DNA of 64,000 nucleotides, taken from Candidatus Obscuribacteraceae bacterium. Lineage in GTDB: Bacteria > Cyanobacteriota > Vampirovibrionia > Obscuribacterales > Obscuribacteraceae. Below, piece by piece: positions 1 to 64,000 of the stretch (the first letter of the stretch is position 1; each line of letters opens with the position of its first letter). Position numbers and translations under genes: made by a program. The stretch covers positions 1 to 64,000 of the forward strand of contig JBGAHS010000002.1 of the NCBI GenBank assembly GCA_044226015.1, given 5' to 3'. The notes below the pieces were generated by a model. It was not told where the DNA came from and did no database searches. It saw only the letters and a program-made list of their open reading frames with translations.

Positions 1-533
1 CTTCCGGTGAACTCTTGATTCAGTGCAGTCAAATCATCATTAATTGCGTATGCATAGTCGCATGTGCAGCCATTCTCATAGGTAACTAGAGTTCGCCTGG
101 AGAGATCGTCGTAATCAAAATGGACAGCTGCCGTGCTGCTGCCGTTGAGCTTGATGTCAGTGAGACGGTTCAACTCATCGTAAAAATAGGATGCATAATA
201 TCCATCAGGATAAATTAGCTTCGTCCTGTTGCCGTTGTCGTCCAGTTCGTAACCAACAGCCTTCGCATCAGGTATGCTCTGCTCAATCAGCCTTCCTGCC
301 GAATCGTATTCGTAGCCATAGCCACCACTGCTAGGGTCATCAGGATCGGTCGGCGTGTTGATATTCAGCAATCTACCTGCCAAATCATAGGTCATGGTCT
401 GCAAAGCCAGCGCACCTGGCTGCTTCGTATCCAGCCTGTTGAGCGGGTCAAAGGTGCTCACGATTATGTCGCCAGGGCTCGGCGACACATCAACGCTACC
501 AGCACGCGTTACATAGGTCAGAATATTTCCATT
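1..533 (-). pseudogene. RHS/YD-repeat core fragment with no start codon of its own; runs off the left edge
   Basis: Minus-strand frame reads NGNILTYVTRAGSVDVSPSPGDIIVSTFDPLNRL...TYDLAGRLL...YDSAGRLI...LDDNGNRTKLIYPDG...YDELNRLT...YDDLSRRT...NQEFTG. These are classic YD repeats, out of frame with the upstream ORF 518-1117. Confidence 0.75.
51..512. repeat. Direct repeat copy 1 (462 bp) of an RHS core segment; pairs with 1600-2061
   Basis: Ungapped alignment at offset 1549; about 39 mismatches in 462 bp by manual count (about 91-92% identity), mostly at third codon positions. Confidence 0.92.
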
Positions 534-1117
534 GTGGCGCTTCCGGTGAACAAATTTACAGGGTCTATCGAAGTCGCAACATTCGTGTTGCCATTGTTAG
601 TGAGAGATGGAGCTCTGTAAGAACCGCCTGCTGTCTGAATCTTTGTTTGGGGATTGCTGGTGGCAGCTCCCGAACTTATCGAGCCAATGAGAGTATCGGA
701 AATGCCAGAGAATGCAGAGAAATTTAGAAAACCTCCACCCACGAAATCGCCGACAGAAGTCTGTCCATCATCATGAACTATAACAACACCCTCATTGGCA
801 ACAATGGTTTGCCCCATTGCTCCGATTGCATCCGCAGTCCAATTTGTTAGCAGACCCTGGACAGAAGACCATGTGAGCGGGTTTGGCGGATAAACAGTTT
901 GTCCATTTGCAATTGCAGTATCAAGCATTCGCACAGCCGAAATACCGATAGTGTCCAAGTTCTGCTGCATTACAGCACCTTCCAGGGCGCCAGCCATGAT
1001 GGTGCCAGCAGCAAAGACATTTCCTTCTGCTGCGCTATTTCCTACTCTGCTTATGTAAGCAGCCAGGTGTCCTCCCAGGTCGAGAGCTGGAGAGCCAAAG
1101 AAGTCGTTGTACTCCAT
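518..1117 (-). pseudogene. Fragment of the pre-core region of a large RHS protein, ending just after the DPVNxxTG (DUF6531-type) motif
   Basis: Contains GALEGAVMQQ...ISAVRMLDTAIANGQTVY, reminiscent of the region preceding the core in large RHS proteins, then SIDPVNLFTGSA followed almost at once by a stop. Confidence 0.6.
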
Positions 1118-1200
1118 CGGTATTGAAATTCGTGTCCGTTCTACCGATCAAATCGAAACAGTTGGCAATCCCCAGAAAGTGCCTGTGATATTATTGTAAA

Positions 1201-1515
1201 GTGCTGAGGAGAATCTTTACGCCTATGCTGAATCGCTGTAGCCATTGGATTTACTCTCTTGCATTTTTGATGCTGACTACAGCGACGGCGGTTCAAGCTG
1301 AATCCATCGATCCGGAAAAGTGTTTTGATACCGAGAATGCCATCTTGCCGGATCTTGGACCAATCAAACCAATAGTGCAGAGCAATTTCGAAAATGATTA
1401 CGAAACAATGTGGTTACTGAGTGAACTTTCTATTGAGCCACACCCCTTAGTCAAGATCCGATCTGCTAAATTTGCGTTACCACTCTGTCCTCTAATTACC
1501 TCTATATTTCCCTAA
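1201..1515 (+). CDS. Small hypothetical protein with a predicted signal peptide; possibly a truncated remnant
   Basis: Hydrophobic stretch and AVQA cleavage-like site (LAFLMLTTATAVQA-ES); lies between RHS fragments. Confidence 0.35.
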   Translation: MLRRIFTPMLNRCSHWIYSLAFLMLTTATAVQAESIDPEKCFDTENAILPDLGPIKPIVQSNFENDYETMWLLSELSIEPHPLVKIRSAKFALPLCPLITSIFP

Positions 1516-1521
1516 GTCCAG

Positions 1522-2079
1522 CTACTCTCCCAAATTAGGAATCGTCAAATTTGCGTTTCCTATATCAATGTTCGGCAGTCCTAGAAGGTTCTCACCTATT
1601 GCATGGTCGCATGTGCAGCCATTCTCATAGGTAACCAGAGTTCGCCTGGAGAGATCATCGTAATCAAAATGAACAGCTGCCGTGCTGCTTCCGTCGAGCT
1701 TGATGTCGGTGAGCCGATTCAACTCATCGTAAAAATAAGATGCATAATATCCATCCGGATAAATCAGCTTCGTCCTGTTGCCGTTGTCGTCCAGTTCGTA
1801 ACCTACAGCCTTTGCATCAGGCATGCTCTGCTCTATCAGCCTTCCTGCCGAATCATAATCGTAGCCGTAGTCACCACTGGTAGGGTCATCAGGATCTGTC
1901 GGCGTATTGATATTCAGCAATCTACCTGCCAAATCATAGGTCAGGGTCTGCAGAGCTAGCGTTCCCGGCTGCCTGGTGCTCAGCCGGTTGAGCGGGTCAA
2001 AGGTGCTCACGATTACGTCGCCAGGGCTCGGCGACACATCTACACTACCAGCACGCGTGACTATCAAAGCGCAGTGCAC
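1522..2079 (-). pseudogene. Second RHS/YD-repeat core fragment, truncated at both ends
   Basis: YD repeats nearly identical to fragment 1-533; homology starts at VTRAG and stops abruptly after ENGCTCD. Confidence 0.75.
1600..2061. repeat. Direct repeat copy 2 (462 bp) of the RHS core segment
   Basis: Ungapped match to 51-512. Confidence 0.92.
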
Positions 2080-2234
2080 ACAAGCACAGTAGTTAGTTCA
2101 CGGGGTTTTCACCCCAATTTAAGTAAGATTCATTGGAAATCAAAAATGAGTCGAACCAAATGGAACTTCAAGAAGACAGGAAAAATTCAATGAGCGCTAG
2201 AACCCAGGAAAAGACTTGCTCTGGAAGCCAGGTA

Positions 2235-4574
2235 TTAGCGATCAAATGGTTCGAAATCGTATTGTCTGAAGTCAAACCAGCTTTTGCCGCTATCGCCAGA
2301 TTGCTTGGGCTCTGTGCCTTTAATGCGAACAGCATCATAGTCAATGAGCGCAAGACCACGATTGGACATACCTGCGCGACTTCTCAAAGGAATCGCAGAA
2401 AAGCTTCCATCAGGCAATTTCAGAAGTGGTACGTAGGCAAGCTGGCCACGACCCCATGAGCTTTGATCATTATCCCAGAATACATATTTGCCATTTCTCT
2501 CAATTAAGTGGTCAAACAAATGCACATCATCCAATTTTACTGGGGTGATACCTCTTTGCTGATAGTAGTAGCTCACAGGACCATCTGGAGTCATTATTTC
2601 CGTCCGCTTTCCAATGATGCTTGCGTCAAAGCGAACCGGTCGACCATCAACCTCCAGAGTGCGCGTGCCCCAATCTTGACGGAATGGCTTGTCCGTAAGT
2701 CGCAATACACCACCGTCCTTCATTACAAAGGCAATGGTTTCGTTACCTCCGCCAAGATATCGCTCAATCGGTCGATCAAAGCGCTCAAGCGCCTTAGCCA
2801 TAAGTTTAACGTCATGCAAATCTGACATTCTGTCTTTCGGATCAAGCGAGCGCAACCACTGAGACACAGTCATTCCTCTCTCAGGATGACGCCCAGCATC
2901 TTCGGAGAAATCGCTTCGCCTGTCAGAATTACGCTTTAGATCTCTTGCTTCGGCGCCTAACTTCAGCGCAGGTTCTCCTGCGTGCTCTGATGCTTTCAGA
3001 GCCTCCGGCAGAGAGAAGCGAAGGCGATTGCTTCCAGGAACTTGCAAAAGTACGTCGCCAGTTGCGTCGGGAAACAAATGCCTGCTAGTTACATCTTTTA
3101 TTCCAAGAGCCTCAAGCACTCGGGGGTTGCATGTTGCAAGAAGATCAGCAGAACGCAGCCCTTCAACCGGCGCTCTAAGACCTTGTTCAATGTGCTGAAT
3201 CAGCATCGACTTTTCCGGACCGAGTTGCGGGTTGGCTCTATCGCCATTCAAGACTTCGCGAACATTTACCAATGCTCGTGCGCTTGCACCTTGCTCAGAC
3301 AAACGGGGAATCAAGTCTGAAACGTTCTGGGCAACCACAAATTCCCTGATGCCAGGTGAAGTAACAACAGAAATGGAACTGCGGTCTCCAACAACGCGTA
3401 CAGACGACGCAGCATCGCCACCACCAATGGTGCTATCATTCTTTGCAATTGAGACGGAAGAGTCACCAGAACTAGCCAGTACCTTAGGTCTTGCTACAGG
3501 TCTTCCATCGAACCCGAGAACGAGTTCGACGTGCTTGCTCAAATCAGCCAACTCTAATTTCGGTGCTTTGAGTTCTGAGCCTGCAGCCTTTGCGGAATTC
3601 TCGGCAAGTTCTCTAGAATTGACTGCGGACTGCGGCGCTCGCGAAAACGAGGCACCAAAGGCAGCAGCACCGCCATCAAGTGTCATCTGAACAAGTCCGC
3701 CCTTCAGGGCGTATGCATAATCAACCGGCAAGCCGAGTTTTTGCTGAGCTTGTACACTGTTGAAAAACCCAGACGAGAAACCAAATGCACCACCTGTGAT
3801 TGCTTGTGCAGAAAGAGGGTTCGCTTTGGCAAATTCAGCATTCAGCCCTAACTTCCTCAGCGCCAAGTATCCCGCACCAAATGTGATGGCATCAGTTGCA
3901 AGCTGTGTTGGGTCAGCAGTCTTTACAGCTGTGCGCCAGAGCCCTCCTTCAAGGTCAAAATTTCCATTTGAATCAAAATAAGTGCGAGAGTTAAGCCCGG
4001 TATCAGCAAGTCTATTCCCGATGCTCAGCGTGCCTGCCTTAAGCATCAAATTCATTTCGCTAGCGCCAACTTTGTTGAAAGTCCACTTGAGCGCAACACC
4101 TTTTCCGGCGCCGAGACCTGCGTCAGCCAGCTGGCGCTCGAGAGAATCGCCTGAATGTGCGGCGTCACTGGCGTTTAGTACAGCAGAGAGCGCGTAACCG
4201 CTTCTGCCAGGCATGAAGAGCCCGACACTTTTTGCAAACCCGCCAGCATGGTCTGACCAGGACTGAGCAGACTGCCGAGCTGCCAGGTCGCCCTTAACCG
4301 CCTCACGAATCTCTTGGTGAGCTTCCTGAGCGCCCTTCAAATCGCCAGTAGTTTTCGCGAATCCATACTGCAGCTGAAGCGCCTCTAGCTTCAGAAGAGA
4401 CTTGTCCTCTCCGTGAAACATCTGAGTCGCGCCAACAATGAGTTGAGAGAGGTAAGAACGGTTTTTGTCCTCTTCCCTGTGCTCAATGATCTCACGAGAC
4501 AGCATACCAAGGTCTGCTGCCGGAGCTGCTAGATTTTTCCCTGTAAGTCCAAAGGACTCCATAGCGCTTTCCAT
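2235..4574 (-). CDS. Large hypothetical protein: Gly/Ala-rich helical N-terminal half and C-terminal atypical protein-kinase-like domain
   Basis: 779-aa ORF. C-terminal motifs YLGGGNETIAF (G-loop-like), VLRLT, YYYQQ, VFWD and LIDYDAV occur in kinase order. No signal peptide. Confidence 0.6.
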   Translation of the reverse strand: MESAMESFGLTGKNLAAPAADLGMLSREIIEHREEDKNRSYLSQLIVGATQMFHGEDKSLLKLEALQLQYGFAKTTGDLKGAQEAHQEIREAVKGDLAARQSAQSWSDHAGGFAKSVGLFMPGRSGYALSAVLNASDAAHSGDSLERQLADAGLGAGKGVALKWTFNKVGASEMNLMLKAGTLSIGNRLADTGLNSRTYFDSNGNFDLEGGLWRTAVKTADPTQLATDAITFGAGYLALRKLGLNAEFAKANPLSAQAITGGAFGFSSGFFNSVQAQQKLGLPVDYAYALKGGLVQMTLDGGAAAFGASFSRAPQSAVNSRELAENSAKAAGSELKAPKLELADLSKHVELVLGFDGRPVARPKVLASSGDSSVSIAKNDSTIGGGDAASSVRVVGDRSSISVVTSPGIREFVVAQNVSDLIPRLSEQGASARALVNVREVLNGDRANPQLGPEKSMLIQHIEQGLRAPVEGLRSADLLATCNPRVLEALGIKDVTSRHLFPDATGDVLLQVPGSNRLRFSLPEALKASEHAGEPALKLGAEARDLKRNSDRRSDFSEDAGRHPERGMTVSQWLRSLDPKDRMSDLHDVKLMAKALERFDRPIERYLGGGNETIAFVMKDGGVLRLTDKPFRQDWGTRTLEVDGRPVRFDASIIGKRTEIMTPDGPVSYYYQQRGITPVKLDDVHLFDHLIERNGKYVFWDNDQSSWGRGQLAYVPLLKLPDGSFSAIPLRSRAGMSNRGLALIDYDAVRIKGTEPKQSGDSGKSWFDFRQYDFEPFDR

Positions 4575-4920
4575 TCCCTATAGCTGTAAATTCGATTACA
4601 GCCTACTTCAGGGAAAGCTTAAAATAATCTCCTATTTCAGCCAATGGGGAAATTCCCCCACCATGACGGAACGACGCCGCGACAGCACCGGTGGGGCGTC
4701 CCGGGCATACGCCCATCCCGGGACGGGGAGGAAAGTTGAGCGAGATTGCACGCGAAAGTAAGTGCTGCCCGAAAGCAGTGCTGGAACGCGAAAGAGAAAA
4801 GAATCGAACATCAAAACCGCAAGAAAGCCTTGATTGAATTCGATTAGAAAGCTCTAGCTGAGCCCGGCAGCAATCTGTTGAGGCTGAATTTGCAATAACT
4901 CTACCGCCCTACCATCAGGG

Positions 4921-5904
4921 TCACGAACGCTGACTTGCACGCCATCTTTCGCGAAAGAATTTTATAGCAGTATCACTGGGATACAGAATTTCGTGGTCAG
5001 AATCAATCGATGATCTGGGGTGCTGTGACAACACCACTTCTCTATCCTGATTCAAAATATAAGCGCTTTGCCAGGCACCAATAGTATCGAAGATTTGCGC
5101 CAACCCAAAGATTGTTATGAATGATTGATAGCCACGCAGGTACAACTTGGTTTCGTTTTCCGAGACAGGAACAAACGCCATCATTTGCCCAAACTTGCCT
5201 GGCACAATAGTCAGACTCCAGATGTTCGGAAAACGAAATTCGATGAACCCGGTCCCTGCCTCTTTTCCAGATGGAAAGAATCTGATGTACTCATCGCAAG
5301 TTTCGAACGTGACCTTCTTTGTCACGTCCATATTGCCACCAATTGTGTTGCGATGAACATAAGGCAGATGAGCATAGTCGAGTTGATTTTCGATGCATCG
5401 TGAGACGTGAGTCGGCCATGTGGTTGATTGCTTGCTGTAAGACCAGCTTCCCTGCAGCAATGCATCGAACCACGGAAGCTCTGCCGCTGGCTCGCTCTGT
5501 CCATGCCAAATCCAGATGAAACCGTGCATCTCTCGAACAGGAAAAATTGGCACCTTCAGATTAGGCGCAGCCTTCCGTGTCTCTGGGACTAACTGGCAGC
5601 TTCCGCACGCATCAAATTCGAAACCGTGGAATTTGCACTGAATAGAATTTCCAACGAGGCTGCCAACGCTCAGTTTAGCCGAGCGATGCGGGCACTGGTC
5701 AAGCATTGCCACGATAGAACCATTTTCTTGCCGCCAGAGGACTAGAGCTAGTCCAAATCTCTCGATTGCAAGAGGCTTTCTTGCTTTAAGCTCAGACACA
5801 TCTGCAACCACGTACCAACCAGCTGGCAATTGCATCGCTTTCACAGTAAGGGATTCCTCAAAATCACATGCCTTATTGTCGCATTGAATTCGATTTCTAT
5901 TCAT
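4921..5904 (-). CDS. Rieske non-heme iron oxygenase alpha subunit (VanA/PAO-like)
   Basis: DQCPHRSA...CKFHGFEFD Rieske ligands; ENQLDYAHLPYVH and NQD mononuclear iron motifs. Confidence 0.92.
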   Translation of the reverse strand: MNRNRIQCDNKACDFEESLTVKAMQLPAGWYVVADVSELKARKPLAIERFGLALVLWRQENGSIVAMLDQCPHRSAKLSVGSLVGNSIQCKFHGFEFDACGSCQLVPETRKAAPNLKVPIFPVREMHGFIWIWHGQSEPAAELPWFDALLQGSWSYSKQSTTWPTHVSRCIENQLDYAHLPYVHRNTIGGNMDVTKKVTFETCDEYIRFFPSGKEAGTGFIEFRFPNIWSLTIVPGKFGQMMAFVPVSENETKLYLRGYQSFITIFGLAQIFDTIGAWQSAYILNQDREVVLSQHPRSSIDSDHEILYPSDTAIKFFRERWRASQRS

Positions 5905-6046
5905 TGCTAGAAGCTAGATAGCAGTGAGGATAGTCAAGTAGGGTTCGTTCTTAGGCTACATTTAGAGTATAATCCCGAAGTCCATTTTGATGAGACGGTG
6001 CTAGTACTGCCTCGACCTTGTTTTTACACAACCGGAGGGAAATAAA

Positions 6047-7585
6047 TTGTCAGCGGCTCGCATCAGAATCTCAAACCTCATATCCCTTTCGTTCGCACTA
6101 GTATCTTGCGCATTCTTCTTTAGCACGTGCATGCCGAGCGCCTTGTCAGCAGAGTCTTCTGATACATGGGGTGTTCGTTCATCCATCTTTGATTTCGTGA
6201 GTGACCCCTGGAAATCACCGAAGAAAGAAGATGAGTCAGCCCGCTTTTTCCAAGACGGACTTATTGTAATCAAGAATGGTGTTATTGAGGACTGTGGCAA
6301 GTTTGAGAGCCTCTCAAAGAAATATCAGGGGTTAAATATCACGCGCCTTGATAATCGCATTATTGTTCCAGGTTTTGTTGATGGACATGTACACTGCCCT
6401 CAAACTCGAGTCTTAGGAGCTTTCGGGCACCAACTACTTCCCTGGCTTCAAACCTGGATTTATCCTGAAGAGTTGAAGTATAGAAACCCCGAATACGCTC
6501 AAAAGGGAACCACAGCGTTTTTTGAGGACATGCTTGCTTCTGGCACCACTACGTTTCAGGCTTTTACGACCTCAAGTCCTGTGTCAACCGAAGCGCTTTT
6601 CGAAGAAGCCAGCAAGCGCAACATGCGAGTAATCGCGGGGCTAACTGGAATTGACAGAAATGCACCCGCTGACTTTCTAATAAAAGCAGATGATTTCTAC
6701 ACTTCAAGCAAGGACCTCATTCAAAAGTATCACGGCAAGGGACGAAACCTCTATGCAATCACTCCCCGCTTTGCTTATGGCTCATCGCCAGAACTATTGA
6801 AAGCCTGCCAGAAACTGAAAACAGAATTTCCTGACCTCTGGGTCAATACGCATATCTCCGAAAATCCTAGTGAAATTCATGGTGTGCTTGCTGAGTATCC
6901 AGACTGCCATGATTACCTGGGTGTTTACGAGAAATACGCTCTTGTTGGTCCAAAATTTTCCGGCGGTCACGGTGTTTGGCTATCGGATGACGAATTCAAA
7001 CGAATCTCCCAAAAAGGAGCAACCGTTGTCTTCTGCCCTACATCCAACCTATTTCTTGGCAGTGGACTCTTCAGGTTAGGCAAGGCTCTCTCACCTGAGG
7101 CTCCTGTGCGTCTGAGCATGGGTTCTGACATGGGGGGTGGCAACAGCTTCTCCATGCTAGAAGTGTTGAACGAAGCATACAAAGTAGGCATGGTTAATAA
7201 CACCATGCTTGATGGCAGCGTTGACCCGAAGCAGCAAAATCTGGATGAAGCGGAAAGGAACAAATTGTCACCTTACAGGGCCTTCTATGCGCTCACGCTT
7301 GGCGGTGCTCGAGGCTTGTATGTCGATGACAAAATTGGAAATTTTGACAAAGGCAAAGAAGCAGATTTCGTAGTGCTAGATTGGAATGCTGGTCCGCGAG
7401 CGCTTAAATGGCATCAGTCGCTAATCGTTGGAGACAAAGGTCTTGCCAGCAAAGATATTGCTGCAAACGTCCTCTTTGGCATAATGAGCTGTGGCGATGA
7501 TCGCAATGTGGATGAAACCTGGGTTATGGGCAAACGAGCGTATAAGCGCGATAGAGGGTCGAGTTCAACGGAACAGAGCAAATAA
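6047..7585 (+). CDS. guaD: Guanine deaminase (amidohydrolase family) with an N-terminal signal-peptide-like extension
   Basis: PGFVDGHVH, LLPWLQTWIYPEE, YAITPRFA, THISEN, FCPTSNLFLGSGLF, GSDMGGG motifs; GGAGG 8 nt before the TTG start. Confidence 0.9.
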   Translation: MSAARIRISNLISLSFALVSCAFFFSTCMPSALSAESSDTWGVRSSIFDFVSDPWKSPKKEDESARFFQDGLIVIKNGVIEDCGKFESLSKKYQGLNITRLDNRIIVPGFVDGHVHCPQTRVLGAFGHQLLPWLQTWIYPEELKYRNPEYAQKGTTAFFEDMLASGTTTFQAFTTSSPVSTEALFEEASKRNMRVIAGLTGIDRNAPADFLIKADDFYTSSKDLIQKYHGKGRNLYAITPRFAYGSSPELLKACQKLKTEFPDLWVNTHISENPSEIHGVLAEYPDCHDYLGVYEKYALVGPKFSGGHGVWLSDDEFKRISQKGATVVFCPTSNLFLGSGLFRLGKALSPEAPVRLSMGSDMGGGNSFSMLEVLNEAYKVGMVNNTMLDGSVDPKQQNLDEAERNKLSPYRAFYALTLGGARGLYVDDKIGNFDKGKEADFVVLDWNAGPRALKWHQSLIVGDKGLASKDIAANVLFGIMSCGDDRNVDETWVMGKRAYKRDRGSSSTEQSK

Positions 7586-7626
7586 ATCTCTGCTTCATCG
7601 ATTCGCGCACTAAATTGCCTATTGAT

Positions 7627-9906
7627 TCAAGCCAATGGTCTTTTGCCGTTGCTCACTGGCTGCTCTCTGGGAAGCTCGAAGAAAAATGTAGAACCTTCTC
7701 CGAGCAATGTCTGAACACCAATATGTCCGTGGTGCTCATCTACGATAGCCTTGCAAATGGCTAGCCCAAGCCCAGTGCCACCTTTGCTGCGCGTGTCTGA
7801 TTGATCTAACTGTTGAAACTTCTGGAAGAGTTTTGAAACGTGGTCTTTCGGAATACCATTTCCATGGTCAACAACTGAAAAGCGCAGCCATTGCGAATCA
7901 ACCCATTCTGTCGTCACTGCGACATCACGACCAGGCGGTGAAAACTTCACTGCATTCGAAATCAAGTTAGTCAAAACTTGCAAAATCCTGTCCTCATCAC
8001 AGGTGACAAGTCCCTCAGCTTGCTGGCTTGAGGTCAGTTGGATGCCAACTTCATCTGCAACACTCTTCATTCCCTCAAGAGCAACCTGCACCAGATGTGA
8101 TGGCTGTACTTCTTGTAGTTTCAATTCAAGTTTTCCAGCTTCGATTTTTCGAATATCCAAAATGTCGTTGATCAAGCGTATCAAGCGATCACATTCTTCG
8201 CGACCAATGTCTACCAGCTGTTTTGCCATCTCAGACAGGTCTCCAGCGACGCCCCCCTGCATAAGACCAAGAGAGGCTCTAATAGAAGTTAGCGGCGTGC
8301 GCAGCTCATGTGACACCATGGAATAGAATTCGCTCACTCGTTTTTCCGCGGTTTTGCGTTCGCTGATATCTCTAAGCACCATGATGCCACCAATCAATTC
8401 ACCCTCGTCATTTCGAAGAGGTCGCCCTGTTGCACTCACCCAGATGCCACTTGGTGCAGCGCTGTTACGAATGAACATTTCATCGCCGTCAACAGAGCCA
8501 CCTTCAATCGCTTTGAAGATTGGAAGTTCCTTTACTGGATAAGCAGCTTTTTTCATCGAGTCATAGATGCCGCAATCTTCTGTCCAATCATGCACCGAAC
8601 CCGTCAAAGTTTCTGGCGCGAAAAATTTCAATGAGGCGGGGTTTGCTTCTGTCACCTGCCCGCTCATATCAACAACTATAATTGCCTCAGCCATGTTAAC
8701 CAGAATTGCATTAAGCTGAGCCTGACTTGAAGCCAACATGTCTTCAAACTGTCGCCGAAAAATGTACTGCCCGAGCTGGCTGCAAATTGTGTTCAGAGTA
8801 TCAAAAACTCTGTCGTCATGGTCGCGTCTTTTTGAACTGTACAACTCAAAAAGAGCAGTCACCTTTCCATCAGTTACGACTGGAATCACGAAGGCAGACA
8901 CCATGCCATCTTTGGACGCCACAGCAACACGCGGATATTGATTTTCCACTGCTTTCAAATCAGAGAGCCAGAGGGCTTCGCCAGATGACCAGACTTTAGA
9001 GGGAAGGTCATCATTTTGTTCAATGCGTAGTGACTGAGAGTGCGGGTAGAGATTCGACAGCAAGATAGACCCATTGTGCCAGTGCGCGGAACATCTCAGC
9101 ACCCCGTCTTCATCAGCCATCCAGCAAGCGCCTGCGTCCCAAAGCATATTTTCACAAACAGTTTTTAGCACTCGACCAATTGTCGAGCTGATATCGTGCA
9201 CTTCCGCAATTGCACGGGCAACATCGAACTGTACGGTGCTTGCACCCTCAATCTTCTCACGTTCAGCCAGATACATATTTGCTGAGAACAACAGCAAAAG
9301 CAAAAGTCCAAGCGAAATTATTCCGAGCAATGCGACAGTCATAATCATTTGCTTGCTGGAATCATTCAGTGAGCCCGTTAACGACGCCAGCAAGCGGCGC
9401 TCTTCCGTGCGCATTTTCTTTACGCAATCGCGAATCTTGTCGGTGAAGCGATTGCCTCTTCCTGATTCAATCTGTTGCAGCGCTAAATTGATCTTTCCTT
9501 GTGAGCGAGCCTCTTTTACTGTTTCAGCAAAGCCAACTTCATTTTTCAATTCAGCAAAAAGTGTATTGATATTTTCGCGTTGGGTTGGGCTATCGTTAGT
9601 TAATTCAGAAAGCCTCTGCACACGCCCACTAAGCTTTCGCACCGCCTCATTGAACGGACCAAGGAAATCTTCGTGGATAATCACGTATCCGCGCTGAGCA
9701 GTTTCAATATCACGAATCTGCGATTCAGTAGCTTCTAACTCAGCCAGCACCTCGTGCGTCAGCGCCACTTGCTGCCCAAGATCGATCAAACGCAACGCAT
9801 GCTCATACGCGACAAAAGCAGCAACAACAACCATGGAAACAGCAACCAGCCCAAGAAAAACCAGGTTGTTTCTAAAACTTGCAATTTTCTTGCTAATAAC
9901 AAACAT
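7627..9906 (-). CDS. Sensor histidine kinase (TM-CHASE3-TM-GAF-PAS-HisKA-HATPase)
   Basis: ETAQRGYVI (CHASE3), SHELRTPLTSI H-box, NLISNAVKF N-box, DHGNGI and GGTGLGLAI G-boxes. Confidence 0.95.
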   Translation of the reverse strand: MFVISKKIASFRNNLVFLGLVAVSMVVVAAFVAYEHALRLIDLGQQVALTHEVLAELEATESQIRDIETAQRGYVIIHEDFLGPFNEAVRKLSGRVQRLSELTNDSPTQRENINTLFAELKNEVGFAETVKEARSQGKINLALQQIESGRGNRFTDKIRDCVKKMRTEERRLLASLTGSLNDSSKQMIMTVALLGIISLGLLLLLLFSANMYLAEREKIEGASTVQFDVARAIAEVHDISSTIGRVLKTVCENMLWDAGACWMADEDGVLRCSAHWHNGSILLSNLYPHSQSLRIEQNDDLPSKVWSSGEALWLSDLKAVENQYPRVAVASKDGMVSAFVIPVVTDGKVTALFELYSSKRRDHDDRVFDTLNTICSQLGQYIFRRQFEDMLASSQAQLNAILVNMAEAIIVVDMSGQVTEANPASLKFFAPETLTGSVHDWTEDCGIYDSMKKAAYPVKELPIFKAIEGGSVDGDEMFIRNSAAPSGIWVSATGRPLRNDEGELIGGIMVLRDISERKTAEKRVSEFYSMVSHELRTPLTSIRASLGLMQGGVAGDLSEMAKQLVDIGREECDRLIRLINDILDIRKIEAGKLELKLQEVQPSHLVQVALEGMKSVADEVGIQLTSSQQAEGLVTCDEDRILQVLTNLISNAVKFSPPGRDVAVTTEWVDSQWLRFSVVDHGNGIPKDHVSKLFQKFQQLDQSDTRSKGGTGLGLAICKAIVDEHHGHIGVQTLLGEGSTFFFELPREQPVSNGKRPLA

Positions 9907-10081
9907 GCTGCTCGCTCAAAGCGCTAATTCTGACTCGACGTACTTTATCAGGCATTCCGCAAAACGCACCAACCCCAATGCATCCATACCACTGTGGGGT
10001 GCATCCAAAACGGACTCTAGCTGGCTGCCAGCCGCTTGGCGACTAGTAAAGAGCTAAAGAATTGTGGAGTCAAATTTCCAG

Positions 10082-11035
10082 TTAGCGAACGAGATGCGCA
10101 TCCCAGGCGCCGCCGTACTGGGTTTCGCCTTTCATCGTAATGTCGCGACCATTAGAGCTGAGCTTGGCCTTGAACGTCATGCTGCGAGTTTCCTGCGCGC
10201 CCTGACCCTTTGTGTACTGACGAACAATCGTCACCTTCGGATAGTCGTACCAACCCTTAGGAATCGTGAAGCGAACACTAGTTTTACCAGTCACATCAAC
10301 GCCATCGCCACTGATTTTCTTGCCGTCATTTCGCAGCCACATCTTGGTGGAAATTTTCTTGAAGTCGTAGGTATAAGACCCCTCATAGCGACCTGAAATA
10401 TCAACAGGCTGTACATCTTCAGATGTACTCGCCTGCTGCTGTTGCGGCTGAGATGTAGACGGCGGAAATGGATTCAACGGTTGCGAAGGAGGCGGCGCAG
10501 CCACGGGGGCAGCGGCTTCCTGTAGCGGCGATGTCGGGTTCGCGACCCATTTGCCAGAGACAGCGGCGCCATCCTTGCCAGGCGAAGAGTAGGTTCCTTC
10601 CATCAGCCAACCGGTGTAGTCAGCAGACTGTTCATGCTTGAGCTCACCAGTGTAAGTAATCGCGTTGGCAGAATTGGCATATTTTTTCTGAAAACTAACC
10701 TGAGTGCCCTGAATCTGACCATTCTCCAATGACCACTGCTTGCCGTCCTGGTCAGTTCCATCACCGACCAGGGCGTTGCCTTGTTGCGCCAACTGAACGT
10801 TACCAACAAAGGCTTGCCCCTTGAATTCATAGTCAACTTCCCACTCACCATCTAGCGGTGGTATGGCAGAGCCCTGAGCTTGCTGTGTCTGCACGCCGCC
10901 AGTATTAGTTCCTGAAGCAGGCTTAGGTCCAGCATTGCCTCCTGTTTTGCCTCCACTCAAACTTATATTGGCACACGAGGTCAAAAGGACGATTGAGCAA
11001 ATGAAGACGATAACTTGATTACCGGTGGCTTTCAT
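10082..11035 (-). CDS. Hypothetical lipoprotein with two repeated beta-rich domains joined by a Pro/Gln linker
   Basis: Probable start MKATGN (11035, GGGAGA RBS); lipobox LLTSC; repeated pattern G(E/R)(W/Y)E..Y...GDG.D...(KKY/RQY). Confidence 0.7.
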   Translation of the reverse strand: MKATGNQVIVFICSIVLLTSCANISLSGGKTGGNAGPKPASGTNTGGVQTQQAQGSAIPPLDGEWEVDYEFKGQAFVGNVQLAQQGNALVGDGTDQDGKQWSLENGQIQGTQVSFQKKYANSANAITYTGELKHEQSADYTGWLMEGTYSSPGKDGAAVSGKWVANPTSPLQEAAAPVAAPPPSQPLNPFPPSTSQPQQQQASTSEDVQPVDISGRYEGSYTYDFKKISTKMWLRNDGKKISGDGVDVTGKTSVRFTIPKGWYDYPKVTIVRQYTKGQGAQETRSMTFKAKLSSNGRDITMKGETQYGGAWDAHLVR

Positions 11036-11167
11036 CTTTTCTCCCAGAACGGACACAACCAGGAACATGATATCAGATTCGGTATTATCGACGCTTGACA
11101 TCGACAGTTGGTTCTGAGCCCAGTTATAGGTAAACTATGAACTGACGTCTTTCGGAGGTTATATCGG

Positions 11168-11452
11168 GTGGCTATTCCGATCAACACACATGTGATTGTG
11201 CTGCTCGTTGGTGGCGAAATCGTAGAGGGAGATGTTGCTATGGCTGACCAGGCAACATATCTCTGTTTGCGTCGCGACAATGAAACCTGGTACCTGCCCT
11301 GGACGGCTATCAAGTGCGTGAAGGGTCCAGCTCTGCCAGAGAGGGGCATCACGGGCAACTATCCGCGCACTACCACTGCTGGGGGAACGGCTGCACCAGC
11401 TGCTGGCGGACCAGCAAGCGGAGCGCCTCCGGCGGGCAACACGCCTGGCTAA
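11168..11452 (+). CDS. Small protein, probable Sm/Hfq-like fold with a Gly/Pro/Ala tail
   Basis: VIVLLVGGEIVEGDVAMADQATYLCL...WYLPWTAIKCV follows the Sm1/Sm2 hydrophobic pattern. Confidence 0.5.
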   Translation: MAIPINTHVIVLLVGGEIVEGDVAMADQATYLCLRRDNETWYLPWTAIKCVKGPALPERGITGNYPRTTTAGGTAAPAAGGPASGAPPAGNTPG

Positions 11453-11486
11453 GCTATCGGCGAAATGTCCGAACTAAGGTTCAAGT

Positions 11487-11912
11487 TTAAGAAGTTTTGA
11501 CCTTGATTTCATGAGCTTCAAGCCAGCGCAAAGCTCGCTGACGACCGCTCTGCTTTTTCCACTCTTCCCAACGCTCCCACTCTCCCGGAACCTTTTGCAG
11601 GACACTGCGGAGGGCGGCATACTTATTGGGAGATTCCAGCGCCATCTCAACGATTGATTTCAATTTTTCATCATTAATCGTGTAAACAAAATCAACGAGG
11701 TCTAATTCAAGCTGATTTGGCTTAGGCTTCGGAATAAACAAAAACCGTTCAGGTTCCATTTCAATTTCGCTTCTAATCTCACTCACATCATCAAGCTCAG
11801 GGCGCACCATAACGATGCTTCCGGTCTCCAGGTCAAGATAGTACTGCGAGTCAGATGCGGGGTCCTCCCAGGCAAAAGAGAGTTGAGCCATGTCTAAAAA
11901 CAACTCGCGCAT
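11487..11912 (-). CDS. UPF0158 family protein
   Basis: YYLDLETGSIV, RFLFIP and terminal ALRWLEAHEI pattern. Confidence 0.75.
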   Translation of the reverse strand: MRELFLDMAQLSFAWEDPASDSQYYLDLETGSIVMVRPELDDVSEIRSEIEMEPERFLFIPKPKPNQLELDLVDFVYTINDEKLKSIVEMALESPNKYAALRSVLQKVPGEWERWEEWKKQSGRQRALRWLEAHEIKVKTS

Positions 11913-11914
11913 AA

Positions 11915-14323
11915 TTAGTGCTCCCTTCTAACTTTTGGAACCTGATAGCAAAGCGGGTTACTGAATTGTCCCAGATAATTTCCGTTATCGGAACGTGCAA
12001 TTACTCTGATGCTGCAAACTCCTGGTCCCATCAAATCTGAGGTGTTGACTACGATTCGCCCGGACTTACCATTTTGAGTAATGAGCTTATAAGTTTGCCC
12101 GGAAAGATGATTTGAATTCGCATCATCAAAACTCTTATTTGGATAACTGATCTCTGCAGTTACGCCAGTTGCACCATCGATTGATTCAACGGAATAGTCG
12201 CATGAAAAAGACTGCGCATCGCTGGAGAGAGGAAACAAGCCAAGCTCAGGACTCAGCGGATAATCAAAAAATGGTGGAGTAAATCGAGAACGAGACAGAT
12301 CGGGCGGGGTTGAGCCTCCATCCTTCAGCTGGGCAATTTGCAACGCCGCATCATTTATCAACCCCATTTTTTGTAAGTGAACCTTCGAACCAGCAGGGAA
12401 ACCCAGAGCCATTACTGTGGGCATTCCGCCAGTTGTCCAACCATTACCACGAAGAGAAAGTAGATATCGATGAGGAATTTTATCGTTGACTATGGCATCA
12501 GCGTAGGCGAATCGTTCGCGCTTCTCATAGTTCTGATGCACCCTGGTTTGCCAGTGCAATTCAATTCTCGGCGAAGTAAACTGAGCAGGGGCTTCTATCA
12601 CAGCCTCGACATACAGGTAGTCACCGCCCACAGTGCTTAACTCGTGTGGAGACATTGTTATGACAGGTCCATTTTCCGAGTTGGATTCCAAAATCAACTC
12701 GGACTTGTCATCAGAGAAATGAATGTTCTTATAGAACATCAATGGCGGTTCCATGCGAGATGCAATCTGCTCTGCGTTCAGCAATTCAGGCATTACAGCT
12801 TGTTCTGTGAAAATATCGAGGGGAATAAACATTTTCATTTCGTTTTCCCAGCGCCAGGCCTGATTAAGAATTCTCTTCTCGCGTAACAAAGATTTCAGTT
12901 GCCCGTCAGGAACAGGATTGCTTCGCAACAGCCCTTTCTCAGGGTCCACAACAACTGGTCCACGAGGCGAAAACGCTGGAGCAATGCTCATTTTCTCAGG
13001 CAAATCTCTGGCAATTAGAATCGGCATATTCTCTTTGGAATGCAGAATCTTCATCGACTTCTGCATGGCTCTGAGCACTCGAGCGTAATTACAATTTGCT
13101 GCATTCTCATTCCACAAATGGCGGAAGAAGACCACGCAAAATACCAATCCCAACACAGCCGCGTAAGTCAGTCCGGCAAGCCGCGCCTTTCCTGGCAGCG
13201 CAGACAAGCCAGATATTCCAGCTGCCAAAATAAGACAAACTGGAACTGTTGCGGCAAAAAGCCAACGCTCACCATACAAATTACTATCAACTGCCGCAAT
13301 TCCAATTAGAGGCACTGCTGTGGCAGCTAGAAAAAGAAAGGAGAATACAAGCAGCTTGCGCAGCTGCGACGAAAAGAACATACCAGCAATTAAAGATGGC
13401 AACATGAACCCGTAAAGGACATACATTACTACATATTCTTTTGAATACTTATGCCAGTTAATCTCATTAATTGGCATGAACAGGTGCCTGAAGCAAGACA
13501 GAATGTGGTCAGGACGAAAGTCCGGCAACAAGAGCGCACTGATTGCTCCTGAAGCAGCAAGATATAGCGCTACAGGAAGCAAAGGCACCAGCAGTGATAT
13601 CAGCGTCATCGAAAGGTCACGCGCCTTGGTCGACGCATCAGGCATGGCAAAATCACAAAGTTCGTAAAGCGCAAAAGCGATGCAAGAGGGCCAGATAATC
13701 GCTGAGCACGACACTGAAACTAGCATCAAAAGCCCAACAATAGCCAACCTCATCCAATGTTTTTGCCTGTGCCTTCCTAACAAAAACAAGTGGAACGCAG
13801 CAAGGAAAGCAAGAGTTCCAAATTCAGCACCAATACCACCAAGCCATGACTGCGCTTCGTAATGCAATGGAAAGAAAGCGAACAAAAACCCGGCGAGCAC
13901 AGCTGTAACACGCTCTGGCACAATCTTTCTACAAATCAGATAAACCAGGTATGAGGAAGCTGCTTTTGCAATAAGCATTACAGCTTTGTAGAGAAAAATG
14001 GTTTTTCCAAAAATGAATGCAAAAGATAACAATATCAACTTTATGCTGAAGCCCATGCTGTCAGCAGTTTCAAAGCCAGGCCAGGACATTATTCCACTGA
14101 CACCAAAAACACCATGCAATTTGGGAGCAGCCTTCAGCCAGGCAAGCAAATACTGTTCGTCTAGTAGCGGAGGGGAAATGAGGCAAGACGAATTAACCGC
14201 CAACAGAAGCGCAGCAAGAAGAATCGCAATTCCAATTCTGCTAGCGATGCCCAGCGACACAAGATTGTCTTGCACGTCAGATTGATTTGAACTTATTGCG
14301 CTATTCTGGCTTTCAACCATCAT
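11915..14323 (-). CDS. Polytopic membrane protein, probable GT-C (PMT/ArnT-like) glycosyltransferase with a large C-terminal extracytoplasmic region
   Basis: About 11-12 hydrophobic segments; LLDE after TM1, FAFFPLHYEAQSWL and GERWLF motifs. Confidence 0.65.
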   Translation of the reverse strand: MMVESQNSAISSNQSDVQDNLVSLGIASRIGIAILLAALLLAVNSSCLISPPLLDEQYLLAWLKAAPKLHGVFGVSGIMSWPGFETADSMGFSIKLILLSFAFIFGKTIFLYKAVMLIAKAASSYLVYLICRKIVPERVTAVLAGFLFAFFPLHYEAQSWLGGIGAEFGTLAFLAAFHLFLLGRHRQKHWMRLAIVGLLMLVSVSCSAIIWPSCIAFALYELCDFAMPDASTKARDLSMTLISLLVPLLPVALYLAASGAISALLLPDFRPDHILSCFRHLFMPINEINWHKYSKEYVVMYVLYGFMLPSLIAGMFFSSQLRKLLVFSFLFLAATAVPLIGIAAVDSNLYGERWLFAATVPVCLILAAGISGLSALPGKARLAGLTYAAVLGLVFCVVFFRHLWNENAANCNYARVLRAMQKSMKILHSKENMPILIARDLPEKMSIAPAFSPRGPVVVDPEKGLLRSNPVPDGQLKSLLREKRILNQAWRWENEMKMFIPLDIFTEQAVMPELLNAEQIASRMEPPLMFYKNIHFSDDKSELILESNSENGPVITMSPHELSTVGGDYLYVEAVIEAPAQFTSPRIELHWQTRVHQNYEKRERFAYADAIVNDKIPHRYLLSLRGNGWTTGGMPTVMALGFPAGSKVHLQKMGLINDAALQIAQLKDGGSTPPDLSRSRFTPPFFDYPLSPELGLFPLSSDAQSFSCDYSVESIDGATGVTAEISYPNKSFDDANSNHLSGQTYKLITQNGKSGRIVVNTSDLMGPGVCSIRVIARSDNGNYLGQFSNPLCYQVPKVRREH

Positions 14324-14471
14324 GCCTCTATGCGAAACAGAAATCTCGCTAAGCTAAAATAGTACAAGCAAACAGCCAATGCTCGCGCCCATAAAGGTCT
14401 TGACACCTCTTAAAAGCGATACCCTCAAGGCATTTCGAGGGTATATAATATTTTTCTCTGGAGACGCAAAT

Positions 14472-15662
14472 TTGTCTGATTTTGAAGAAATAAAAAGCCC
14501 AAAGGGAATTCGCTTCGAATGTTCGGGTTGTGCGAATTGCTGCATGGAATGGCCTGTACCTCTAACTCATCAAGACACAGAGAGAATTCGGATATTCAAT
14601 CCTTCTGCAGCTGTCAAACGACTCAACAGTTCACGACCAAACCTCCTGTCCTTTACACATACGTTAGAAAAGCGTGCCGACGGCTCTTGCACATTTCTAG
14701 ACTCCAACGCACGATGCTCATTACATGCTGAGCGGGGCATCGAAGCCAAGCCTTCGATGTGCCATCTTTTCCCTTATTCTTTTATGGTGACACCAGATGC
14801 GGTTTCAGTTTATTTGAGCTTTGCAAGCAGTGCTGTATTGTTCAACCAGGGTAAATTACTCAGTGAACAGCAAGAGTTACTCAAGTCACAATATAGGGTG
14901 TTTTGCTCCTTGTTCAAACCACAAAAAACATTGTGGAACACCCTCCAAATCATAGATGGGGAGCCCATAGACTATGAGTCCTTTTCTGAGCTGAATAAGA
15001 AGATATTGCAATTAGTAGAGGGTGAAGATGCCCAAGATGAAATTAATCATCCAGCAAACCTTCACATAAAACTGGAGAAGGTTTGCGCGGAAGTTATTTC
15101 ACTAATACCAAGCAATGTTCCTCTGGAAAGGGAACCAAAACTAGAAGCGAAGCCGGAAATTGTGGACCAGCTGTTTCTGAAAAACCTTGACGCTCTGTAC
15201 TTCCCAGAGAGAATTTTCCAAGAAGAGAATTATGATTTCAAAGCAAAAGCACTACTTAGCGAAATCATTTTAGCACCGAATGCAGTATCACTCGGCGAAG
15301 GTAAATCTGCAGTTCAGTTTGCAGATCTTCAACAAGCATCAAAGCCATCAAAAGACATCGAGAACCTGATAGACCGTTTTCTTTACGTCAAATTGTTTGC
15401 CAAAATGTACTTTGGTCCGGGCTTTCATCACCTCAGCTTGCTTTCAGGACTCAATCATTTGCGAATATTATCGATATTGCTGCGTCTCAAGTTCAAACAA
15501 TATGCGGTGCTAACAGACAAGGAAATCAGTTTCGAAACCGCAATTGAGTACGTGCGGACTCTCGAGCGGCGACTCACACAGCTCGATATTTCAAGGGAAA
15601 GTCAGGCTGTGCTAGAAGTCATTTTGAGTAGTCCATCACGTCAGGAGAGAATGAACTCCTAG
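14472..15662 (+). CDS. YkgJ/FliB-like CxxCxxCC cysteine-cluster protein
   Basis: FECSGCANCC, CTFLD...CSLH, KPSMCHLFPY; TTG at 14472 preceded by GGAG is the likely start (track start 14379). Confidence 0.8.
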   Translation: MSDFEEIKSPKGIRFECSGCANCCMEWPVPLTHQDTERIRIFNPSAAVKRLNSSRPNLLSFTHTLEKRADGSCTFLDSNARCSLHAERGIEAKPSMCHLFPYSFMVTPDAVSVYLSFASSAVLFNQGKLLSEQQELLKSQYRVFCSLFKPQKTLWNTLQIIDGEPIDYESFSELNKKILQLVEGEDAQDEINHPANLHIKLEKVCAEVISLIPSNVPLEREPKLEAKPEIVDQLFLKNLDALYFPERIFQEENYDFKAKALLSEIILAPNAVSLGEGKSAVQFADLQQASKPSKDIENLIDRFLYVKLFAKMYFGPGFHHLSLLSGLNHLRILSILLRLKFKQYAVLTDKEISFETAIEYVRTLERRLTQLDISRESQAVLEVILSSPSRQERMNS

Positions 15663-18600
15663 GTTGGTGCCATGAGCTTCTGATTTTCTTGCTTTGCTGC
15701 TTCAACCAATGGGCTGTCTCCACCGAGGACTGCCGCACGGCAGTTAATTTCCTCTTCGAGTAGAGTTCTCACTTCATCAAACTTACGTTGTTTTATCAAA
15801 CAAAGAGCTAGATTGTGGCAACTGTCTGCAACTCCTAAATGAACGGTACCAAGACTGGCTTTACGTTTTGTAAGAGAGTTTCTCAACAATGATTCGGCTT
15901 GACCGATATTAGTATTCATTGCAATCAATATCGAGCCGCCAGTATTCATTGACTCAAGAGTAGCAGGGTGAGTGTCATTGAAAACAGACTTACGAATATT
16001 GAACGACTTTTCAACAAGTGGCAGCCCCTCGGCAAAAGCTTTAGGTTCGCCAGTGACACCTCTGCGGAAGCAGAGTCTTCCAAAATCATGCATCGACTCG
16101 GCAGTTTCAGCATGCATCTCCCCAAAGGTGTTCTTCCTGATATAGAGGGATTGGCTCAAATACTTCTTAGCGTCTTCGAGGCGATCTAAATAAACACAGA
16201 GCACACCCATCTGATTGCAGCTGTTGGCTGTGTCAGGATGGCGTTCACCGAGGGTCTTCTTACGAATCGTCAATGACTGCTCAAGTATTGGCAACGCTTC
16301 CATATAATGCCCAATAGCCATGAGATACTGCCCGTAATACTGAAGTGTTTCAGCGTACTCAGGGTGTTCAGTTCCGCAGAATACTTTTCTGGAATCTAGA
16401 GCATCTTGCAAGAATTTGAATGCCTGAGGCAGTTTGTTTGTCAAGACAAACAGCCGCCCGAGATCACTCTTACTCTGCGCAGTATCCTGGTGCGTTTCAC
16501 CAAAAACATTGACCCGAATCTGATGCGCTCTTTCCATCATGAACTGAGCATCACCGTAATTGCCCAGCATCATGTGGACGAGAGCGATATCGTGGCAACT
16601 CTGGGCTGTAGCTTTGTGTTCGTTACCAAACACCTGACGGCGCAGGTCGAGTGCTTCCATCAAGACTTGCTTAGCTTCCTTGTACTTACCTACTCTTGTG
16701 TAGAGTTGTCCAAGGTCGTTGAGAGTAGTGATTGTGTCAGGATGATTTCTTCCGAGCACTTCAGTGCGCCGTTCGAGCCCGGTTTGATAGGCTTTCTCCG
16801 CTTCTTGATAGCGACCACGCTTGAAGCCAATAACTCCAAGGGTGTGCAAAATTTCTACTACAGCAAGGTGGTCTTTGCCCAACATTTCCTCAAGGCTAGG
16901 CAGCCCTGCACGATAGTGGCGGTCGGCCTCCGCATATTTTCCTTTTTCGAAATACTGCCGTCCCATTTGAACAAAGGCTTCGGAAAACGGCATATTCAGT
17001 GTTGATTTGCTGTCGATAACAGTCTCATCAGCTTCCGATTCAGAGCTAGGCGCGGGCGCTGCTTTCTCTGCTTCCTCTAACAACATACGGGCTTCCTCGT
17101 CCCATAGTTGCTCAAGTTGATGTTGCTCTTTCGATGCTTTCTCTGTTTGTTTTCCTTGCCATAGCATCGCTTGAACTGGTGCGGCATTGGCAGCCGGAGC
17201 CGGTTGCCCCTGAGGAACAGCCCCATGGGTTCCTGATTGTCCAGCTACAGCACCATAGGTTCCAGATTGAGCAGCTTCGTTTTTCTTTTCAGTGGGCAAC
17301 GCAGTGGGAGCCAGCGTCCACCCCTGAGATAACCTTCTCGGAGGTGGCAGTGCAGGAGTGGGTGGAGAAGACGCGAGGCGCTTGCGCTCGGCATCCTCAA
17401 CCATTCTTTTACGCTCACGCTCAGCTTCTTCAGCCTGGCGTTTTTTCTCAACCTCTGCATGCTGGCGTTGCTTCTCAGCCTCTTCAACCATGCGGCGACG
17501 TTCAGCGGCTTCCTGTTCGCGCTTTTCTTCTTCTGAAAGTAGTTCGGCTTGTTTTGCAGCTTCTTCTGCCAGACGCGCTTCCTCTGCAAGACGCGCTTCT
17601 TCTTCCTGCCTTGCAGCTTCTTCCGCTAATCTTGCTTCCTCTGCAAGACGCGCTTCTTCTTCCTGCCTTGCAGCTTCTTCCGCTAATCTTGCTTCCTCTG
17701 CCAGACGCGCTTCTTCTTCCTGTCTTGCAGCTTCTTCCGCTAATCTTGCTTCCTCTGCCAGACGCGCTTCTTCTTCCTGTCTTGCAGCTTCATCCGCTAA
17801 TCTTGCTTCCTCTGCCAGACGCGCTTCTTCTTCCTGTCTTGCAGCTTCTTCCGCAAATCTTGCTTCCTCGGCCAGACGCGCTTCTTCTTCCTGTCTTGCA
17901 GCTTCTTCCGCTAATCTTGCTTCCTCTGCCAGGCGCGCTTCTTCTCCCTGTCTTGCAGCCTCTTCCGCTAATCTTGCTTCCTCTGCCAGACGCGCTTCTT
18001 CTTCCTGTCTTGCAGCTTCATCCGCTAATCTTGCTTCCTCAACCAGGCGAGCTTCTTCTACCTGCCTTGCTTCCTCGGTCAGGCGAGCCTCTTCTTCCAG
18101 CCTAGCTGCTTCTTCCGCTAATCTTGCTTCCTCGACAAGGCGAGCTTCCTCAGCCAAACGCGCTTCCTCGGCTTGTCGTGCAGCCTCCTCTTCAGCTTGT
18201 CTGGCTTCCTCAATTAGTCTTGCCTCTTCCGCCAGGCGTGTTTCTTCGGACTGTCTTGCAGCTTCGTCCTCTGCAAGCTTGGCTTCCTCAGCTTCTCTCA
18301 ACGCTTCCTGCTCAGCTTCCAACGCCTGCGCAGCATCCTGAGCATCATCGTCATTCTCGGCTAACTTGCTGCGAGAGACTTCCATCTGCCGGCTAGCCTC
18401 TTCAACCAATCGCTTGAGTTCAGCAGCACCAAAATCAACAGGGGAAACTGATCCTTGTGCGGCATGCAAACTCATAATTGACTGAATGCTTTTCTTTACG
18501 TCAGCACTGTTCAAAAGCGTCGCAACAAACTCAGGATTATGACAAATCCAGGGAATCAATTGAGCCACAGCCTGTGCCTCGATGAATTTTGCAGAGCGCT

Positions 18601-18763
18601 CTGCTGCTTGAATTGATTGGTCGAGCAGTACTTGCATCTCAGCCAGCTGAGCTTTCAACTGGTTGACTTCTTCTTGAAGTTCTTGCTGCTTGCGTAAAAT
18701 TTGATCTGCAACGCCTTTATTTGCCTGCGTTGTCTGCTGATCACCTTGTGCTTTCCAAACCAT
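15659..18763 (-). CDS. Coiled-coil / ER-rich repeat / kinesin-light-chain-type TPR protein
   Basis: About 10 C-terminal 42-aa TPR units (e.g. LGRNHPDTITTLNDLGQLY); central EEARLAEE repeats; probable start MVWKAQ at 18763. Confidence 0.85.
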   Translation of the reverse strand: MVWKAQGDQQTTQANKGVADQILRKQQELQEEVNQLKAQLAEMQVLLDQSIQAAERSAKFIEAQAVAQLIPWICHNPEFVATLLNSADVKKSIQSIMSLHAAQGSVSPVDFGAAELKRLVEEASRQMEVSRSKLAENDDDAQDAAQALEAEQEALREAEEAKLAEDEAARQSEETRLAEEARLIEEARQAEEEAARQAEEARLAEEARLVEEARLAEEAARLEEEARLTEEARQVEEARLVEEARLADEAARQEEEARLAEEARLAEEAARQGEEARLAEEARLAEEAARQEEEARLAEEARFAEEAARQEEEARLAEEARLADEAARQEEEARLAEEARLAEEAARQEEEARLAEEARLAEEAARQEEEARLAEEARLAEEAARQEEEARLAEEARLAEEAAKQAELLSEEEKREQEAAERRRMVEEAEKQRQHAEVEKKRQAEEAERERKRMVEDAERKRLASSPPTPALPPPRRLSQGWTLAPTALPTEKKNEAAQSGTYGAVAGQSGTHGAVPQGQPAPAANAAPVQAMLWQGKQTEKASKEQHQLEQLWDEEARMLLEEAEKAAPAPSSESEADETVIDSKSTLNMPFSEAFVQMGRQYFEKGKYAEADRHYRAGLPSLEEMLGKDHLAVVEILHTLGVIGFKRGRYQEAEKAYQTGLERRTEVLGRNHPDTITTLNDLGQLYTRVGKYKEAKQVLMEALDLRRQVFGNEHKATAQSCHDIALVHMMLGNYGDAQFMMERAHQIRVNVFGETHQDTAQSKSDLGRLFVLTNKLPQAFKFLQDALDSRKVFCGTEHPEYAETLQYYGQYLMAIGHYMEALPILEQSLTIRKKTLGERHPDTANSCNQMGVLCVYLDRLEDAKKYLSQSLYIRKNTFGEMHAETAESMHDFGRLCFRRGVTGEPKAFAEGLPLVEKSFNIRKSVFNDTHPATLESMNTGGSILIAMNTNIGQAESLLRNSLTKRKASLGTVHLGVADSCHNLALCLIKQRKFDEVRTLLEEEINCRAAVLGGDSPLVEAAKQENQKLMAPT
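17552..18064 (-). repeat. 57-bp coding tandem repeat, about 9 copies (QEEEARLAEEARLAEEAAR), with degenerate copies upstream
   Basis: Near-identical 19-codon units read directly from the sequence. Confidence 0.92.
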
Positions 18764-19058
18764 ATTTTTTTCCCCTGAAATATGACAAGCGATTCTCAAA
18801 ATAGAACCGGTAATGTTGTTGTGCCCAGTGAACACCAAACACACTCTTGCTCCGGCGAATAATCCGATGAAATTTTCCTCCTGACAACTACATTTCGGCG
18901 TTTCTTGCTTGCACATAGTGTCATCTAACCCAGTGTTAGAGCGAATTTAGCGGTTCATTGCAAGCAAATGGCATCTCCAGTGGGATTCATACGCTAGGCA
19001 TCTACCGACACGCCGGGAAATAATGGCCACGGTTGAATTGCAAGGTAATGCTTAGGTT

Positions 19059-20660
19059 ATGGAAAATCAGAATTTGAGACTCACCAAGAGTGAGGCTCTG
19101 AGTACTGAAGTTAGCTCTTCCGTGCTCAGTCGCGAGTGGCAGACTCTCACTGGTGGCATCACAAAAGGTGCATCACAAGTGGGGGGCACAACAATCGAGA
19201 ACTTGAAACAAGGAGGTTCCGATTTTATAAGCAACCCACTTTCTGCGACTGCGAACTATGTCTGTAACCATTTCCAGGATGTAGTTGCTGGTGCAGCAAT
19301 CACTTTTATGCGACCAACAAAACTTGCGAATGTGGCTCTGGCTGCATACTCTCTTCGAGGCACCGCATACGCTACCTACGACGCAATGTCCGGGGCGCTC
19401 GACCCGAAAGCCGACATAAGCAAACTCACAGACCATTATGCAAAAGAACTCAGCGAGCAAGGCACTGCATTCATCTCTTCCATGCCAGCAGCTCTGCTTG
19501 GGGGCAACATCGGAAGAGCGGGCGCCAATGCGGTATTCGGAAAAAATTTAGGCGGACTGGACTACCTGGCAGGCAAAATTCCAAGAGAGGAAGTGCAGGC
19601 AAATCTCTGGAAAATCAAAGACACTCTGAACCCACCAAAAGTCAAACTGCTCATCACCGATATGGATAATACCCTGGCATCGCATGGGAAGTATTTCTCC
19701 AACGGTGTTGAGAAGGCAATCAGCGAACTTTCAGCAAAGACAAAAATTCCCGAGTCAGAACTCAACAAAATCATCGGAAACGAAATGGAGAAAGCACGCT
19801 CGCATGACTATCCATGGAGCGTTGAAATAGCGCTGCAAGACAGATTTCAGGTAGGTAAGCCTGGAGGAATGAGTGTCAGCGAATTCCACGAAAACATAGT
19901 GAAGCCATTCTGGCAAACGCTGGATGAATCCATGAACCAGCATTTCAAAGCCTTTCCTGGTGTTGAAGAAACGCTACAGGAATTGAAGAATAGAAATATC
20001 CACGTCGCAGTTTTGAGCGACGCGCCTGCATATATAGGATTGAAGAGACTTGAGAGTACAGGAATAAGCCCTGGATTGGTCGACCGATTCTACGGGCTCA
20101 ATAACTGGCATGACCCTGCCCACGTGAGCACTGAAATCGCTTCGCATGGCTACAGCCGAGTGGAAAGCATGTTAAAAACGCCGCACCAGCTCAGTGAGTT
20201 TCGTGCACTTCCGCATACCTGGGAAAAGCCCCATACCAGCGGTTATGAAGCATTGATGAAGGCTTATGACGTACGCCCGGCCGAAACTCTTATGATTGGC
20301 GACAGCAGAGTGAAAGACGTGGGAGTAGCACACAGCTCAGGTTCTCGCGCCATCTGGGCAAAATATGGAACGCCGCTGGCATCTGAAGAGGCGATCTTAG
20401 CCAGGCTACGACCACTGCCTGAACACGGCGGTGGCGTTGCTCCTGGGGCGGGCAAGCCAAAAGAGTATGCACCGTATGTAGAGGCGGCAGAGTCTTTCAA
20501 TTCTGTATTGAATCACCTAGAACCTAAGATAAACATTCCCGAAATAGCCAGGCAGAGTGGCAAAGCACTGTTTGTTCGCCCTGAAATGAAATCGGCAATT
20601 GGAGCTTACGCTATACTTCAACCAAATGTTGAGTCGTTTGAAGAAAGCAAAGGTCAATAA
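19059..20660 (+). CDS. HAD-superfamily phosphatase domain fused to a Gly/Ala-rich helical N-terminal region
   Basis: LLITDMDNTL (motif I), VLSDA (II), EKP (III), MIGDSRVKDV (IV). Confidence 0.85.
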   Translation: MENQNLRLTKSEALSTEVSSSVLSREWQTLTGGITKGASQVGGTTIENLKQGGSDFISNPLSATANYVCNHFQDVVAGAAITFMRPTKLANVALAAYSLRGTAYATYDAMSGALDPKADISKLTDHYAKELSEQGTAFISSMPAALLGGNIGRAGANAVFGKNLGGLDYLAGKIPREEVQANLWKIKDTLNPPKVKLLITDMDNTLASHGKYFSNGVEKAISELSAKTKIPESELNKIIGNEMEKARSHDYPWSVEIALQDRFQVGKPGGMSVSEFHENIVKPFWQTLDESMNQHFKAFPGVEETLQELKNRNIHVAVLSDAPAYIGLKRLESTGISPGLVDRFYGLNNWHDPAHVSTEIASHGYSRVESMLKTPHQLSEFRALPHTWEKPHTSGYEALMKAYDVRPAETLMIGDSRVKDVGVAHSSGSRAIWAKYGTPLASEEAILARLRPLPEHGGGVAPGAGKPKEYAPYVEAAESFNSVLNHLEPKINIPEIARQSGKALFVRPEMKSAIGAYAILQPNVESFEESKGQ

Positions 20661-21199
20661 TGACAGAGCAAATTTTTCTGCGTGAGCTATCTGCCGAGGA
20701 CGCAGAAGCATTCTTTGAGTTGCGCTTGAAAGGACTGAAAGAAGAGCCCGACGCGTTTACTTCCTCATATGAGGAGAGCTTGTCGGAAGAAATCGCAAGC
20801 GTGCGGTCAAAGATAACAGCAGGTCCAAATTCCTTTGTGGTAGGCGCTTTCGATGGCACCCGACTAATCGGGGTGACCGGGCTTTATCGCTACAAAGAAA
20901 GCACGAAAGTGGCTCACAAAGCCGTTCTCTGGGGCGTATACTTGTTGCCGGAATATCGTGGAAAGGGCATCGCCAAGAAGGTTTTGCGTACCGTTTTAGA
21001 AAAAGCACGCACCCTTGCTGGCATTGAGCTGGTTCATCTGGGAGTGAATCCCGCCAATAAACCTGTGGTCAAACTATATGAGTCGGTTGGTTTCACCAAG
21101 TGGGGCGAAGAGAAGCATGCTCTCAAAATTAACGGTCGATACGTTGACGAAGATCAGATGGTTTTATGGTTAGACCAGAACATTGATGGTCTTGCTTGA
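20660..21199 (+). CDS. GNAT family N-acetyltransferase
   Basis: VYLLPEYRGKGIA acetyl-CoA motif and LYESVGF; TAATG overlap with the upstream gene. Confidence 0.92.
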   Translation: MTEQIFLRELSAEDAEAFFELRLKGLKEEPDAFTSSYEESLSEEIASVRSKITAGPNSFVVGAFDGTRLIGVTGLYRYKESTKVAHKAVLWGVYLLPEYRGKGIAKKVLRTVLEKARTLAGIELVHLGVNPANKPVVKLYESVGFTKWGEEKHALKINGRYVDEDQMVLWLDQNIDGLA

Positions 21200-21316
21200 A
21201 AAAGTCTGCAATTAATGTAACAAGGCACGGAAAGTTGGCAAGTGTCGACTAGGCGGGTATTCTAATACTCAGCTATGATGAGATCGGTCAAATCTTTGCG
21301 AAAGGCCAACCGTTGG

Positions 21317-22354
21317 ATGAAAGCATGCCCAGAATGCCAGGCTGAACTGGAAGATTTTGAAATTGCCTGCCATAAATGCGGCCAGGTCACTTCGAGCCAA
21401 ACGTCCATTCATATATCAGACATAGCGCCGTCCAAGACAGAACTTTCGGAAGGCTATCAAAGTTGGATGCGCAGAAGTCGAGAGTGCATCGAAACTGGCT
21501 CTCTCGATGAAGCCAGCAATGCTCTTCGAGAAGCAATCAAACGTAGTCGCGTTTTAGACGACCCCCTCGAAAAGGAGATCGAAGCCAGAAAGTGCCTGGC
21601 AGAAGTGCTTGAGAGACTCGGAAAAGCACCGGAAGCCGCCGATCAATACAGAATTATTGCTCAGGAAAGTAGCTCACCCGCTCTAAGAGAACACTGGCTG
21701 AAAAAATCGCAAGATTTGCTTGCCAGTTCAAGCTTGTCTTTTGACGAACTCTTCAAGAAAGAAGATTTTCGACTCTTGCTCGACGAAGAGATACGCTATG
21801 TTCCACTCTACTGCAAAGGCTGCAAACGCTTGCTGGCTGAGGCAGAAGTCTATGGCTTCCGCAGAGGTTTGTCCCCAGAAGTAAGGTGCTGGTGCGGAAC
21901 AGCAGATCGCCCGCTGGCGAAAGATGATGCAAGGCATGCTGCAGCAGTGAATGCAGGGCTGTCCATGAGCAGCACGGAAAGAGCCCGAGCAATTCAAATT
22001 GCAGGCGTGGACCTTGATAGTGGCAAGAAGAAATCAACCGCTTTCTTGCTTGCTTTGTTTTTAGGCTGGTGCGGTGCACACAAGTTCTATCTCGGCGAAA
22101 GAATGTCCGGGTGGATCTATGTTTTCTGGTTCTGGACCTTTGTTCCCCTGCTTCTCTCAATGTATGAAGCATTGACGCTGGCTCAAATGAGTCTCGTCTC
22201 TTTCAACATGACATACAACCTTGATGTTATTTTGACCATTATTATTCCGGACGAACAAACCGGGGAAGCCAAACTTGACGTATTCTCTCTCGACAGCAAC
22301 GACGATACTTCCCCTGAGGTAGCACAAAATGGCACTAGCAGAAAAGAAATGTGA
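21317..22354 (+). CDS. Zinc-ribbon / TPR-like / TM2-domain protein
   Basis: CPEC...CHKCG zinc ribbon; second CKGC...CWC; KKKSTAFLLALFLGWCGAHKFYLG TM2 signature. Confidence 0.8.
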   Translation: MKACPECQAELEDFEIACHKCGQVTSSQTSIHISDIAPSKTELSEGYQSWMRRSRECIETGSLDEASNALREAIKRSRVLDDPLEKEIEARKCLAEVLERLGKAPEAADQYRIIAQESSSPALREHWLKKSQDLLASSSLSFDELFKKEDFRLLLDEEIRYVPLYCKGCKRLLAEAEVYGFRRGLSPEVRCWCGTADRPLAKDDARHAAAVNAGLSMSSTERARAIQIAGVDLDSGKKKSTAFLLALFLGWCGAHKFYLGERMSGWIYVFWFWTFVPLLLSMYEALTLAQMSLVSFNMTYNLDVILTIIIPDEQTGEAKLDVFSLDSNDDTSPEVAQNGTSRKEM

Positions 22355-22655
22355 GGCTTGCATCTCTGCAAAGCGCTCTTTGACCCGCCCTGAATTTGAA
22401 GAGTTAGCGAATCAAATTCATGAATGGGAAATCGTGAATGATCACCACCTGCTCAAATCATTCAAAACATCGAACTTTGGCGAAGCACTTCAGCTTGCAA
22501 ACGATGTGGGGAAACTAGCAGATGAAGAAGGGCATCACCCTGATTTACTCGTACGCTGGGGTGAGCTTCGCATTGAACTCTGGACCCACAAAGTTGACGG
22601 TCTGACGGAAGCAGATTTTGTACTTGCAGCAAAGATAGATCGCATTCGCCAATAG
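22329..22655 (+). CDS. phhB: Pterin-4-alpha-carbinolamine dehydratase
   Basis: EGHHPDL, WTHKVDGLTEADFVLAAKID. Confidence 0.93.
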   Translation: MALAEKKCEACISAKRSLTRPEFEELANQIHEWEIVNDHHLLKSFKTSNFGEALQLANDVGKLADEEGHHPDLLVRWGELRIELWTHKVDGLTEADFVLAAKIDRIRQ

Positions 22656-22702
22656 TTCCGAAGAAACGCCGCACCATATATGGTGCAAAAGGTGAACAAC
22701 GC

Positions 22703-23329
22703 ATGGAAAGCTATTACAACATCATTCTTATCGCCCTTGGAACTTTATTGCTTGTATTTACACTGAAGCGAGAGCAAAACCAGCACCTCCCGAAATTACA
22801 AAGAGAACCAGCCAACGATGCTGAGTTCAACAGCGAAATTCAGCAGCTTTTGAGCCAATCGAAGAAAATCGAAGCTATTAAGTTGACACGCAAATATAAG
22901 AACATGGACCTGAAGAGTGCCAAGATTTACGTTGAATCACTTCAGGCGCCAGGAGGCAGTTTCAATCAAGGAATTGCGAACACCCAGAGAAATCCAAACG
23001 CCGAGCTGAATCTCAGCGAGTTCACCTCAACCTTAACACCAGAATTGAAATCGAAATTCGAAGAGCTAACACGAAGCGGAAATAGTATGGACGCCATCAA
23101 GCTGCTAGTGACTCGAGATGGCATGGGGTTCAAAGAAGCGAAACAACTTGCTGATGCGTACCTTGCTTATCTCAAGACAGCCCCTTCTGACATCAACAAC
23201 CAGGACGTAAGAAATTTATTGCGCCAGGGCAAAAAGATTGACGCTATAAAGGCGCTTCGCAGTCAGAGAGGTATAGGACTGCAAGAGGCTATGGCAGAAC
23301 TAGAGCGCATCGAAAGAGAAATGCGCTAA
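22703..23329 (+). CDS. Membrane-anchored protein with three ribosomal L7/L12 C-terminal-like repeats
   Basis: N-terminal TM; KKIEAIK...DLKSAK, MDAIK...GFKEAK, KKIDAIK...GLQEA. Confidence 0.7.
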   Translation: MESYYNIILIALGTLLLVFTLKREQNQHLPKLQREPANDAEFNSEIQQLLSQSKKIEAIKLTRKYKNMDLKSAKIYVESLQAPGGSFNQGIANTQRNPNAELNLSEFTSTLTPELKSKFEELTRSGNSMDAIKLLVTRDGMGFKEAKQLADAYLAYLKTAPSDINNQDVRNLLRQGKKIDAIKALRSQRGIGLQEAMAELERIEREMR

Positions 23330-23369
23330 TTGATTTCTCGCACTTTTTGGCATGAAACAATCTTAATGG

Positions 23370-23402
23370 CACGTGAAAATCACGTGAAGTTTCGATCGAA
23401 AC
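23370..23402. promoter_or_regulatory. Candidate regulator site: CACGTGAA direct repeat (11-bp period) followed by the palindrome GTTTCGATCGAAAC
   Basis: CACGTGAA at 23370 and 23381; perfect 14-bp palindrome at 23389-23402; upstream of the opine dehydrogenase. Confidence 0.4.
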
Positions 23403-23552
23403 ACTGATTGTGAGCCAAGCCTAGAGGGAAAGTACTGCCGTGTCTAAGTTCAGAATTAATTGGATATAGATGAACAGCATCCCTAATATGATGATTAAGC
23501 TCCCCGCATCTCCCGCGCGAAAGCGCCAAGAAAGGTTCTTTTCAAAAAGAGC

Positions 23553-24695
23553 ATGCATACGCTTCCTCAATCACAGATTCAATCAGCTGCAGCAGCAATC
23601 TCAAAAAATGCGGCAAGAGCAACATCCATCAACACGGGTGTAATCGGCACTGGAAATTGCGCCCGAGCCCTGGCAGCATATTTGAGCAGTCAAAAACACT
23701 TCGTGCATTTCTTAGGTCGCACGAATGAGAAGCTAAGATTTCTGGGCAGTGAGCCACAAGTCATCGCGGAAGGCAAAGTTGAAGGCACCTTTCCAGTGAG
23801 GACTTTCGGCTGCGATGCAGCTGAATTTTGTGCAAACAGCGAAGTGATTTTTGTTGCAACCATAACCTCAGCATACGCTGAGATTGCAGCGAGACTGGCT
23901 CCGCACCTGAATCAAAAACACAAAATCATTCTATTCTCCTCCAAGTTGTGCGGCACCCTCTTATTCGAGGAAGCTATAAAAGCAGCTGGTGGAGTCGTTC
24001 CTGACGTGATTGAAACCGACGCTTTGTTTGCAGCCCGGGTTAAGGAAGAAGAGAATTCCATCTGGATAAGAGGTTTCAAGCAGTGGACTCTGTTTTCCTC
24101 GCGCACCAGAAGCAAAACGAAACAAGATGCTGAGATTCTGCAGCAATTCTTTCCTAAGCTGAGCCCGGCAAACAACATTATTCAGCGAGGTCTCACAGAC
24201 TTCGGCGCAGTAGCGCATGCTCCTATCGCACTCGCGAATATGAACCTCATCTCACGACAAGCCCCTTTCTACTTTTACTATGAGGGCATGACTGAAGAAA
24301 CAATACGTTTACTCGAAGCAGTCGAACACGAGTTTCGACTAATTGCAGAGGCTTACGGAAGCGAACTAATCGAGATGAAAGAATTGCTCAATCAATACTA
24401 TGGTTGTGAAACGTCTTCTCTTTATTCCGCGATGACATCGGTACCAAATTATAGATACAGCCAGGGTCCCTCAAGTTTGCAACATCGTTTTCTACATGAG
24501 GACATTTGCTCTTCTCTAGTACCAGCTCGCCAACTTGCAGCGCTCGCGCGCGTGAAGACACCCATGCTTGATTCTCTCGTAAACATGGTTTCTATATTGA
24601 CTTGCAGAGATCTGGAAAAAGAAGGTCGAAGCCTTCAAGATTTGGGACTCGAAGGAATGAGCTACGAACAAGTCTACGATTATGTCAACAGCTAA
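23553..24695 (+). CDS. NAD/NADP-dependent opine (octopine/nopaline-type) dehydrogenase family protein
   Basis: GVIGTGNCARALAAYL Rossmann motif; ETDALFAAR, AVAHAP, FYFYYEG, HRFLHEDI, VKTPMLDSLV. Confidence 0.85.
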   Translation: MHTLPQSQIQSAAAAISKNAARATSINTGVIGTGNCARALAAYLSSQKHFVHFLGRTNEKLRFLGSEPQVIAEGKVEGTFPVRTFGCDAAEFCANSEVIFVATITSAYAEIAARLAPHLNQKHKIILFSSKLCGTLLFEEAIKAAGGVVPDVIETDALFAARVKEEENSIWIRGFKQWTLFSSRTRSKTKQDAEILQQFFPKLSPANNIIQRGLTDFGAVAHAPIALANMNLISRQAPFYFYYEGMTEETIRLLEAVEHEFRLIAEAYGSELIEMKELLNQYYGCETSSLYSAMTSVPNYRYSQGPSSLQHRFLHEDICSSLVPARQLAALARVKTPMLDSLVNMVSILTCRDLEKEGRSLQDLGLEGMSYEQVYDYVNS

Positions 24696-25704
24696 TTCTG
24701 ACTCTTCGATTTCAACTATTGCGACTGGCTCTTCAATTGCAAAGCCGATGCCGCTGGCAGCCGAGATGCAGGACGCAGCAAGCAACAGCGCCGTGAATAA
24801 TGATAGCGCCGACGAAAAACATCCACTTATGAGCTCTAGCTCTGCCGGAACCTTCTGGATTTTGGCAACTTTAATTGGGGCAAGCATTGAGCCGATTATC
24901 GTGAAGTTTGGCTATGCAGCAAATTGTTCTCCGTGGCAACTACTGTGCATCAAAAGCATTGTAAGCGCACTGGTTATATGGCCAATTACACGCCAGAAAA
25001 CCTGGGTTGGTCTTAGCGGGCTGCTACAAATTCTTCCAGTAGCATCACTTTTACTTTGCACCGGCACTCTGGTTTTACTGTCGCTTCAGTACATTCAAGC
25101 AAGCATGCTAATCACGATTGTGACAGTGACACCAGCTGCGGTAGCACTAGTAAATCAAGCCCTTGGCAGAGACATACTAGGTCCAAAATTTTGGATTGGC
25201 TTCTGCATGTGTGCCGCTGGTATTTTACTAACCACAGGAAACTATGGTGCACTTCACCCGCTGGGTATCGCGCTTGCCTTTGCTGCTGTGCTGAGTTCAA
25301 CCACTTATCGAGTTTTACTTGAGAAAGTAACCCGCATACATAAGCCAGCCGTGGTATCCACCTACATATTTCTGATCAACGGAATTTGCTTGCTGCCTGT
25401 TTTGCCATTCATTGCTCCGGGGCTGCCTACAAACATTCTTGCAAGCGGTGTCTGGCTAGGCATCGCAGCAGCAGTCGCTAACGTGTCCTTCCTGTATGCA
25501 ATTTCAATTCTAGGCTCAACTCGAGTATCCATCATTACGATGCTCGAGCGTCCAATCGTAATCGGCATCGCTGCTGTCGTTTTGAAAGAATGCCTGAGCC
25601 CGTTACAAATCGCAGGTATTATTCTCGTCATTGCTGGAGTTCAACTTGCCAAAGTCAAACGAAAACAGCAGCTTATCTCAACTAATTCGCATCCGAAGGC
25701 GTAG
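24682..25704 (+). CDS. EamA/DMT family transporter
   Basis: About 10 TM helices in two repeats; LERPIVIGIAAVVLKECLSPLQIAGIILVIAGV ending; overlaps the upstream gene by 14 bp. Confidence 0.88.
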   Translation: MSTANSDSSISTIATGSSIAKPMPLAAEMQDAASNSAVNNDSADEKHPLMSSSSAGTFWILATLIGASIEPIIVKFGYAANCSPWQLLCIKSIVSALVIWPITRQKTWVGLSGLLQILPVASLLLCTGTLVLLSLQYIQASMLITIVTVTPAAVALVNQALGRDILGPKFWIGFCMCAAGILLTTGNYGALHPLGIALAFAAVLSSTTYRVLLEKVTRIHKPAVVSTYIFLINGICLLPVLPFIAPGLPTNILASGVWLGIAAAVANVSFLYAISILGSTRVSIITMLERPIVIGIAAVVLKECLSPLQIAGIILVIAGVQLAKVKRKQQLISTNSHPKA

Positions 25705-26791
25705 CGGCTCCGCCACCCTTCAACGTTTGAGCCTTGGCTTCGAGAGCCAGAGCCTCGTCCTCTCTGTCTGCCTTGCGCAGGAAATCAGCGTAGCTTTCCA
25801 TGTCCTTCACAAGGTCGCCAGTAGCATTTGGCAGCTTCTCATCAATTTCAATGGACTTCTTGTAATAGGTTTCCGCTTCAGCGGTCTTGCTTGCAGCCTT
25901 GTAGAACTTGGCCAGGCTTCTATATGAACGAACAAGCACAGCCTCTCTTACGTTTGCCTTCTGATTGATTTCCAAAGCACGTTTGTAGCAAGACTCAGCC
26001 TCATCAAACTTGTTCAGTGCTTTGTAAGTGTTTCCCAAATTGCTCAAACAAGCGACTAACTCTGTGCTTTCCTTGCCATGTTTTTTCTCGAGTATGGCCA
26101 ATGCTTTTTTCTCAGGCTCTTCAGAATCAGCTGCTCTCTTTGCTGAACGATAGAATGTAGCAAGATTATCGAGGGCAATTGCAAGCTGCGTTGAATTTGG
26201 ACTGTTCTTCTCATTGATGCTAACAATTCTCTTGTAAGCGGACTCCGCTTCGCTGAGCTTCGACTCTGTTTTGTACAATTGAGCAAGATTTGAAAGTTCA
26301 GTAAGCAAATTAGAATTGGATGCTCCATAGGTCTTCTCATCTATGGATAGAGCCCTCACCATCAAGCTTTCGGCTTCGCCCAGATTATTAGTCTTGTAAT
26401 AGTGAGACGCGAGATTATTCAAACATCCGGCAAGATTGCTCGAACAATTCTGCCCTCCGGCTTTCTCAGCCAGTCCGACGGCTTGCTTGTAGTAGGACTC
26501 AGCAAGACCACTGTTGTTTTGCCGACTGTAGATTTCACCAAGATTTGACAAACTCTCGATGCGATGAGAGTCCATGGGAGGCAGTTTCTTGCTCACTTCC
26601 AGGGCCGCCTTGAACTTTAGTTCCGCCTCTTGCAGTTTTCCTGCGTTTAAGGCAGCTTTGCCTGCGTTGTCAATTTTCTCCCATTCGGAAACAACCGTAG
26701 ACTGTGCAAATGCAGGGCTCAAACAAAAGCCGACACCTATTACAGAGGCTAAAATAATTCGTTTCACAGGCGGGTCCTCAGCAAACACCAT
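25682..26791 (-). CDS. Secreted TPR-repeat protein
   Basis: Signal peptide ...LSPAFA-Q; repeated LNNLA..Y...EAE..Y..AL units. Confidence 0.88.
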   Translation of the reverse strand: MVFAEDPPVKRIILASVIGVGFCLSPAFAQSTVVSEWEKIDNAGKAALNAGKLQEAELKFKAALEVSKKLPPMDSHRIESLSNLGEIYSRQNNSGLAESYYKQAVGLAEKAGGQNCSSNLAGCLNNLASHYYKTNNLGEAESLMVRALSIDEKTYGASNSNLLTELSNLAQLYKTESKLSEAESAYKRIVSINEKNSPNSTQLAIALDNLATFYRSAKRAADSEEPEKKALAILEKKHGKESTELVACLSNLGNTYKALNKFDEAESCYKRALEINQKANVREAVLVRSYRSLAKFYKAASKTAEAETYYKKSIEIDEKLPNATGDLVKDMESYADFLRKADREDEALALEAKAQTLKGGGAATPSDAN

Positions 26792-26864
26792 TTATTTGCT
26801 TACCCGATTGCGAACGAAAGAACACTCTCCCTCATGCGCCTGTTAATAAAATTCACTAGATAGC

Positions 26865-29117
26865 TTATTCTCTCGAAAGAGGTGTAAACAGAATAAGAAC
26901 TTTGTTCAGGTCCGCGGCTGTTGGGTCGAGCTTTCTGGCATTTTGATAATAGTAGTTTGCCTTATCGAAATGGTTGCGAGAAGCAGCAGGGGTTGATTCC
27001 GCCTCGCCGAATGCTAGATGAATCATGGCGAGATCTCGATTTATTTTAGCCTTGAATTTGGGGTCACTGTCTTTCAAAGTCTGCTCATACTGAGCGAGAT
27101 TTTCACCGAAGGTTTTCATGTCTTCAGTATTCCAACGAACCTTACTGGCAATGTCTTTGTAGACGGCTTTAATATCATGCTCGCCATAAATCTTGTTTAG
27201 CGACTGAGTTGAAGAATCTTGCAAGCGAGTGAGCTGAGCAATGTAAGCATCGTCAATGACACCACTTTCAATACTACGTCCTTTGTTCTCTTTTGCTAGC
27301 TTTATGGCGTCACCCAGGTTACCAGCGGCTGCACGAATGTACGAACTTGCCTGACCGCCAAGGTCATAATCTAAGCCCGCGCCAATCGTTATACCGGTTT
27401 TGCTCCACTGATCTCGATCTATCCTGCTGCCTCTAGCAAGAAGGCTATCAGCCTGCCCCATCATCAAAGCAGCCGTGCCTCTATCACGATCAATAGCAGT
27501 TTTGGATGTGGTTGAAGCTTGCCAGTCTTTAATCAATACAGACGACGCAGCATCATTTCTATCTGCCAGGTTTCTCATTTGTTCTTGAGCAAACTGGAAT
27601 CTAGCAAGGGTAGGAGCCTTCATATCAGCATCAACTGATGCAAGAGTTTCATATTGGAAGCGAGGCTCAGTACGTCCCGTCAATTCATATTTCGCGTCGA
27701 AATAATTCCAGGTTTTTCCGAGGGCCCATCCGCCGATGGCAAGCCCGGCACGAATTCTTGTATCTTGCACTGGCATAAGAGCGCCCGCAGTAGCCAACCC
27801 TATTTCAGGCAGACTTGGTCTGGCAAAAGCACTGAAGATGCCGGTAGGTGGACCCATCTGTTTGTCCATCAAATGCGAAACGCCAACCATAGCTAGAGAA
27901 CCGATTACTTTTGTCGGAGTGGAAGCCTTTGAGAGCAATAGCAAAGGCATTCCTATGCCCTGTAGTCCCCAGTGAGCAGAGTTAGACAATTCCGGGCTAT
28001 TTCCCAGAGCTCGGTCCATCAAATTGTCAGCTAGAACAGTGCCAGAAGCTATCAGTAAGCCTTTGCCTATGCCACCAAGCATTGCTTGAGAGCGCGTCGT
28101 AATCGAACTTCGTTCAGCTTGATATAGCATCTGGGTAGCTTGATTTTGCGCAACGCGTCCATGCTCAAGCGCAGTTCCAGCAATTGCACTGTTGCGATTA
28201 GCCTGCCAGAATTCGTCTGCCTGTGCAGCCATTTGCTCAGCATTCACATTGGTGAACAATTTTGTTCGTGCGGCTACCTCGGCTTCAGTGCCTGCATTCA
28301 TGCGAATGTTCGCAGAGCTGAAGAATCTATCTTGTTGTATTAGCTCAACCCGAGACCTATACCATGCAGCTTCTCGTGGGTCTAAGGGCGTTGTAGGAAT
28401 TTCGTTTGCAAGATTATGCATCAGTTCGGTACGAAAACGAACATGCCGATCAAATGTGTGAGCAGCAGCATTAGCGTCAATTTCCAGCCCCGGTATCTTT
28501 GCTTGTATTTCGCTTAAAATAGCAGTTCTTTCAGGGACCAGTCGCTGACTTGGGCTTAGATTGTTTCGCCAGAATGCCGCCAATCCTGTTCTAGATTCAG
28601 GAGCAATGGCGCCAGTATAGATATCAGCGTAGTGTGTTCCAGCACCCATTCCAAGCCCGGTTAACGCGGCCGTAGCGTAGATACTTCTGGCATCGGCATT
28701 GATGTTTACCGATTTACGAGCGTCTTCATCACTCATTCGCGGCGGCTGAATTATGTCAGGTTTTCTAATGGGTCCATCAACCGGTCCTGGACCAGGCGGC
28801 ACCACTGGTGGTACCTTAACATCGCCAGGCATCTGCGGATAAATGCGCGGTTGGTCAGCCCAATGCACACCATAGCCTAAAGGTTTGTCTTCTTTGCTAA
28901 CAGGTTCTTTTGGTTTTGGCACATCGGTGGGCCACCAGTCTTTTGAAGTGGTGTCCCAGGGAAACTTTGGTCTGTTACTCCGAGGTTGCTCGGTAGGGGG
29001 AGGACCTTTCTCTTGCTCGATTTGCGAATTTCTATATGGCCACAGATGCGACCCTGTATCAATCGGCGGCATTGTATTTGACAGTTTGCCTGGTTCGTAC
29101 TCTAATCTATCTGCCAT
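26865..29117 (-). CDS. Large hypothetical protein: Pro-rich N-terminus, Gly-rich hydrophobic helices, helical/TPR-like C-terminus
   Basis: 750-aa ORF; hydrophobic Gly-rich segments such as MLGGIGKGLLIASG, WGLQGIGMPLLLL and AGLAIGGWALG; no signal peptide. Confidence 0.7.
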   Translation of the reverse strand: MADRLEYEPGKLSNTMPPIDTGSHLWPYRNSQIEQEKGPPPTEQPRSNRPKFPWDTTSKDWWPTDVPKPKEPVSKEDKPLGYGVHWADQPRIYPQMPGDVKVPPVVPPGPGPVDGPIRKPDIIQPPRMSDEDARKSVNINADARSIYATAALTGLGMGAGTHYADIYTGAIAPESRTGLAAFWRNNLSPSQRLVPERTAILSEIQAKIPGLEIDANAAAHTFDRHVRFRTELMHNLANEIPTTPLDPREAAWYRSRVELIQQDRFFSSANIRMNAGTEAEVAARTKLFTNVNAEQMAAQADEFWQANRNSAIAGTALEHGRVAQNQATQMLYQAERSSITTRSQAMLGGIGKGLLIASGTVLADNLMDRALGNSPELSNSAHWGLQGIGMPLLLLSKASTPTKVIGSLAMVGVSHLMDKQMGPPTGIFSAFARPSLPEIGLATAGALMPVQDTRIRAGLAIGGWALGKTWNYFDAKYELTGRTEPRFQYETLASVDADMKAPTLARFQFAQEQMRNLADRNDAASSVLIKDWQASTTSKTAIDRDRGTAALMMGQADSLLARGSRIDRDQWSKTGITIGAGLDYDLGGQASSYIRAAAGNLGDAIKLAKENKGRSIESGVIDDAYIAQLTRLQDSSTQSLNKIYGEHDIKAVYKDIASKVRWNTEDMKTFGENLAQYEQTLKDSDPKFKAKINRDLAMIHLAFGEAESTPAASRNHFDKANYYYQNARKLDPTAADLNKVLILFTPLSRE

Positions 29118-29281
29118 CGTGACCTGATACTTCTACATCAACATATACATCCCCTACTTTAGTTTTCGAGAGCGAATCTGAAAATACGTAATTTCCGGCA
29201 GTTTCCGATCTTCCCGGTTCGATGATAAACCTTCGTTTCAACTGAATTTCAAAATTGCTCTTTAGCATGCTCAAAGAACCT

Positions 29282-29292
29282 CCCCCCCCCCC
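29282..29292 (+). repeat. C11 homopolymer tract 17 nt upstream of the ATG at 29310
   Basis: ACCT-CCCCCCCCCCC-GCGAACAGAAGGTCTCTATG read directly. Confidence 0.9.
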
Positions 29293-29309
29293 GCGAACAG
29301 AAGGTCTCT

Positions 29310-31004
29310 ATGAGCCATCACGAACGAAACAATTTGCATCACGAAATCGGCACTGGTGCTGCCCACGCCGTCTCACGCCTTGCCAGCGAAGCGCTTTCAT
29401 CTATGAGCGGACACATTAATTCCGACCGAGTTCAGCATTCCAACTATGTGCAGCCACTCAGCCTGGAGTCTAAACCACAGCTCTCTTTTGCCGGCATAAA
29501 CCCTAGATTAGGACTGAATGAATTAGCAAAAATTGGTGTGTTAAATGACCGAACTTTTCCAATACCACTAGATACAAAAAGTCGCATGGCGAATCTGAAT
29601 GCAGCCATCAAGGATGGATCAGTGCAGGTAATGCATCGCAATTCCGAACATATTCTACTTGCACCTAGCAGCAAAAACATCGCACCAGACCTGGTAATCA
29701 GACAGGACGGAACTGTAGATTTGCGCAACATCCCAAAAGAAGGACCATACGTAATTCAGTTTGAAGGCACGGACAAATCAAAGCTTACAACTGAACAGAA
29801 ACAAGCATCGCATGAAATTACACAGTGGCTTGAGCAACACAAAGAAGCAAAAGCAATCGAACAAGAGCAGGCTGCTGCCGCACAGGAGATGATACGAGAG
29901 ATAGGTAATCGCTTTGCGCAGCCCGGCAGCATGAGTTCGCAAGAAGCCTCCGACTATTTTCCGCGTCGTGACCAAAACAGCGTCATCAGACCAGAAACAA
30001 TCGATGAGTCATCTGTCATGGACATGTTGGCGCACATGTCCAATGCATCAAAGTCTTCCCCCTACGAATCAGTCAGAGCAACGGACAACGGCTATGCGCT
30101 TGGACGCTACGGCATGACGGCGTCAGTCTTCTGGGACTGGCTCAGCGGGCAGGAGGAATTCGCTGATCTCGGCACTCCACCAGACATGCGAAAACTCGCG
30201 GCTTTGATGGCCAAACTTGCTAAAGCAAAGAAGATTCCGGCTGCATTTGCCGAGAAATTCCAAAAGCCAGGGTTCAGCGAAAAGTTCTGTCAGTTCATGG
30301 ACAAAATGAATGATGGACAAACGCAGCCCAGCAAAGCCGAAATCGCAGAGTTTATGCCGAAGTCGATGCAAGAGGCTGTTATGGAAGGAGTAGTCGAGAA
30401 AGCTGCAAAACAAGGCACAGAGGCCTCTGTGCTGGCACTCGCAATGCATCTAGGCAAGCCCGTCTCAAAACTCAGTGCGCAAGAACTTAGCGAAAAAAAT
30501 AATCAAGCATACATGGAAGCATCAAACAAGGTTCTTGGATTAGCTCTTGCAAGCCACCAGGCGAACAAAAATGACACCATTCACTGGAACGGAAGCCAAT
30601 CAAATGGTGCTAAGCGAAACAGACAGGGAGATGATGAGAACCCGCATTCTGAGCTAGCTTTTCGCATTGCCAGTGCTGCAGAGAAGAACGCTAACAATGT
30701 TGGAACAGTTGGCTGGTGCTACAAAGAAGTCGCTAACACACTCGACAGATTTGGCGTTCACCTATACGGCGAATCAGCCTACATGGCAGCACCACAGCTA
30801 GCAAAGAACGATCACTTCAAAGAAGTTTCTGCCAATGGCGAGTTGAAACGCGGCACGGTTCTGGTCTTTGGACCATCACAAGACCACCCACACGGGCACA
30901 TCACTGTGTACCTGGGCAATGGCAGAGAGGCTAGCGACCACGTGCAGGGTCTCGTGAACTTCAAGGCGTATGGCGGAGTTCGTGCTTTTCAACCTACAGC
31001 TTAG
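29310..31004 (+). CDS. Multi-domain putative peptidoglycan hydrolase with C-terminal CHAP/NlpC-P60 domain (paralogue 1)
   Basis: GWCYKEVANTL...HPHGHITVYLGNGREASDH (Cys-His-Asp); central YALGRYGMT lysozyme-like segment. Confidence 0.75.
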   Translation: MSHHERNNLHHEIGTGAAHAVSRLASEALSSMSGHINSDRVQHSNYVQPLSLESKPQLSFAGINPRLGLNELAKIGVLNDRTFPIPLDTKSRMANLNAAIKDGSVQVMHRNSEHILLAPSSKNIAPDLVIRQDGTVDLRNIPKEGPYVIQFEGTDKSKLTTEQKQASHEITQWLEQHKEAKAIEQEQAAAAQEMIREIGNRFAQPGSMSSQEASDYFPRRDQNSVIRPETIDESSVMDMLAHMSNASKSSPYESVRATDNGYALGRYGMTASVFWDWLSGQEEFADLGTPPDMRKLAALMAKLAKAKKIPAAFAEKFQKPGFSEKFCQFMDKMNDGQTQPSKAEIAEFMPKSMQEAVMEGVVEKAAKQGTEASVLALAMHLGKPVSKLSAQELSEKNNQAYMEASNKVLGLALASHQANKNDTIHWNGSQSNGAKRNRQGDDENPHSELAFRIASAAEKNANNVGTVGWCYKEVANTLDRFGVHLYGESAYMAAPQLAKNDHFKEVSANGELKRGTVLVFGPSQDHPHGHITVYLGNGREASDHVQGLVNFKAYGGVRAFQPTA

Positions 31005-31047
31005 GTCGACCTATCAATATATAGGAAGGCTCATCACGAGTCGAAAT

Positions 31048-31071
31048 CGAGCTGTGCGATCGCACAGCTCG
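31048..31071. repeat. Perfect 24-bp palindrome CGAGCTGTGCGATCGCACAGCTCG followed by an imperfect second hairpin
   Basis: Self-complementary by inspection; the core is GCGATCGC. Confidence 0.9.
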
Positions 31072-31316
31072 TTGTGCTAACTTGCACAGCTACTCAAGTT
31101 ACCAATAAACGAAGAAGCTCTGCAAGAGCCTGGGCCGCAATAAGAACGAGGAAAGTCTCCTGCGGTCTGCTTTTTGCAGCCATGATTAAAAACACTGCTT
31201 TCTAATCAATTTAGTGGTGATTCTACGTAGGCTCTGGCCTTACGTAAAATTAGTCTTAGCCTTATTATCTTTTCCATCAGGGGCTACAAAGCTATTCGGG
31301 AGTTGGAAAACAGTTA

Positions 31317-33458
31317 ATGTCGCAAGGCAAAACCCACCATCATCTGGGAGATAGTGGAACCGCCAGCAGCCATCACAGGGCTGAAGCTGGTGGGCATCAT
31401 GAATCTCATAATTCACAAACTTTTCGTGCACTTCATCATGAAGCTACGGGATCACTTGCAGGTCCAGCAGGACACCGCAACGCTTCCCCCTTCGCTAATG
31501 GCGAGCACGCAGAGAATGCACACCTTTCCATTCCCGCTGGAAAAGGCGCTGAATCACACAACATCTCAGCGCACCACACGGCAGCTAGATCAGAATCACA
31601 TGCTTCAAGAGCAGAAGCGAAAGGCTCTCCAGAGGCAGGCGTCAAACATCTAGATTTTGCTGGCATACCTACTCTGACAATTTCGCATGATCGTCAACGT
31701 CGCAACGACGACCTTGCAACTCTCATTCCAAACCATCTTCTAACCCTGGCTGGAGACAAGCGTCCAGTTGTGACCCGCGTCTCACAAGAAGACGATGGAA
31801 ATTCGGGCAAGGAAGTTAAGGTATCACCGGTAGTTGCACAATTTGACAGCAGCAAAAAAATCGCCGAAATGAGCAACAACGGTGCTATCGTTGACCGCAC
31901 TTCTGCAGTCACCGATCAATCCGAAAAAGCCCGACTTGCACCAGGCGAAACACCAACTATCAAAGTCTCTTACAACAACGACAGCACCACTGGCAAGCCA
32001 GATTTCTTGATCAAGAAAGACGGTACTGTTGAAATGTTTAGCAACCCGCAGCAAACAAATCAAAAAGAAATCGTTGTTCAATTCGAGAAAGACGGACAAA
32101 ATTTTGATCTCACCGATGCACAAAAAGCAGCCGGCGCGAAATTCTATGACTACCTGCAAAGCCAGTTGAAAGCTCAGTTCCCACAGGCAGCAGCTGACGC
32201 TTTCAAAGTCGAAGATCAACAAAACTTGCTTCGTTCAACAGACATTCCAAAGGAAGTCAAACAAAATCTGGACAGCAAAGCTGGAGTAAATCCAAGTTCC
32301 GGACTGCCAGAAAATGCTGGACCAACAATTAGAGACACAAATAGAATCAGCCGTGGTGGCGCAACTTCTGATGTAAGACGCAGTGATGTCAACGAGATGA
32401 CACCACCGGCACAAAGAATTCCAAACGAAGCAGACCGCATGGCTGCGATGAAGGACACCGTTGCAAGCTACGTCACTCGTGGTGAAGCAAAACCATACGA
32501 GCATGTCTCTAAGCGCGGTGAGCGCGGCTGGGGTGTTGGTCGTTATGGCATGGACTACAAGCAAGTTTCTAACTGGCTTTCAGGACTAACTGACGAACAA
32601 ATTCAAGAACTTATCAAACAAGGTAAGCTCAGTCCACAAGCAGCTGAGAAGCTGCAAAAGATGAGAGACTCTATTTTGAAGGCAAAAGCAAGCGGTAAGG
32701 ACACTGACTTGCATCCATTCCTGAAACAAATGAAGGATGGAACCGGCACAGCTGAAGAAATGAAGGCTGGCGTAAAAGAATTCCTTCCAGATAAAGTACA
32801 GGAACTTGCGGCAAGCGATCAAATCGCGAAGATCTCCGGTGAACTCTCTGCAGATCAAATCAAACGTGGAGAAAAACCAAGTGTAGACCCTGGTCAAGTT
32901 GCCTTGTCTTTCGTGCTCGGACGCAACGTCGGCAAGGAAGAATTCGAAGGAAACCCGGACTACAAACAATTCGTTGAAAGCGCACGTCAGGCGTATCGCC
33001 TGCAAGAACAAGCACGCTTACAGTCAGGCGACATCATCAATGTAGAGAACATGAGCCAGGTTGGCCAGGCTCTCAACAAGATGGTCGGAATGCAGTTCTG
33101 GAGAGAAGCAGCAGGTGCGACCGAATACGGAAACAAGGGTTGCGCAATCGCTGTTACTCGCGCTCTTCAAAGCATGGGCGTAAAAATCGGAACACACCTC
33201 GATGTTACTGGTACGGCTCAAGACATGCGCCAGCGTGGCTGGAAAGAAGTGTCGGTTGCCGAGGCAATTCGCAGCGGGCAGCTCTATGTACCGGTAAACA
33301 AAGAAACCGGAAGCCATATCGGTCTCGGCATCGGCAGACAGATCTGGGAAAACAGCTCATCGCAACGTCAGTTTGTCACTCGCGATGTAAGTGCTTCAAC
33401 CCTGCGCCACAGTGGCAGAGCATTCATCGTGCCGATAGCTGAAACAAACAAAACTTAG
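31317..33458 (+). CDS. Multi-domain putative peptidoglycan hydrolase with a different NlpC/P60-type C-terminus (paralogue 2)
   Basis: Shares PD(L/F)xIxxDGTV, LTxxQK, PYExV, GRYGM and PxxxQE blocks with 29310-31004; C-terminus GNKGCAIAVTRAL...SHIGLG...WENSSS. Confidence 0.72.
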   Translation: MSQGKTHHHLGDSGTASSHHRAEAGGHHESHNSQTFRALHHEATGSLAGPAGHRNASPFANGEHAENAHLSIPAGKGAESHNISAHHTAARSESHASRAEAKGSPEAGVKHLDFAGIPTLTISHDRQRRNDDLATLIPNHLLTLAGDKRPVVTRVSQEDDGNSGKEVKVSPVVAQFDSSKKIAEMSNNGAIVDRTSAVTDQSEKARLAPGETPTIKVSYNNDSTTGKPDFLIKKDGTVEMFSNPQQTNQKEIVVQFEKDGQNFDLTDAQKAAGAKFYDYLQSQLKAQFPQAAADAFKVEDQQNLLRSTDIPKEVKQNLDSKAGVNPSSGLPENAGPTIRDTNRISRGGATSDVRRSDVNEMTPPAQRIPNEADRMAAMKDTVASYVTRGEAKPYEHVSKRGERGWGVGRYGMDYKQVSNWLSGLTDEQIQELIKQGKLSPQAAEKLQKMRDSILKAKASGKDTDLHPFLKQMKDGTGTAEEMKAGVKEFLPDKVQELAASDQIAKISGELSADQIKRGEKPSVDPGQVALSFVLGRNVGKEEFEGNPDYKQFVESARQAYRLQEQARLQSGDIINVENMSQVGQALNKMVGMQFWREAAGATEYGNKGCAIAVTRALQSMGVKIGTHLDVTGTAQDMRQRGWKEVSVAEAIRSGQLYVPVNKETGSHIGLGIGRQIWENSSSQRQFVTRDVSASTLRHSGRAFIVPIAETNKT

Positions 33459-33496
33459 TTCAGTATTGAGGCGCAAGCTTGCGCTGCTAATTAGTC

Positions 33497-33531
33497 AAAA
33501 AAAATCGCGACCCTCTCGGATCGCGATTTTT
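33497..33531. terminator. Bidirectional intrinsic terminator between convergent genes
   Basis: A-run, TCGCGA, 10-nt loop, TCGCGA, T-run. Confidence 0.75.
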
Positions 33532-33555
33532 GAATTTTTCGGCGGCTTGCTTACC

Positions 33556-36315
33556 TTATTTTGCAGCAGCTTCTGCTGCCGGTGCATTGTCCAAGGTCTC
33601 CATCTTGAAGCCTGGAAGGATTCCACTTGTGGTGAGCAGATTCTCGCGTATTTTGCGAATGTCTGCACTCTTCAATGAAACATCTCTGTAGATGGTCAAA
33701 AGTTGCATACAGGTGAACAGGCAGAGATTCTTTCTCTTTGCGAACTCACCCATCGATCCGGGGAAGTCTTCATCAGTTCGTTCTTTCGGAGCTCTGTCTG
33801 CAAAAGTGCTAGCAACAAGTATGCCCTTAGGTTCAACGTCATACTTGCCCCAGTAGGTGATGACAGACTCAGCAAGCTCAGCCAGTTCAGAACGATTTGG
33901 TTGAGTCTGCGAGAACACAACTCTAACAATTGCCTGGGTCTTGTCTCCATCACTGAGCCAGACTTCACCAGCACTGGTCTCTGAAATTTTCACAGTCCAG
34001 CCAAGAGCTTCGAATACCTTGCAGCAGGCCTGCGTCAATCTGACGCCAGACAGCGAGAGCAGAGCATCTTTCAACTCACCCAAATTCTGGATGCGATCTT
34101 CTACGTCATTGATTTTTTGTTTTGCTCGGCGCACTTGTTCGTTGAGATCGGTCAACTCAACATGCAATTGCTTGAGTTCGCTGAAGGACACCTTTTGGCA
34201 CCAATCTGGTACGCCAGGACTGCTTATTTCTTGCTCCAATCTCGACATCAGGTCTTTCGCCTCCGGATAATTTGAATCACTTCTGGTTAAATCGCGCTCT
34301 CTCTGCTCTTCGCGCGCTTTCTTTCGAGCTTCCTCTTCTTCTTTGAGTCTCTCAAGCTCTCTCTTCATCTCGCGAGCTTTTTCGCGCTCACGGTCTTCTT
34401 CATAGGCCTTTTCACGCTCGCGCTCTTCCCGCTCTCGGCTAACTTTGCGTTCTTCTTCATCAATACGATCACGCTCACGCTGACGTTCTGCTTCTCTAGT
34501 ACGTTCAGCTTCACGTTCGCGTTCTTCCTCTTCAGCTTTAGCACGGTCGCGCTCTCGTTGACGGTCTTCGCGTTCGCGTTCGAGTGCACGCTCTTCGTCC
34601 CGTAAACGCTCCTTCTCTTCTTCTCTTGCTCTTTCTTCCTTCTCTTTCTCCTCCTTCTCGCGTTGACGAGCAGCTTCCTCTTCTCTTTCTCGAGCTTCTT
34701 TTTCCTCACGCTCTTTTTCGCGTGCACGCTCTTCTTCACGAGCTTTTTCTTCTTCGCGTTTGCGAGATTCTTCTTTGGCAAGCTCTTCTTGACGCTCTGT
34801 TTCTTCCCGCTCTTTGCGTTCTTTTTCGCGTGCTTCTTCTTGCTCACGCTCTTTAGCACGCTCTTCCTCGCGCGTCTTCTCTTCTTCTCGAGCCTTCTCT
34901 TCTTCGCGTTCTTTGCGCTCTTTATCTTTGGCTTTGGCTTCTTCTTCCTCGCGAGCTTTCTCTTCTTCTCGAGCTTTCTCTTCTGCACGAGACTTCTCTT
35001 CTGCACGAGACTTCTCTTCTTCGCGTGCCTTCTCTTCTTCGCGAGACTTCTCTTCTTCGCGTGCCTTTTCTTCCTCGCGCGCCTTTTCTTCCTCGCGCGC
35101 CTTACCCTCACGCGCTTTTTCTTCTTCGCGAGCTTTTTCTCGTTCCTTTTCCTTTTCTTTCTCACGTTCTTTAGCGAACGGAGGAACATCATCTTCTAAC
35201 TCTGGCCAATCGAGAGTGCTCTTCTTCTTTTCACTAACTGTCTGCGGCGATGGCTCGTCAAACAACTTGTTATCATCAAACAATTTATCAGCATCAATCA
35301 ACTTCTTGTTCGAGGCTGGCTCATCAAACAAGTCGTTGTTCTTTGATTCTGCTTTAGCACCGCCGCCTCCAGGGGCGAACAATGCATCAAGGGCGTCAAA
35401 ATCAGATACTCCAGAAGCAGCAGGTTTGTCGTAAGGCACATTCTTTTTCGATGAGTCAGAATCATCAGCGAAGAGATCATCAAGCAAATCTTTTCCTTCG
35501 ATGTCCGGCTCATTATCAGCATCTTTGCCTGCATCAGCTTTTTCTGGTTCCTTAGCAGCTTCTTTTGCTGGCGCTTCATCAACGATTTCTTCATCAGCTT
35601 TATCAGCGTCAGGACCCGTTCTCAGCTCTTGCCACTTGAGTATGCAATCTTTTAGAAGATCATCAGATTTGGTGTCATAAGGTGCCGGCAAAAATACCAC
35701 CTGTCCGCGTTTCGGTCCAGATGATTTGACAGCAGCAACAACTTTATCATCAGCCAGAGCTATGGCTGCATATCCATCACTGAGCTGATCTTTCTTGATA
35801 TAGGTACTCGACTCGTGTCCGTACTGTTCAAGATATGATGCGAACACATTACGCTTGCCTCTACCTGTAAGGCTTGCATTTTTAGTAGCTGAATTGTTAA
35901 TAACTCGCTCGTTGCCATCGCCTTTATCTGGGCAACATTCATAAAGCCAGAGATAATTGTCCATCGACAACGAAGCACCACCCACGGTGAATGGTGGCGC
36001 CAGGAAGAAAACCAATAGTCCACCTTTGGAGAGAAACTGTCTTAGCTCATGTTCTCTCAATTCCAATTCAGCACTAATAGATTCCAGGGTTGAGTCAGAA
36101 TCTAATTTGAGATTGTTTGCACCATCGCCAATGAGCTTATCTACCTGTTTTGCAGTGTCAGACTTTGGCTCAAACAAATGGATGATACTTGTCGGATTGA
36201 TGACAATTACATCGTACATCGCAAGGGGTTTTGCCTCCCCTAACGGAAGTGTCGATGAAACTCCCCAACCCGGGCAGTTAACCCTAAGAACCTTGTCAGC
36301 AGCTAAGTTACTCAT
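33556..36315 (-). CDS. Hypothetical protein: N-terminal alpha/beta domain, acidic linker, very long ER/K helix, C-terminal restriction-endonuclease-like domain
   Basis: Probable start MSNLAADK at 36315 (the track's 36486 start lies in a terminator tail); C-terminus KVFEALGWTV...PKGILVAS...AKRKNLCLFT. Confidence 0.75.
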   Translation of the reverse strand: MSNLAADKVLRVNCPGWGVSSTLPLGEAKPLAMYDVIVINPTSIIHLFEPKSDTAKQVDKLIGDGANNLKLDSDSTLESISAELELREHELRQFLSKGGLLVFFLAPPFTVGGASLSMDNYLWLYECCPDKGDGNERVINNSATKNASLTGRGKRNVFASYLEQYGHESSTYIKKDQLSDGYAAIALADDKVVAAVKSSGPKRGQVVFLPAPYDTKSDDLLKDCILKWQELRTGPDADKADEEIVDEAPAKEAAKEPEKADAGKDADNEPDIEGKDLLDDLFADDSDSSKKNVPYDKPAASGVSDFDALDALFAPGGGGAKAESKNNDLFDEPASNKKLIDADKLFDDNKLFDEPSPQTVSEKKKSTLDWPELEDDVPPFAKEREKEKEKEREKAREEEKAREGKAREEEKAREEEKAREEEKSREEEKAREEEKSRAEEKSRAEEKAREEEKAREEEEAKAKDKERKEREEEKAREEEKTREEERAKEREQEEAREKERKEREETERQEELAKEESRKREEEKAREEERAREKEREEKEAREREEEAARQREKEEKEKEERAREEEKERLRDEERALEREREDRQRERDRAKAEEEEREREAERTREAERQRERDRIDEEERKVSREREEREREKAYEEDREREKAREMKRELERLKEEEEARKKAREEQRERDLTRSDSNYPEAKDLMSRLEQEISSPGVPDWCQKVSFSELKQLHVELTDLNEQVRRAKQKINDVEDRIQNLGELKDALLSLSGVRLTQACCKVFEALGWTVKISETSAGEVWLSDGDKTQAIVRVVFSQTQPNRSELAELAESVITYWGKYDVEPKGILVASTFADRAPKERTDEDFPGSMGEFAKRKNLCLFTCMQLLTIYRDVSLKSADIRKIRENLLTTSGILPGFKMETLDNAPAAEAAAK
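34940..35140 (-). repeat. 18-bp coding tandem repeat (EEEKAR/AEEKSR), about 11 copies, within the ER/K-rich region
   Basis: EKAREEEKAREGKAREEEKAREEEKAREEEKSR... in translation. Confidence 0.8.
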
Positions 36316-36478
36316 AAATCCTATCCTTCGTTCAACCCTCGGAGCGGATAAACAACGCCCATCCATTGAGAGATATACCCAATGACAATTGAGCATCTCG
36401 CTTATTTGGACAATTAGATTAAATTTTGGGTTATCAAGAGGATCCTGAGCCCAGCTTGCTGACTTTGGCAGTCGCATT

Positions 36479-36515
36479 AAAAACAAAAAGAGACGTAGCC
36501 CTTCCGAACTACGTC
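36479..36515 (-). terminator. Intrinsic terminator of gene 36574-36978
   Basis: Minus strand reads GACGTAG, 10-nt loop, CTACGTC, then TCTTTTTGTTTTT. Confidence 0.6.
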
Positions 36516-36573
36516 ACTAATTTCTATTCAGATGCCTACTTATTGATCCAACAAGAGCAATTAATAAGAACCC

Positions 36574-36978
36574 TTATTTATCAGCATCGATTTCAGCGAG
36601 ACTGAAAGAAGCCTGGCTGAATGGTTTGTCCAAGCCGTGAACTAAAGCGTTCTTCGGACCGTAGTAAAGACCTTCACCGACTCCAACTATTGTTCCAAAT
36701 GGAACTGATGCAATGCTAGCGAACAAGTTTGGTGGAAAATCTTCTTTGCCACCAATGTTGTCAGCGAATGTTCCTGTGAACTCACGAATGCGAACTGCAA
36801 CTTGTCTGGTTACTGCAATTGGAGTTCCAACAACCGCTGCGCTACCGATTGCTACTGCTTTCAAAGGAAACATAGCTGTATTTTTAGCCATGTCGTTAAC
36901 GCTGTCAGCTTGAGCTGGCAGAGCTGCAAAAGCGCTTATTAATAAACTAGCAGCCAATATTGCTTTTTGATTCTTCAC
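36574..36978 (-). CDS. Small secreted or membrane hypothetical protein
   Basis: Signal peptide ...LPAQA-D; GGAGG RBS; Gly-rich hydrophobic helices. Confidence 0.75.
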   Translation of the reverse strand: MKNQKAILAASLLISAFAALPAQADSVNDMAKNTAMFPLKAVAIGSAAVVGTPIAVTRQVAVRIREFTGTFADNIGGKEDFPPNLFASIASVPFGTIVGVGEGLYYGPKNALVHGLDKPFSQASFSLAEIDADK

Positions 36979-37172
36979 TTCAAGACCTCCAAGTCCCTTG
37001 CCTGAGCTAAATGTTTCAAAGAGTGATATTTAGTAAAACCGCACACCTTCTGATAAAAAGGGGCTTGCATATCAAAACCGAAGTCATATTAGCACCGCAT
37101 CACAAGATACACAAACGAGAATTCCGGTAAAATCAAAAAAATAGACGAGAGTCCCAGTTTTAGGACACAGAG

Positions 37173-38378
37173 ATGTTAAAGCCAGGTTCAAATTATCACC
37201 GCAAGGGATTCGGGCTCAAGGATTCCATTAAGGAAGAATTGAGTAGGGAGTATGAGTCTGAACTCATCAGCTATATCAGACAGAACAACAACGAAGTAAA
37301 GAGGGGTGAGCTCACAATTCGCCTTGCCCAAGCATTCGGATTCTGCTGGGGAGTTGATAGAGCCGTTTCCATGGCATATGAAACTCGCAAGCAATTCCCT
37401 CAGCACAGCATTTGGATTACAAATGAAATCATTCACAATCCACTGGTGAATGAGAATCTACGTCGAATGAATATTCGTTTCATCGATCAAGACAGTGATG
37501 GTAAAAAAGATTTCTCGGAAATTAAAGAGGGTGACGTAGTTCTTCTTCCAGCTTTTGGGGCGTCCGTTCAAGAACTCGATCTGCTAGCTGCGATGAATTG
37601 CCAAATTGTGGACACTACCTGTCCCTGGGTTTCCCGAGTTTGGAACAGAGTTGATAAGTACAAACGCTCAGATTTCACAAGCATTATTCACGGCAAATAC
37701 AAGCACGAGGAAACAATCGCAACTTCCTCCAGAGCCGAACACTACCTCATAGTTCAAGACCTTGCAGAAGCGAAATGGGTAAGCAACTTCATCCTGAACA
37801 GCGGCTCTAGCGAAGCATTTCTCAGCAAATTCAAAAGCGCAGTTTCAAAAGGATTCGATCCCGAAAAGCATCTTGCCAGACTTGGCGTAGCAAACCAGAC
37901 TACGATGCTGAAAGGCGAGACTGAACAAATCGGCAAATTGATTGAACAGACGATGCTGAAAAAATATGGCGCCGCCAAATTAGCAGAACATTTTCTCAGC
38001 CCGGGCGATACCATATGTGATGCCACACAAGAGCGCCAGGATGCCATGCAACAGCTAATTGCTGATGACCTGAACCTTTATGTGATAATTGGCGGATACA
38101 ACTCTTCCAACACTGGTCACTTGCACGAAATGACCATTGCAAGCGGAAAGCCATCGTTTCACATTGATGGTCCAGATTGCATTTTGCCTGATAACACTAT
38201 TCGCCATAAACATGCACACAGCTCTGAAGAGAGCGTAAGCCCTTTTCTTCCAACGGAAGGACAACTGCTCATCGGTGTCAGCGCTGGCGCGTCAACGCCA
38301 GATCAGGTAGTGGCAGAAGTGATAGAAAGAATCTTTGCACTGCGCAAAGACAGTGTTGAAGCAACGAACGTTCAATAA
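37173..38378 (+). CDS. ispH: 4-hydroxy-3-methylbut-2-enyl diphosphate reductase (long cyanobacterial type)
   Basis: AFGFCWGVDRA, EIIHNP, DTTCPWV, HEET, NQTTM, TICDATQERQ, GGYNSSNT, SAGASTPD. Confidence 0.97.
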   Translation: MLKPGSNYHRKGFGLKDSIKEELSREYESELISYIRQNNNEVKRGELTIRLAQAFGFCWGVDRAVSMAYETRKQFPQHSIWITNEIIHNPLVNENLRRMNIRFIDQDSDGKKDFSEIKEGDVVLLPAFGASVQELDLLAAMNCQIVDTTCPWVSRVWNRVDKYKRSDFTSIIHGKYKHEETIATSSRAEHYLIVQDLAEAKWVSNFILNSGSSEAFLSKFKSAVSKGFDPEKHLARLGVANQTTMLKGETEQIGKLIEQTMLKKYGAAKLAEHFLSPGDTICDATQERQDAMQQLIADDLNLYVIIGGYNSSNTGHLHEMTIASGKPSFHIDGPDCILPDNTIRHKHAHSSEESVSPFLPTEGQLLIGVSAGASTPDQVVAEVIERIFALRKDSVEATNVQ

Positions 38379-38397
38379 AAGGGAATGGAGCGCGCGA

Positions 38398-39120
38398 ATG
38401 AATGAGCCTCGGTCTGCTGCACTCGTGACAGCCGGTGCTAAACGTATTGGCAGAGCACTGTGTCTCAGACTCGCCAGCATAGGGTTCGACATTGCATTAC
38501 ACTACAACCAATCAGAACAAGATGCAAAAAAAACCGCAGCGGAAATAGAGGCGCTGGGTCGAAAATGCACACTGTTAAAAGCAGACCTTCGCAAACGCGA
38601 AGAGGTAGCAAACATGTTTGAGCAAGCGTTCGACGCCTTCCCGCAGCTCAACGTGTTGATCAATAATGCATCTATTTGGAATTCAAAATCTCTGTTAGAG
38701 TCAAGTTATGAAGACTTCAATGAAAACTTCCAGGTTCATGTTGAAGCTCCATATTTCTTGATTCGTGACTTTGCTCGGAAAGTAAACGACGGCACTATCA
38801 TAAATATTCTAGATAGCAATGTAGTGAAATCTACAACAGCCCACTTTCCATATTTACTTAGCAAGAAAGCGCTCTACGAACTCACAATGCTCGCTGCAAC
38901 AGAACTGGCGCCCAAAATTCGCGTCAATGCGATAGCACCAGGGGCGGTACTAGTTCCTGAAGATGAGAGAAAAGACAAGTACGCAGCAAAATTTGCTGAC
39001 AATCCCCTTTCCCGCCCAGGAAGCCCCGAAGATGTGGCAGACACATTGGAGTTCCTCGTGAAAAGTAAACACATAACGGGTGAGTGCATTTTTCTTTCCG
39101 CGGGAAAACATCTGATTTAG
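38398..39120 (+). CDS. Short-chain dehydrogenase, pteridine reductase/FolM-like
   Basis: TAGAKRIG, LHYNQS, INNAS, YLLSK, RVNAIAPG. Confidence 0.85.
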   Translation: MNEPRSAALVTAGAKRIGRALCLRLASIGFDIALHYNQSEQDAKKTAAEIEALGRKCTLLKADLRKREEVANMFEQAFDAFPQLNVLINNASIWNSKSLLESSYEDFNENFQVHVEAPYFLIRDFARKVNDGTIINILDSNVVKSTTAHFPYLLSKKALYELTMLAATELAPKIRVNAIAPGAVLVPEDERKDKYAAKFADNPLSRPGSPEDVADTLEFLVKSKHITGECIFLSAGKHLI

Positions 39121-39188
39121 CGGACAACAGCGCAAGCTTCCCGCAATCTCCGATCAGCGCTCGCCGCAGCAATTGTCTTTAGTCTAGA

Positions 39189-40265
39189 TTACTTCGTCTT
39201 TTTATCTAAGCCAGAAAGCGCTTCCGAGGCTGGCGTGTAATTAGGTTTCTTTTCCAGGACTTTCTTGAGCTCAGCTTTTGCTTCATCTTTACGCTGCTGA
39301 TTCTCCAGAAACTTCGCGTATGCAGTGCGAACGCGTTCATCATCTGGACTTACCTTCAACGCAGTCTTGTACTGTTCTTCAGCACCTGAAAGGTCGTTCT
39401 TCTTCACCAGTAGTTCTGCCAATCTGACGTAAGCCGGCATAAAGATTGGATAGTCTTTGATTGCCTTTCGCTCGCAAGCTATACCTTCATCAATTTTGCC
39501 GTCTTTCTCGGCCACTGCCCAGCCATAACCGCTCATAGCGACAGGATGTCCCTTCGCTCTTGCCAACACCGATTTGAAAGGTGGAATAGCATCAGCAGCG
39601 TTCCCTGAATCTACCAAAATATTTCCCAGAGCAAGCTGCGAATCAATTTGCTCAGAGTCTTTGCTTGCAAACTGAACCGCCTGCATTGCTTCATTCAGCG
39701 CATCGCGATAGTTTCTATTCGTGGACAAAAGCAAGGCCAGTTTCATATGAGCATCACAGCCTTTGGGTTTAATTTCGATGGCTTTTTTCAATTCCGCCAT
39801 CGCCTCGTCTCCCTTACCAGACGCCATATATGCGATGCCGAGGTCGCGATGGGCACCATAACTTGTTGGTTTCAGTTCTACGGCTTCTTTTAGAATGGCG
39901 ATAGAATCGGCGCCTTTGTTTTGATTCGCGTAAATATGACCAAGAATAATGCGGGCACCGAAAGACTTAGGGTCAAGCTTAAGTGCTTGTTTTTCCTCAA
40001 GAATTGCTGTTTCGTAATCTTCCTTTTCAGCCAACGCAGCCAGAGATGCCCCTAACTGCATATGCGCTTGCGAATTATCAGGGTTTGTTCTGATGATTTC
40101 GCGCAAGAGATCTGCTGCGGCTTGCGCCTTACCACCTTGCATGAGCGCATCTGCCTTTGCCAACTGCTTGCTTGGGTCTTCCGCAGCAAAGCCACTTTGC
40201 ACCGCACCAAAGCTCAGAGTCAAAACTGTCGAGAGTCCCAGGAATCTGCCAAAGTCTTTGCGCAT
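39189..40265 (-). CDS. Secreted TPR-repeat protein
   Basis: Probable start MRKDFG; signal peptide ...QSGFA-A; multiple 34-aa TPRs. Confidence 0.88.
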   Translation of the reverse strand: MRKDFGRFLGLSTVLTLSFGAVQSGFAAEDPSKQLAKADALMQGGKAQAAADLLREIIRTNPDNSQAHMQLGASLAALAEKEDYETAILEEKQALKLDPKSFGARIILGHIYANQNKGADSIAILKEAVELKPTSYGAHRDLGIAYMASGKGDEAMAELKKAIEIKPKGCDAHMKLALLLSTNRNYRDALNEAMQAVQFASKDSEQIDSQLALGNILVDSGNAADAIPPFKSVLARAKGHPVAMSGYGWAVAEKDGKIDEGIACERKAIKDYPIFMPAYVRLAELLVKKNDLSGAEEQYKTALKVSPDDERVRTAYAKFLENQQRKDEAKAELKKVLEKKPNYTPASEALSGLDKKTK

Positions 40266-40443
40266 TCGAATTTCCGCCTCTTGTTTTCCATCCATTCTTC
40301 AGCTCTTAATCAACGCCTTGACACGCTAAATTGAGCTTGCAGTGTGCGATACTATCAGAACTTTGCACAGCAAAGACAAACTGTCTTTCATAAAGACTAA
40401 ACCCTTGCGTCCATGGCAGTTTAACGACTCAGAGCATAGAACC

Positions 40444-41532
40444 TTGGCAGAACAGATAACAAACAAAAGTGCATGCATCGCAGACAATGCAGCCCAAAAC
40501 GCAGAACTGCACGACAGCCCTTTCATGAAAGCATGCAGACGCGAAAAAACGCCATACACACCGATCTGGTTGATGCGGCAAGCTGGTCGTTACATGAAAG
40601 AATTTCGGGACATCCGAGCAAAAGTTAGCTTCCTAGAGCTTTGCAAAAATCCTGAGCTTTGTTGCGAAGTAACAGTATTTGCACAGGAATGCCTGGGTGT
40701 TGATGCGGCGATCATCTTCGCTGACATCTTGCTTCCACTTGATGCACTGGGTGTAGGACTCGATTATGTAAAAGGCGAAGGTCCCGTAATAGCAAGACCG
40801 TTTAGAAGCGAAGAAGACTTAAAAGCATTACCAGATTTGAACGCAGCAGAGTCACTCGGCTACGTAATGAAGGCAATCTCTCTAACAAGAAGTGCACTAA
40901 AAAACAACATTCCTCTTTTGGGATTTGCAGCATGCCCATTTACATTGGCTTCTTACTTGATTGAGGGCGGGAGTTCACGTAATTACGAGAATGCAAAAGC
41001 TATGATGTATAGCCGCCCGGAACTCTGGAATGCTTTGATGGACAAGCTTGTACCGCTGAGCATAGACTACTTGAATGCCCAGATCGCAGCAGGTGCGCAA
41101 GCCGTGCAACTATTCGACAGCTGGGTTGGCTGCCTGTCGCCAGCTGATTATGAACGTTACGTTTTTGCACATACGAAGCGAATGATCGAAGGCATTAATC
41201 CGAATACTCCAGTAATCCACTTTGGAACAGGCAACACAACATTGCTACCATTGATGAAGTCTGCAGGTGGCCAGGTGATCGGATTAGACTGGCGCGTAGA
41301 CCTTGCTCAAACATGGAATTCACTTGGCGACGTAGCAGTTCAAGGTAATATGGACCCCTGTGTTTTGTTTTCGGGACGCGACTTCATTAAGTCAGAACTC
41401 AACAAGTTAATGAGCAGTGTTCAAGGCCGAAACGGTCATATATTCAACCTCGGGCACGGGGTTTTGCCGGGCACACCGGTTGACAATGTTAAACACCTAG
41501 TGGATCTTGTTCACGGAATCAAGGAAAATTAA
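40444..41532 (+). CDS. hemE: Uroporphyrinogen decarboxylase (start uncertain; track start 40342)
   Basis: PIWLMRQAGRY, DAAIIFADIL, QLFDSW, QGNMDP, HIFNLGHG. Confidence 0.97.
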   Translation: MAEQITNKSACIADNAAQNAELHDSPFMKACRREKTPYTPIWLMRQAGRYMKEFRDIRAKVSFLELCKNPELCCEVTVFAQECLGVDAAIIFADILLPLDALGVGLDYVKGEGPVIARPFRSEEDLKALPDLNAAESLGYVMKAISLTRSALKNNIPLLGFAACPFTLASYLIEGGSSRNYENAKAMMYSRPELWNALMDKLVPLSIDYLNAQIAAGAQAVQLFDSWVGCLSPADYERYVFAHTKRMIEGINPNTPVIHFGTGNTTLLPLMKSAGGQVIGLDWRVDLAQTWNSLGDVAVQGNMDPCVLFSGRDFIKSELNKLMSSVQGRNGHIFNLGHGVLPGTPVDNVKHLVDLVHGIKEN

Positions 41533-41595
41533 GTAATTGCGCGAAGCTGGTAAATTTGAAGGGTATAGATCAGAGGGTGAAAGCGGGAGTATACG

Positions 41596-43080
41596 TTGGT
41601 ATTCGGCGGCGGTCTGTCAATCAAAATGATGACTAAAGAGGAGTCTGGGGCGGACCCTCTCAGAATTACAATTATCGGTTCCGGAATGGCTGGGCTTGCT
41701 GCAGCTTACAGACTGACACGACCTGGTGTTCTCGGCAATCGCACACCACAAGTTATTTTGCTCGAACGAATTTCGCGAGCAGGCGGAGCAATCAGCACCT
41801 ACGAACTTGAGGACTATACGCTCGAGTTAGGTCCCGACATGTTTCAGACAGAGAAGCCTGAAGCTATTAATCTCTGCGAAGAACTCGGACTGGCTGACGA
41901 AATCGTTTCTACCAATGAGAAAAACAGACGAACATTCATTGCGCATGGCGGACAACTGCACGCGTTGCCACCAGGCTTTCAACTTCTGGCACCAAGCCAG
42001 ATGGCACCGTTTTTCTCGACAAATTTGCTAAGCATGGCTGGCAAAATGCGCATGGCTATGGATCTTTTCATAGCTAAGAAAACGGACAATGAAGATGAGA
42101 GTCTAGCTCAGTTTGTGCGCCGCCGCTTTGGACAGGAAGCTCTTGAACGAATTGCACAGCCGATGGTGGGTGGAATTTACACCGCTGACCCAGAAAAGCT
42201 CAGCTTGAAGGCAACGATGCCTCGCTTCATCGACCTTGAGCAAAAGCACGGAAGTGTAATTCGCGGACTCATGTCTGAAAAGAAAAGCGGAGATTCATCA
42301 GAAGCAGCTGGTTGCAGATATGGTTCGTTTGTGAGCCTGCGACGCGGATTAGGCATGCTTGTCGAACGACTTGTTGCAGCTCTGCCACCAGACTGCATCC
42401 ACTACCAAAACCCTGTTGTCGCAATCGAGAAAGGAACCAACGGAAAAGCGTTTGATGTTGTGGTGGCCAGCGGAACTGTAGTTCCGAGCGACGTAGTAAT
42501 TATGTCTAGCCCTTCATTTGCTAGTGCTGAGATGATAACGACTCTGGATAATGACTCAGCAATTGACTTGAGAAAAATTCAGTACGCATCGTCTGCAGTG
42601 ATGAACTTGATTTACAATCGCGCAGACATTCCACATCCACTTGACGGTTTCGGCTTTGTCGTTCCGGCAATAGAAAAGCGCACCATTATGGCGTGCAGTT
42701 TTGCAAGCGTAAAATTTCCAGGTCGCTGCCCTCCAGAGAAAGCCATTCTGCGCATTTTCGTTGGTGGCGCACTTCAACCAGACGTGTACGATCTAACTGA
42801 TGAGCAAATTGAATGCTGCATGTGGGAAGATTTGCACACGTATTTAGGACTGAAATCAATTCCACTTCTTTCGCTAATAACAAGATATCCACGCTCAATG
42901 CCGCAATATCATGTTGGACACACGGCACTGGTTGCAGGCGTTCGAAACAGATTGAAAGCACTCCCCGGACTCTATCTAGCTGGCAATGCATATGATGGGG
43001 TTGGAATTCCAGATTGCATTCGCTCTGGAGAACATGCAGCAAAGCAAGCAGTTGAACTGCTTAGCGGAACGACTGTCTGA
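41596..43080 (+). CDS. hemY: HemY-type FAD-dependent proto/coproporphyrinogen oxidase
   Basis: IIGSGMAGLAAAY, ELGPD, GFGFVVP, MPQYHVGH, GVGIPDCI. Confidence 0.93.
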   Translation: MVFGGGLSIKMMTKEESGADPLRITIIGSGMAGLAAAYRLTRPGVLGNRTPQVILLERISRAGGAISTYELEDYTLELGPDMFQTEKPEAINLCEELGLADEIVSTNEKNRRTFIAHGGQLHALPPGFQLLAPSQMAPFFSTNLLSMAGKMRMAMDLFIAKKTDNEDESLAQFVRRRFGQEALERIAQPMVGGIYTADPEKLSLKATMPRFIDLEQKHGSVIRGLMSEKKSGDSSEAAGCRYGSFVSLRRGLGMLVERLVAALPPDCIHYQNPVVAIEKGTNGKAFDVVVASGTVVPSDVVIMSSPSFASAEMITTLDNDSAIDLRKIQYASSAVMNLIYNRADIPHPLDGFGFVVPAIEKRTIMACSFASVKFPGRCPPEKAILRIFVGGALQPDVYDLTDEQIECCMWEDLHTYLGLKSIPLLSLITRYPRSMPQYHVGHTALVAGVRNRLKALPGLYLAGNAYDGVGIPDCIRSGEHAAKQAVELLSGTTV

Positions 43081-43248
43081 GTCACTTATCAAACAGGCTC
43101 CTGACGATTCCAGCGCGCAAAAGCAGATAGACAATCCGAGCGAATGTCGAGATCCACGCCGCCAGGATAGCGGAGCTTGCAAGGGCACCAAGGTGGATTC
43201 ACTTTAATGATCCACTGATCTAGAGCCCCAGATCCAGCGGCAGCTGAA

Positions 43249-46200
43249 CTAAGTGTTCCAGAAGCCTCGGAAAAGGGTTTGCCAATTCTTGCGGAAATCA
43301 TTTCGTGCCATTTCCATCGCTTTTTTCGGAGGAATAGTACTCGGCGACCGGCTGCGATCTCCAGCTCGATTCAATCGAACTCTATAAGAAACATCTGGAA
43401 AAATTTGATATTCAGAAACTCCGACCCATTCGCCACCAGCATATATTTGTAGAGACAAACACAAACCTCTTGTGTCGCCATCTAGCATTTCGGACTCAAC
43501 GATATAAGCAATATCATCGAGCTTCTCAGGTTCTTCCTTTGGTGTCCAAATCGGATCACTCTCTTCAAAACCGATTTTGACCTCGGCGAGATCAGCCTTC
43601 GGAAGCAGATTTTGCTGATGTGAAACTGACTCTATCTTCTCTCCATACGCAGCCGGAACAGGCTCAGACCCTTGTGGTGCTTGTTCGTCTGGACTGAAAT
43701 TCATAGCGGGCTCATCGTTTAGCTCTAGACTTACGTCTTGCAAGTCGACAGCTTCCATTTTCGCAATAGGGTCGAGCTCGATATTTTCGCCACGCAAAAA
43801 ACCATCAGGGTTCTTTTCATAGGCAGCAATCGTCTGGGCGTTCGGCAGCTGAATCTGGTCGCCTCGCTTCAGCTGTGCCAGCGGATTACCTTTCGCATCA
43901 GTATCTAGCGGCAAATCATTTACGTAAGCAAGCAAGCGCCAGTGAGAAGGCTTGTTGTACAGTTTCTGCGCGATACTGCGCAGACCTTCGCCCAACTTAA
44001 CAGCATGCATCGATGCTTTTTCTGAAGCGGCACCACCCATAGCGGCACGAACATTTGCCTTACGCTCATCGTCAGAGGCACTCTTGCTAGAAAACGACCT
44101 GGTCTTCACAGGTCCCTCATCCTTCGCTTCACGATCATTGCCGATGAATTTGCGCATGGCAGTCATTCCTGCTTCCCATGCCTTGAGTTCATCTTCAGCA
44201 GAACCGTATGGAATTTTTCCAAAATTTATATGACCATATGAGCGCGTTGAACGCTTAAATTCATCGATAAACTTCTGGTTTGGAATAGTTATTTTCTGAC
44301 CAGGAAATAGCTTGGCATACTTCTTACCCTGGTAATCATGCAGCATGATCTGTCCACTGCTCTCATTTCTTGCATAAATGATTTGGGCAGTTCTACCAGA
44401 AAATTTGCCAGCAATTGAGTCGAGTGTGTCGCCTTCAGAAACAGTGTAGCTGAACTCTGCATCCTGATACTTTTTAGACTCTTCTTCCTTCCGCTTCTTC
44501 TCTTCTTCTTCCAGCTTTCTGAGACGATCTTTCTCCTTCTCCTCTTCGAGGCGTTCATCTTTCTCTTTTTGTTCTCTGTCTTGCTTTTCCTTGAGCTGTT
44601 GTGTCAACAGTTGCTCTTGTTGTAGCCTGAGCTCATCTTCTTTCTTTCTTCGACCTTCTTCTTCAAGCGACTGCGCAATGGGCTTTCCGTCAGGGGCTTT
44701 AAGATCACTTTGATTGCTTGACTGCAACTCTGCTTTGACCGTAGTCTCCACAACATTCTGACGTACATTCAAAGCCGGTTCATTTCTATCAGCTGGTCTT
44801 TCAGTCAATGCTCGAGTAATTTCGCCCCTGCTGAGCGCGTCTTTCACAACTTCAGAGAAGCGCCCCTTACCTTCGGTTAACTGCTGTATAAGTTCTCGAC
44901 CGCCAAGTTCTTTACCAGCTTCACGATTCGCGCCATCTTTGGCTTGAGAAAGCTGCACACCATCCTTAGTGGCAACATTTTCTTTGAGCATGCCTGCATC
45001 TTTATTTAGATTCATACCCAACTGTTCGCCAGGACGTCCGTCAAGACGTGCGGTCAAACCACGCTCACTCAGCGTGCTTAGGAAGTCTTTGTTTTGCATT
45101 CTCAGAGCCAGCTCTGCTCCAAGTGTGCCAAGTTCTTTAGGGCTCAAGCGGAATTCAGCGGCGCCCTTTTCTCCGAGAGAACGATTGAGAATACTCATCA
45201 GCTCTCTGCCGGGTTCTCGCCCTCCAGCTAGCTGCGTTTCTTTTAGACCTTTTAGAAGATCTTGCAAAATAAATTTGCTTTGCTCTCCAGTCGGAATCTT
45301 ATCTACATACCTGCCCTTCTCGCCAAGTAGATCTAGAACTCGACCAGACACACGGTCACTAGTTTGCAAAAGCTCAAATGCGTTTGATAGGCGTTGTTGA
45401 GTTTTGATATCTAAAGACTTGACATCGAGAGGAAAGCGCCCGCCATCCTGAGACCAACTCTTAAGCGCGCTTAACTGCTCTGGTTTGAGTCCCTTAAAGA
45501 GATCAGCAAGTGCAGCATCCTTCCCAGCTAGCTGCTTTCCTTCCTGAAACTTTGCGATGAGGTCAGCAAACTGCTGTCTCATCTCAGGTGAGCGCCCCAT
45601 GCCCTGCAGCTGTGCAATTAGCTTACCATCGACTTGCATAGATGCCGCTTCAGTTCTAACAGCAGCAGCCTTGTCTCGCATTTCGCCCTGAATAAAATCC
45701 TGCTTGCCAGCAGGATTTCGCCCTGCCGCATCTAAGATTCCCGCATCTTTGCCACCGTCACGAGGCTGGTGCGGACCTCCATCGCTGTGGTCCCCTCGTC
45801 CTTCAGGTCTAACACTCGAGCCGGGATTCTTAGGTGAGCCATCCGCGTTGTAGGCTACCTCGCCCCGCAAAGTGCCGGGCCCGCGCCCTGCATCATTGCT
45901 GGCATCAGGTCTACCAGGATGCGGATTGTATGGTCTCTCTCCCTGCGGCACCGAAAAATCATTTGCGGTTATTGGCTTAGAGGCTAAATCTGGACGAGCT
46001 TGATTCGGTTGAATTTGATTTCCATCGTTGTTACGAGGAATGCCATCATGCGGTCTACCATCGTGAGGACGCGGGTTGCCGTCCCCAGGCGTGCCATCTG
46101 CTCGCGGCACACGAGGCGCTATGCCACCAGGGGTAGCATCAGCTGTGGCGTGTTGATTGTGCGGAGCTTCCGCAGTAACCTGAGTAGCAGCAGCATCGTT

Positions 46201-46878
46201 ATGTGCTGCATTAGCCACACTAGCATCTTTCATCGCAATGGTATTTAGAGCCGCAGGACGTTCACCCTGCACGGGAGCATCTGGCTTAGCAACGGCAGGA
46301 CGATTCTCCAGAACTGGCGTTACTGTGCTACTGGTGTTTACCAATCCGCCTCGTTCCGAACCTCCCCTATCGACGGGCACCGGACGCGCACGTTCAGTTA
46401 GACTTTCAGACCCTCCAGGAGGAGCGGTGAGATTAGTGTTTCTTGGAGCAATACTTTCAACAACGTTGCCATTTTCGACTTTATTAAGGCTGGAAATTTT
46501 TCCGTCCTTATACTCAACGTTGTAGCTCGAAAAAGTTCCGCTTTTGTCAGCGATGAATGCAGTGGTCTGTCCTTCATGCGAACTAAGATAGCCCGAGTAT
46601 TGTTTTCCCGAACTATCCTGAAACTTCAAAGCCTGACCATAGCCCTGTGATTCAGTAGATTGTTTGTAGGAAAGTAATGCAGTGTTGCGATCAGAGAACG
46701 ATGACGGCGGCGCATCATTGGCTTTCTGGGAAAGTTCGATAGGACTGATTTGCTTGGCTTCGGATGGCTGAGCAGCCTGGTCATTCAGCGGCTTGCCGTC
46801 CAAACCCACGCGAGCCCGGCCCATATCATCGACTTTTGGTTCCTGATCTGGTCTAACTTTACTGGGATCCCCTTCCAT
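43249..46878 (-). CDS. Large LysM-domain protein (disordered N-terminus, helical middle, ER/K linker, two LysM-like domains)
   Basis: YTVSEGDTLDSIA...LFPGQKITIP and HAVKLGEGLRSIAQKLY...LKRGDQIQLP; no signal peptide. Confidence 0.82.
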   Translation of the reverse strand: MEGDPSKVRPDQEPKVDDMGRARVGLDGKPLNDQAAQPSEAKQISPIELSQKANDAPPSSFSDRNTALLSYKQSTESQGYGQALKFQDSSGKQYSGYLSSHEGQTTAFIADKSGTFSSYNVEYKDGKISSLNKVENGNVVESIAPRNTNLTAPPGGSESLTERARPVPVDRGGSERGGLVNTSSTVTPVLENRPAVAKPDAPVQGERPAALNTIAMKDASVANAAHNDAAATQVTAEAPHNQHATADATPGGIAPRVPRADGTPGDGNPRPHDGRPHDGIPRNNDGNQIQPNQARPDLASKPITANDFSVPQGERPYNPHPGRPDASNDAGRGPGTLRGEVAYNADGSPKNPGSSVRPEGRGDHSDGGPHQPRDGGKDAGILDAAGRNPAGKQDFIQGEMRDKAAAVRTEAASMQVDGKLIAQLQGMGRSPEMRQQFADLIAKFQEGKQLAGKDAALADLFKGLKPEQLSALKSWSQDGGRFPLDVKSLDIKTQQRLSNAFELLQTSDRVSGRVLDLLGEKGRYVDKIPTGEQSKFILQDLLKGLKETQLAGGREPGRELMSILNRSLGEKGAAEFRLSPKELGTLGAELALRMQNKDFLSTLSERGLTARLDGRPGEQLGMNLNKDAGMLKENVATKDGVQLSQAKDGANREAGKELGGRELIQQLTEGKGRFSEVVKDALSRGEITRALTERPADRNEPALNVRQNVVETTVKAELQSSNQSDLKAPDGKPIAQSLEEEGRRKKEDELRLQQEQLLTQQLKEKQDREQKEKDERLEEEKEKDRLRKLEEEEKKRKEEESKKYQDAEFSYTVSEGDTLDSIAGKFSGRTAQIIYARNESSGQIMLHDYQGKKYAKLFPGQKITIPNQKFIDEFKRSTRSYGHINFGKIPYGSAEDELKAWEAGMTAMRKFIGNDREAKDEGPVKTRSFSSKSASDDERKANVRAAMGGAASEKASMHAVKLGEGLRSIAQKLYNKPSHWRLLAYVNDLPLDTDAKGNPLAQLKRGDQIQLPNAQTIAAYEKNPDGFLRGENIELDPIAKMEAVDLQDVSLELNDEPAMNFSPDEQAPQGSEPVPAAYGEKIESVSHQQNLLPKADLAEVKIGFEESDPIWTPKEEPEKLDDIAYIVESEMLDGDTRGLCLSLQIYAGGEWVGVSEYQIFPDVSYRVRLNRAGDRSRSPSTIPPKKAMEMARNDFRKNWQTLFRGFWNT

Positions 46879-47178
46879 GGTCGGCGCCTCGTGACGTGCT
46901 CTATCCTATAACTCAGTTCTAAAATACTAGCCAAACAATCAATTTACGAGGGCTTTGCCCTTAAACAGCCTACAAAGTGGCAAAATTAACAGACAGCTAG
47001 CGGCATTGAAATCTAAAACAGCATTATTACCTTGTCATTCCCCTAATGCACCCGTTTTTTCACCCTCCAGGGATTTCACAATGGAATTAATCATCTAATT
47101 TCAAGCTATAGAAAGTTGACCCTTCTGTACGCATATGCTAAGACCTTATTACGTTTCGAAGCAAAGAAAGTAGCGCCC

Positions 47179-47745
47179 ATGACCGTTCAAAATTCCAGCT
47201 CTGATGATGAAGAACTCGAAGACGAAGTCGATGATGACGACGACGACGAGGAAGATGAGCTTGTCAGACATTCTGGCAAACGCCAAATTCAGAAGTATTC
47301 GGTAAAAAATGGACACCTATTTCTTGAGATAGACGGTGGACTCCCAGTAATAGACTTGCGGGCAGACGGAACAATCGTAGCTCAAGCCAATGAAACCGAA
47401 AACATTGGCGAAATCGAAGAGATTCGCGAAGGCGTTGACAGGCTCGGGCGACGCCTCAGTCATTCAGGAGCGGCGCTTCGCGTATCCAATGCTAAATACA
47501 AGGGACATCAGCTTTATGAGATGTACAGGCGAGACCCCGAAACGGGCGGGCGCTTTGCTGCGTGGTTTGATGAAAGCGGACAGGCACAATTTCTCTATTT
47601 CAATGACGTTTTGCTTATGGTAAAGCAAGTGGAAGCGGTTCTGATGAAACTTGCTCACCTGGCAAATCCAGATCTCTCAACTTTCGAGGAACTTGCTTCC
47701 CGTCCCGCCCACGAAGAAGAAGCATGGATTAGAGCTAATAGTTGA
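47179..47745 (+). CDS. Hypothetical protein with an N-terminal poly-Asp/Glu tract
   Basis: Probable start MTVQNSS; DDEELEDEVDDDDDDEEDE followed by globular-looking sequence. Confidence 0.7.
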   Translation: MTVQNSSSDDEELEDEVDDDDDDEEDELVRHSGKRQIQKYSVKNGHLFLEIDGGLPVIDLRADGTIVAQANETENIGEIEEIREGVDRLGRRLSHSGAALRVSNAKYKGHQLYEMYRRDPETGGRFAAWFDESGQAQFLYFNDVLLMVKQVEAVLMKLAHLANPDLSTFEELASRPAHEEEAWIRANS

Positions 47746-47792
47746 AGAGGTAGATGAGTTTGAAGAGTCGAAACCGCAAACAAACAAATTGA

Positions 47793-50027
47793 TCAGTCAA
47801 CCTTCTTCCGACGCAAAAATGCTAGCGCCACTGGATGTTCATAAAAGCTTCTGTCGCCGTTCTTTTCAATCCATTTAAGATGCTTGATGGCATCTTGAGA
47901 TTTTCCATTTTGCAATTCATCCATTGCCATGTAGAAATACACCTCAGTCGAGCGCGAGTAACCACGAGCCTCTTCCTGGAAATCTTTAGCGCTCAAATCA
48001 TGGCTGAGATAACGAACAATAGGACCGGGCCAGGCATGAGCAGTAGTCTGCTTTTTAGCTTGCTCAAGTAAGGTTCTTGCTGCACTTTCATTCTTCAAAA
48101 ATCTGTAGGCAATAGAACCGACTATGTCAGCATAAACCCTGTCAGAATCTGGTTCGGAAGTGTTTGCAATAACGGACTCGGCATCGGCCGCAGATTCTTT
48201 GTATTTTTCCAGTCCGAGATAGGAATAAGAGCGTCCCAAGAAAGCTTGCACGCAGTCTGGGTCTAACTTGAGTGCTTCAGTGAGATCAGCACAAGCTTCA
48301 GCGCATTTTCCAACAGTCTGCTCAGCAGAAGCGCGAGCAATATAGCCTGCCTTGAATTTCTTTTGCTGAAGAGCCTTCGTATAATCTGCTATTGCCTTCT
48401 CGGGCTCGTCCACATCAGCCCAACCGCACCCGCGCGAGAAATACTCCGGCGCATTGCTAGCAGAAATTTTTGCCATTTGCTTTCTGGCTTGCTCTCTGAG
48501 CTTTTTTGCTTCATCAAGGTTTTGAGCAATGCCCTGGCCTTGCTCATACAAGGTAGCCAGCCGCATCTGTCCTTCCGCTTGCTCGTTGCTTGCATTTTTC
48601 TTGTAGAGATTGGCTGCACGTTCTAGAGATTCTGGAAAACCATATTGGTATGAAAGAAAGTTGCCATAGGCAATTGGTGCTCTGAGCAAATCGAGTTGCA
48701 TTGACAATTGCAAATACTTCTCGGCTTTAATCAGATCTTGCTTTTCACCATCTCCACGTTCATATGCGGCTGCAAGCGCGAGCATGCTCGCCATACTGCC
48801 TTTCTTTGATGCCATGTGATAATAGTAAACTGAGCGTTTCAGGTCGCGCTTTACTCCACTGCCATCGTGATACATCCAGCCGAGAGCTAGCATTGCTTTA
48901 GCTGACCCCTGCTCAGCAGCGGCTTTTGTCATATCAAACACTTGCTTCAGAGACTCATTTGATGCAGTACCATGTTCATCTAATTGATTGGCAATCTGCA
49001 TCATTGCATATTCATCTTTTTGCGCAGCAAGCTTACGTAAAGCAGCTTCGGCTCGCTCGTAGACAGAACCTGGCGCGTATATTTTCCGGAAAGTAGCACG
49101 GTCTCTTTCGGATAGCACAGGTGCGCCCGAAAAATACATCAGGTCGCCTGCATTACAAGAATGCCCTACAATTCCCAGCGCATGCCCAATTTCGTGCAGC
49201 AGAATCATGTGGCGATTAGCAACTCTCTTATCCGACTCGCAGGTGATTTCCGGATTGAAACGCAAAGGCTCTATCTTTGTTTTCAATACCGGAAAAACAG
49301 ACCACTCCGATGGTCCCGATGGAATAGGTATTGTGTGAGCAAGTACTGACCTGGAAAAGCTCAAATCAATCAATCGATCTTTCTGCGCAAATGAAATGTC
49401 AGCCGCTGCTGGATTGTTCACCACTTTGTAGGAAAGTCTGCCTGGAACGATGGAACACCACTCATCAAAACACCTTTTGATGAGCCTTCTGTCGAAATCG
49501 TTGAAACCATCTTTTTTCGAATTTTCAGGAATATATATCCGAATTGGCATCTGCTCAGCACGCCAGTAGCAAATGTTCGAATGGCTCACCAGCTCTCCGA
49601 AGTAATCATCTTTCTCCATAATCCGGCGACAGTCTAGAAGTTCCTTCAAAACAACCTTCACTTTGTTGTTTAACTTCTTGAAGTCGGGCTGATGCATAGC
49701 GTACTTATAATCGATTGTTCCCAGGTCAGGATGCCCCTCCATATCGTGCTTTTGAGCAGATGTGAGAAGTTCTACTGCAGTCATGTTGTTGAGAACGTTG
49801 AAATACTTAAAAGTGCCATTCTCTTGCTTGTAATAAATGTGCGAGTGAATCTTTATAGTCATCCACACAAATGTAATTAGTGCAAAGCCCATAAGCAGGA
49901 GAGCAAAACCAAGAATGAAATGCCGCCAATTAATACTGCGGACATCAGTTCCTGATTTAGCGGAATTGGGCGCGGGCTGCATCGGCATTCCATTCATCGA
50001 TGTCAAATCTATAATCCAAGAGATCAT
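47793..50027 (-). CDS. Membrane-anchored matrixin (M10-like) metallopeptidase with Sel1 and TPR repeats
   Basis: HEIGHALGIVGHS zinc motif and DLMY Met-turn; LGWMYHDGSGVKRD Sel1 repeats; AIADYTKAL TPRs. Confidence 0.88.
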   Translation of the reverse strand: MISWIIDLTSMNGMPMQPAPNSAKSGTDVRSINWRHFILGFALLLMGFALITFVWMTIKIHSHIYYKQENGTFKYFNVLNNMTAVELLTSAQKHDMEGHPDLGTIDYKYAMHQPDFKKLNNKVKVVLKELLDCRRIMEKDDYFGELVSHSNICYWRAEQMPIRIYIPENSKKDGFNDFDRRLIKRCFDEWCSIVPGRLSYKVVNNPAAADISFAQKDRLIDLSFSRSVLAHTIPIPSGPSEWSVFPVLKTKIEPLRFNPEITCESDKRVANRHMILLHEIGHALGIVGHSCNAGDLMYFSGAPVLSERDRATFRKIYAPGSVYERAEAALRKLAAQKDEYAMMQIANQLDEHGTASNESLKQVFDMTKAAAEQGSAKAMLALGWMYHDGSGVKRDLKRSVYYYHMASKKGSMASMLALAAAYERGDGEKQDLIKAEKYLQLSMQLDLLRAPIAYGNFLSYQYGFPESLERAANLYKKNASNEQAEGQMRLATLYEQGQGIAQNLDEAKKLREQARKQMAKISASNAPEYFSRGCGWADVDEPEKAIADYTKALQQKKFKAGYIARASAEQTVGKCAEACADLTEALKLDPDCVQAFLGRSYSYLGLEKYKESAADAESVIANTSEPDSDRVYADIVGSIAYRFLKNESAARTLLEQAKKQTTAHAWPGPIVRYLSHDLSAKDFQEEARGYSRSTEVYFYMAMDELQNGKSQDAIKHLKWIEKNGDRSFYEHPVALAFLRRKKVD

Positions 50028-50175
50028 TCCCCCTGTAGCTTAGCAATTAACGGATGAGCCCGCACGCAGCTTGCTTATTAAAACAAAACAGCATAAGGCC
50101 CTGAGCCAAACTCGTGATACCTTTGTAGAACGTTCTCTATTGCAATGCGAGGCCTCTGGAGTCAGCAAGAAATCA

Positions 50176-51876
50176 ATGGTTCCAACCCAAATGACATCAA
50201 CTAGCAAAGGACGAAACAAAAACACGGTGGATGTAAGCGCTCCACCTGTTCTGGCTTGCATAGATATGGGCACCAACTCTTTCCACATGATTGTGTGCCA
50301 GGCTAGCGAAAATCACGATAATTTTGAGGTCATTACCAAGGTTAGAGATGCAGTGCCGTTTTTTCGACGGGCACTCACCGCTCACACCATCGACGAAACA
50401 GCGATGACCAGTGCATTGCGCATACTCAAAGACATGAAGACAAAAGCCGCGGAACATGGCGCCAGACGCCTGGTTGCGGTTGCAACATCAGCAGTTCGCG
50501 AATCTGACAATGGCGAACTGGTACTCAGCAAAATTAGAAACGAACTTGCATTAGATGCCCGCATGATTTCGGGTCGCGAAGAAGCACGGCTTATCTATTT
50601 GGGTGTTCTCTGGAGCATGCCCAAACTAAAGGGTAAGTTTGCAATCGTTGATATCGGCGGTGGAAGCACCGAAGTAATTGTTGCAGACCGGCATCGTTCG
50701 TACTTTTCAGAGTCTTACAAACTTGGTGCGGCGCGTCTCACACAACGCTTCTTCAAGAAAGATAGCCCCACCCCACAAGAAATTCGCGAACTTCACGACG
50801 AAGTGAGAGGCATGCTTAGACCCGCAGCCGCAAGAATTGCAGAAAGCGGTGGCTTCAGCCAACTCATCGGAACATCAGGTACGGTGCAAGCCCTGGCTAA
50901 ACTCGACCGCTCACGTCACAAAAAATCGGCTCAGCAAGAACTCGATGGATATGTGCTTACCTTGAGCGCCCTCGAAGAAATTGTGGCATTCCTGGAAGAG
51001 GCTTCGCTTGAAGGGGCAAAAATAAGCGGCGTCAGCAGCGATCGCAACCGCACAATTTTGGCAGGTTCGATTGTACTGCTGGAAGCCATGCGGTCTTTAG
51101 GCGTTAACCAAATCACGGTGTGCACAGCCGCACTCCGCGAAGGCGTTGTAGTGGACATGCTTCTGCAAGAAGGGTGGATTGAAGCTGGCTTGAGCGAGCA
51201 TCTCAACCCACGTGCACGAAGTGTCTATGCGCTGCTCGAAAAATATCAGGCAAGCGTTGAGCACGCCGAACAGGTCGCAGACCTTGCATTTCAAATTTTC
51301 GATAAAACCCGCGAACTCAAACTGCATAACTACGGGGACCAGGCGCTTCATATGCTGTGGTCAGCCTCAATGCTTCATGATGTCGGCATGTTCATTGGCC
51401 GAAACGGGCATCACAAGCACTCCTTCTACTTGATTAAAAACGGCGGCTTATTGGGTCATTCCGAGGAAGAAGTAGCGATTATCGCGAACATCGCCAGATA
51501 TCACAGAGGAAGCGAACCTAAACCGTCGCATGAAGCGTACACTCAGCTTGAGACTCAAGACAAGCAGATGGTCGCTGACATGGCGGCTATACTCCGATTG
51601 GCCGAAGCACTAGATAGAAGCCACAGACAAGTAGTGCAGCGCATTGAGTTTGACATTCAGGCGCCGTCAAAAGGTCAAGACAGGACGCCTGCCTCTCTGC
51701 TGATTTTTGTGCGCCAGGGCGAAAGCTGGGAGCCAGAAACGTGGGCACTCAAGGAAAAGAAAGCCTTCTTCGAAAAACAGTTTCTTTTGAAACTCAATTT
51801 TGAAGTGAGAGTAGAGAGCAGACCACAAATGACCCGAAGCGCCCTTAGCAGCTTCCGGTCAAAAGCCAGCCCTTAA
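50176..51876 (+). CDS. ppx: Ppx/GppA exopolyphosphatase with C-terminal HD domain (start uncertain)
   Basis: IDMGTNSFHM, ATSAVRE, ISGREEARL, DIGGGSTE, ALREG, LHDVG. Confidence 0.95.
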   Translation: MVPTQMTSTSKGRNKNTVDVSAPPVLACIDMGTNSFHMIVCQASENHDNFEVITKVRDAVPFFRRALTAHTIDETAMTSALRILKDMKTKAAEHGARRLVAVATSAVRESDNGELVLSKIRNELALDARMISGREEARLIYLGVLWSMPKLKGKFAIVDIGGGSTEVIVADRHRSYFSESYKLGAARLTQRFFKKDSPTPQEIRELHDEVRGMLRPAAARIAESGGFSQLIGTSGTVQALAKLDRSRHKKSAQQELDGYVLTLSALEEIVAFLEEASLEGAKISGVSSDRNRTILAGSIVLLEAMRSLGVNQITVCTAALREGVVVDMLLQEGWIEAGLSEHLNPRARSVYALLEKYQASVEHAEQVADLAFQIFDKTRELKLHNYGDQALHMLWSASMLHDVGMFIGRNGHHKHSFYLIKNGGLLGHSEEEVAIIANIARYHRGSEPKPSHEAYTQLETQDKQMVADMAAILRLAEALDRSHRQVVQRIEFDIQAPSKGQDRTPASLLIFVRQGESWEPETWALKEKKAFFEKQFLLKLNFEVRVESRPQMTRSALSSFRSKASP

Positions 51877-52033
51877 CTTGACAATAATTCTACAATCTGC
51901 CTTAATTGCCTTTAACACTACTTCTGCCAAAAGGAACGAAGAACTCAGGGATAACCCCGGTTTAACAGGTGGAAATTCCAGGCATGATGTAGTCAGGCAA
52001 GTGGGCGCAGTCCAGTGCGTCCAGGAGGAATCA

Positions 52034-52276
52034 ATGAAGTTGCGTCTGCTTGTTACGGGTCTGATGGCTTTAATTTTGCAGTTTTCTTGCGGCGCGGCCC
52101 ACGCAGTCACATGGTTTGATACCAGCGTGCGACCAGACGGCGTAGGCGACACAGGCTATAGCCCAAGCAACAACAACGGACAAACTTACGCCGCACCCAG
52201 CGAAGACGGAGGAACCATCGTCTACGGTGGACAGGATGGCGAAGTTGTAGGCGATGTTTTTGATTCCGGCGACTAA
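52034..52276 (+). CDS. Small secreted Gly/Asp-rich hypothetical protein
   Basis: AGGAGG RBS before MKLRLL; signal peptide ...GAAHA-V; followed by a terminator. Confidence 0.7.
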   Translation: MKLRLLVTGLMALILQFSCGAAHAVTWFDTSVRPDGVGDTGYSPSNNNGQTYAAPSEDGGTIVYGGQDGEVVGDVFDSGD

Positions 52277-52302
52277 CGAAAGCCGCTTAAATTCAGTGTT
52301 TG

Positions 52303-52327
52303 AAACCGCTCGTGAGGGCGGTTTTTT
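52303..52327 (+). terminator. Intrinsic terminator
   Basis: AAACCGCTC-GTGA-GGGCGGTTTTTT. Confidence 0.8.
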
Positions 52328-52818
52328 GTTGGCATTTTGTCCAACCGCGCAATTATCAATCGTCCTGCGCCATCCACAGGTCCTTTTACAGATACACGGA
52401 TCCTTTTATCCATTCTCAAGCCATTGATGCAGCGACATCTCTGCATCTCTATGACGGATCCGCCTGTGCAATAACAGAGCCCGGGACATCCACGTCAATT
52501 CACAATCCATTGATGCAAGGCGGATCCTTTTTGCAGAAACTTCGCATCAACCCAAAGAGAATGATGACACCGTATGTGCCACCACAACGAAACAAGCCAC
52601 AGCAACAATCTGTCGCACCATATACGCCACCAAGATCAAATAAAGTATCTGTACCGAAGTTTAACCGGACGAAAGATTAGCAATCCATAACACAAGTGTT
52701 AGAGAATCTTCTTTATCGGTTCAGACACAATGTCTAGACAGAAGACAAGAGGAGGGAATAGAATGGACGAAATTCGTCCCCCGCAGGAACGAAATTCCCC
52801 TTTAACCATCTACAGAAG

Positions 52819-53439
52819 TTGACTGTTTTTCAACAAGAACTTCAAAAGGTGCAGGATTCTATTATGCCAATGCAAGCAATATCCCTCCTCATCGTTGACG
52901 ACGAGCCAGTTACAAGACGTGGGCTACAGCTTTTCGTTCAACAGTTGAAGGGAATTGAAGTTCTAGATGTAGCGATTGATGCAGAAGATGCCCTGAGCAA
53001 AATCGAAAATTTGCACCCCTCCGTTGTAGTAATGGACATTGGTCTCCCGGGAATGGACGGCATCTCTGCAGCTCGCGAAATAAAAAAAAGAAATCCCAAT
53101 CAAAAAGTTTTGATGCTTACTGCAAACGAAAGTGAAGATGCGATTTTCGGTTCTTTCGATGCAGGTGCTGATGGGTATGTCTTGAAGACAGCTTTCGCCA
53201 ACAGCCTTGAGCTGGCACTTAGAACTATAAAGTGCGGCTCAGTGTGGTTTGACCCGATGATTGCTCAAAAAATCTTGCAATTCGCCAGGGGAAACTCGCC
53301 AGTGTCGCAGTCAGCCACTCTTTCTAAGAATGAGCAGGGAGTTCTCGAAGAGCTTGCCAGAGAAAGCTGCAGTGATGGAGTCTGCCTGATCAATCCGAGT
53401 TTCATCGACAATTTAAGAAGAGCACGCTTTCATCCCTAG
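52819..53439 (+). CDS. NarL-type response regulator with a truncated or degenerate HTH
   Basis: LIVDDE, VMDIGLPGMDG, LMLT, GADGYVLK; after LSKNEQGVLEELA the LuxR HTH is replaced by ESCSDGVCLINPSF. Confidence 0.88.
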   Translation: MTVFQQELQKVQDSIMPMQAISLLIVDDEPVTRRGLQLFVQQLKGIEVLDVAIDAEDALSKIENLHPSVVVMDIGLPGMDGISAAREIKKRNPNQKVLMLTANESEDAIFGSFDAGADGYVLKTAFANSLELALRTIKCGSVWFDPMIAQKILQFARGNSPVSQSATLSKNEQGVLEELARESCSDGVCLINPSFIDNLRRARFHP

Positions 53440-53456
53440 ACCTCGTTTGAGCAAAC

Positions 53457-53531
53457 CTGGATCCGGAACTGGTCTCTAAATTGGATCCGGAACTGGCTCG
53501 AACTGGATCCGGAACCCGAACCGGATTCGGA
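53457..53531. repeat. Short intergenic repeats of TGGATCCGGAAC (3 copies plus 1 degenerate)
   Basis: Copies begin at about 53457, 53481 and 53503, with a degenerate CCGGATTCGGA at 53521. Confidence 0.8.
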
Positions 53532-53571
53532 TATGGAGCTAAACTGGATGGATGCAAGAAATGTATTCCAG

Positions 53572-53603
53572 AAAGCAAAAGCGCCGCGCTGGCGCACGAC
53601 GCT
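53572..53603 (-). terminator. Intrinsic terminator of the leftward arm
   Basis: Minus strand AGCGTCGTGC-GCCA-GCGCGGCGCT-TTTGCTTT (10-bp stem with two G-U pairs). Confidence 0.6.
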
Positions 53604-53631
53604 CTCAGATTCTTTTCTGGACTAACCCTGA

Positions 53632-54345
53632 TTAGTTAGCCATGGGCTTTGATTGCTGAGCGATTTTTCTGTTCTCAGCGACCTTTTTCACATTGCTCAG
53701 ACGAGTCGCTAGTTTCTTCCCGGCGATGTTCTCAATAAAAGAACGTGGAGCTGGAACACCTATATCAATAAAAGAACCCAATTCGAGAATGGTATTTCCA
53801 TCTACATCAGGTTGGAGAATCCAGCTGCCTTCGACAGCTTTGAAACGATCTGACTTCAACAAGTGATAGTCAATTCTCTTATTAGTTTCTTCTGTACTTT
53901 TCAAAACACAAACGGAAGTACCAAGAACCGGAATCAATTGGAATTTTTGTTCCAGGGTTTGCTCAGTTTTACCGTGCTCATTTTTTCCTTCTTCCAGAAT
54001 CTTGCTATAAGCAAGGTCTGGATCAGACTTACGTTCTTCATGGACAGCTTCCCAAACATCGTGTGGCTGAGCATTGATCTTGATCTTCGCAGTTACCCAA
54101 CGGCGTCCGTTTGGCTTGGGAGCCGTACCGATTACTACCTGACCTTTTGATAGCTTTGCATGCTCTGCTTCGGTAACAACCACCAGCGGTGGCTCAGCCT
54201 TTGTCTCTGTTGTTGGACAGTGAGTTACGTGCTGGGTTTGCACTACATCAGCCGAGTTATTCGCAAGTGCTGGACTCGAACATAAAGACGCGAACGCCAT
54301 CATTACTGCGCCTTTTTTCACATGTTCAACAGTTGATTTCTTCAC
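53632..54345 (-). CDS. SRPBCC/START (polyketide cyclase/dehydrase-like) protein with a signal peptide
   Basis: TAKIKINAQPHDVWEAV, FKAVEGSWILQP and a C-terminal helix; ...SSPALA-N cleavage-like site; GTG at 54345 with GAGGT RBS. Confidence 0.8.
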   Translation of the reverse strand: MKKSTVEHVKKGAVMMAFASLCSSPALANNSADVVQTQHVTHCPTTETKAEPPLVVVTEAEHAKLSKGQVVIGTAPKPNGRRWVTAKIKINAQPHDVWEAVHEERKSDPDLAYSKILEEGKNEHGKTEQTLEQKFQLIPVLGTSVCVLKSTEETNKRIDYHLLKSDRFKAVEGSWILQPDVDGNTILELGSFIDIGVPAPRSFIENIAGKKLATRLSNVKKVAENRKIAQQSKPMAN

Positions 54346-54494
54346 AACACTTACCTCATACCGACTAAAGAATGTACTTGAACGCAGTAACAAACAGCTT
54401 GTTGTTAGTTGTTTGTTCCGTCTTGCTGACAAAAAGGAGAGCGCATCATGCTATACCAGATTGTCGACGAACTTAATTTATGAAGGTTCCTCAT

Positions 54495-55142
54495 TTATAC
54501 TCCGATTGGAATAAACTTGGGAACCAGTCGGCGCCACTTCATCTCTTCGCCATATTGTTTGTATTCAGAGCCCAAACTTTCGAGGAGAAGTTTTTCCTCG
54601 TATTTGGCTCTGTTAAGCCAGAGAGGTGCCACCAAAAATAGAGTCAAGCAAACTGCAAGGGGTGAAAGTGAGGCGAGCGATGCCCCAAGTACACTTTGAA
54701 TAATGCCTGAGTAAGCCGGGTGCATGACGAACTTCAACAATCCATCTTTACGCACCTTATGACCATCGAGTACTTCCGCGTCAGTGGTGAAGCACTCTCC
54801 TAAAGAATACCAGCCACCGATCATAAAAACCAATCCGCTAAAGAACTGAATTACACCCCACCAGCCGATCGGCTGAGCGGCTTCAGGAGCCACAAATGGT
54901 ATCGGACACAGAATCATCGCAAGTGTTCCGCCAATCAAACCAAATTGCGCTAAGAAGCCGAGAATCAGAACGATGACTGTTAGCAGAGTTGAGTATTGCG
55001 GTGCACGTTGAATCAGAAAATTCACTTCGTAAAAGACACCGGTTCCACGTCTCTGAAAACCTTTATATAGAACTGGCGCTGAAAGAAGAGCTCCGATACC
55101 AGCCAGAATTGCCGTGCATATGGTCGGCGGTGAAAGTTGCAT
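54495..55142 (-). CDS. ICMT/PEMT (Ste14) family integral-membrane methyltransferase
   Basis: HKVRKDGLLKFVMHPAYSG and RAKYEEKLL...EYKQY...RLVP. Confidence 0.85.
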   Translation of the reverse strand: MQLSPPTICTAILAGIGALLSAPVLYKGFQRRGTGVFYEVNFLIQRAPQYSTLLTVIVLILGFLAQFGLIGGTLAMILCPIPFVAPEAAQPIGWWGVIQFFSGLVFMIGGWYSLGECFTTDAEVLDGHKVRKDGLLKFVMHPAYSGIIQSVLGASLASLSPLAVCLTLFLVAPLWLNRAKYEEKLLLESLGSEYKQYGEEMKWRRLVPKFIPIGV

Positions 55143-55159
55143 ACGAACCAGGATCCTCC

Positions 55160-55924
55160 CTAGAGATCAAAAAGCGTGTCGTTTAAATCGATATTGAGCT
55201 GGACATCTTTCCAATTTGTATGAGCAAACAGCTTTCCGTCCTTATAATCAAACCACTCGCGTGGTAACAATGTCTGTGGGTCTATGTAAGCGCGCTTCAT
55301 GAGTTCGTCTTTGGACGCACTCGTATAGAGTTCGATTATGTAAACGGGCTTCGGATGACCTTCTACTGTAACAGTCGATTCTGTCACCAAACTTTTCTTG
55401 CCTGCCTTAACAAAGTTAAGCATGACTTGGGACATTCCGTAGAAATCAGAATCAACAAGCGGGTATCCGTTACCTGACCGAACCCATTCAGAATCAGGGT
55501 CAACAGTTGCTACAAATTTCGACATCAAACCGCCGAGATGCCCTTTGACCTTTCCGTTCTTTAACAGAACTGCACACGAACCTTTCTTAAAAGGTCCCAA
55601 CTCCTCTGCGCGAATCTGACGAGGACGCTTGTAATAAAACTTACTGTTCTCTTCGATCGACTTTCCACCTTTGTAGACCGTCATGTGAGATTGAAATGTA
55701 TAGGACTTCAGCTGATCGGCAGCGTCTGCCATTTCTTTGAGAAAATCGGCGCCATCACGCATGCGCTCTTGAGTTTGTCCAGCTGCGGCTGAAACTGAAG
55801 TTGCTTTGTCTGGAACGCGGGTCGGCAGCTGGGTGCTTTCTGCAAGACCTGGATTGAGCAAACTCAACGCGAAAGTGGCAAGACTGATTTGCAGTAATCT
55901 GGAGAACCTGGTTCTAAAGTGCAT
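55160..55924 (-). CDS. Secreted LolA-like (DUF1571 / lipoprotein-sorting type) protein
   Basis: Signal peptide; LKSYTF, FYYKRPRQIR, AYIDPQTLLP, WKDVQLNIDLNDTLFDL beta-rich LolA-fold pattern. Confidence 0.72.
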   Translation of the reverse strand: MHFRTRFSRLLQISLATFALSLLNPGLAESTQLPTRVPDKATSVSAAAGQTQERMRDGADFLKEMADAADQLKSYTFQSHMTVYKGGKSIEENSKFYYKRPRQIRAEELGPFKKGSCAVLLKNGKVKGHLGGLMSKFVATVDPDSEWVRSGNGYPLVDSDFYGMSQVMLNFVKAGKKSLVTESTVTVEGHPKPVYIIELYTSASKDELMKRAYIDPQTLLPREWFDYKDGKLFAHTNWKDVQLNIDLNDTLFDL

Positions 55925-56134
55925 CTGTATTGACTCTTGGTTTGGAGCTCAGTGTGAATAACCGGTTATATCTGGATATTAGGACCAAAAAAGGAAGTTC
56001 AGTTAACGAGACTTTCCCCTTTGCTAGCTTCCGCATGATTATGCCATGACTGCAAAAGCACGTTCCTTAGAGGTACTTGATGTTGCCAAGATCCGCCAGC
56101 GATGGCGCGGATTGAGCGCTGCGATAAAACTTAA

Positions 56135-56830
56135 CTAATTGGATCGTGCTCCCACGATCGATTCTTTCGGACACTCCCAGAGTGCAAGCGTCGCATCAAG
56201 AACCTCTTGGGCAGCCTCAGGAATTTGCTCACCGTGGGTCTCATTCAAATCGTCCAGCATACGCTTCATCCAGATGGCGTGGCGCATATGCGTTCTTGCA
56301 TGCAAGCGAACCCACTCTAACCCCTGGCTGATAAGCGCCGGCTCATATTCAGCTGCATGTTTTTCAAAATATTTTTCGCAACTCGGCAAAGCGGCGCGAC
56401 AATACATCGTCGCGGCCAGTTCGGCGGCAACTATGGAATGAATGCCCTCTGCAAAAGTCTTCCGGGTGCACATTTCAGTCATCACATCGCAAAGGTTCTT
56501 AGTCACAGGGCCCACCGGCGCTGCTTCGACCTCTTCTAAAGTGACGCCAGCAAGAGGAAATTGGTGCAAGAAAAGACCCTGATATTTACTTTCGTCATCG
56601 CTGAGACGATTCAGAAGCTGAGAAGCTGCGCTCATTTCAGGTGGCAAGGCATCCCTTACAGTACGAATGTTCTGTGGCAGCTCTTTCATAAAAGGCCAGA
56701 GGACGAAGATTATTTTTCGTCCACGTTCTCTGAATTTGCCATCAGCCAGGTCGATAAACCAGGGACTGACCGAGCAGCCCCAGCTTAGTCTTTCTATCAA
56801 AACTGGCATCCAACCTGGCAGAGACCCCAT
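56135..56830 (-). CDS. Heme-oxygenase-like diiron oxidase (UndA/TenA/CADD superfamily) with atypical ligands
   Basis: LWPFMKE, DDESKY, AAELAA and GLEWVRLHARTHMRH align by eye with the UndA-type ExxH...E...HxxxDxxH layout. Confidence 0.72.
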   Translation of the reverse strand: MGSLPGWMPVLIERLSWGCSVSPWFIDLADGKFRERGRKIIFVLWPFMKELPQNIRTVRDALPPEMSAASQLLNRLSDDESKYQGLFLHQFPLAGVTLEEVEAAPVGPVTKNLCDVMTEMCTRKTFAEGIHSIVAAELAATMYCRAALPSCEKYFEKHAAEYEPALISQGLEWVRLHARTHMRHAIWMKRMLDDLNETHGEQIPEAAQEVLDATLALWECPKESIVGARSN

Positions 56831-57062
56831 CTAACCCTTTTCTTCCTCGCAACACACACTAAATGCGAAACTCTACTTTACCGCAGAGCAGTTAAGTCAT
56901 GGCATGGACGAAGCGCATTGCTTAACCCTTTTCAATGTTTTAAAGAAAGAAAGTTTCGCGAAAGGTTCCTTCGCTTGACCTCTTTTTACAAATTCGGAAC
57001 CCTGCTTCATCTCGTAGCCTTTGCTCTTTATGCTTTTCGCCACCCTTGATAGAATTCTAAAG

Positions 57063-57956
57063 ATGACAGTAAGCAGGCAAAACAAAACTGAACCATTCGT
57101 ATCTAACACTTTGACCAGGGTCGAGTCCGCAGATGGAACAGAAAATTTGATACGCGTTTGGGAAGCCACGGCTCCAGACGCCTTCGTTCTGTACTTACAC
57201 GGCATTGAAGGTCATAGTTTGTGGTTCGATGAGAGTGCGAGTTTTTTAGCTAAGCACGGAATAAGCACCTTCGCGCTTGATCGCCGCGGCTCAGGATGCA
57301 GCAAGGAAGCACGCGGTGATGCAAAAGATCCTCAGCAACTTCTGAATGATGTGCGGGCGGCGCTTAGATTCGCACGAGAAAAGTCCGCAAGAAAGCCACT
57401 CTTCCTGATGGCAAATTGCTGGGGCGCAAAACTTGCCGCAATTTTAGCGGAGAGGCAAAATCCAGAATCGCAGATGCTAGCAGGGCTGGTACTCAGTTCG
57501 CCAGCTATCGAAGTGAAGGTCGACCTTTCTTTCCAGGAAAAGCTGCAGGTAGCCTGGCGACTCTTGCTCGGCAATCGCGATCCGCTTCCACTGCCGCTAA
57601 AGGTTGAAGATTTCACGAACAACCCTGTTTATTTGAAATACATCGCAGAAGACACAAAGCGCCTGACCACAGCAACTGCTCGATTTTTGTTTTGCACTAT
57701 GCTCTTGACGAAAATGAGTCAACGCAGCGCAGAGAAAATAACGCTGCCGACACTTGTGTTGCAATCAGGAATTGACACCATAGTTGATGAGCCTGGCATC
57801 AAGAAATGGTTTGAGCGATTGGCTGCAAGCGATAAAAAATTTGTCTTATATCCTGAGGTGCACCACAGCCTCGACTTTGATGCGAATCCGCATGCCTACA
57901 GAGAAACACTGCTTGATTGGCTGCAAGAGCATTTGAAGGAGCATAAGCAGCCGTGA
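57063..57956 (+). CDS. Alpha/beta hydrolase (lysophospholipase-like) with a Cys at the nucleophile elbow
   Basis: LHGIEGH, DRRGSG, ANCWG, GIDTIV, HHSLDFD. Confidence 0.88.
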   Translation: MTVSRQNKTEPFVSNTLTRVESADGTENLIRVWEATAPDAFVLYLHGIEGHSLWFDESASFLAKHGISTFALDRRGSGCSKEARGDAKDPQQLLNDVRAALRFAREKSARKPLFLMANCWGAKLAAILAERQNPESQMLAGLVLSSPAIEVKVDLSFQEKLQVAWRLLLGNRDPLPLPLKVEDFTNNPVYLKYIAEDTKRLTTATARFLFCTMLLTKMSQRSAEKITLPTLVLQSGIDTIVDEPGIKKWFERLAASDKKFVLYPEVHHSLDFDANPHAYRETLLDWLQEHLKEHKQP

Positions 57957-59164
57957 GAATTCGTTCAATTGAAACCTTCAAGATAACTCTTCCTTTTCGC
58001 TTCGCGTTTGGACACTCGCTTGCCACGCGCGCCGAGTCCCGAAATCTGATCGTGAAAGTAACACTTGCCAATGGAATTTGCGGCTATGGCGAGAGCGTAC
58101 CGAGAGACTATGTCACAGGTGAAACGGTTGAACAGGCAGAAGATAACGTGCTGCTGAACTATGCACCAGCACTGCAGAAAACGTCATTTGATGACCCCAA
58201 AAAGCTTCTGAGCACCCTGAGCGAAACTTTCTTTTCGATGGGGCTTGATGACAAAATGCAAGGGGCATCATGGTGCGCACTCGAGCTAGCATTCTTAGAC
58301 GCTTGCAGCAGATTGCACGAGATGCAGCTTCATCAGCTCATTGGCACCCACAAGCAAGATAAGATTCGCTATGGCGGAACAGTTCCGTTTGGAAAGAAGA
58401 AAGCGCTTCAAGCAATTCTGAACTTCTATAAGATTTATGGCTTTGAAACTGTCAAACTAAAAGTCGGAGCAGCCAAGCTTGAAGATGACGTGGAGAAAGT
58501 GAAGTTGGCTCGCAGCATTCTAGGTGCAAATCGGAAGATTCGCGTAGATGCAAACTGTGCCTGGACACTGGATGAAGCGCTCAGAGCAGCTGAAGCATTC
58601 AGACCATACGGCATTCTTTCCTATGAACAACCCCTGCCAGCAAATAAATGGGACGAACTCAAAAAGCTTAGCGAGCAAATTGAAGAAGATGTTTTACTCG
58701 ATGAGTCTTTATGCACATTGAGGCAAGCAAGCGAACTAGCTAGCAACAGAATTTGCGATGCGTTCAACGTGCGCGTATCGAAGGCAGGAGGCATCTTTGC
58801 TTCGCAGAAAATGATTGATATTGCGTTGAATGCAAATCTGAAAGTTCACCTCGGGGCACAGGTTGGCGAAAGCGGAATTCTCAGCGCAGCTGCAAGACAC
58901 TTAGCTTTGACAAACGAGAAAATGGAAAATTATGAAGGGTCAGCAAACTTTTTTCTGCTGAAGAAAGACATCTGCAAAGAGAATCTAAATGCTGGACTCG
59001 GCGGTTTCGGTGACCTTCGTTTTGCAGCTAAGACTGGCGGTACCGGAATAAACATAATTGACAAAAATCTGAATTCGATGACTGATTCTTGTGATGAGAG
59101 TCAGGCAGATGCGATAACCCCCCGGGTCCAAAATCAAGGATCCTTGAGCCCAAAAGCGAGGTAA
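57953..59164 (+). CDS. Enolase-superfamily enzyme, muconate-lactonizing-enzyme subgroup
   Basis: GYGESVP, KLKVG, RVDAN, YEQP, LDES, NVRVSKAGG; GTGA overlap with the upstream gene. Confidence 0.9.
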   Translation: MRIRSIETFKITLPFRFAFGHSLATRAESRNLIVKVTLANGICGYGESVPRDYVTGETVEQAEDNVLLNYAPALQKTSFDDPKKLLSTLSETFFSMGLDDKMQGASWCALELAFLDACSRLHEMQLHQLIGTHKQDKIRYGGTVPFGKKKALQAILNFYKIYGFETVKLKVGAAKLEDDVEKVKLARSILGANRKIRVDANCAWTLDEALRAAEAFRPYGILSYEQPLPANKWDELKKLSEQIEEDVLLDESLCTLRQASELASNRICDAFNVRVSKAGGIFASQKMIDIALNANLKVHLGAQVGESGILSAAARHLALTNEKMENYEGSANFFLLKKDICKENLNAGLGGFGDLRFAAKTGGTGINIIDKNLNSMTDSCDESQADAITPRVQNQGSLSPKAR

Positions 59165-59166
59165 TT

Positions 59167-60858
59167 GTGGCGTTCAATCCTTACATTTTCATAGGGCAGT
59201 GTTATCGCGAGTTGACCCATATCAAAAAGTTCAAACAAGCGCTTTCTCGTCCGAGACAGGCTCAAGAAGAGAAACTGTTGAGCATTATTCGCCAGAACGA
59301 AAACACAGACTTTGGCAGGAAGCATCGTTTCTCTGAGATACGCAACATTCAGGACTTCCAGAGACTGGTGCCTCCAAACACTTACGAGACCCTTGAGCCA
59401 TACATAGAAAAGTCCATGGCGGGAGAGAGAAATCAGCTTACGACGGAGAAGCCGCTTATGTTTGCCACTACCAGTGGCACCACAGGCAAGCCCAAATACA
59501 TTCCCATAACTCCAACACACCTGAAGGACTACACCCACGCGTTTCACATTCACAACTGGGGAATGATTAAAGACAACCCTGAAGCGGTGCACCACCCAGG
59601 CGGACGTTACCTCATCTTCAATTCAAATGACGAAGAAGGTTTCACTAAAGATGGTACTCCATTTGGTGCCGTCTCTGGCTTGCTTCGCCGCAAACAATCT
59701 CCTCTTGTTCAGCGCTACATCGCACTGCCTTCACTGGTTAGCAGAATCAAAGACGTCGAATCAAAGTACTACACGATTTTAAGACTTTCACTGGTTCAAG
59801 ACATTATCGCTATTACGAGTTGCAACCCGTCAACACTTCTTCTGCTGGCAGATCAGTTGCAAGAACACGCGGCAAGCTTGATAAAAGATATCAATGACGG
59901 AACCCTGGCAAAATTCGTGAAACCGGGCGCAGATGTTGCCCAGGAATTGAGTACTTACTTGAAAGCTGACCCGGCGTGCGCAAAGCGGCTGTCTTCAATT
60001 CTAGAGAAAAAAGGCGAATTACTTCCAAGCGAAGCATGGCCAAACTTAAGAATAATAAGCGTCTGGAAGGGTGGTCCGATGCCTTTCTATCTCAAGAAGC
60101 TTCCAGAAAAATTTGGCAACATTCCATTTAGAGACTTTGGCTATATGGCCAGTGAAGGCAGAGGCACCATTCCACTGAAAGACGACGGAGCAGGTGGCGT
60201 GGCAGCTTTAACTTCTCACTTCTTTGAATTTGTGCCGGAAGAAGACGAAGGAAAAGAAGAAAGACGTTTTCTCACCTTAGACCAGCTCGAATTGGGCAAA
60301 CGCTATTTCATTCATTTCACAACCGCAGCGGGACTTTACAGATACAACATCAATGACTTGATGGAGGTCGTAGGCTTTGAGGAAAAGACTCCAATCCTTC
60401 AATTTGTTCAAAAAGGAATGGGCATTAGTTCCATCACTGGCGAAAAATTGACTGAAGAACAAGTCTCTGTCGCCTTGCAGTATGCAATCAGACAGCACAG
60501 CCTGGACCAGATTGATCATTTCATACTGGCAGTCGAGTTGGCTGACGTTCCGTATTACAAAGGATACGTTGAGAACTCTGGAGAGCTGCCTGAGTCTGTG
60601 CTCAGCGCCATGGCTCGAACAATCGACCTTTCTCTACAATTACAGAATATAGAGTACAAGGACAAACGCGAGTCCATGCGCCTTGCTCCTATTCAGTTAG
60701 TCGAGGTTCCGCGCGGAACTTTCAAACGACTCAGACAGCAGCGAGTTCATGATGGCGCACCAGAAGCTCAAGTAAAGATACCGTTTCTTACAAACAACAG
60801 CAGATTCAGCCAAGATATTGCTAAACTGACGAACGCAGAACTTGCACTACAGGTCTAG
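59167..60858 (+). CDS. GH3-family acyl-adenylate / amido synthetase
   Basis: NENTDFGRKH, FATTSGTTGKPKYIP, GYMASEG, GLYRYNINDL, GEKLTE, QVKIP. Confidence 0.93.
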   Translation: MAFNPYIFIGQCYRELTHIKKFKQALSRPRQAQEEKLLSIIRQNENTDFGRKHRFSEIRNIQDFQRLVPPNTYETLEPYIEKSMAGERNQLTTEKPLMFATTSGTTGKPKYIPITPTHLKDYTHAFHIHNWGMIKDNPEAVHHPGGRYLIFNSNDEEGFTKDGTPFGAVSGLLRRKQSPLVQRYIALPSLVSRIKDVESKYYTILRLSLVQDIIAITSCNPSTLLLLADQLQEHAASLIKDINDGTLAKFVKPGADVAQELSTYLKADPACAKRLSSILEKKGELLPSEAWPNLRIISVWKGGPMPFYLKKLPEKFGNIPFRDFGYMASEGRGTIPLKDDGAGGVAALTSHFFEFVPEEDEGKEERRFLTLDQLELGKRYFIHFTTAAGLYRYNINDLMEVVGFEEKTPILQFVQKGMGISSITGEKLTEEQVSVALQYAIRQHSLDQIDHFILAVELADVPYYKGYVENSGELPESVLSAMARTIDLSLQLQNIEYKDKRESMRLAPIQLVEVPRGTFKRLRQQRVHDGAPEAQVKIPFLTNNSRFSQDIAKLTNAELALQV

Positions 60859-60865
60859 GAAAGAA

Positions 60866-61909
60866 ATGCAAACACAAAAGGTTCTTGTAACCGGCGCAAG
60901 CGGGATGGTTGGCTATCACACGGTGAAAGGGCTGCTCAGCCAGGGGCATGAAGTCACAGCTCTGATTAGACCCTCGAGCAACGATAGTGAGCTAAAAAAT
61001 CTCAAAGGAAACCTGTGGATTAAGAGAGCGGAGCTCAATGATGAAAACGCGTTGCGTCTCGCGCTGAAAGACAGCGACATCGTAATTCATGCCGCAGGCA
61101 TGGTAGACCCACATGCGAAGCGCGAGCAAATCTTCGAAGTAAATGTTGAGTGCACAAAGACCCTTCTTTCTCTGGCTGACGCCGCCAATGTCAAGCATTT
61201 CATTCATATTAGCAGCCTCTCAGTAATCACGGGACAGGGCGATTTGCACGGCGCAAGCGAGGACATGCCGCTGGTATATTGCGGCGAATCTTACGCAGAC
61301 TCCAAAGTTGATGCAGAAAAAGCAGTAACCATGTTTTTCGGTCGTGGCAGTATGATGGTCAGCATTCTGCGACCGGGTTTCATTTATGGCCCCATGGAAA
61401 AAGCATGGATGCCGCGCCTCATCGAAAACTTGCGCACAAGAAAAGCGATGCTTATTGATGGCGGAATTAAGCAAACCAACGTTATTTACGTCGACAATCT
61501 ATTCTCCGCAATAAGCCTGTCAATGCTAAACCCCAAAGCGGATAAGCAAGTTTTCAATCTCACAGATGGTGAGATTGTGACAAAGAAGGAGCTTTTCGAT
61601 GCCATTTGTGATGGCATGGGTTTCAAAAGAATCAACAAAGAAGTTCCGGGTTGGCTCGCTAAGGCTGCCTGTGAGGTGGTTTCATGCATCGCCCCTTATC
61701 TTCCAGAAGATTCGAGAAAAGGACTTTCACGTTTTTCAAGAGCCGCATTCAGGCTGGCTGGCGTCAATCAAGGCTTCGACATCAGCAAAGCAGAACGCGT
61801 TCTCGGCTATACCCAACGAATTCCATTTGGTGAAGGTATGCGCGTGACAGTTGAGTACTTTAAGAAGAACACAGCCGCGAGCAATCGCGATAAAGCAGCT
61901 GTAAAATAA
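60866..61909 (+). CDS. Extended SDR, NAD-dependent epimerase/dehydratase (3-beta-HSD-like)
   Basis: LVTGASGMVG, HAAG, HISS, YADSK, LRPGFIYGP. Confidence 0.92.
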   Translation: MQTQKVLVTGASGMVGYHTVKGLLSQGHEVTALIRPSSNDSELKNLKGNLWIKRAELNDENALRLALKDSDIVIHAAGMVDPHAKREQIFEVNVECTKTLLSLADAANVKHFIHISSLSVITGQGDLHGASEDMPLVYCGESYADSKVDAEKAVTMFFGRGSMMVSILRPGFIYGPMEKAWMPRLIENLRTRKAMLIDGGIKQTNVIYVDNLFSAISLSMLNPKADKQVFNLTDGEIVTKKELFDAICDGMGFKRINKEVPGWLAKAACEVVSCIAPYLPEDSRKGLSRFSRAAFRLAGVNQGFDISKAERVLGYTQRIPFGEGMRVTVEYFKKNTAASNRDKAAVK

Positions 61910-61940
61910 GCAGACCAAGAACTCACGCGGAGTTAAAAAG

Positions 61941-62243
61941 ATGTCGGTTCTTCAACCTGTCGCAGACTTTGTGGTCGATTACATCGGTCGCCACAAGCAT
62001 CCGGTTAACGCGTTCTTACACATCTTCGGCGTGCCCATGGTTTTCTATGGTGTCTACAAGCTCTTTTGTGGGGAAAGTGAGCTTGCAATGGCTTGGACTC
62101 TAATAGTGTTTGGCTATGTGCTTCAATATCTGGGTCACAAGGCACAAGGCAACGAAGTGGGCGAGGTCACCCTCATCAAGAAAATTTGGAAAAAACTGGC
62201 GAAGAAAAATTCCGGCATAGAAGAGAGCGGCGCAAATGAGTGA
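61941..62243 (+). CDS. DUF962/Mpo1-like small membrane protein
   Basis: HKHPVNAFLHIFGVP...LQYLGHKAQGN. Confidence 0.8.
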   Translation: MSVLQPVADFVVDYIGRHKHPVNAFLHIFGVPMVFYGVYKLFCGESELAMAWTLIVFGYVLQYLGHKAQGNEVGEVTLIKKIWKKLAKKNSGIEESGANE

Positions 62244-63159
62244 ACAAAATCAGATCATCGCAGTGGACGGAGCTAGTGGATATGTCGGCAGCCACCTTAT
62301 CCACGCTTTATGCAAAAGTGGTGTCCGTGTTAGAGCAATCGTCCATCCTAAAGCTAACCTTTCGGACTGCCAGTTTCTCTCGGAATGCGGCGCCGAGATT
62401 TACAAAACCGACATTGATGCCAATTCGCCAACTCTGATAGACGCACTGACGGGAGCAAGCACCGTCATACATTTAATTGGAAGCATCGCTCCGAAAAAAG
62501 GGCAGAAACTTGAAGAGCTTCATGCAGGCATAACGCAGCAACTCGTAAAAGCAGCACAAAGCACTAACACTAAGATTTTGATGATTACGGCACTGGGCAC
62601 ATCAGCTGACGCCCTCAGCCAATATCACAAGACAAAATGGCAAGCAGAAGAGCTTGTTCGCAAGAGCGGATTGCCCTACACAATTCTTCGACCATCACTG
62701 ATTTTAGGCAGACAGGTTGGAAGACGTGACAGCAAGTTGATGGCACGATATATCGAGCTGATCAAAACAAGACCTAAAGTACCTCTTCTTGGGGGAGGCA
62801 AAAATCTACTGCAGCCGGTTTTCATCGGTGACTTAAGCCGCGCAATTTCAAAGCTTGCATTGAGTCAGGAAATGACTGGAAAGACTCTAGAAATTGGCGG
62901 TGCCGAAGTTCTTTCAATGCAAGAACTGGTGAGCAAGCTGATGGATGCTATCGGCAAACGCAAGCCACTGCAGCCGGTGCCTCCTGCTTTAGCGAATATC
63001 TTAGCCAGCGTGTTGGAGCTGGTGCAATCAGTTCCGATGGTAAGCAAAGACCAGGTGAAACTATCAACGACTGACAATATTTGCAGTGACAACGCACTGG
63101 AAAATCAACTTGCCTTAACACCAACGCCATTGGCTAAGGCACTGGCTACTTACAGATAG
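62236..63159 (+). CDS. Atypical SDR, NDUFA9-like NAD(P)H-binding protein
   Basis: VDGASGYVG, VIHLIG, YHKTKWQAE, ILRPSLI, LQPVFIGD. Confidence 0.88.
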   Translation: MSEQNQIIAVDGASGYVGSHLIHALCKSGVRVRAIVHPKANLSDCQFLSECGAEIYKTDIDANSPTLIDALTGASTVIHLIGSIAPKKGQKLEELHAGITQQLVKAAQSTNTKILMITALGTSADALSQYHKTKWQAEELVRKSGLPYTILRPSLILGRQVGRRDSKLMARYIELIKTRPKVPLLGGGKNLLQPVFIGDLSRAISKLALSQEMTGKTLEIGGAEVLSMQELVSKLMDAIGKRKPLQPVPPALANILASVLELVQSVPMVSKDQVKLSTTDNICSDNALENQLALTPTPLAKALATYR

Positions 63160-63172
63160 ATTGGAGTCAATT

Positions 63173-64000
63173 GTGCCAGCAGTACTAGTAACAGGGGCAA
63201 GCGGATTTCTGGGAGCACGACTGTGCGAACGACTTCACGAAATGGGTGTAGAAGTCAAAACATTCGGGCGCCAGGCTGCGCAAACCGAGCGATTAAATCG
63301 TCTGGCAATACCGCATGTTCAGGGCGATATCTGCGATCTTGACTCATTCAAAAAAGCACTGGTTGACGTAGGCGCTGTTTTCCACCTTGCAGGACTGGTT
63401 TCTTATCGCCGATGCGACTATGACTTGCTCTATAAAATAAATGTTTTAGGGACACGCAATGTAATGAAAGCCTGCCTTGAAGCAAATGTTCAAAGAGTGA
63501 TCAACATGGGCTCAATTGCTGGTATGGGAATTCCTGAGCCAGGCAAGCTTGGAACCGAAGAAATTGAATATAACTTGAAGGGTCACGGGCTGCACTATTG
63601 CGATACCAAATTCGAAGCAGAGCAAGAAGCATTAAGGGTTGCAAAACAAGGACTGAATGTCCTGTCACTTAACCCTGGTATCACATTTGGTGAAGGAGAC
63701 ACGCACCCTCACCACCATACTATTTTCAGATCAATGCTGAGCGGGTGGTTCATAGGCTATCCCGCCGGTGGAGTTATGTTTTCTGACATTGAAGATGTAG
63801 TTTCTACCTGCATCGCTAGCCTCAGCAGAGGACAGGCCGGGCAGAGATATGTGATCGGAACTGCAAACCTTAGCTTTAAAGAGGCTGGCGATATGTTAGC
63901 GACAGTTCTGAATGGACGCAAACCAATTTTTCAAATACCAGGTTGGCTGGCTGAGTCAGCAGGTGTAGTTTGCGAAACTGTCTTTCCTTTGTTTAAAATG
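63173..64000 (+). CDS. Extended SDR (dihydroflavonol reductase / HpnA-like), truncated by the window edge
   Basis: Not in the ORF track. GTG at 63173 after GGAG; VLVTGASGFLG, VFHLAGLVS, INVLGTRNV, YCDTKFEAE; open to the end of the window. Confidence 0.9.
   Translation, partial: MPAVLVTGASGFLGARLCERLHEMGVEVKTFGRQAAQTERLNRLAIPHVQGDICDLDSFKKALVDVGAVFHLAGLVSYRRCDYDLLYKINVLGTRNVMKACLEANVQRVINMGSIAGMGIPEPGKLGTEEIEYNLKGHGLHYCDTKFEAEQEALRVAKQGLNVLSLNPGITFGEGDTHPHHHTIFRSMLSGWFIGYPAGGVMFSDIEDVVSTCIASLSRGQAGQRYVIGTANLSFKEAGDMLATVLNGRKPIFQIPGWLAESAGVVCETVFPLFKM

Follow-up and report, generated by a model that had tools for sequence, protein, structure and literature searches.

The closest described counterpart of the locus analysed here is the cluster that encodes the antibiotic borrelidin, in which borE, borF and borL reportedly serve the starter unit and BorE is said to act as the cyclising enzyme. 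We know of no assay of BorE and, to our knowledge, closure of the cyclopentane ring of the starter has no biochemical demonstration. A similar logic is followed in plant jasmonate metabolism, where a lipase, an oxidase, a cyclase, a reductase, a GH3 enzyme and a methyltransferase act together; only its GH3 enzyme (JAR1/GH3.11) is homologous to a protein of the present locus, the other steps being carried out by unrelated folds, which makes this pathway an analogy and not a relative. The borrelidin starter is given in PMC6697708 as trans-cyclopentane-1,2-dicarboxylate. The OlsH/OlsI/OlsG pathway of Singulisphaera acidiphila brings a GH3 enzyme, an alpha/beta hydrolase and a methyltransferase together at a single locus (PMC12493201).

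The present locus lies in a 64,000-nucleotide stretch of DNA (the window) from a Candidatus Obscuribacteraceae bacterium, whose genome assembly (G000) is 92% complete. The initial annotation had found that it matched no known pathway. At the level of sequence, however, its hydrolase, enolase-superfamily enzyme and GH3 enzyme are of the borrelidin-cluster BorF/BorE/BorL types, a link that is new, while the pairing of GH3 and hydrolase recalls OlsH/OlsI (PMC12493201).

Organization and conservation of the locus

The eleven open reading frames (Table 1) were all verified in position, strand and Pfam family. The right arm is as tightly coupled as first described, with gaps of -4, 2, -17, 31, -8 and 1 bp. 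It was said to continue off the window, and SDR3 does cross the edge, but the arm stops just outside; the following gene, 27 bp downstream, has no Pfam match and is present in only 3/29 family loci. The left arm is looser, with 210 bp between the HDO and LolA-like genes, followed by gaps of 17 and 62 bp. An alternative start of the hydrolase, the ATG at 57063, may apply.

Table 1. Features of the locus, with positions in the window
Feature	Position	Strand	Basis and occurrence
SRPBCC/START-fold protein, signal-peptide-like N-terminus	53632..54432	-	PF10604 above cut-off; signal peptide by eye; 25/29 family loci
ICMT/PEMT-type membrane methyltransferase	54495..55142	-	PF04140, PF04191; four TM-like segments; 27/29 family loci
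Secreted DUF1571/LolA-like protein (weak assignment)	55160..55924	-	25/29 family loci
Heme-oxygenase-like fold protein (HDO; UndA/CADD fold), incomplete diiron site; family-specific, optional	56135..56830	-	Model, Foldseek, ligand census, distribution
Divergent intergenic region, presumed promoters	56831..57020	.	190 bp gap
Alpha/beta hydrolase, BorF-like, triad Cys133-Asp252-His282	57021..57956	+	PF12146; best G000 match of BorF-like protein
Enolase-superfamily enzyme, MLE subgroup, BorE type	57953..59164	+	Signature K168-x-K170, D199/E225/D250, R274, E328, H21/R26/R51
GH3 acyl-adenylating enzyme, BorL-like, not OlsH	59167..60858	+	All three nucleotide motifs
Extended SDR1, YxxxK intact	60842..61909	+	Best NCBIfam match OleD, below cut-off
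Mpo1/DUF962 protein, 100 aa	61941..62243	+	PF06127; 29/29 family loci
Atypical SDR2, YxxxK intact	62236..63159	+	
Extended SDR3, HpnA/SdmB-like (below cut-off)	63161..64000, on to G000:C1:64174	+	

In a census of 29 loci from the host family, the hydrolase, enolase, SDR1, Mpo1 and SDR3 genes were each found in all 29, the GH3 gene in 28 and the HDO gene in 20. Gene order is maintained across the family, so the arrangement is not due to chance, and the cluster is real. At its core stand the hydrolase–enolase pair and GH3 rather than the HDO. Genomes G022 and G037 carry the operon without GH3; GH3 matches were obtained in 36/36 genomes, a count that includes a second paralogue, and G022 has the second-paralogue type only. 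The second GH3 adjoins an HpnI-like glycosyltransferase gene, and in G029 the second copy (locus L058) keeps SRPBCC, ICMT, GH3 and SDR2 together. An unrelated ppx gene is also retained nearby in 23/29 family loci.

Among 80 enolase loci, which come from many phyla and are biased toward HDO, GH3 adjoins the enolase in 70, HDO-fold genes accompany it in 54 and an ICMT gene lies at most 2.5 kb away in 10. Elsewhere the enolase is fused to a hydrolase or to an HDO, and an Mpo1/DUF962 gene is also near it in the high-GC locus L166. PKS-free versions occur in the cultured cyanobacteria Calothrix PCC 7716 and 7103 and Leptolyngbya PCC 6406, of which Calothrix PCC 7716 and Leptolyngbya PCC 6406 carry the HDO–enolase–GH3 form. 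Distant versions are repeatedly neighboured by lipid-handling genes (Aas, LpxL-like acyltransferase, FadL, MMPL, patatin), several metagenome versions are flanked by FAH-family genes, and at some metagenome loci the enolase has a neighbour of the HpnH-like radical SAM (DUF3463) or squalene-cyclase-like kind. GH3–hydrolase–enolase runs were present in 11/18 of the actinomycete GH3 loci fetched; in actinomycetes the neighbours of the trio are biosynthetic (PKS, AfsA, ATP-grasp, MFS). In viral contigs, 26 pattern matches yielded no confirmed GH3 relative, and plasmids gave distant enolases only; a literature search on the GH3–enolase module returned no description of it. The proposal of a conserved pathway free of PKS and NRPS in a lipid-handling setting is supported.

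Relationship to the borrelidin enzymes

BorE (P0457, RepID Q70I06) and BorL (P0338, CAE45676.1) served as queries, and a BorF-like orthologue from the bor-type cluster G619 stood in for the Streptomyces parvulus protein; the bor gene names were inferred from accession order and cluster anatomy. A literature search for bor gene roles found no paper that describes them. ("BorL" in PMC13386636 is the name of a linker, not of a gene.) The window enolase was the sole match of BorE in G000 (E 4e-27), the window GH3 the best match of BorL (E 8e-64; next 1e-47) and the window hydrolase the best match of the BorF-like protein (E 3e-23; next 3e-5). These three best matches are three adjacent genes, with identities of only 28–31%. 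In a FastTree phylogeny of the enolases with three outgroups, the outgroup branch (support 95) left the window enolase and BorE together on one side, the BorE-type enolases forming a separate Streptomyces branch. In the GH3 tree, BorL has a long branch and falls outside the core clade of enolase-linked GH3s. G785 has no BorE-type enolase, and its BorL-like gene is a remnant.

Residues H21, R26, R51, R274 and E328 are common to the window enolase and BorE and missing from three ordinary enolase-family outgroups. R274, which is Arg in 27/27 orthologues and in 133/151 aligned sequences (Lys in 16), is aligned to the position where strand 6 of the Bacillus subtilis dipeptide epimerase ends with its second catalytic Lys. 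According to bioRxiv 10.1101/2022.03.03.481873, racemases and epimerases require this Lys as a base, whereas OSBS dehydration uses it for a cation–pi contact only. Its replacement by Arg argues against an epimerase, and assignment as a dipeptide epimerase or N-acylamino acid racemase was rejected. The best NCBIfam match, muconate cycloisomerase (TIGR02534), scored 142 bits against a cut-off of 335, which places the enolase outside that family.

The two clusters thus share three enzyme types, the full enolase signature and adjacent SDR genes. In contrast to the borrelidin cluster, the window cluster has no PKS (loading module), ThDP enzyme, CoA transferase, F420 reductase or FAH gene, while adding Mpo1, extended SDRs, an ICMT and carriers. 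The hydrolase differs as well, with a Cys nucleophile in 26/26 orthologues where the BorF-like protein has Ser. Moreover, borrelidin is the product of a sporadic antibiotic cluster, whereas the window operon is near-universal in one family.

The GH3 enzyme has all three nucleotide-binding motifs (compared with those in PMC12493201) and the N, M and C domains, and JAR1 is its top solved-structure match (E 8e-36). It scored 116 bits against the OlsH model NF052613 (cut-off 620) and is not an OlsH. In a quick IQ-TREE analysis it was split from OlsH-like planctomycete and Bacteroidota GH3s by a branch with support 100; these proxies, which stand in for true OlsH in the tree, scored at most 441 bits, none above the cut-off. 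The amide product initially expected is not assured, because the operon occurs without GH3 in two genomes and the borrelidin starter unit contains no amide.

The HDO-fold protein and the left arm

The HDO model (pLDDT 91) gave PSPTO1738, UndA and CADD as top Foldseek matches (TM 0.65–0.75), which confirms the UndA/CADD fold but not the diiron enzyme that had been annotated, since two UndA iron ligands are absent. The full ligand set of UndA and CADD is Glu/His/Glu/His/Asp/His. The HDO shares their helical fold, but its ligand set is incomplete and its gene optional: E80, E137, H177 and usually H184 are retained, while Tyr replaces the first-site His in 18/19 orthologues and His, Asn or Gln takes the place of the Asp. 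A cluster built around this enzyme, as first suggested, is not supported: the ligands are degenerate, and the gene is the one most often lost, with no match in 12/23 genomes searched. The HDO would be an optional accessory, probably non-catalytic or binding a single metal. Together with the Cys-nucleophile hydrolase and the Arg-for-Lys enolase, it does bear out the earlier remark that several active sites are non-canonical.

The LolA-like assignment proved weak, as Pfam LolA was detected in 2/20 orthologues (best E 0.0015) and DUF1571 in 8/20, and the protein had no solved-structure match. The SRPBCC/START-fold protein is likely a lipid carrier.

It is possible, though on the doubtful side, that the left arm is merely a conserved neighbour outside the pathway, an option that fits whichever interpretation is preferred for the right arm. 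The retention of the unrelated ppx gene, the whole or partial loss of the left arm where the right arm persists, the remote likeness of the window HDO to enolase-fused HDOs (hhalign probability 27.7%) and the approximately 30% identity of distant ICMTs (L072) all point in this direction. Against it stand the recurrence of HDO-fold and ICMT genes near the enolase in the HDO-biased sample and the retained left-arm genes beside the second GH3 copy of G029. In addition, the five HDO matches that could be placed (G005, G018, G021, G028 and G036) lay on the same contig as a GH3 match and approximately 4 kb or less from it.

Proposed pathway and alternatives

Direct observations cover the genes present, their conservation and fusions, the residues, and the homology with proteins of the borrelidin cluster; from these we infer each reaction, the order of the reactions and the product. 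Our tentative proposal, held at slightly below an even chance, is that the operon produces an acyl lipid containing a ring and does so with a core of the BorE/BorF/BorL type, in which the enolase-type enzyme closes the ring. The GH3 enzyme would adenylate a carboxylic acid, and the Cys hydrolase would receive the acyl group as a thioester before transferring or releasing it. From a Mg2+-bound enolate, the enolase would then form the ring, a five-membered carbocycle being most likely; K170 would be the single Lys base and E328 the acid, and R274 would stabilise the enolate. Such single-base chemistry is also compatible with dehydration or lactonisation. The low identities to the Bor proteins, the separate branches of the BorE-type enolases and of BorL, the Ser of the BorF-like protein, the partner genes of the bor-type cluster that are missing here and the loss of GH3 in G022 and G037 weigh against the proposal. 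The three SDRs may reduce keto or ene groups, Mpo1 may shorten a 2-hydroxy acid by one carbon, and the ICMT may methylate the product, which the SRPBCC and LolA-like proteins would carry in the envelope.

An unlikely alternative is an amino-lipid pathway resembling OlsH/OlsI, in which an N-acyl amino acid formed by GH3 would receive a second acyl chain from the Cys hydrolase, the enolase would dehydrate the head group or a 3-hydroxy acyl chain, and the ICMT would methylate in the manner of OlsG. The S. acidiphila operon, whose GH3, alpha/beta hydrolase and methyltransferase activities are demonstrated (PMC12493201), offers a precedent, and intact GH3 motifs as well as near-universal presence in the family, as expected of a membrane-lipid pathway, are consistent with it. 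However, the low OlsH score, the well-supported branch separating the OlsH-like GH3s and the persistence of the operon without GH3 in G022 and G037 argue against it; the accessible part of PMC12493201 mentions no enolase, and the window has three SDRs and Mpo1 in addition.

Degradation or recycling appears less probable still. An oxidised lipid or ring-fission acid would be activated, lactonised by the enolase acting as an MLE-like cycloisomerase, opened by the Cys enzyme in the manner of dienelactone hydrolase, which has a Cys nucleophile, and shortened by Mpo1, which is degradative in yeast. The muconate cycloisomerase match, albeit below its cut-off, and the FAH-family genes beside several metagenome versions fit such a route, but the biosynthetic setting of the actinomycete trio does not, the operon has no uptake system or dedicated regulator, and the methyltransferase and carrier-type genes better match synthesis. 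Tailoring of hopanoids or sphingolipids is very improbable and, for G000, largely refuted unless the missing part of the assembly holds the genes: SDR3 is HpnA-like and Hpn- or squalene-cyclase-like neighbours occur beside the second GH3 and at some metagenome enolase loci, yet G000 gave no squalene-hopene cyclase match, and none of its three strongest AOS-family matches scored best as serine palmitoyltransferase. An OleABCD olefin pathway was considered because of the best match of SDR1, and was rejected with SDR1 at 126 against the OleD cut-off of 580 and no OleA in the cluster.

The ring-closing proposal could be extended, at a stretch that we regard as improbable in its entirety, to BorE-type enolases as phylum-spanning stand-alone carbocyclases. 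Alongside a hydrolase, GH3, reductases, a methyltransferase and an oxidase that can be exchanged (HDO, P450, flavin monooxygenase, cupin or Mpo1), these enzymes would follow a jasmonate-like logic to acyl-amino acid lipids or signals that bear a cyclopentane; the window operon would make such a lipid throughout the Obscuribacteraceae, and the borrelidin starter pathway would be a borrowed copy.

The results connect the GH3–enolase module, which is widespread but uncharacterised, with a biosynthetic cluster that is already known. This tie provides a definite type of reaction and class of substrate that can be tested, in place of the usual "epimerase" annotation, and the PKS-free versions, in the window operon and in cultured Calothrix and Leptolyngbya, make closure of the cyclopentane starter testable. 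For the Obscuribacteraceae, the prediction is that an unusual lipid would be found family-wide in this uncultured lineage related to cyanobacteria.

Cluster layout and host

The initial annotation had described eleven genes, and their positions were confirmed by an ORF check and their families by Pfam. In the right arm, the gene order is hydrolase, enolase, GH3, SDR1, Mpo1 (the DUF962 protein), SDR2 and SDR3, with intergene gaps of -4, 2, -17, 31, -8 and 1 bp. The left arm begins on the opposite strand after a gap of 190 bp and encodes the HDO (a heme-oxygenase-like fold protein of the UndA/CADD type), a LolA-like protein, an ICMT-type methyltransferase and a secreted SRPBCC protein, separated by 210, 17 and 62 bp. 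Since the named close homologues come from Ca. Obscuribacterales, the host probably belongs there as well. The three genes following the operon recur in 3, 8 and 6 of 29 family loci, respectively.

Coordinates of features in the host genome (G000; C1 and C11 are contigs) and at related loci
Feature	Location	Strand	Remarks
End of right arm	G000:C1:64174
301-aa secreted protein, secreted Ser hydrolase, thioredoxin-domain protein	G000:C1:64202-67247		In this order, after the operon
1209-aa low-complexity protein	window 43249-46878	-	Upstream of the cluster, outside the finding
Second GH3 paralogue	L059:9155-10957 (G000:C11)	+	Divergent to the glycosyltransferase
GT21/HpnI-like glycosyltransferase	L059:7806-9095 (G000:C11)	-
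Second GH3 paralogue and a 2698-aa ORF in genome G021	L067:8721-18608		The two are divergent
Run holding GH3-hydrolase-enolase in genome G770	L325:4496-17440		Also includes AfsA, a HAD phosphatase, an aldo-keto reductase and a ThDP enzyme

Conservation in the family

All 32 genomes of the family (Obscuribacteraceae) yielded the enolase, as did both genomes of the sister family and one of two from a third family, and it was found in none of the remaining 114 genomes of the class. Twenty-nine family loci were compared, 25 chosen by GH3 matches and 4 by enolase matches, with one truncated at a contig end. All 29 contain the hydrolase, enolase, SDR1, Mpo1 and SDR3, while GH3 and SDR2 are each found in 28. 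The operon of G022 (98% complete) lacks GH3, and only the second GH3 paralogue was found in that genome; in G037 (94% complete), which keeps hydrolase-enolase-SDR1-Mpo1-SDR2, no GH3 was found anywhere. In G029, the cluster lies in two pieces (L043 and L058) with GH3 duplicated, namely hydrolase-enolase-GH3-SDR1-Mpo1-SDR3 and SRPBCC-ICMT-GH3-SDR2.

The left-arm genes are retained in 27 (ICMT), 25 (LolA-like), 25 (SRPBCC) and 20 (HDO) of the 29 loci. A search of 23 genomes left 12 without an HDO match, including three of 96-98% completeness (G011, G022 and G074). The neighbouring gene ppx is also kept in 23/29 loci, and therefore synteny alone does not tie the left arm to the right arm. That the left arm is a bystander, a question separate from that of the right arm, seems rather unlikely to us.

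Active sites

The window GH3 contains all three motifs when compared with PMC12493201, and its best solved-structure match is JAR1. The nucleophile elbow of the hydrolase holds Cys in 26/26 orthologues, all 34 aligned sequences keep the triad's Asp and His, and the glycine-rich and YxxxK motifs are intact in SDR1, SDR2 and SDR3. The enolase retains K168-x-K170 and three metal ligands, and its Arg274 aligns with the second catalytic Lys of the B. subtilis dipeptide epimerase. This position is Arg in 27/27 local orthologues and, in a wider set of 151 sequences from a search without selection for Arg274, Arg in 133 and Lys in 16. The preprint bioRxiv 10.1101/2022.03.03.481873 describes the second Lys as a base in the racemases/epimerases of the subgroup and as serving only a cation-pi contact in OSBS. 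Because Arg replaces the Lys used as base by the racemases/epimerases, the window enolase probably performs one-base chemistry, either ring closure or elimination; on this residue we disagree with an epimerase assignment.

The predicted HDO model (pLDDT 91) matches the structures of PSPTO1738, UndA and CADD, and the named homologues among 58 matches are Obscuribacterales-type. At the UndA positions that we take to be iron ligands, alignment of the orthologues showed the E-x-x-H His replaced by Tyr in 18/19, the Asp by His (11), Asn (6) or Gln (1), and the last His by Gln in three.

Relation to the borrelidin genes

On plasmids, the best match of the window GH3 sits among Streptomyces genes for PKS, P450, aminotransferase, dehydrogenase, GH3, F420 reductase, FAH and thrS; we take this run to be the borI-borO part of the borrelidin cluster, its GH3 being BorL. 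The GH3 and P450 of this run cluster at 90% with CAE45676.1 and CAE45673.1 of S. parvulus, respectively, and BorL-like GH3s occur in 51/401 genomes of a genus sample. In the bor-type cluster of genome G619, the loading module faces a CoA transferase, a ThDP enzyme, a Hydrolase_4 protein, an enolase and two SDRs; this enolase shares 79% identity with the representative sequence of the protein cluster containing Q70I06, which by accession order is presumably BorE.

Against the whole host genome, the sole match of BorE was the window enolase (E 4e-27, 28% identity), BorL found the window GH3 first (8e-64, 31% identity; paralogue 1e-47), and the BorF-like protein of G619 found the window hydrolase first (3e-23, 30% identity; next 3e-5). 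Residues H21, R26, R51, R274 and E328 are common to the window enolase and BorE and missing from three ordinary outgroups. In a FastTree of 46 rows, the BorE-type Streptomyces enolases form a separate branch and lie on the same outgroup side as the rest. Of 18 actinomycete GH3 loci retrieved, 11 carry GH3, hydrolase and enolase side by side, the runs adjoining FAH, AfsA, ATP-grasp or MFS genes. Work by Olano et al. in 2004 reportedly found borE, borF and borL to be needed for the borrelidin starter and is said to have proposed BorE as the cyclase. The starter is trans-cyclopentane-1,2-dicarboxylate, according to PMC6697708. The run at L325 resembles a signalling-molecule or small-ring antibiotic cluster.

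The enolase module beyond the family

A similarity search placed the enolase in a large subfamily (480 representatives with E-values no higher than 1e-30), and five long matches inspected were three hydrolase-enolase and two HDO-enolase fusions. Two scans were made, both skewed by lead sequence and search pattern and holding relatives that are not independent: one of genomes, with an HDO fusion as query (80 of 576 confirmed loci kept), and one of metagenomes, with a hydrolase fusion (80 of 572 loci kept). Among the genome matches listed, GH3 lay within 2.5 kb of the enolase in 70/80 loci (53/60 where both flanks have room), HDO in 54, ICMT in 10, and hydrolase and SDR1 in two each; the sources of these listed matches included Chloroflexota, Binatia, Nitrospirota, Cyanobacteriota, Actinomycetota, Omnitrophota, Lentisphaerota and Myxococcota. 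The metagenome loci held the hydrolase in 44/80, GH3 in 25/80 (10/21 with room), SDR1 in six and Mpo1 in one.

The enolase-fused HDOs retain the canonical ligands and bear only a remote likeness to the window HDO (hhalign 27.7%). Recurrent neighbours include lipid-handling proteins (Aas, LpxL-like acyltransferase, FadL, MMPL, patatin), oxidases (P450, flavin monooxygenase, cupin) and FAH or CocE hydrolases, and some enolase loci are without any GH3. At L143, L149, L150, L153, L154, L157, L160 and L162, which have no GH3, an LpxL-like acyltransferase precedes the enolase, often with a FadL-type porin downstream. Many filamentous cyanobacteria, of which cultured strains exist, carry HDO-enolase-GH3 (L108, L116, L119-L133, L139, L146); often the next genes encode a 150-aa protein that matches no Pfam family and a CocE hydrolase. 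A further version (L072, L109, L122, L134, L135, L141, L145, L147, L159) has ICMT and a protein of 440-460 aa that matches no Pfam or NCBIfam family, sometimes with a weak FkbO/Rid-like protein; the copy in G046 groups with Lentisphaerota, which suggests horizontal origin by transfer.

Possible product and alternatives

Our preferred proposal, which we hold at somewhat below even chances, is that the operon product is a ring-bearing acyl lipid. The GH3 would activate an acid, which the Cys hydrolase would carry or transfer, the enolase would close a ring, the SDRs would reduce intermediates, Mpo1 would trim and ICMT would methylate, and the two secreted proteins would carry the product. An amino lipid of the OlsH/OlsI kind is a rather unlikely product. 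PMC12493201 describes OlsH/OlsI as a GH3-plus-hydrolase pathway to ornithine lipid. The window GH3 scored 116 with the OlsH model, whose cut-off is 620. A quick tree covered 77 of 161 GH3s, with true OlsH outside the sample; in it, a support-100 branch divides OlsH-like planctomycete/Bacteroidota proteins from the enolase-linked GH3s, the second paralogue and BorL, itself a long branch. Because of this score and this split, the window GH3 is, as far as sequence comparison goes, not an OlsH, and its function may be partly OlsH-like.

A catabolic route appears slightly less probable again than the amino lipid, and tailoring of hopanoids or sphingolipids highly improbable, since no squalene-hopene cyclase was found in the host genome (92% complete) and none of its three strongest AOS-family matches scores best as serine palmitoyltransferase. 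The second GH3 paralogue and its GT21/HpnI-like neighbour, similar pairs of which occur in G030, G038 and G039, may form a separate glyco-amide lipid pathway.

A literature search for a GH3-enolase module, with most subscription journals outside its coverage, found no paper. The cluster is real and of a known kind, the BorE/F/L-type module; what is new here is a PKS-free, family-wide variant with its own tailoring genes.
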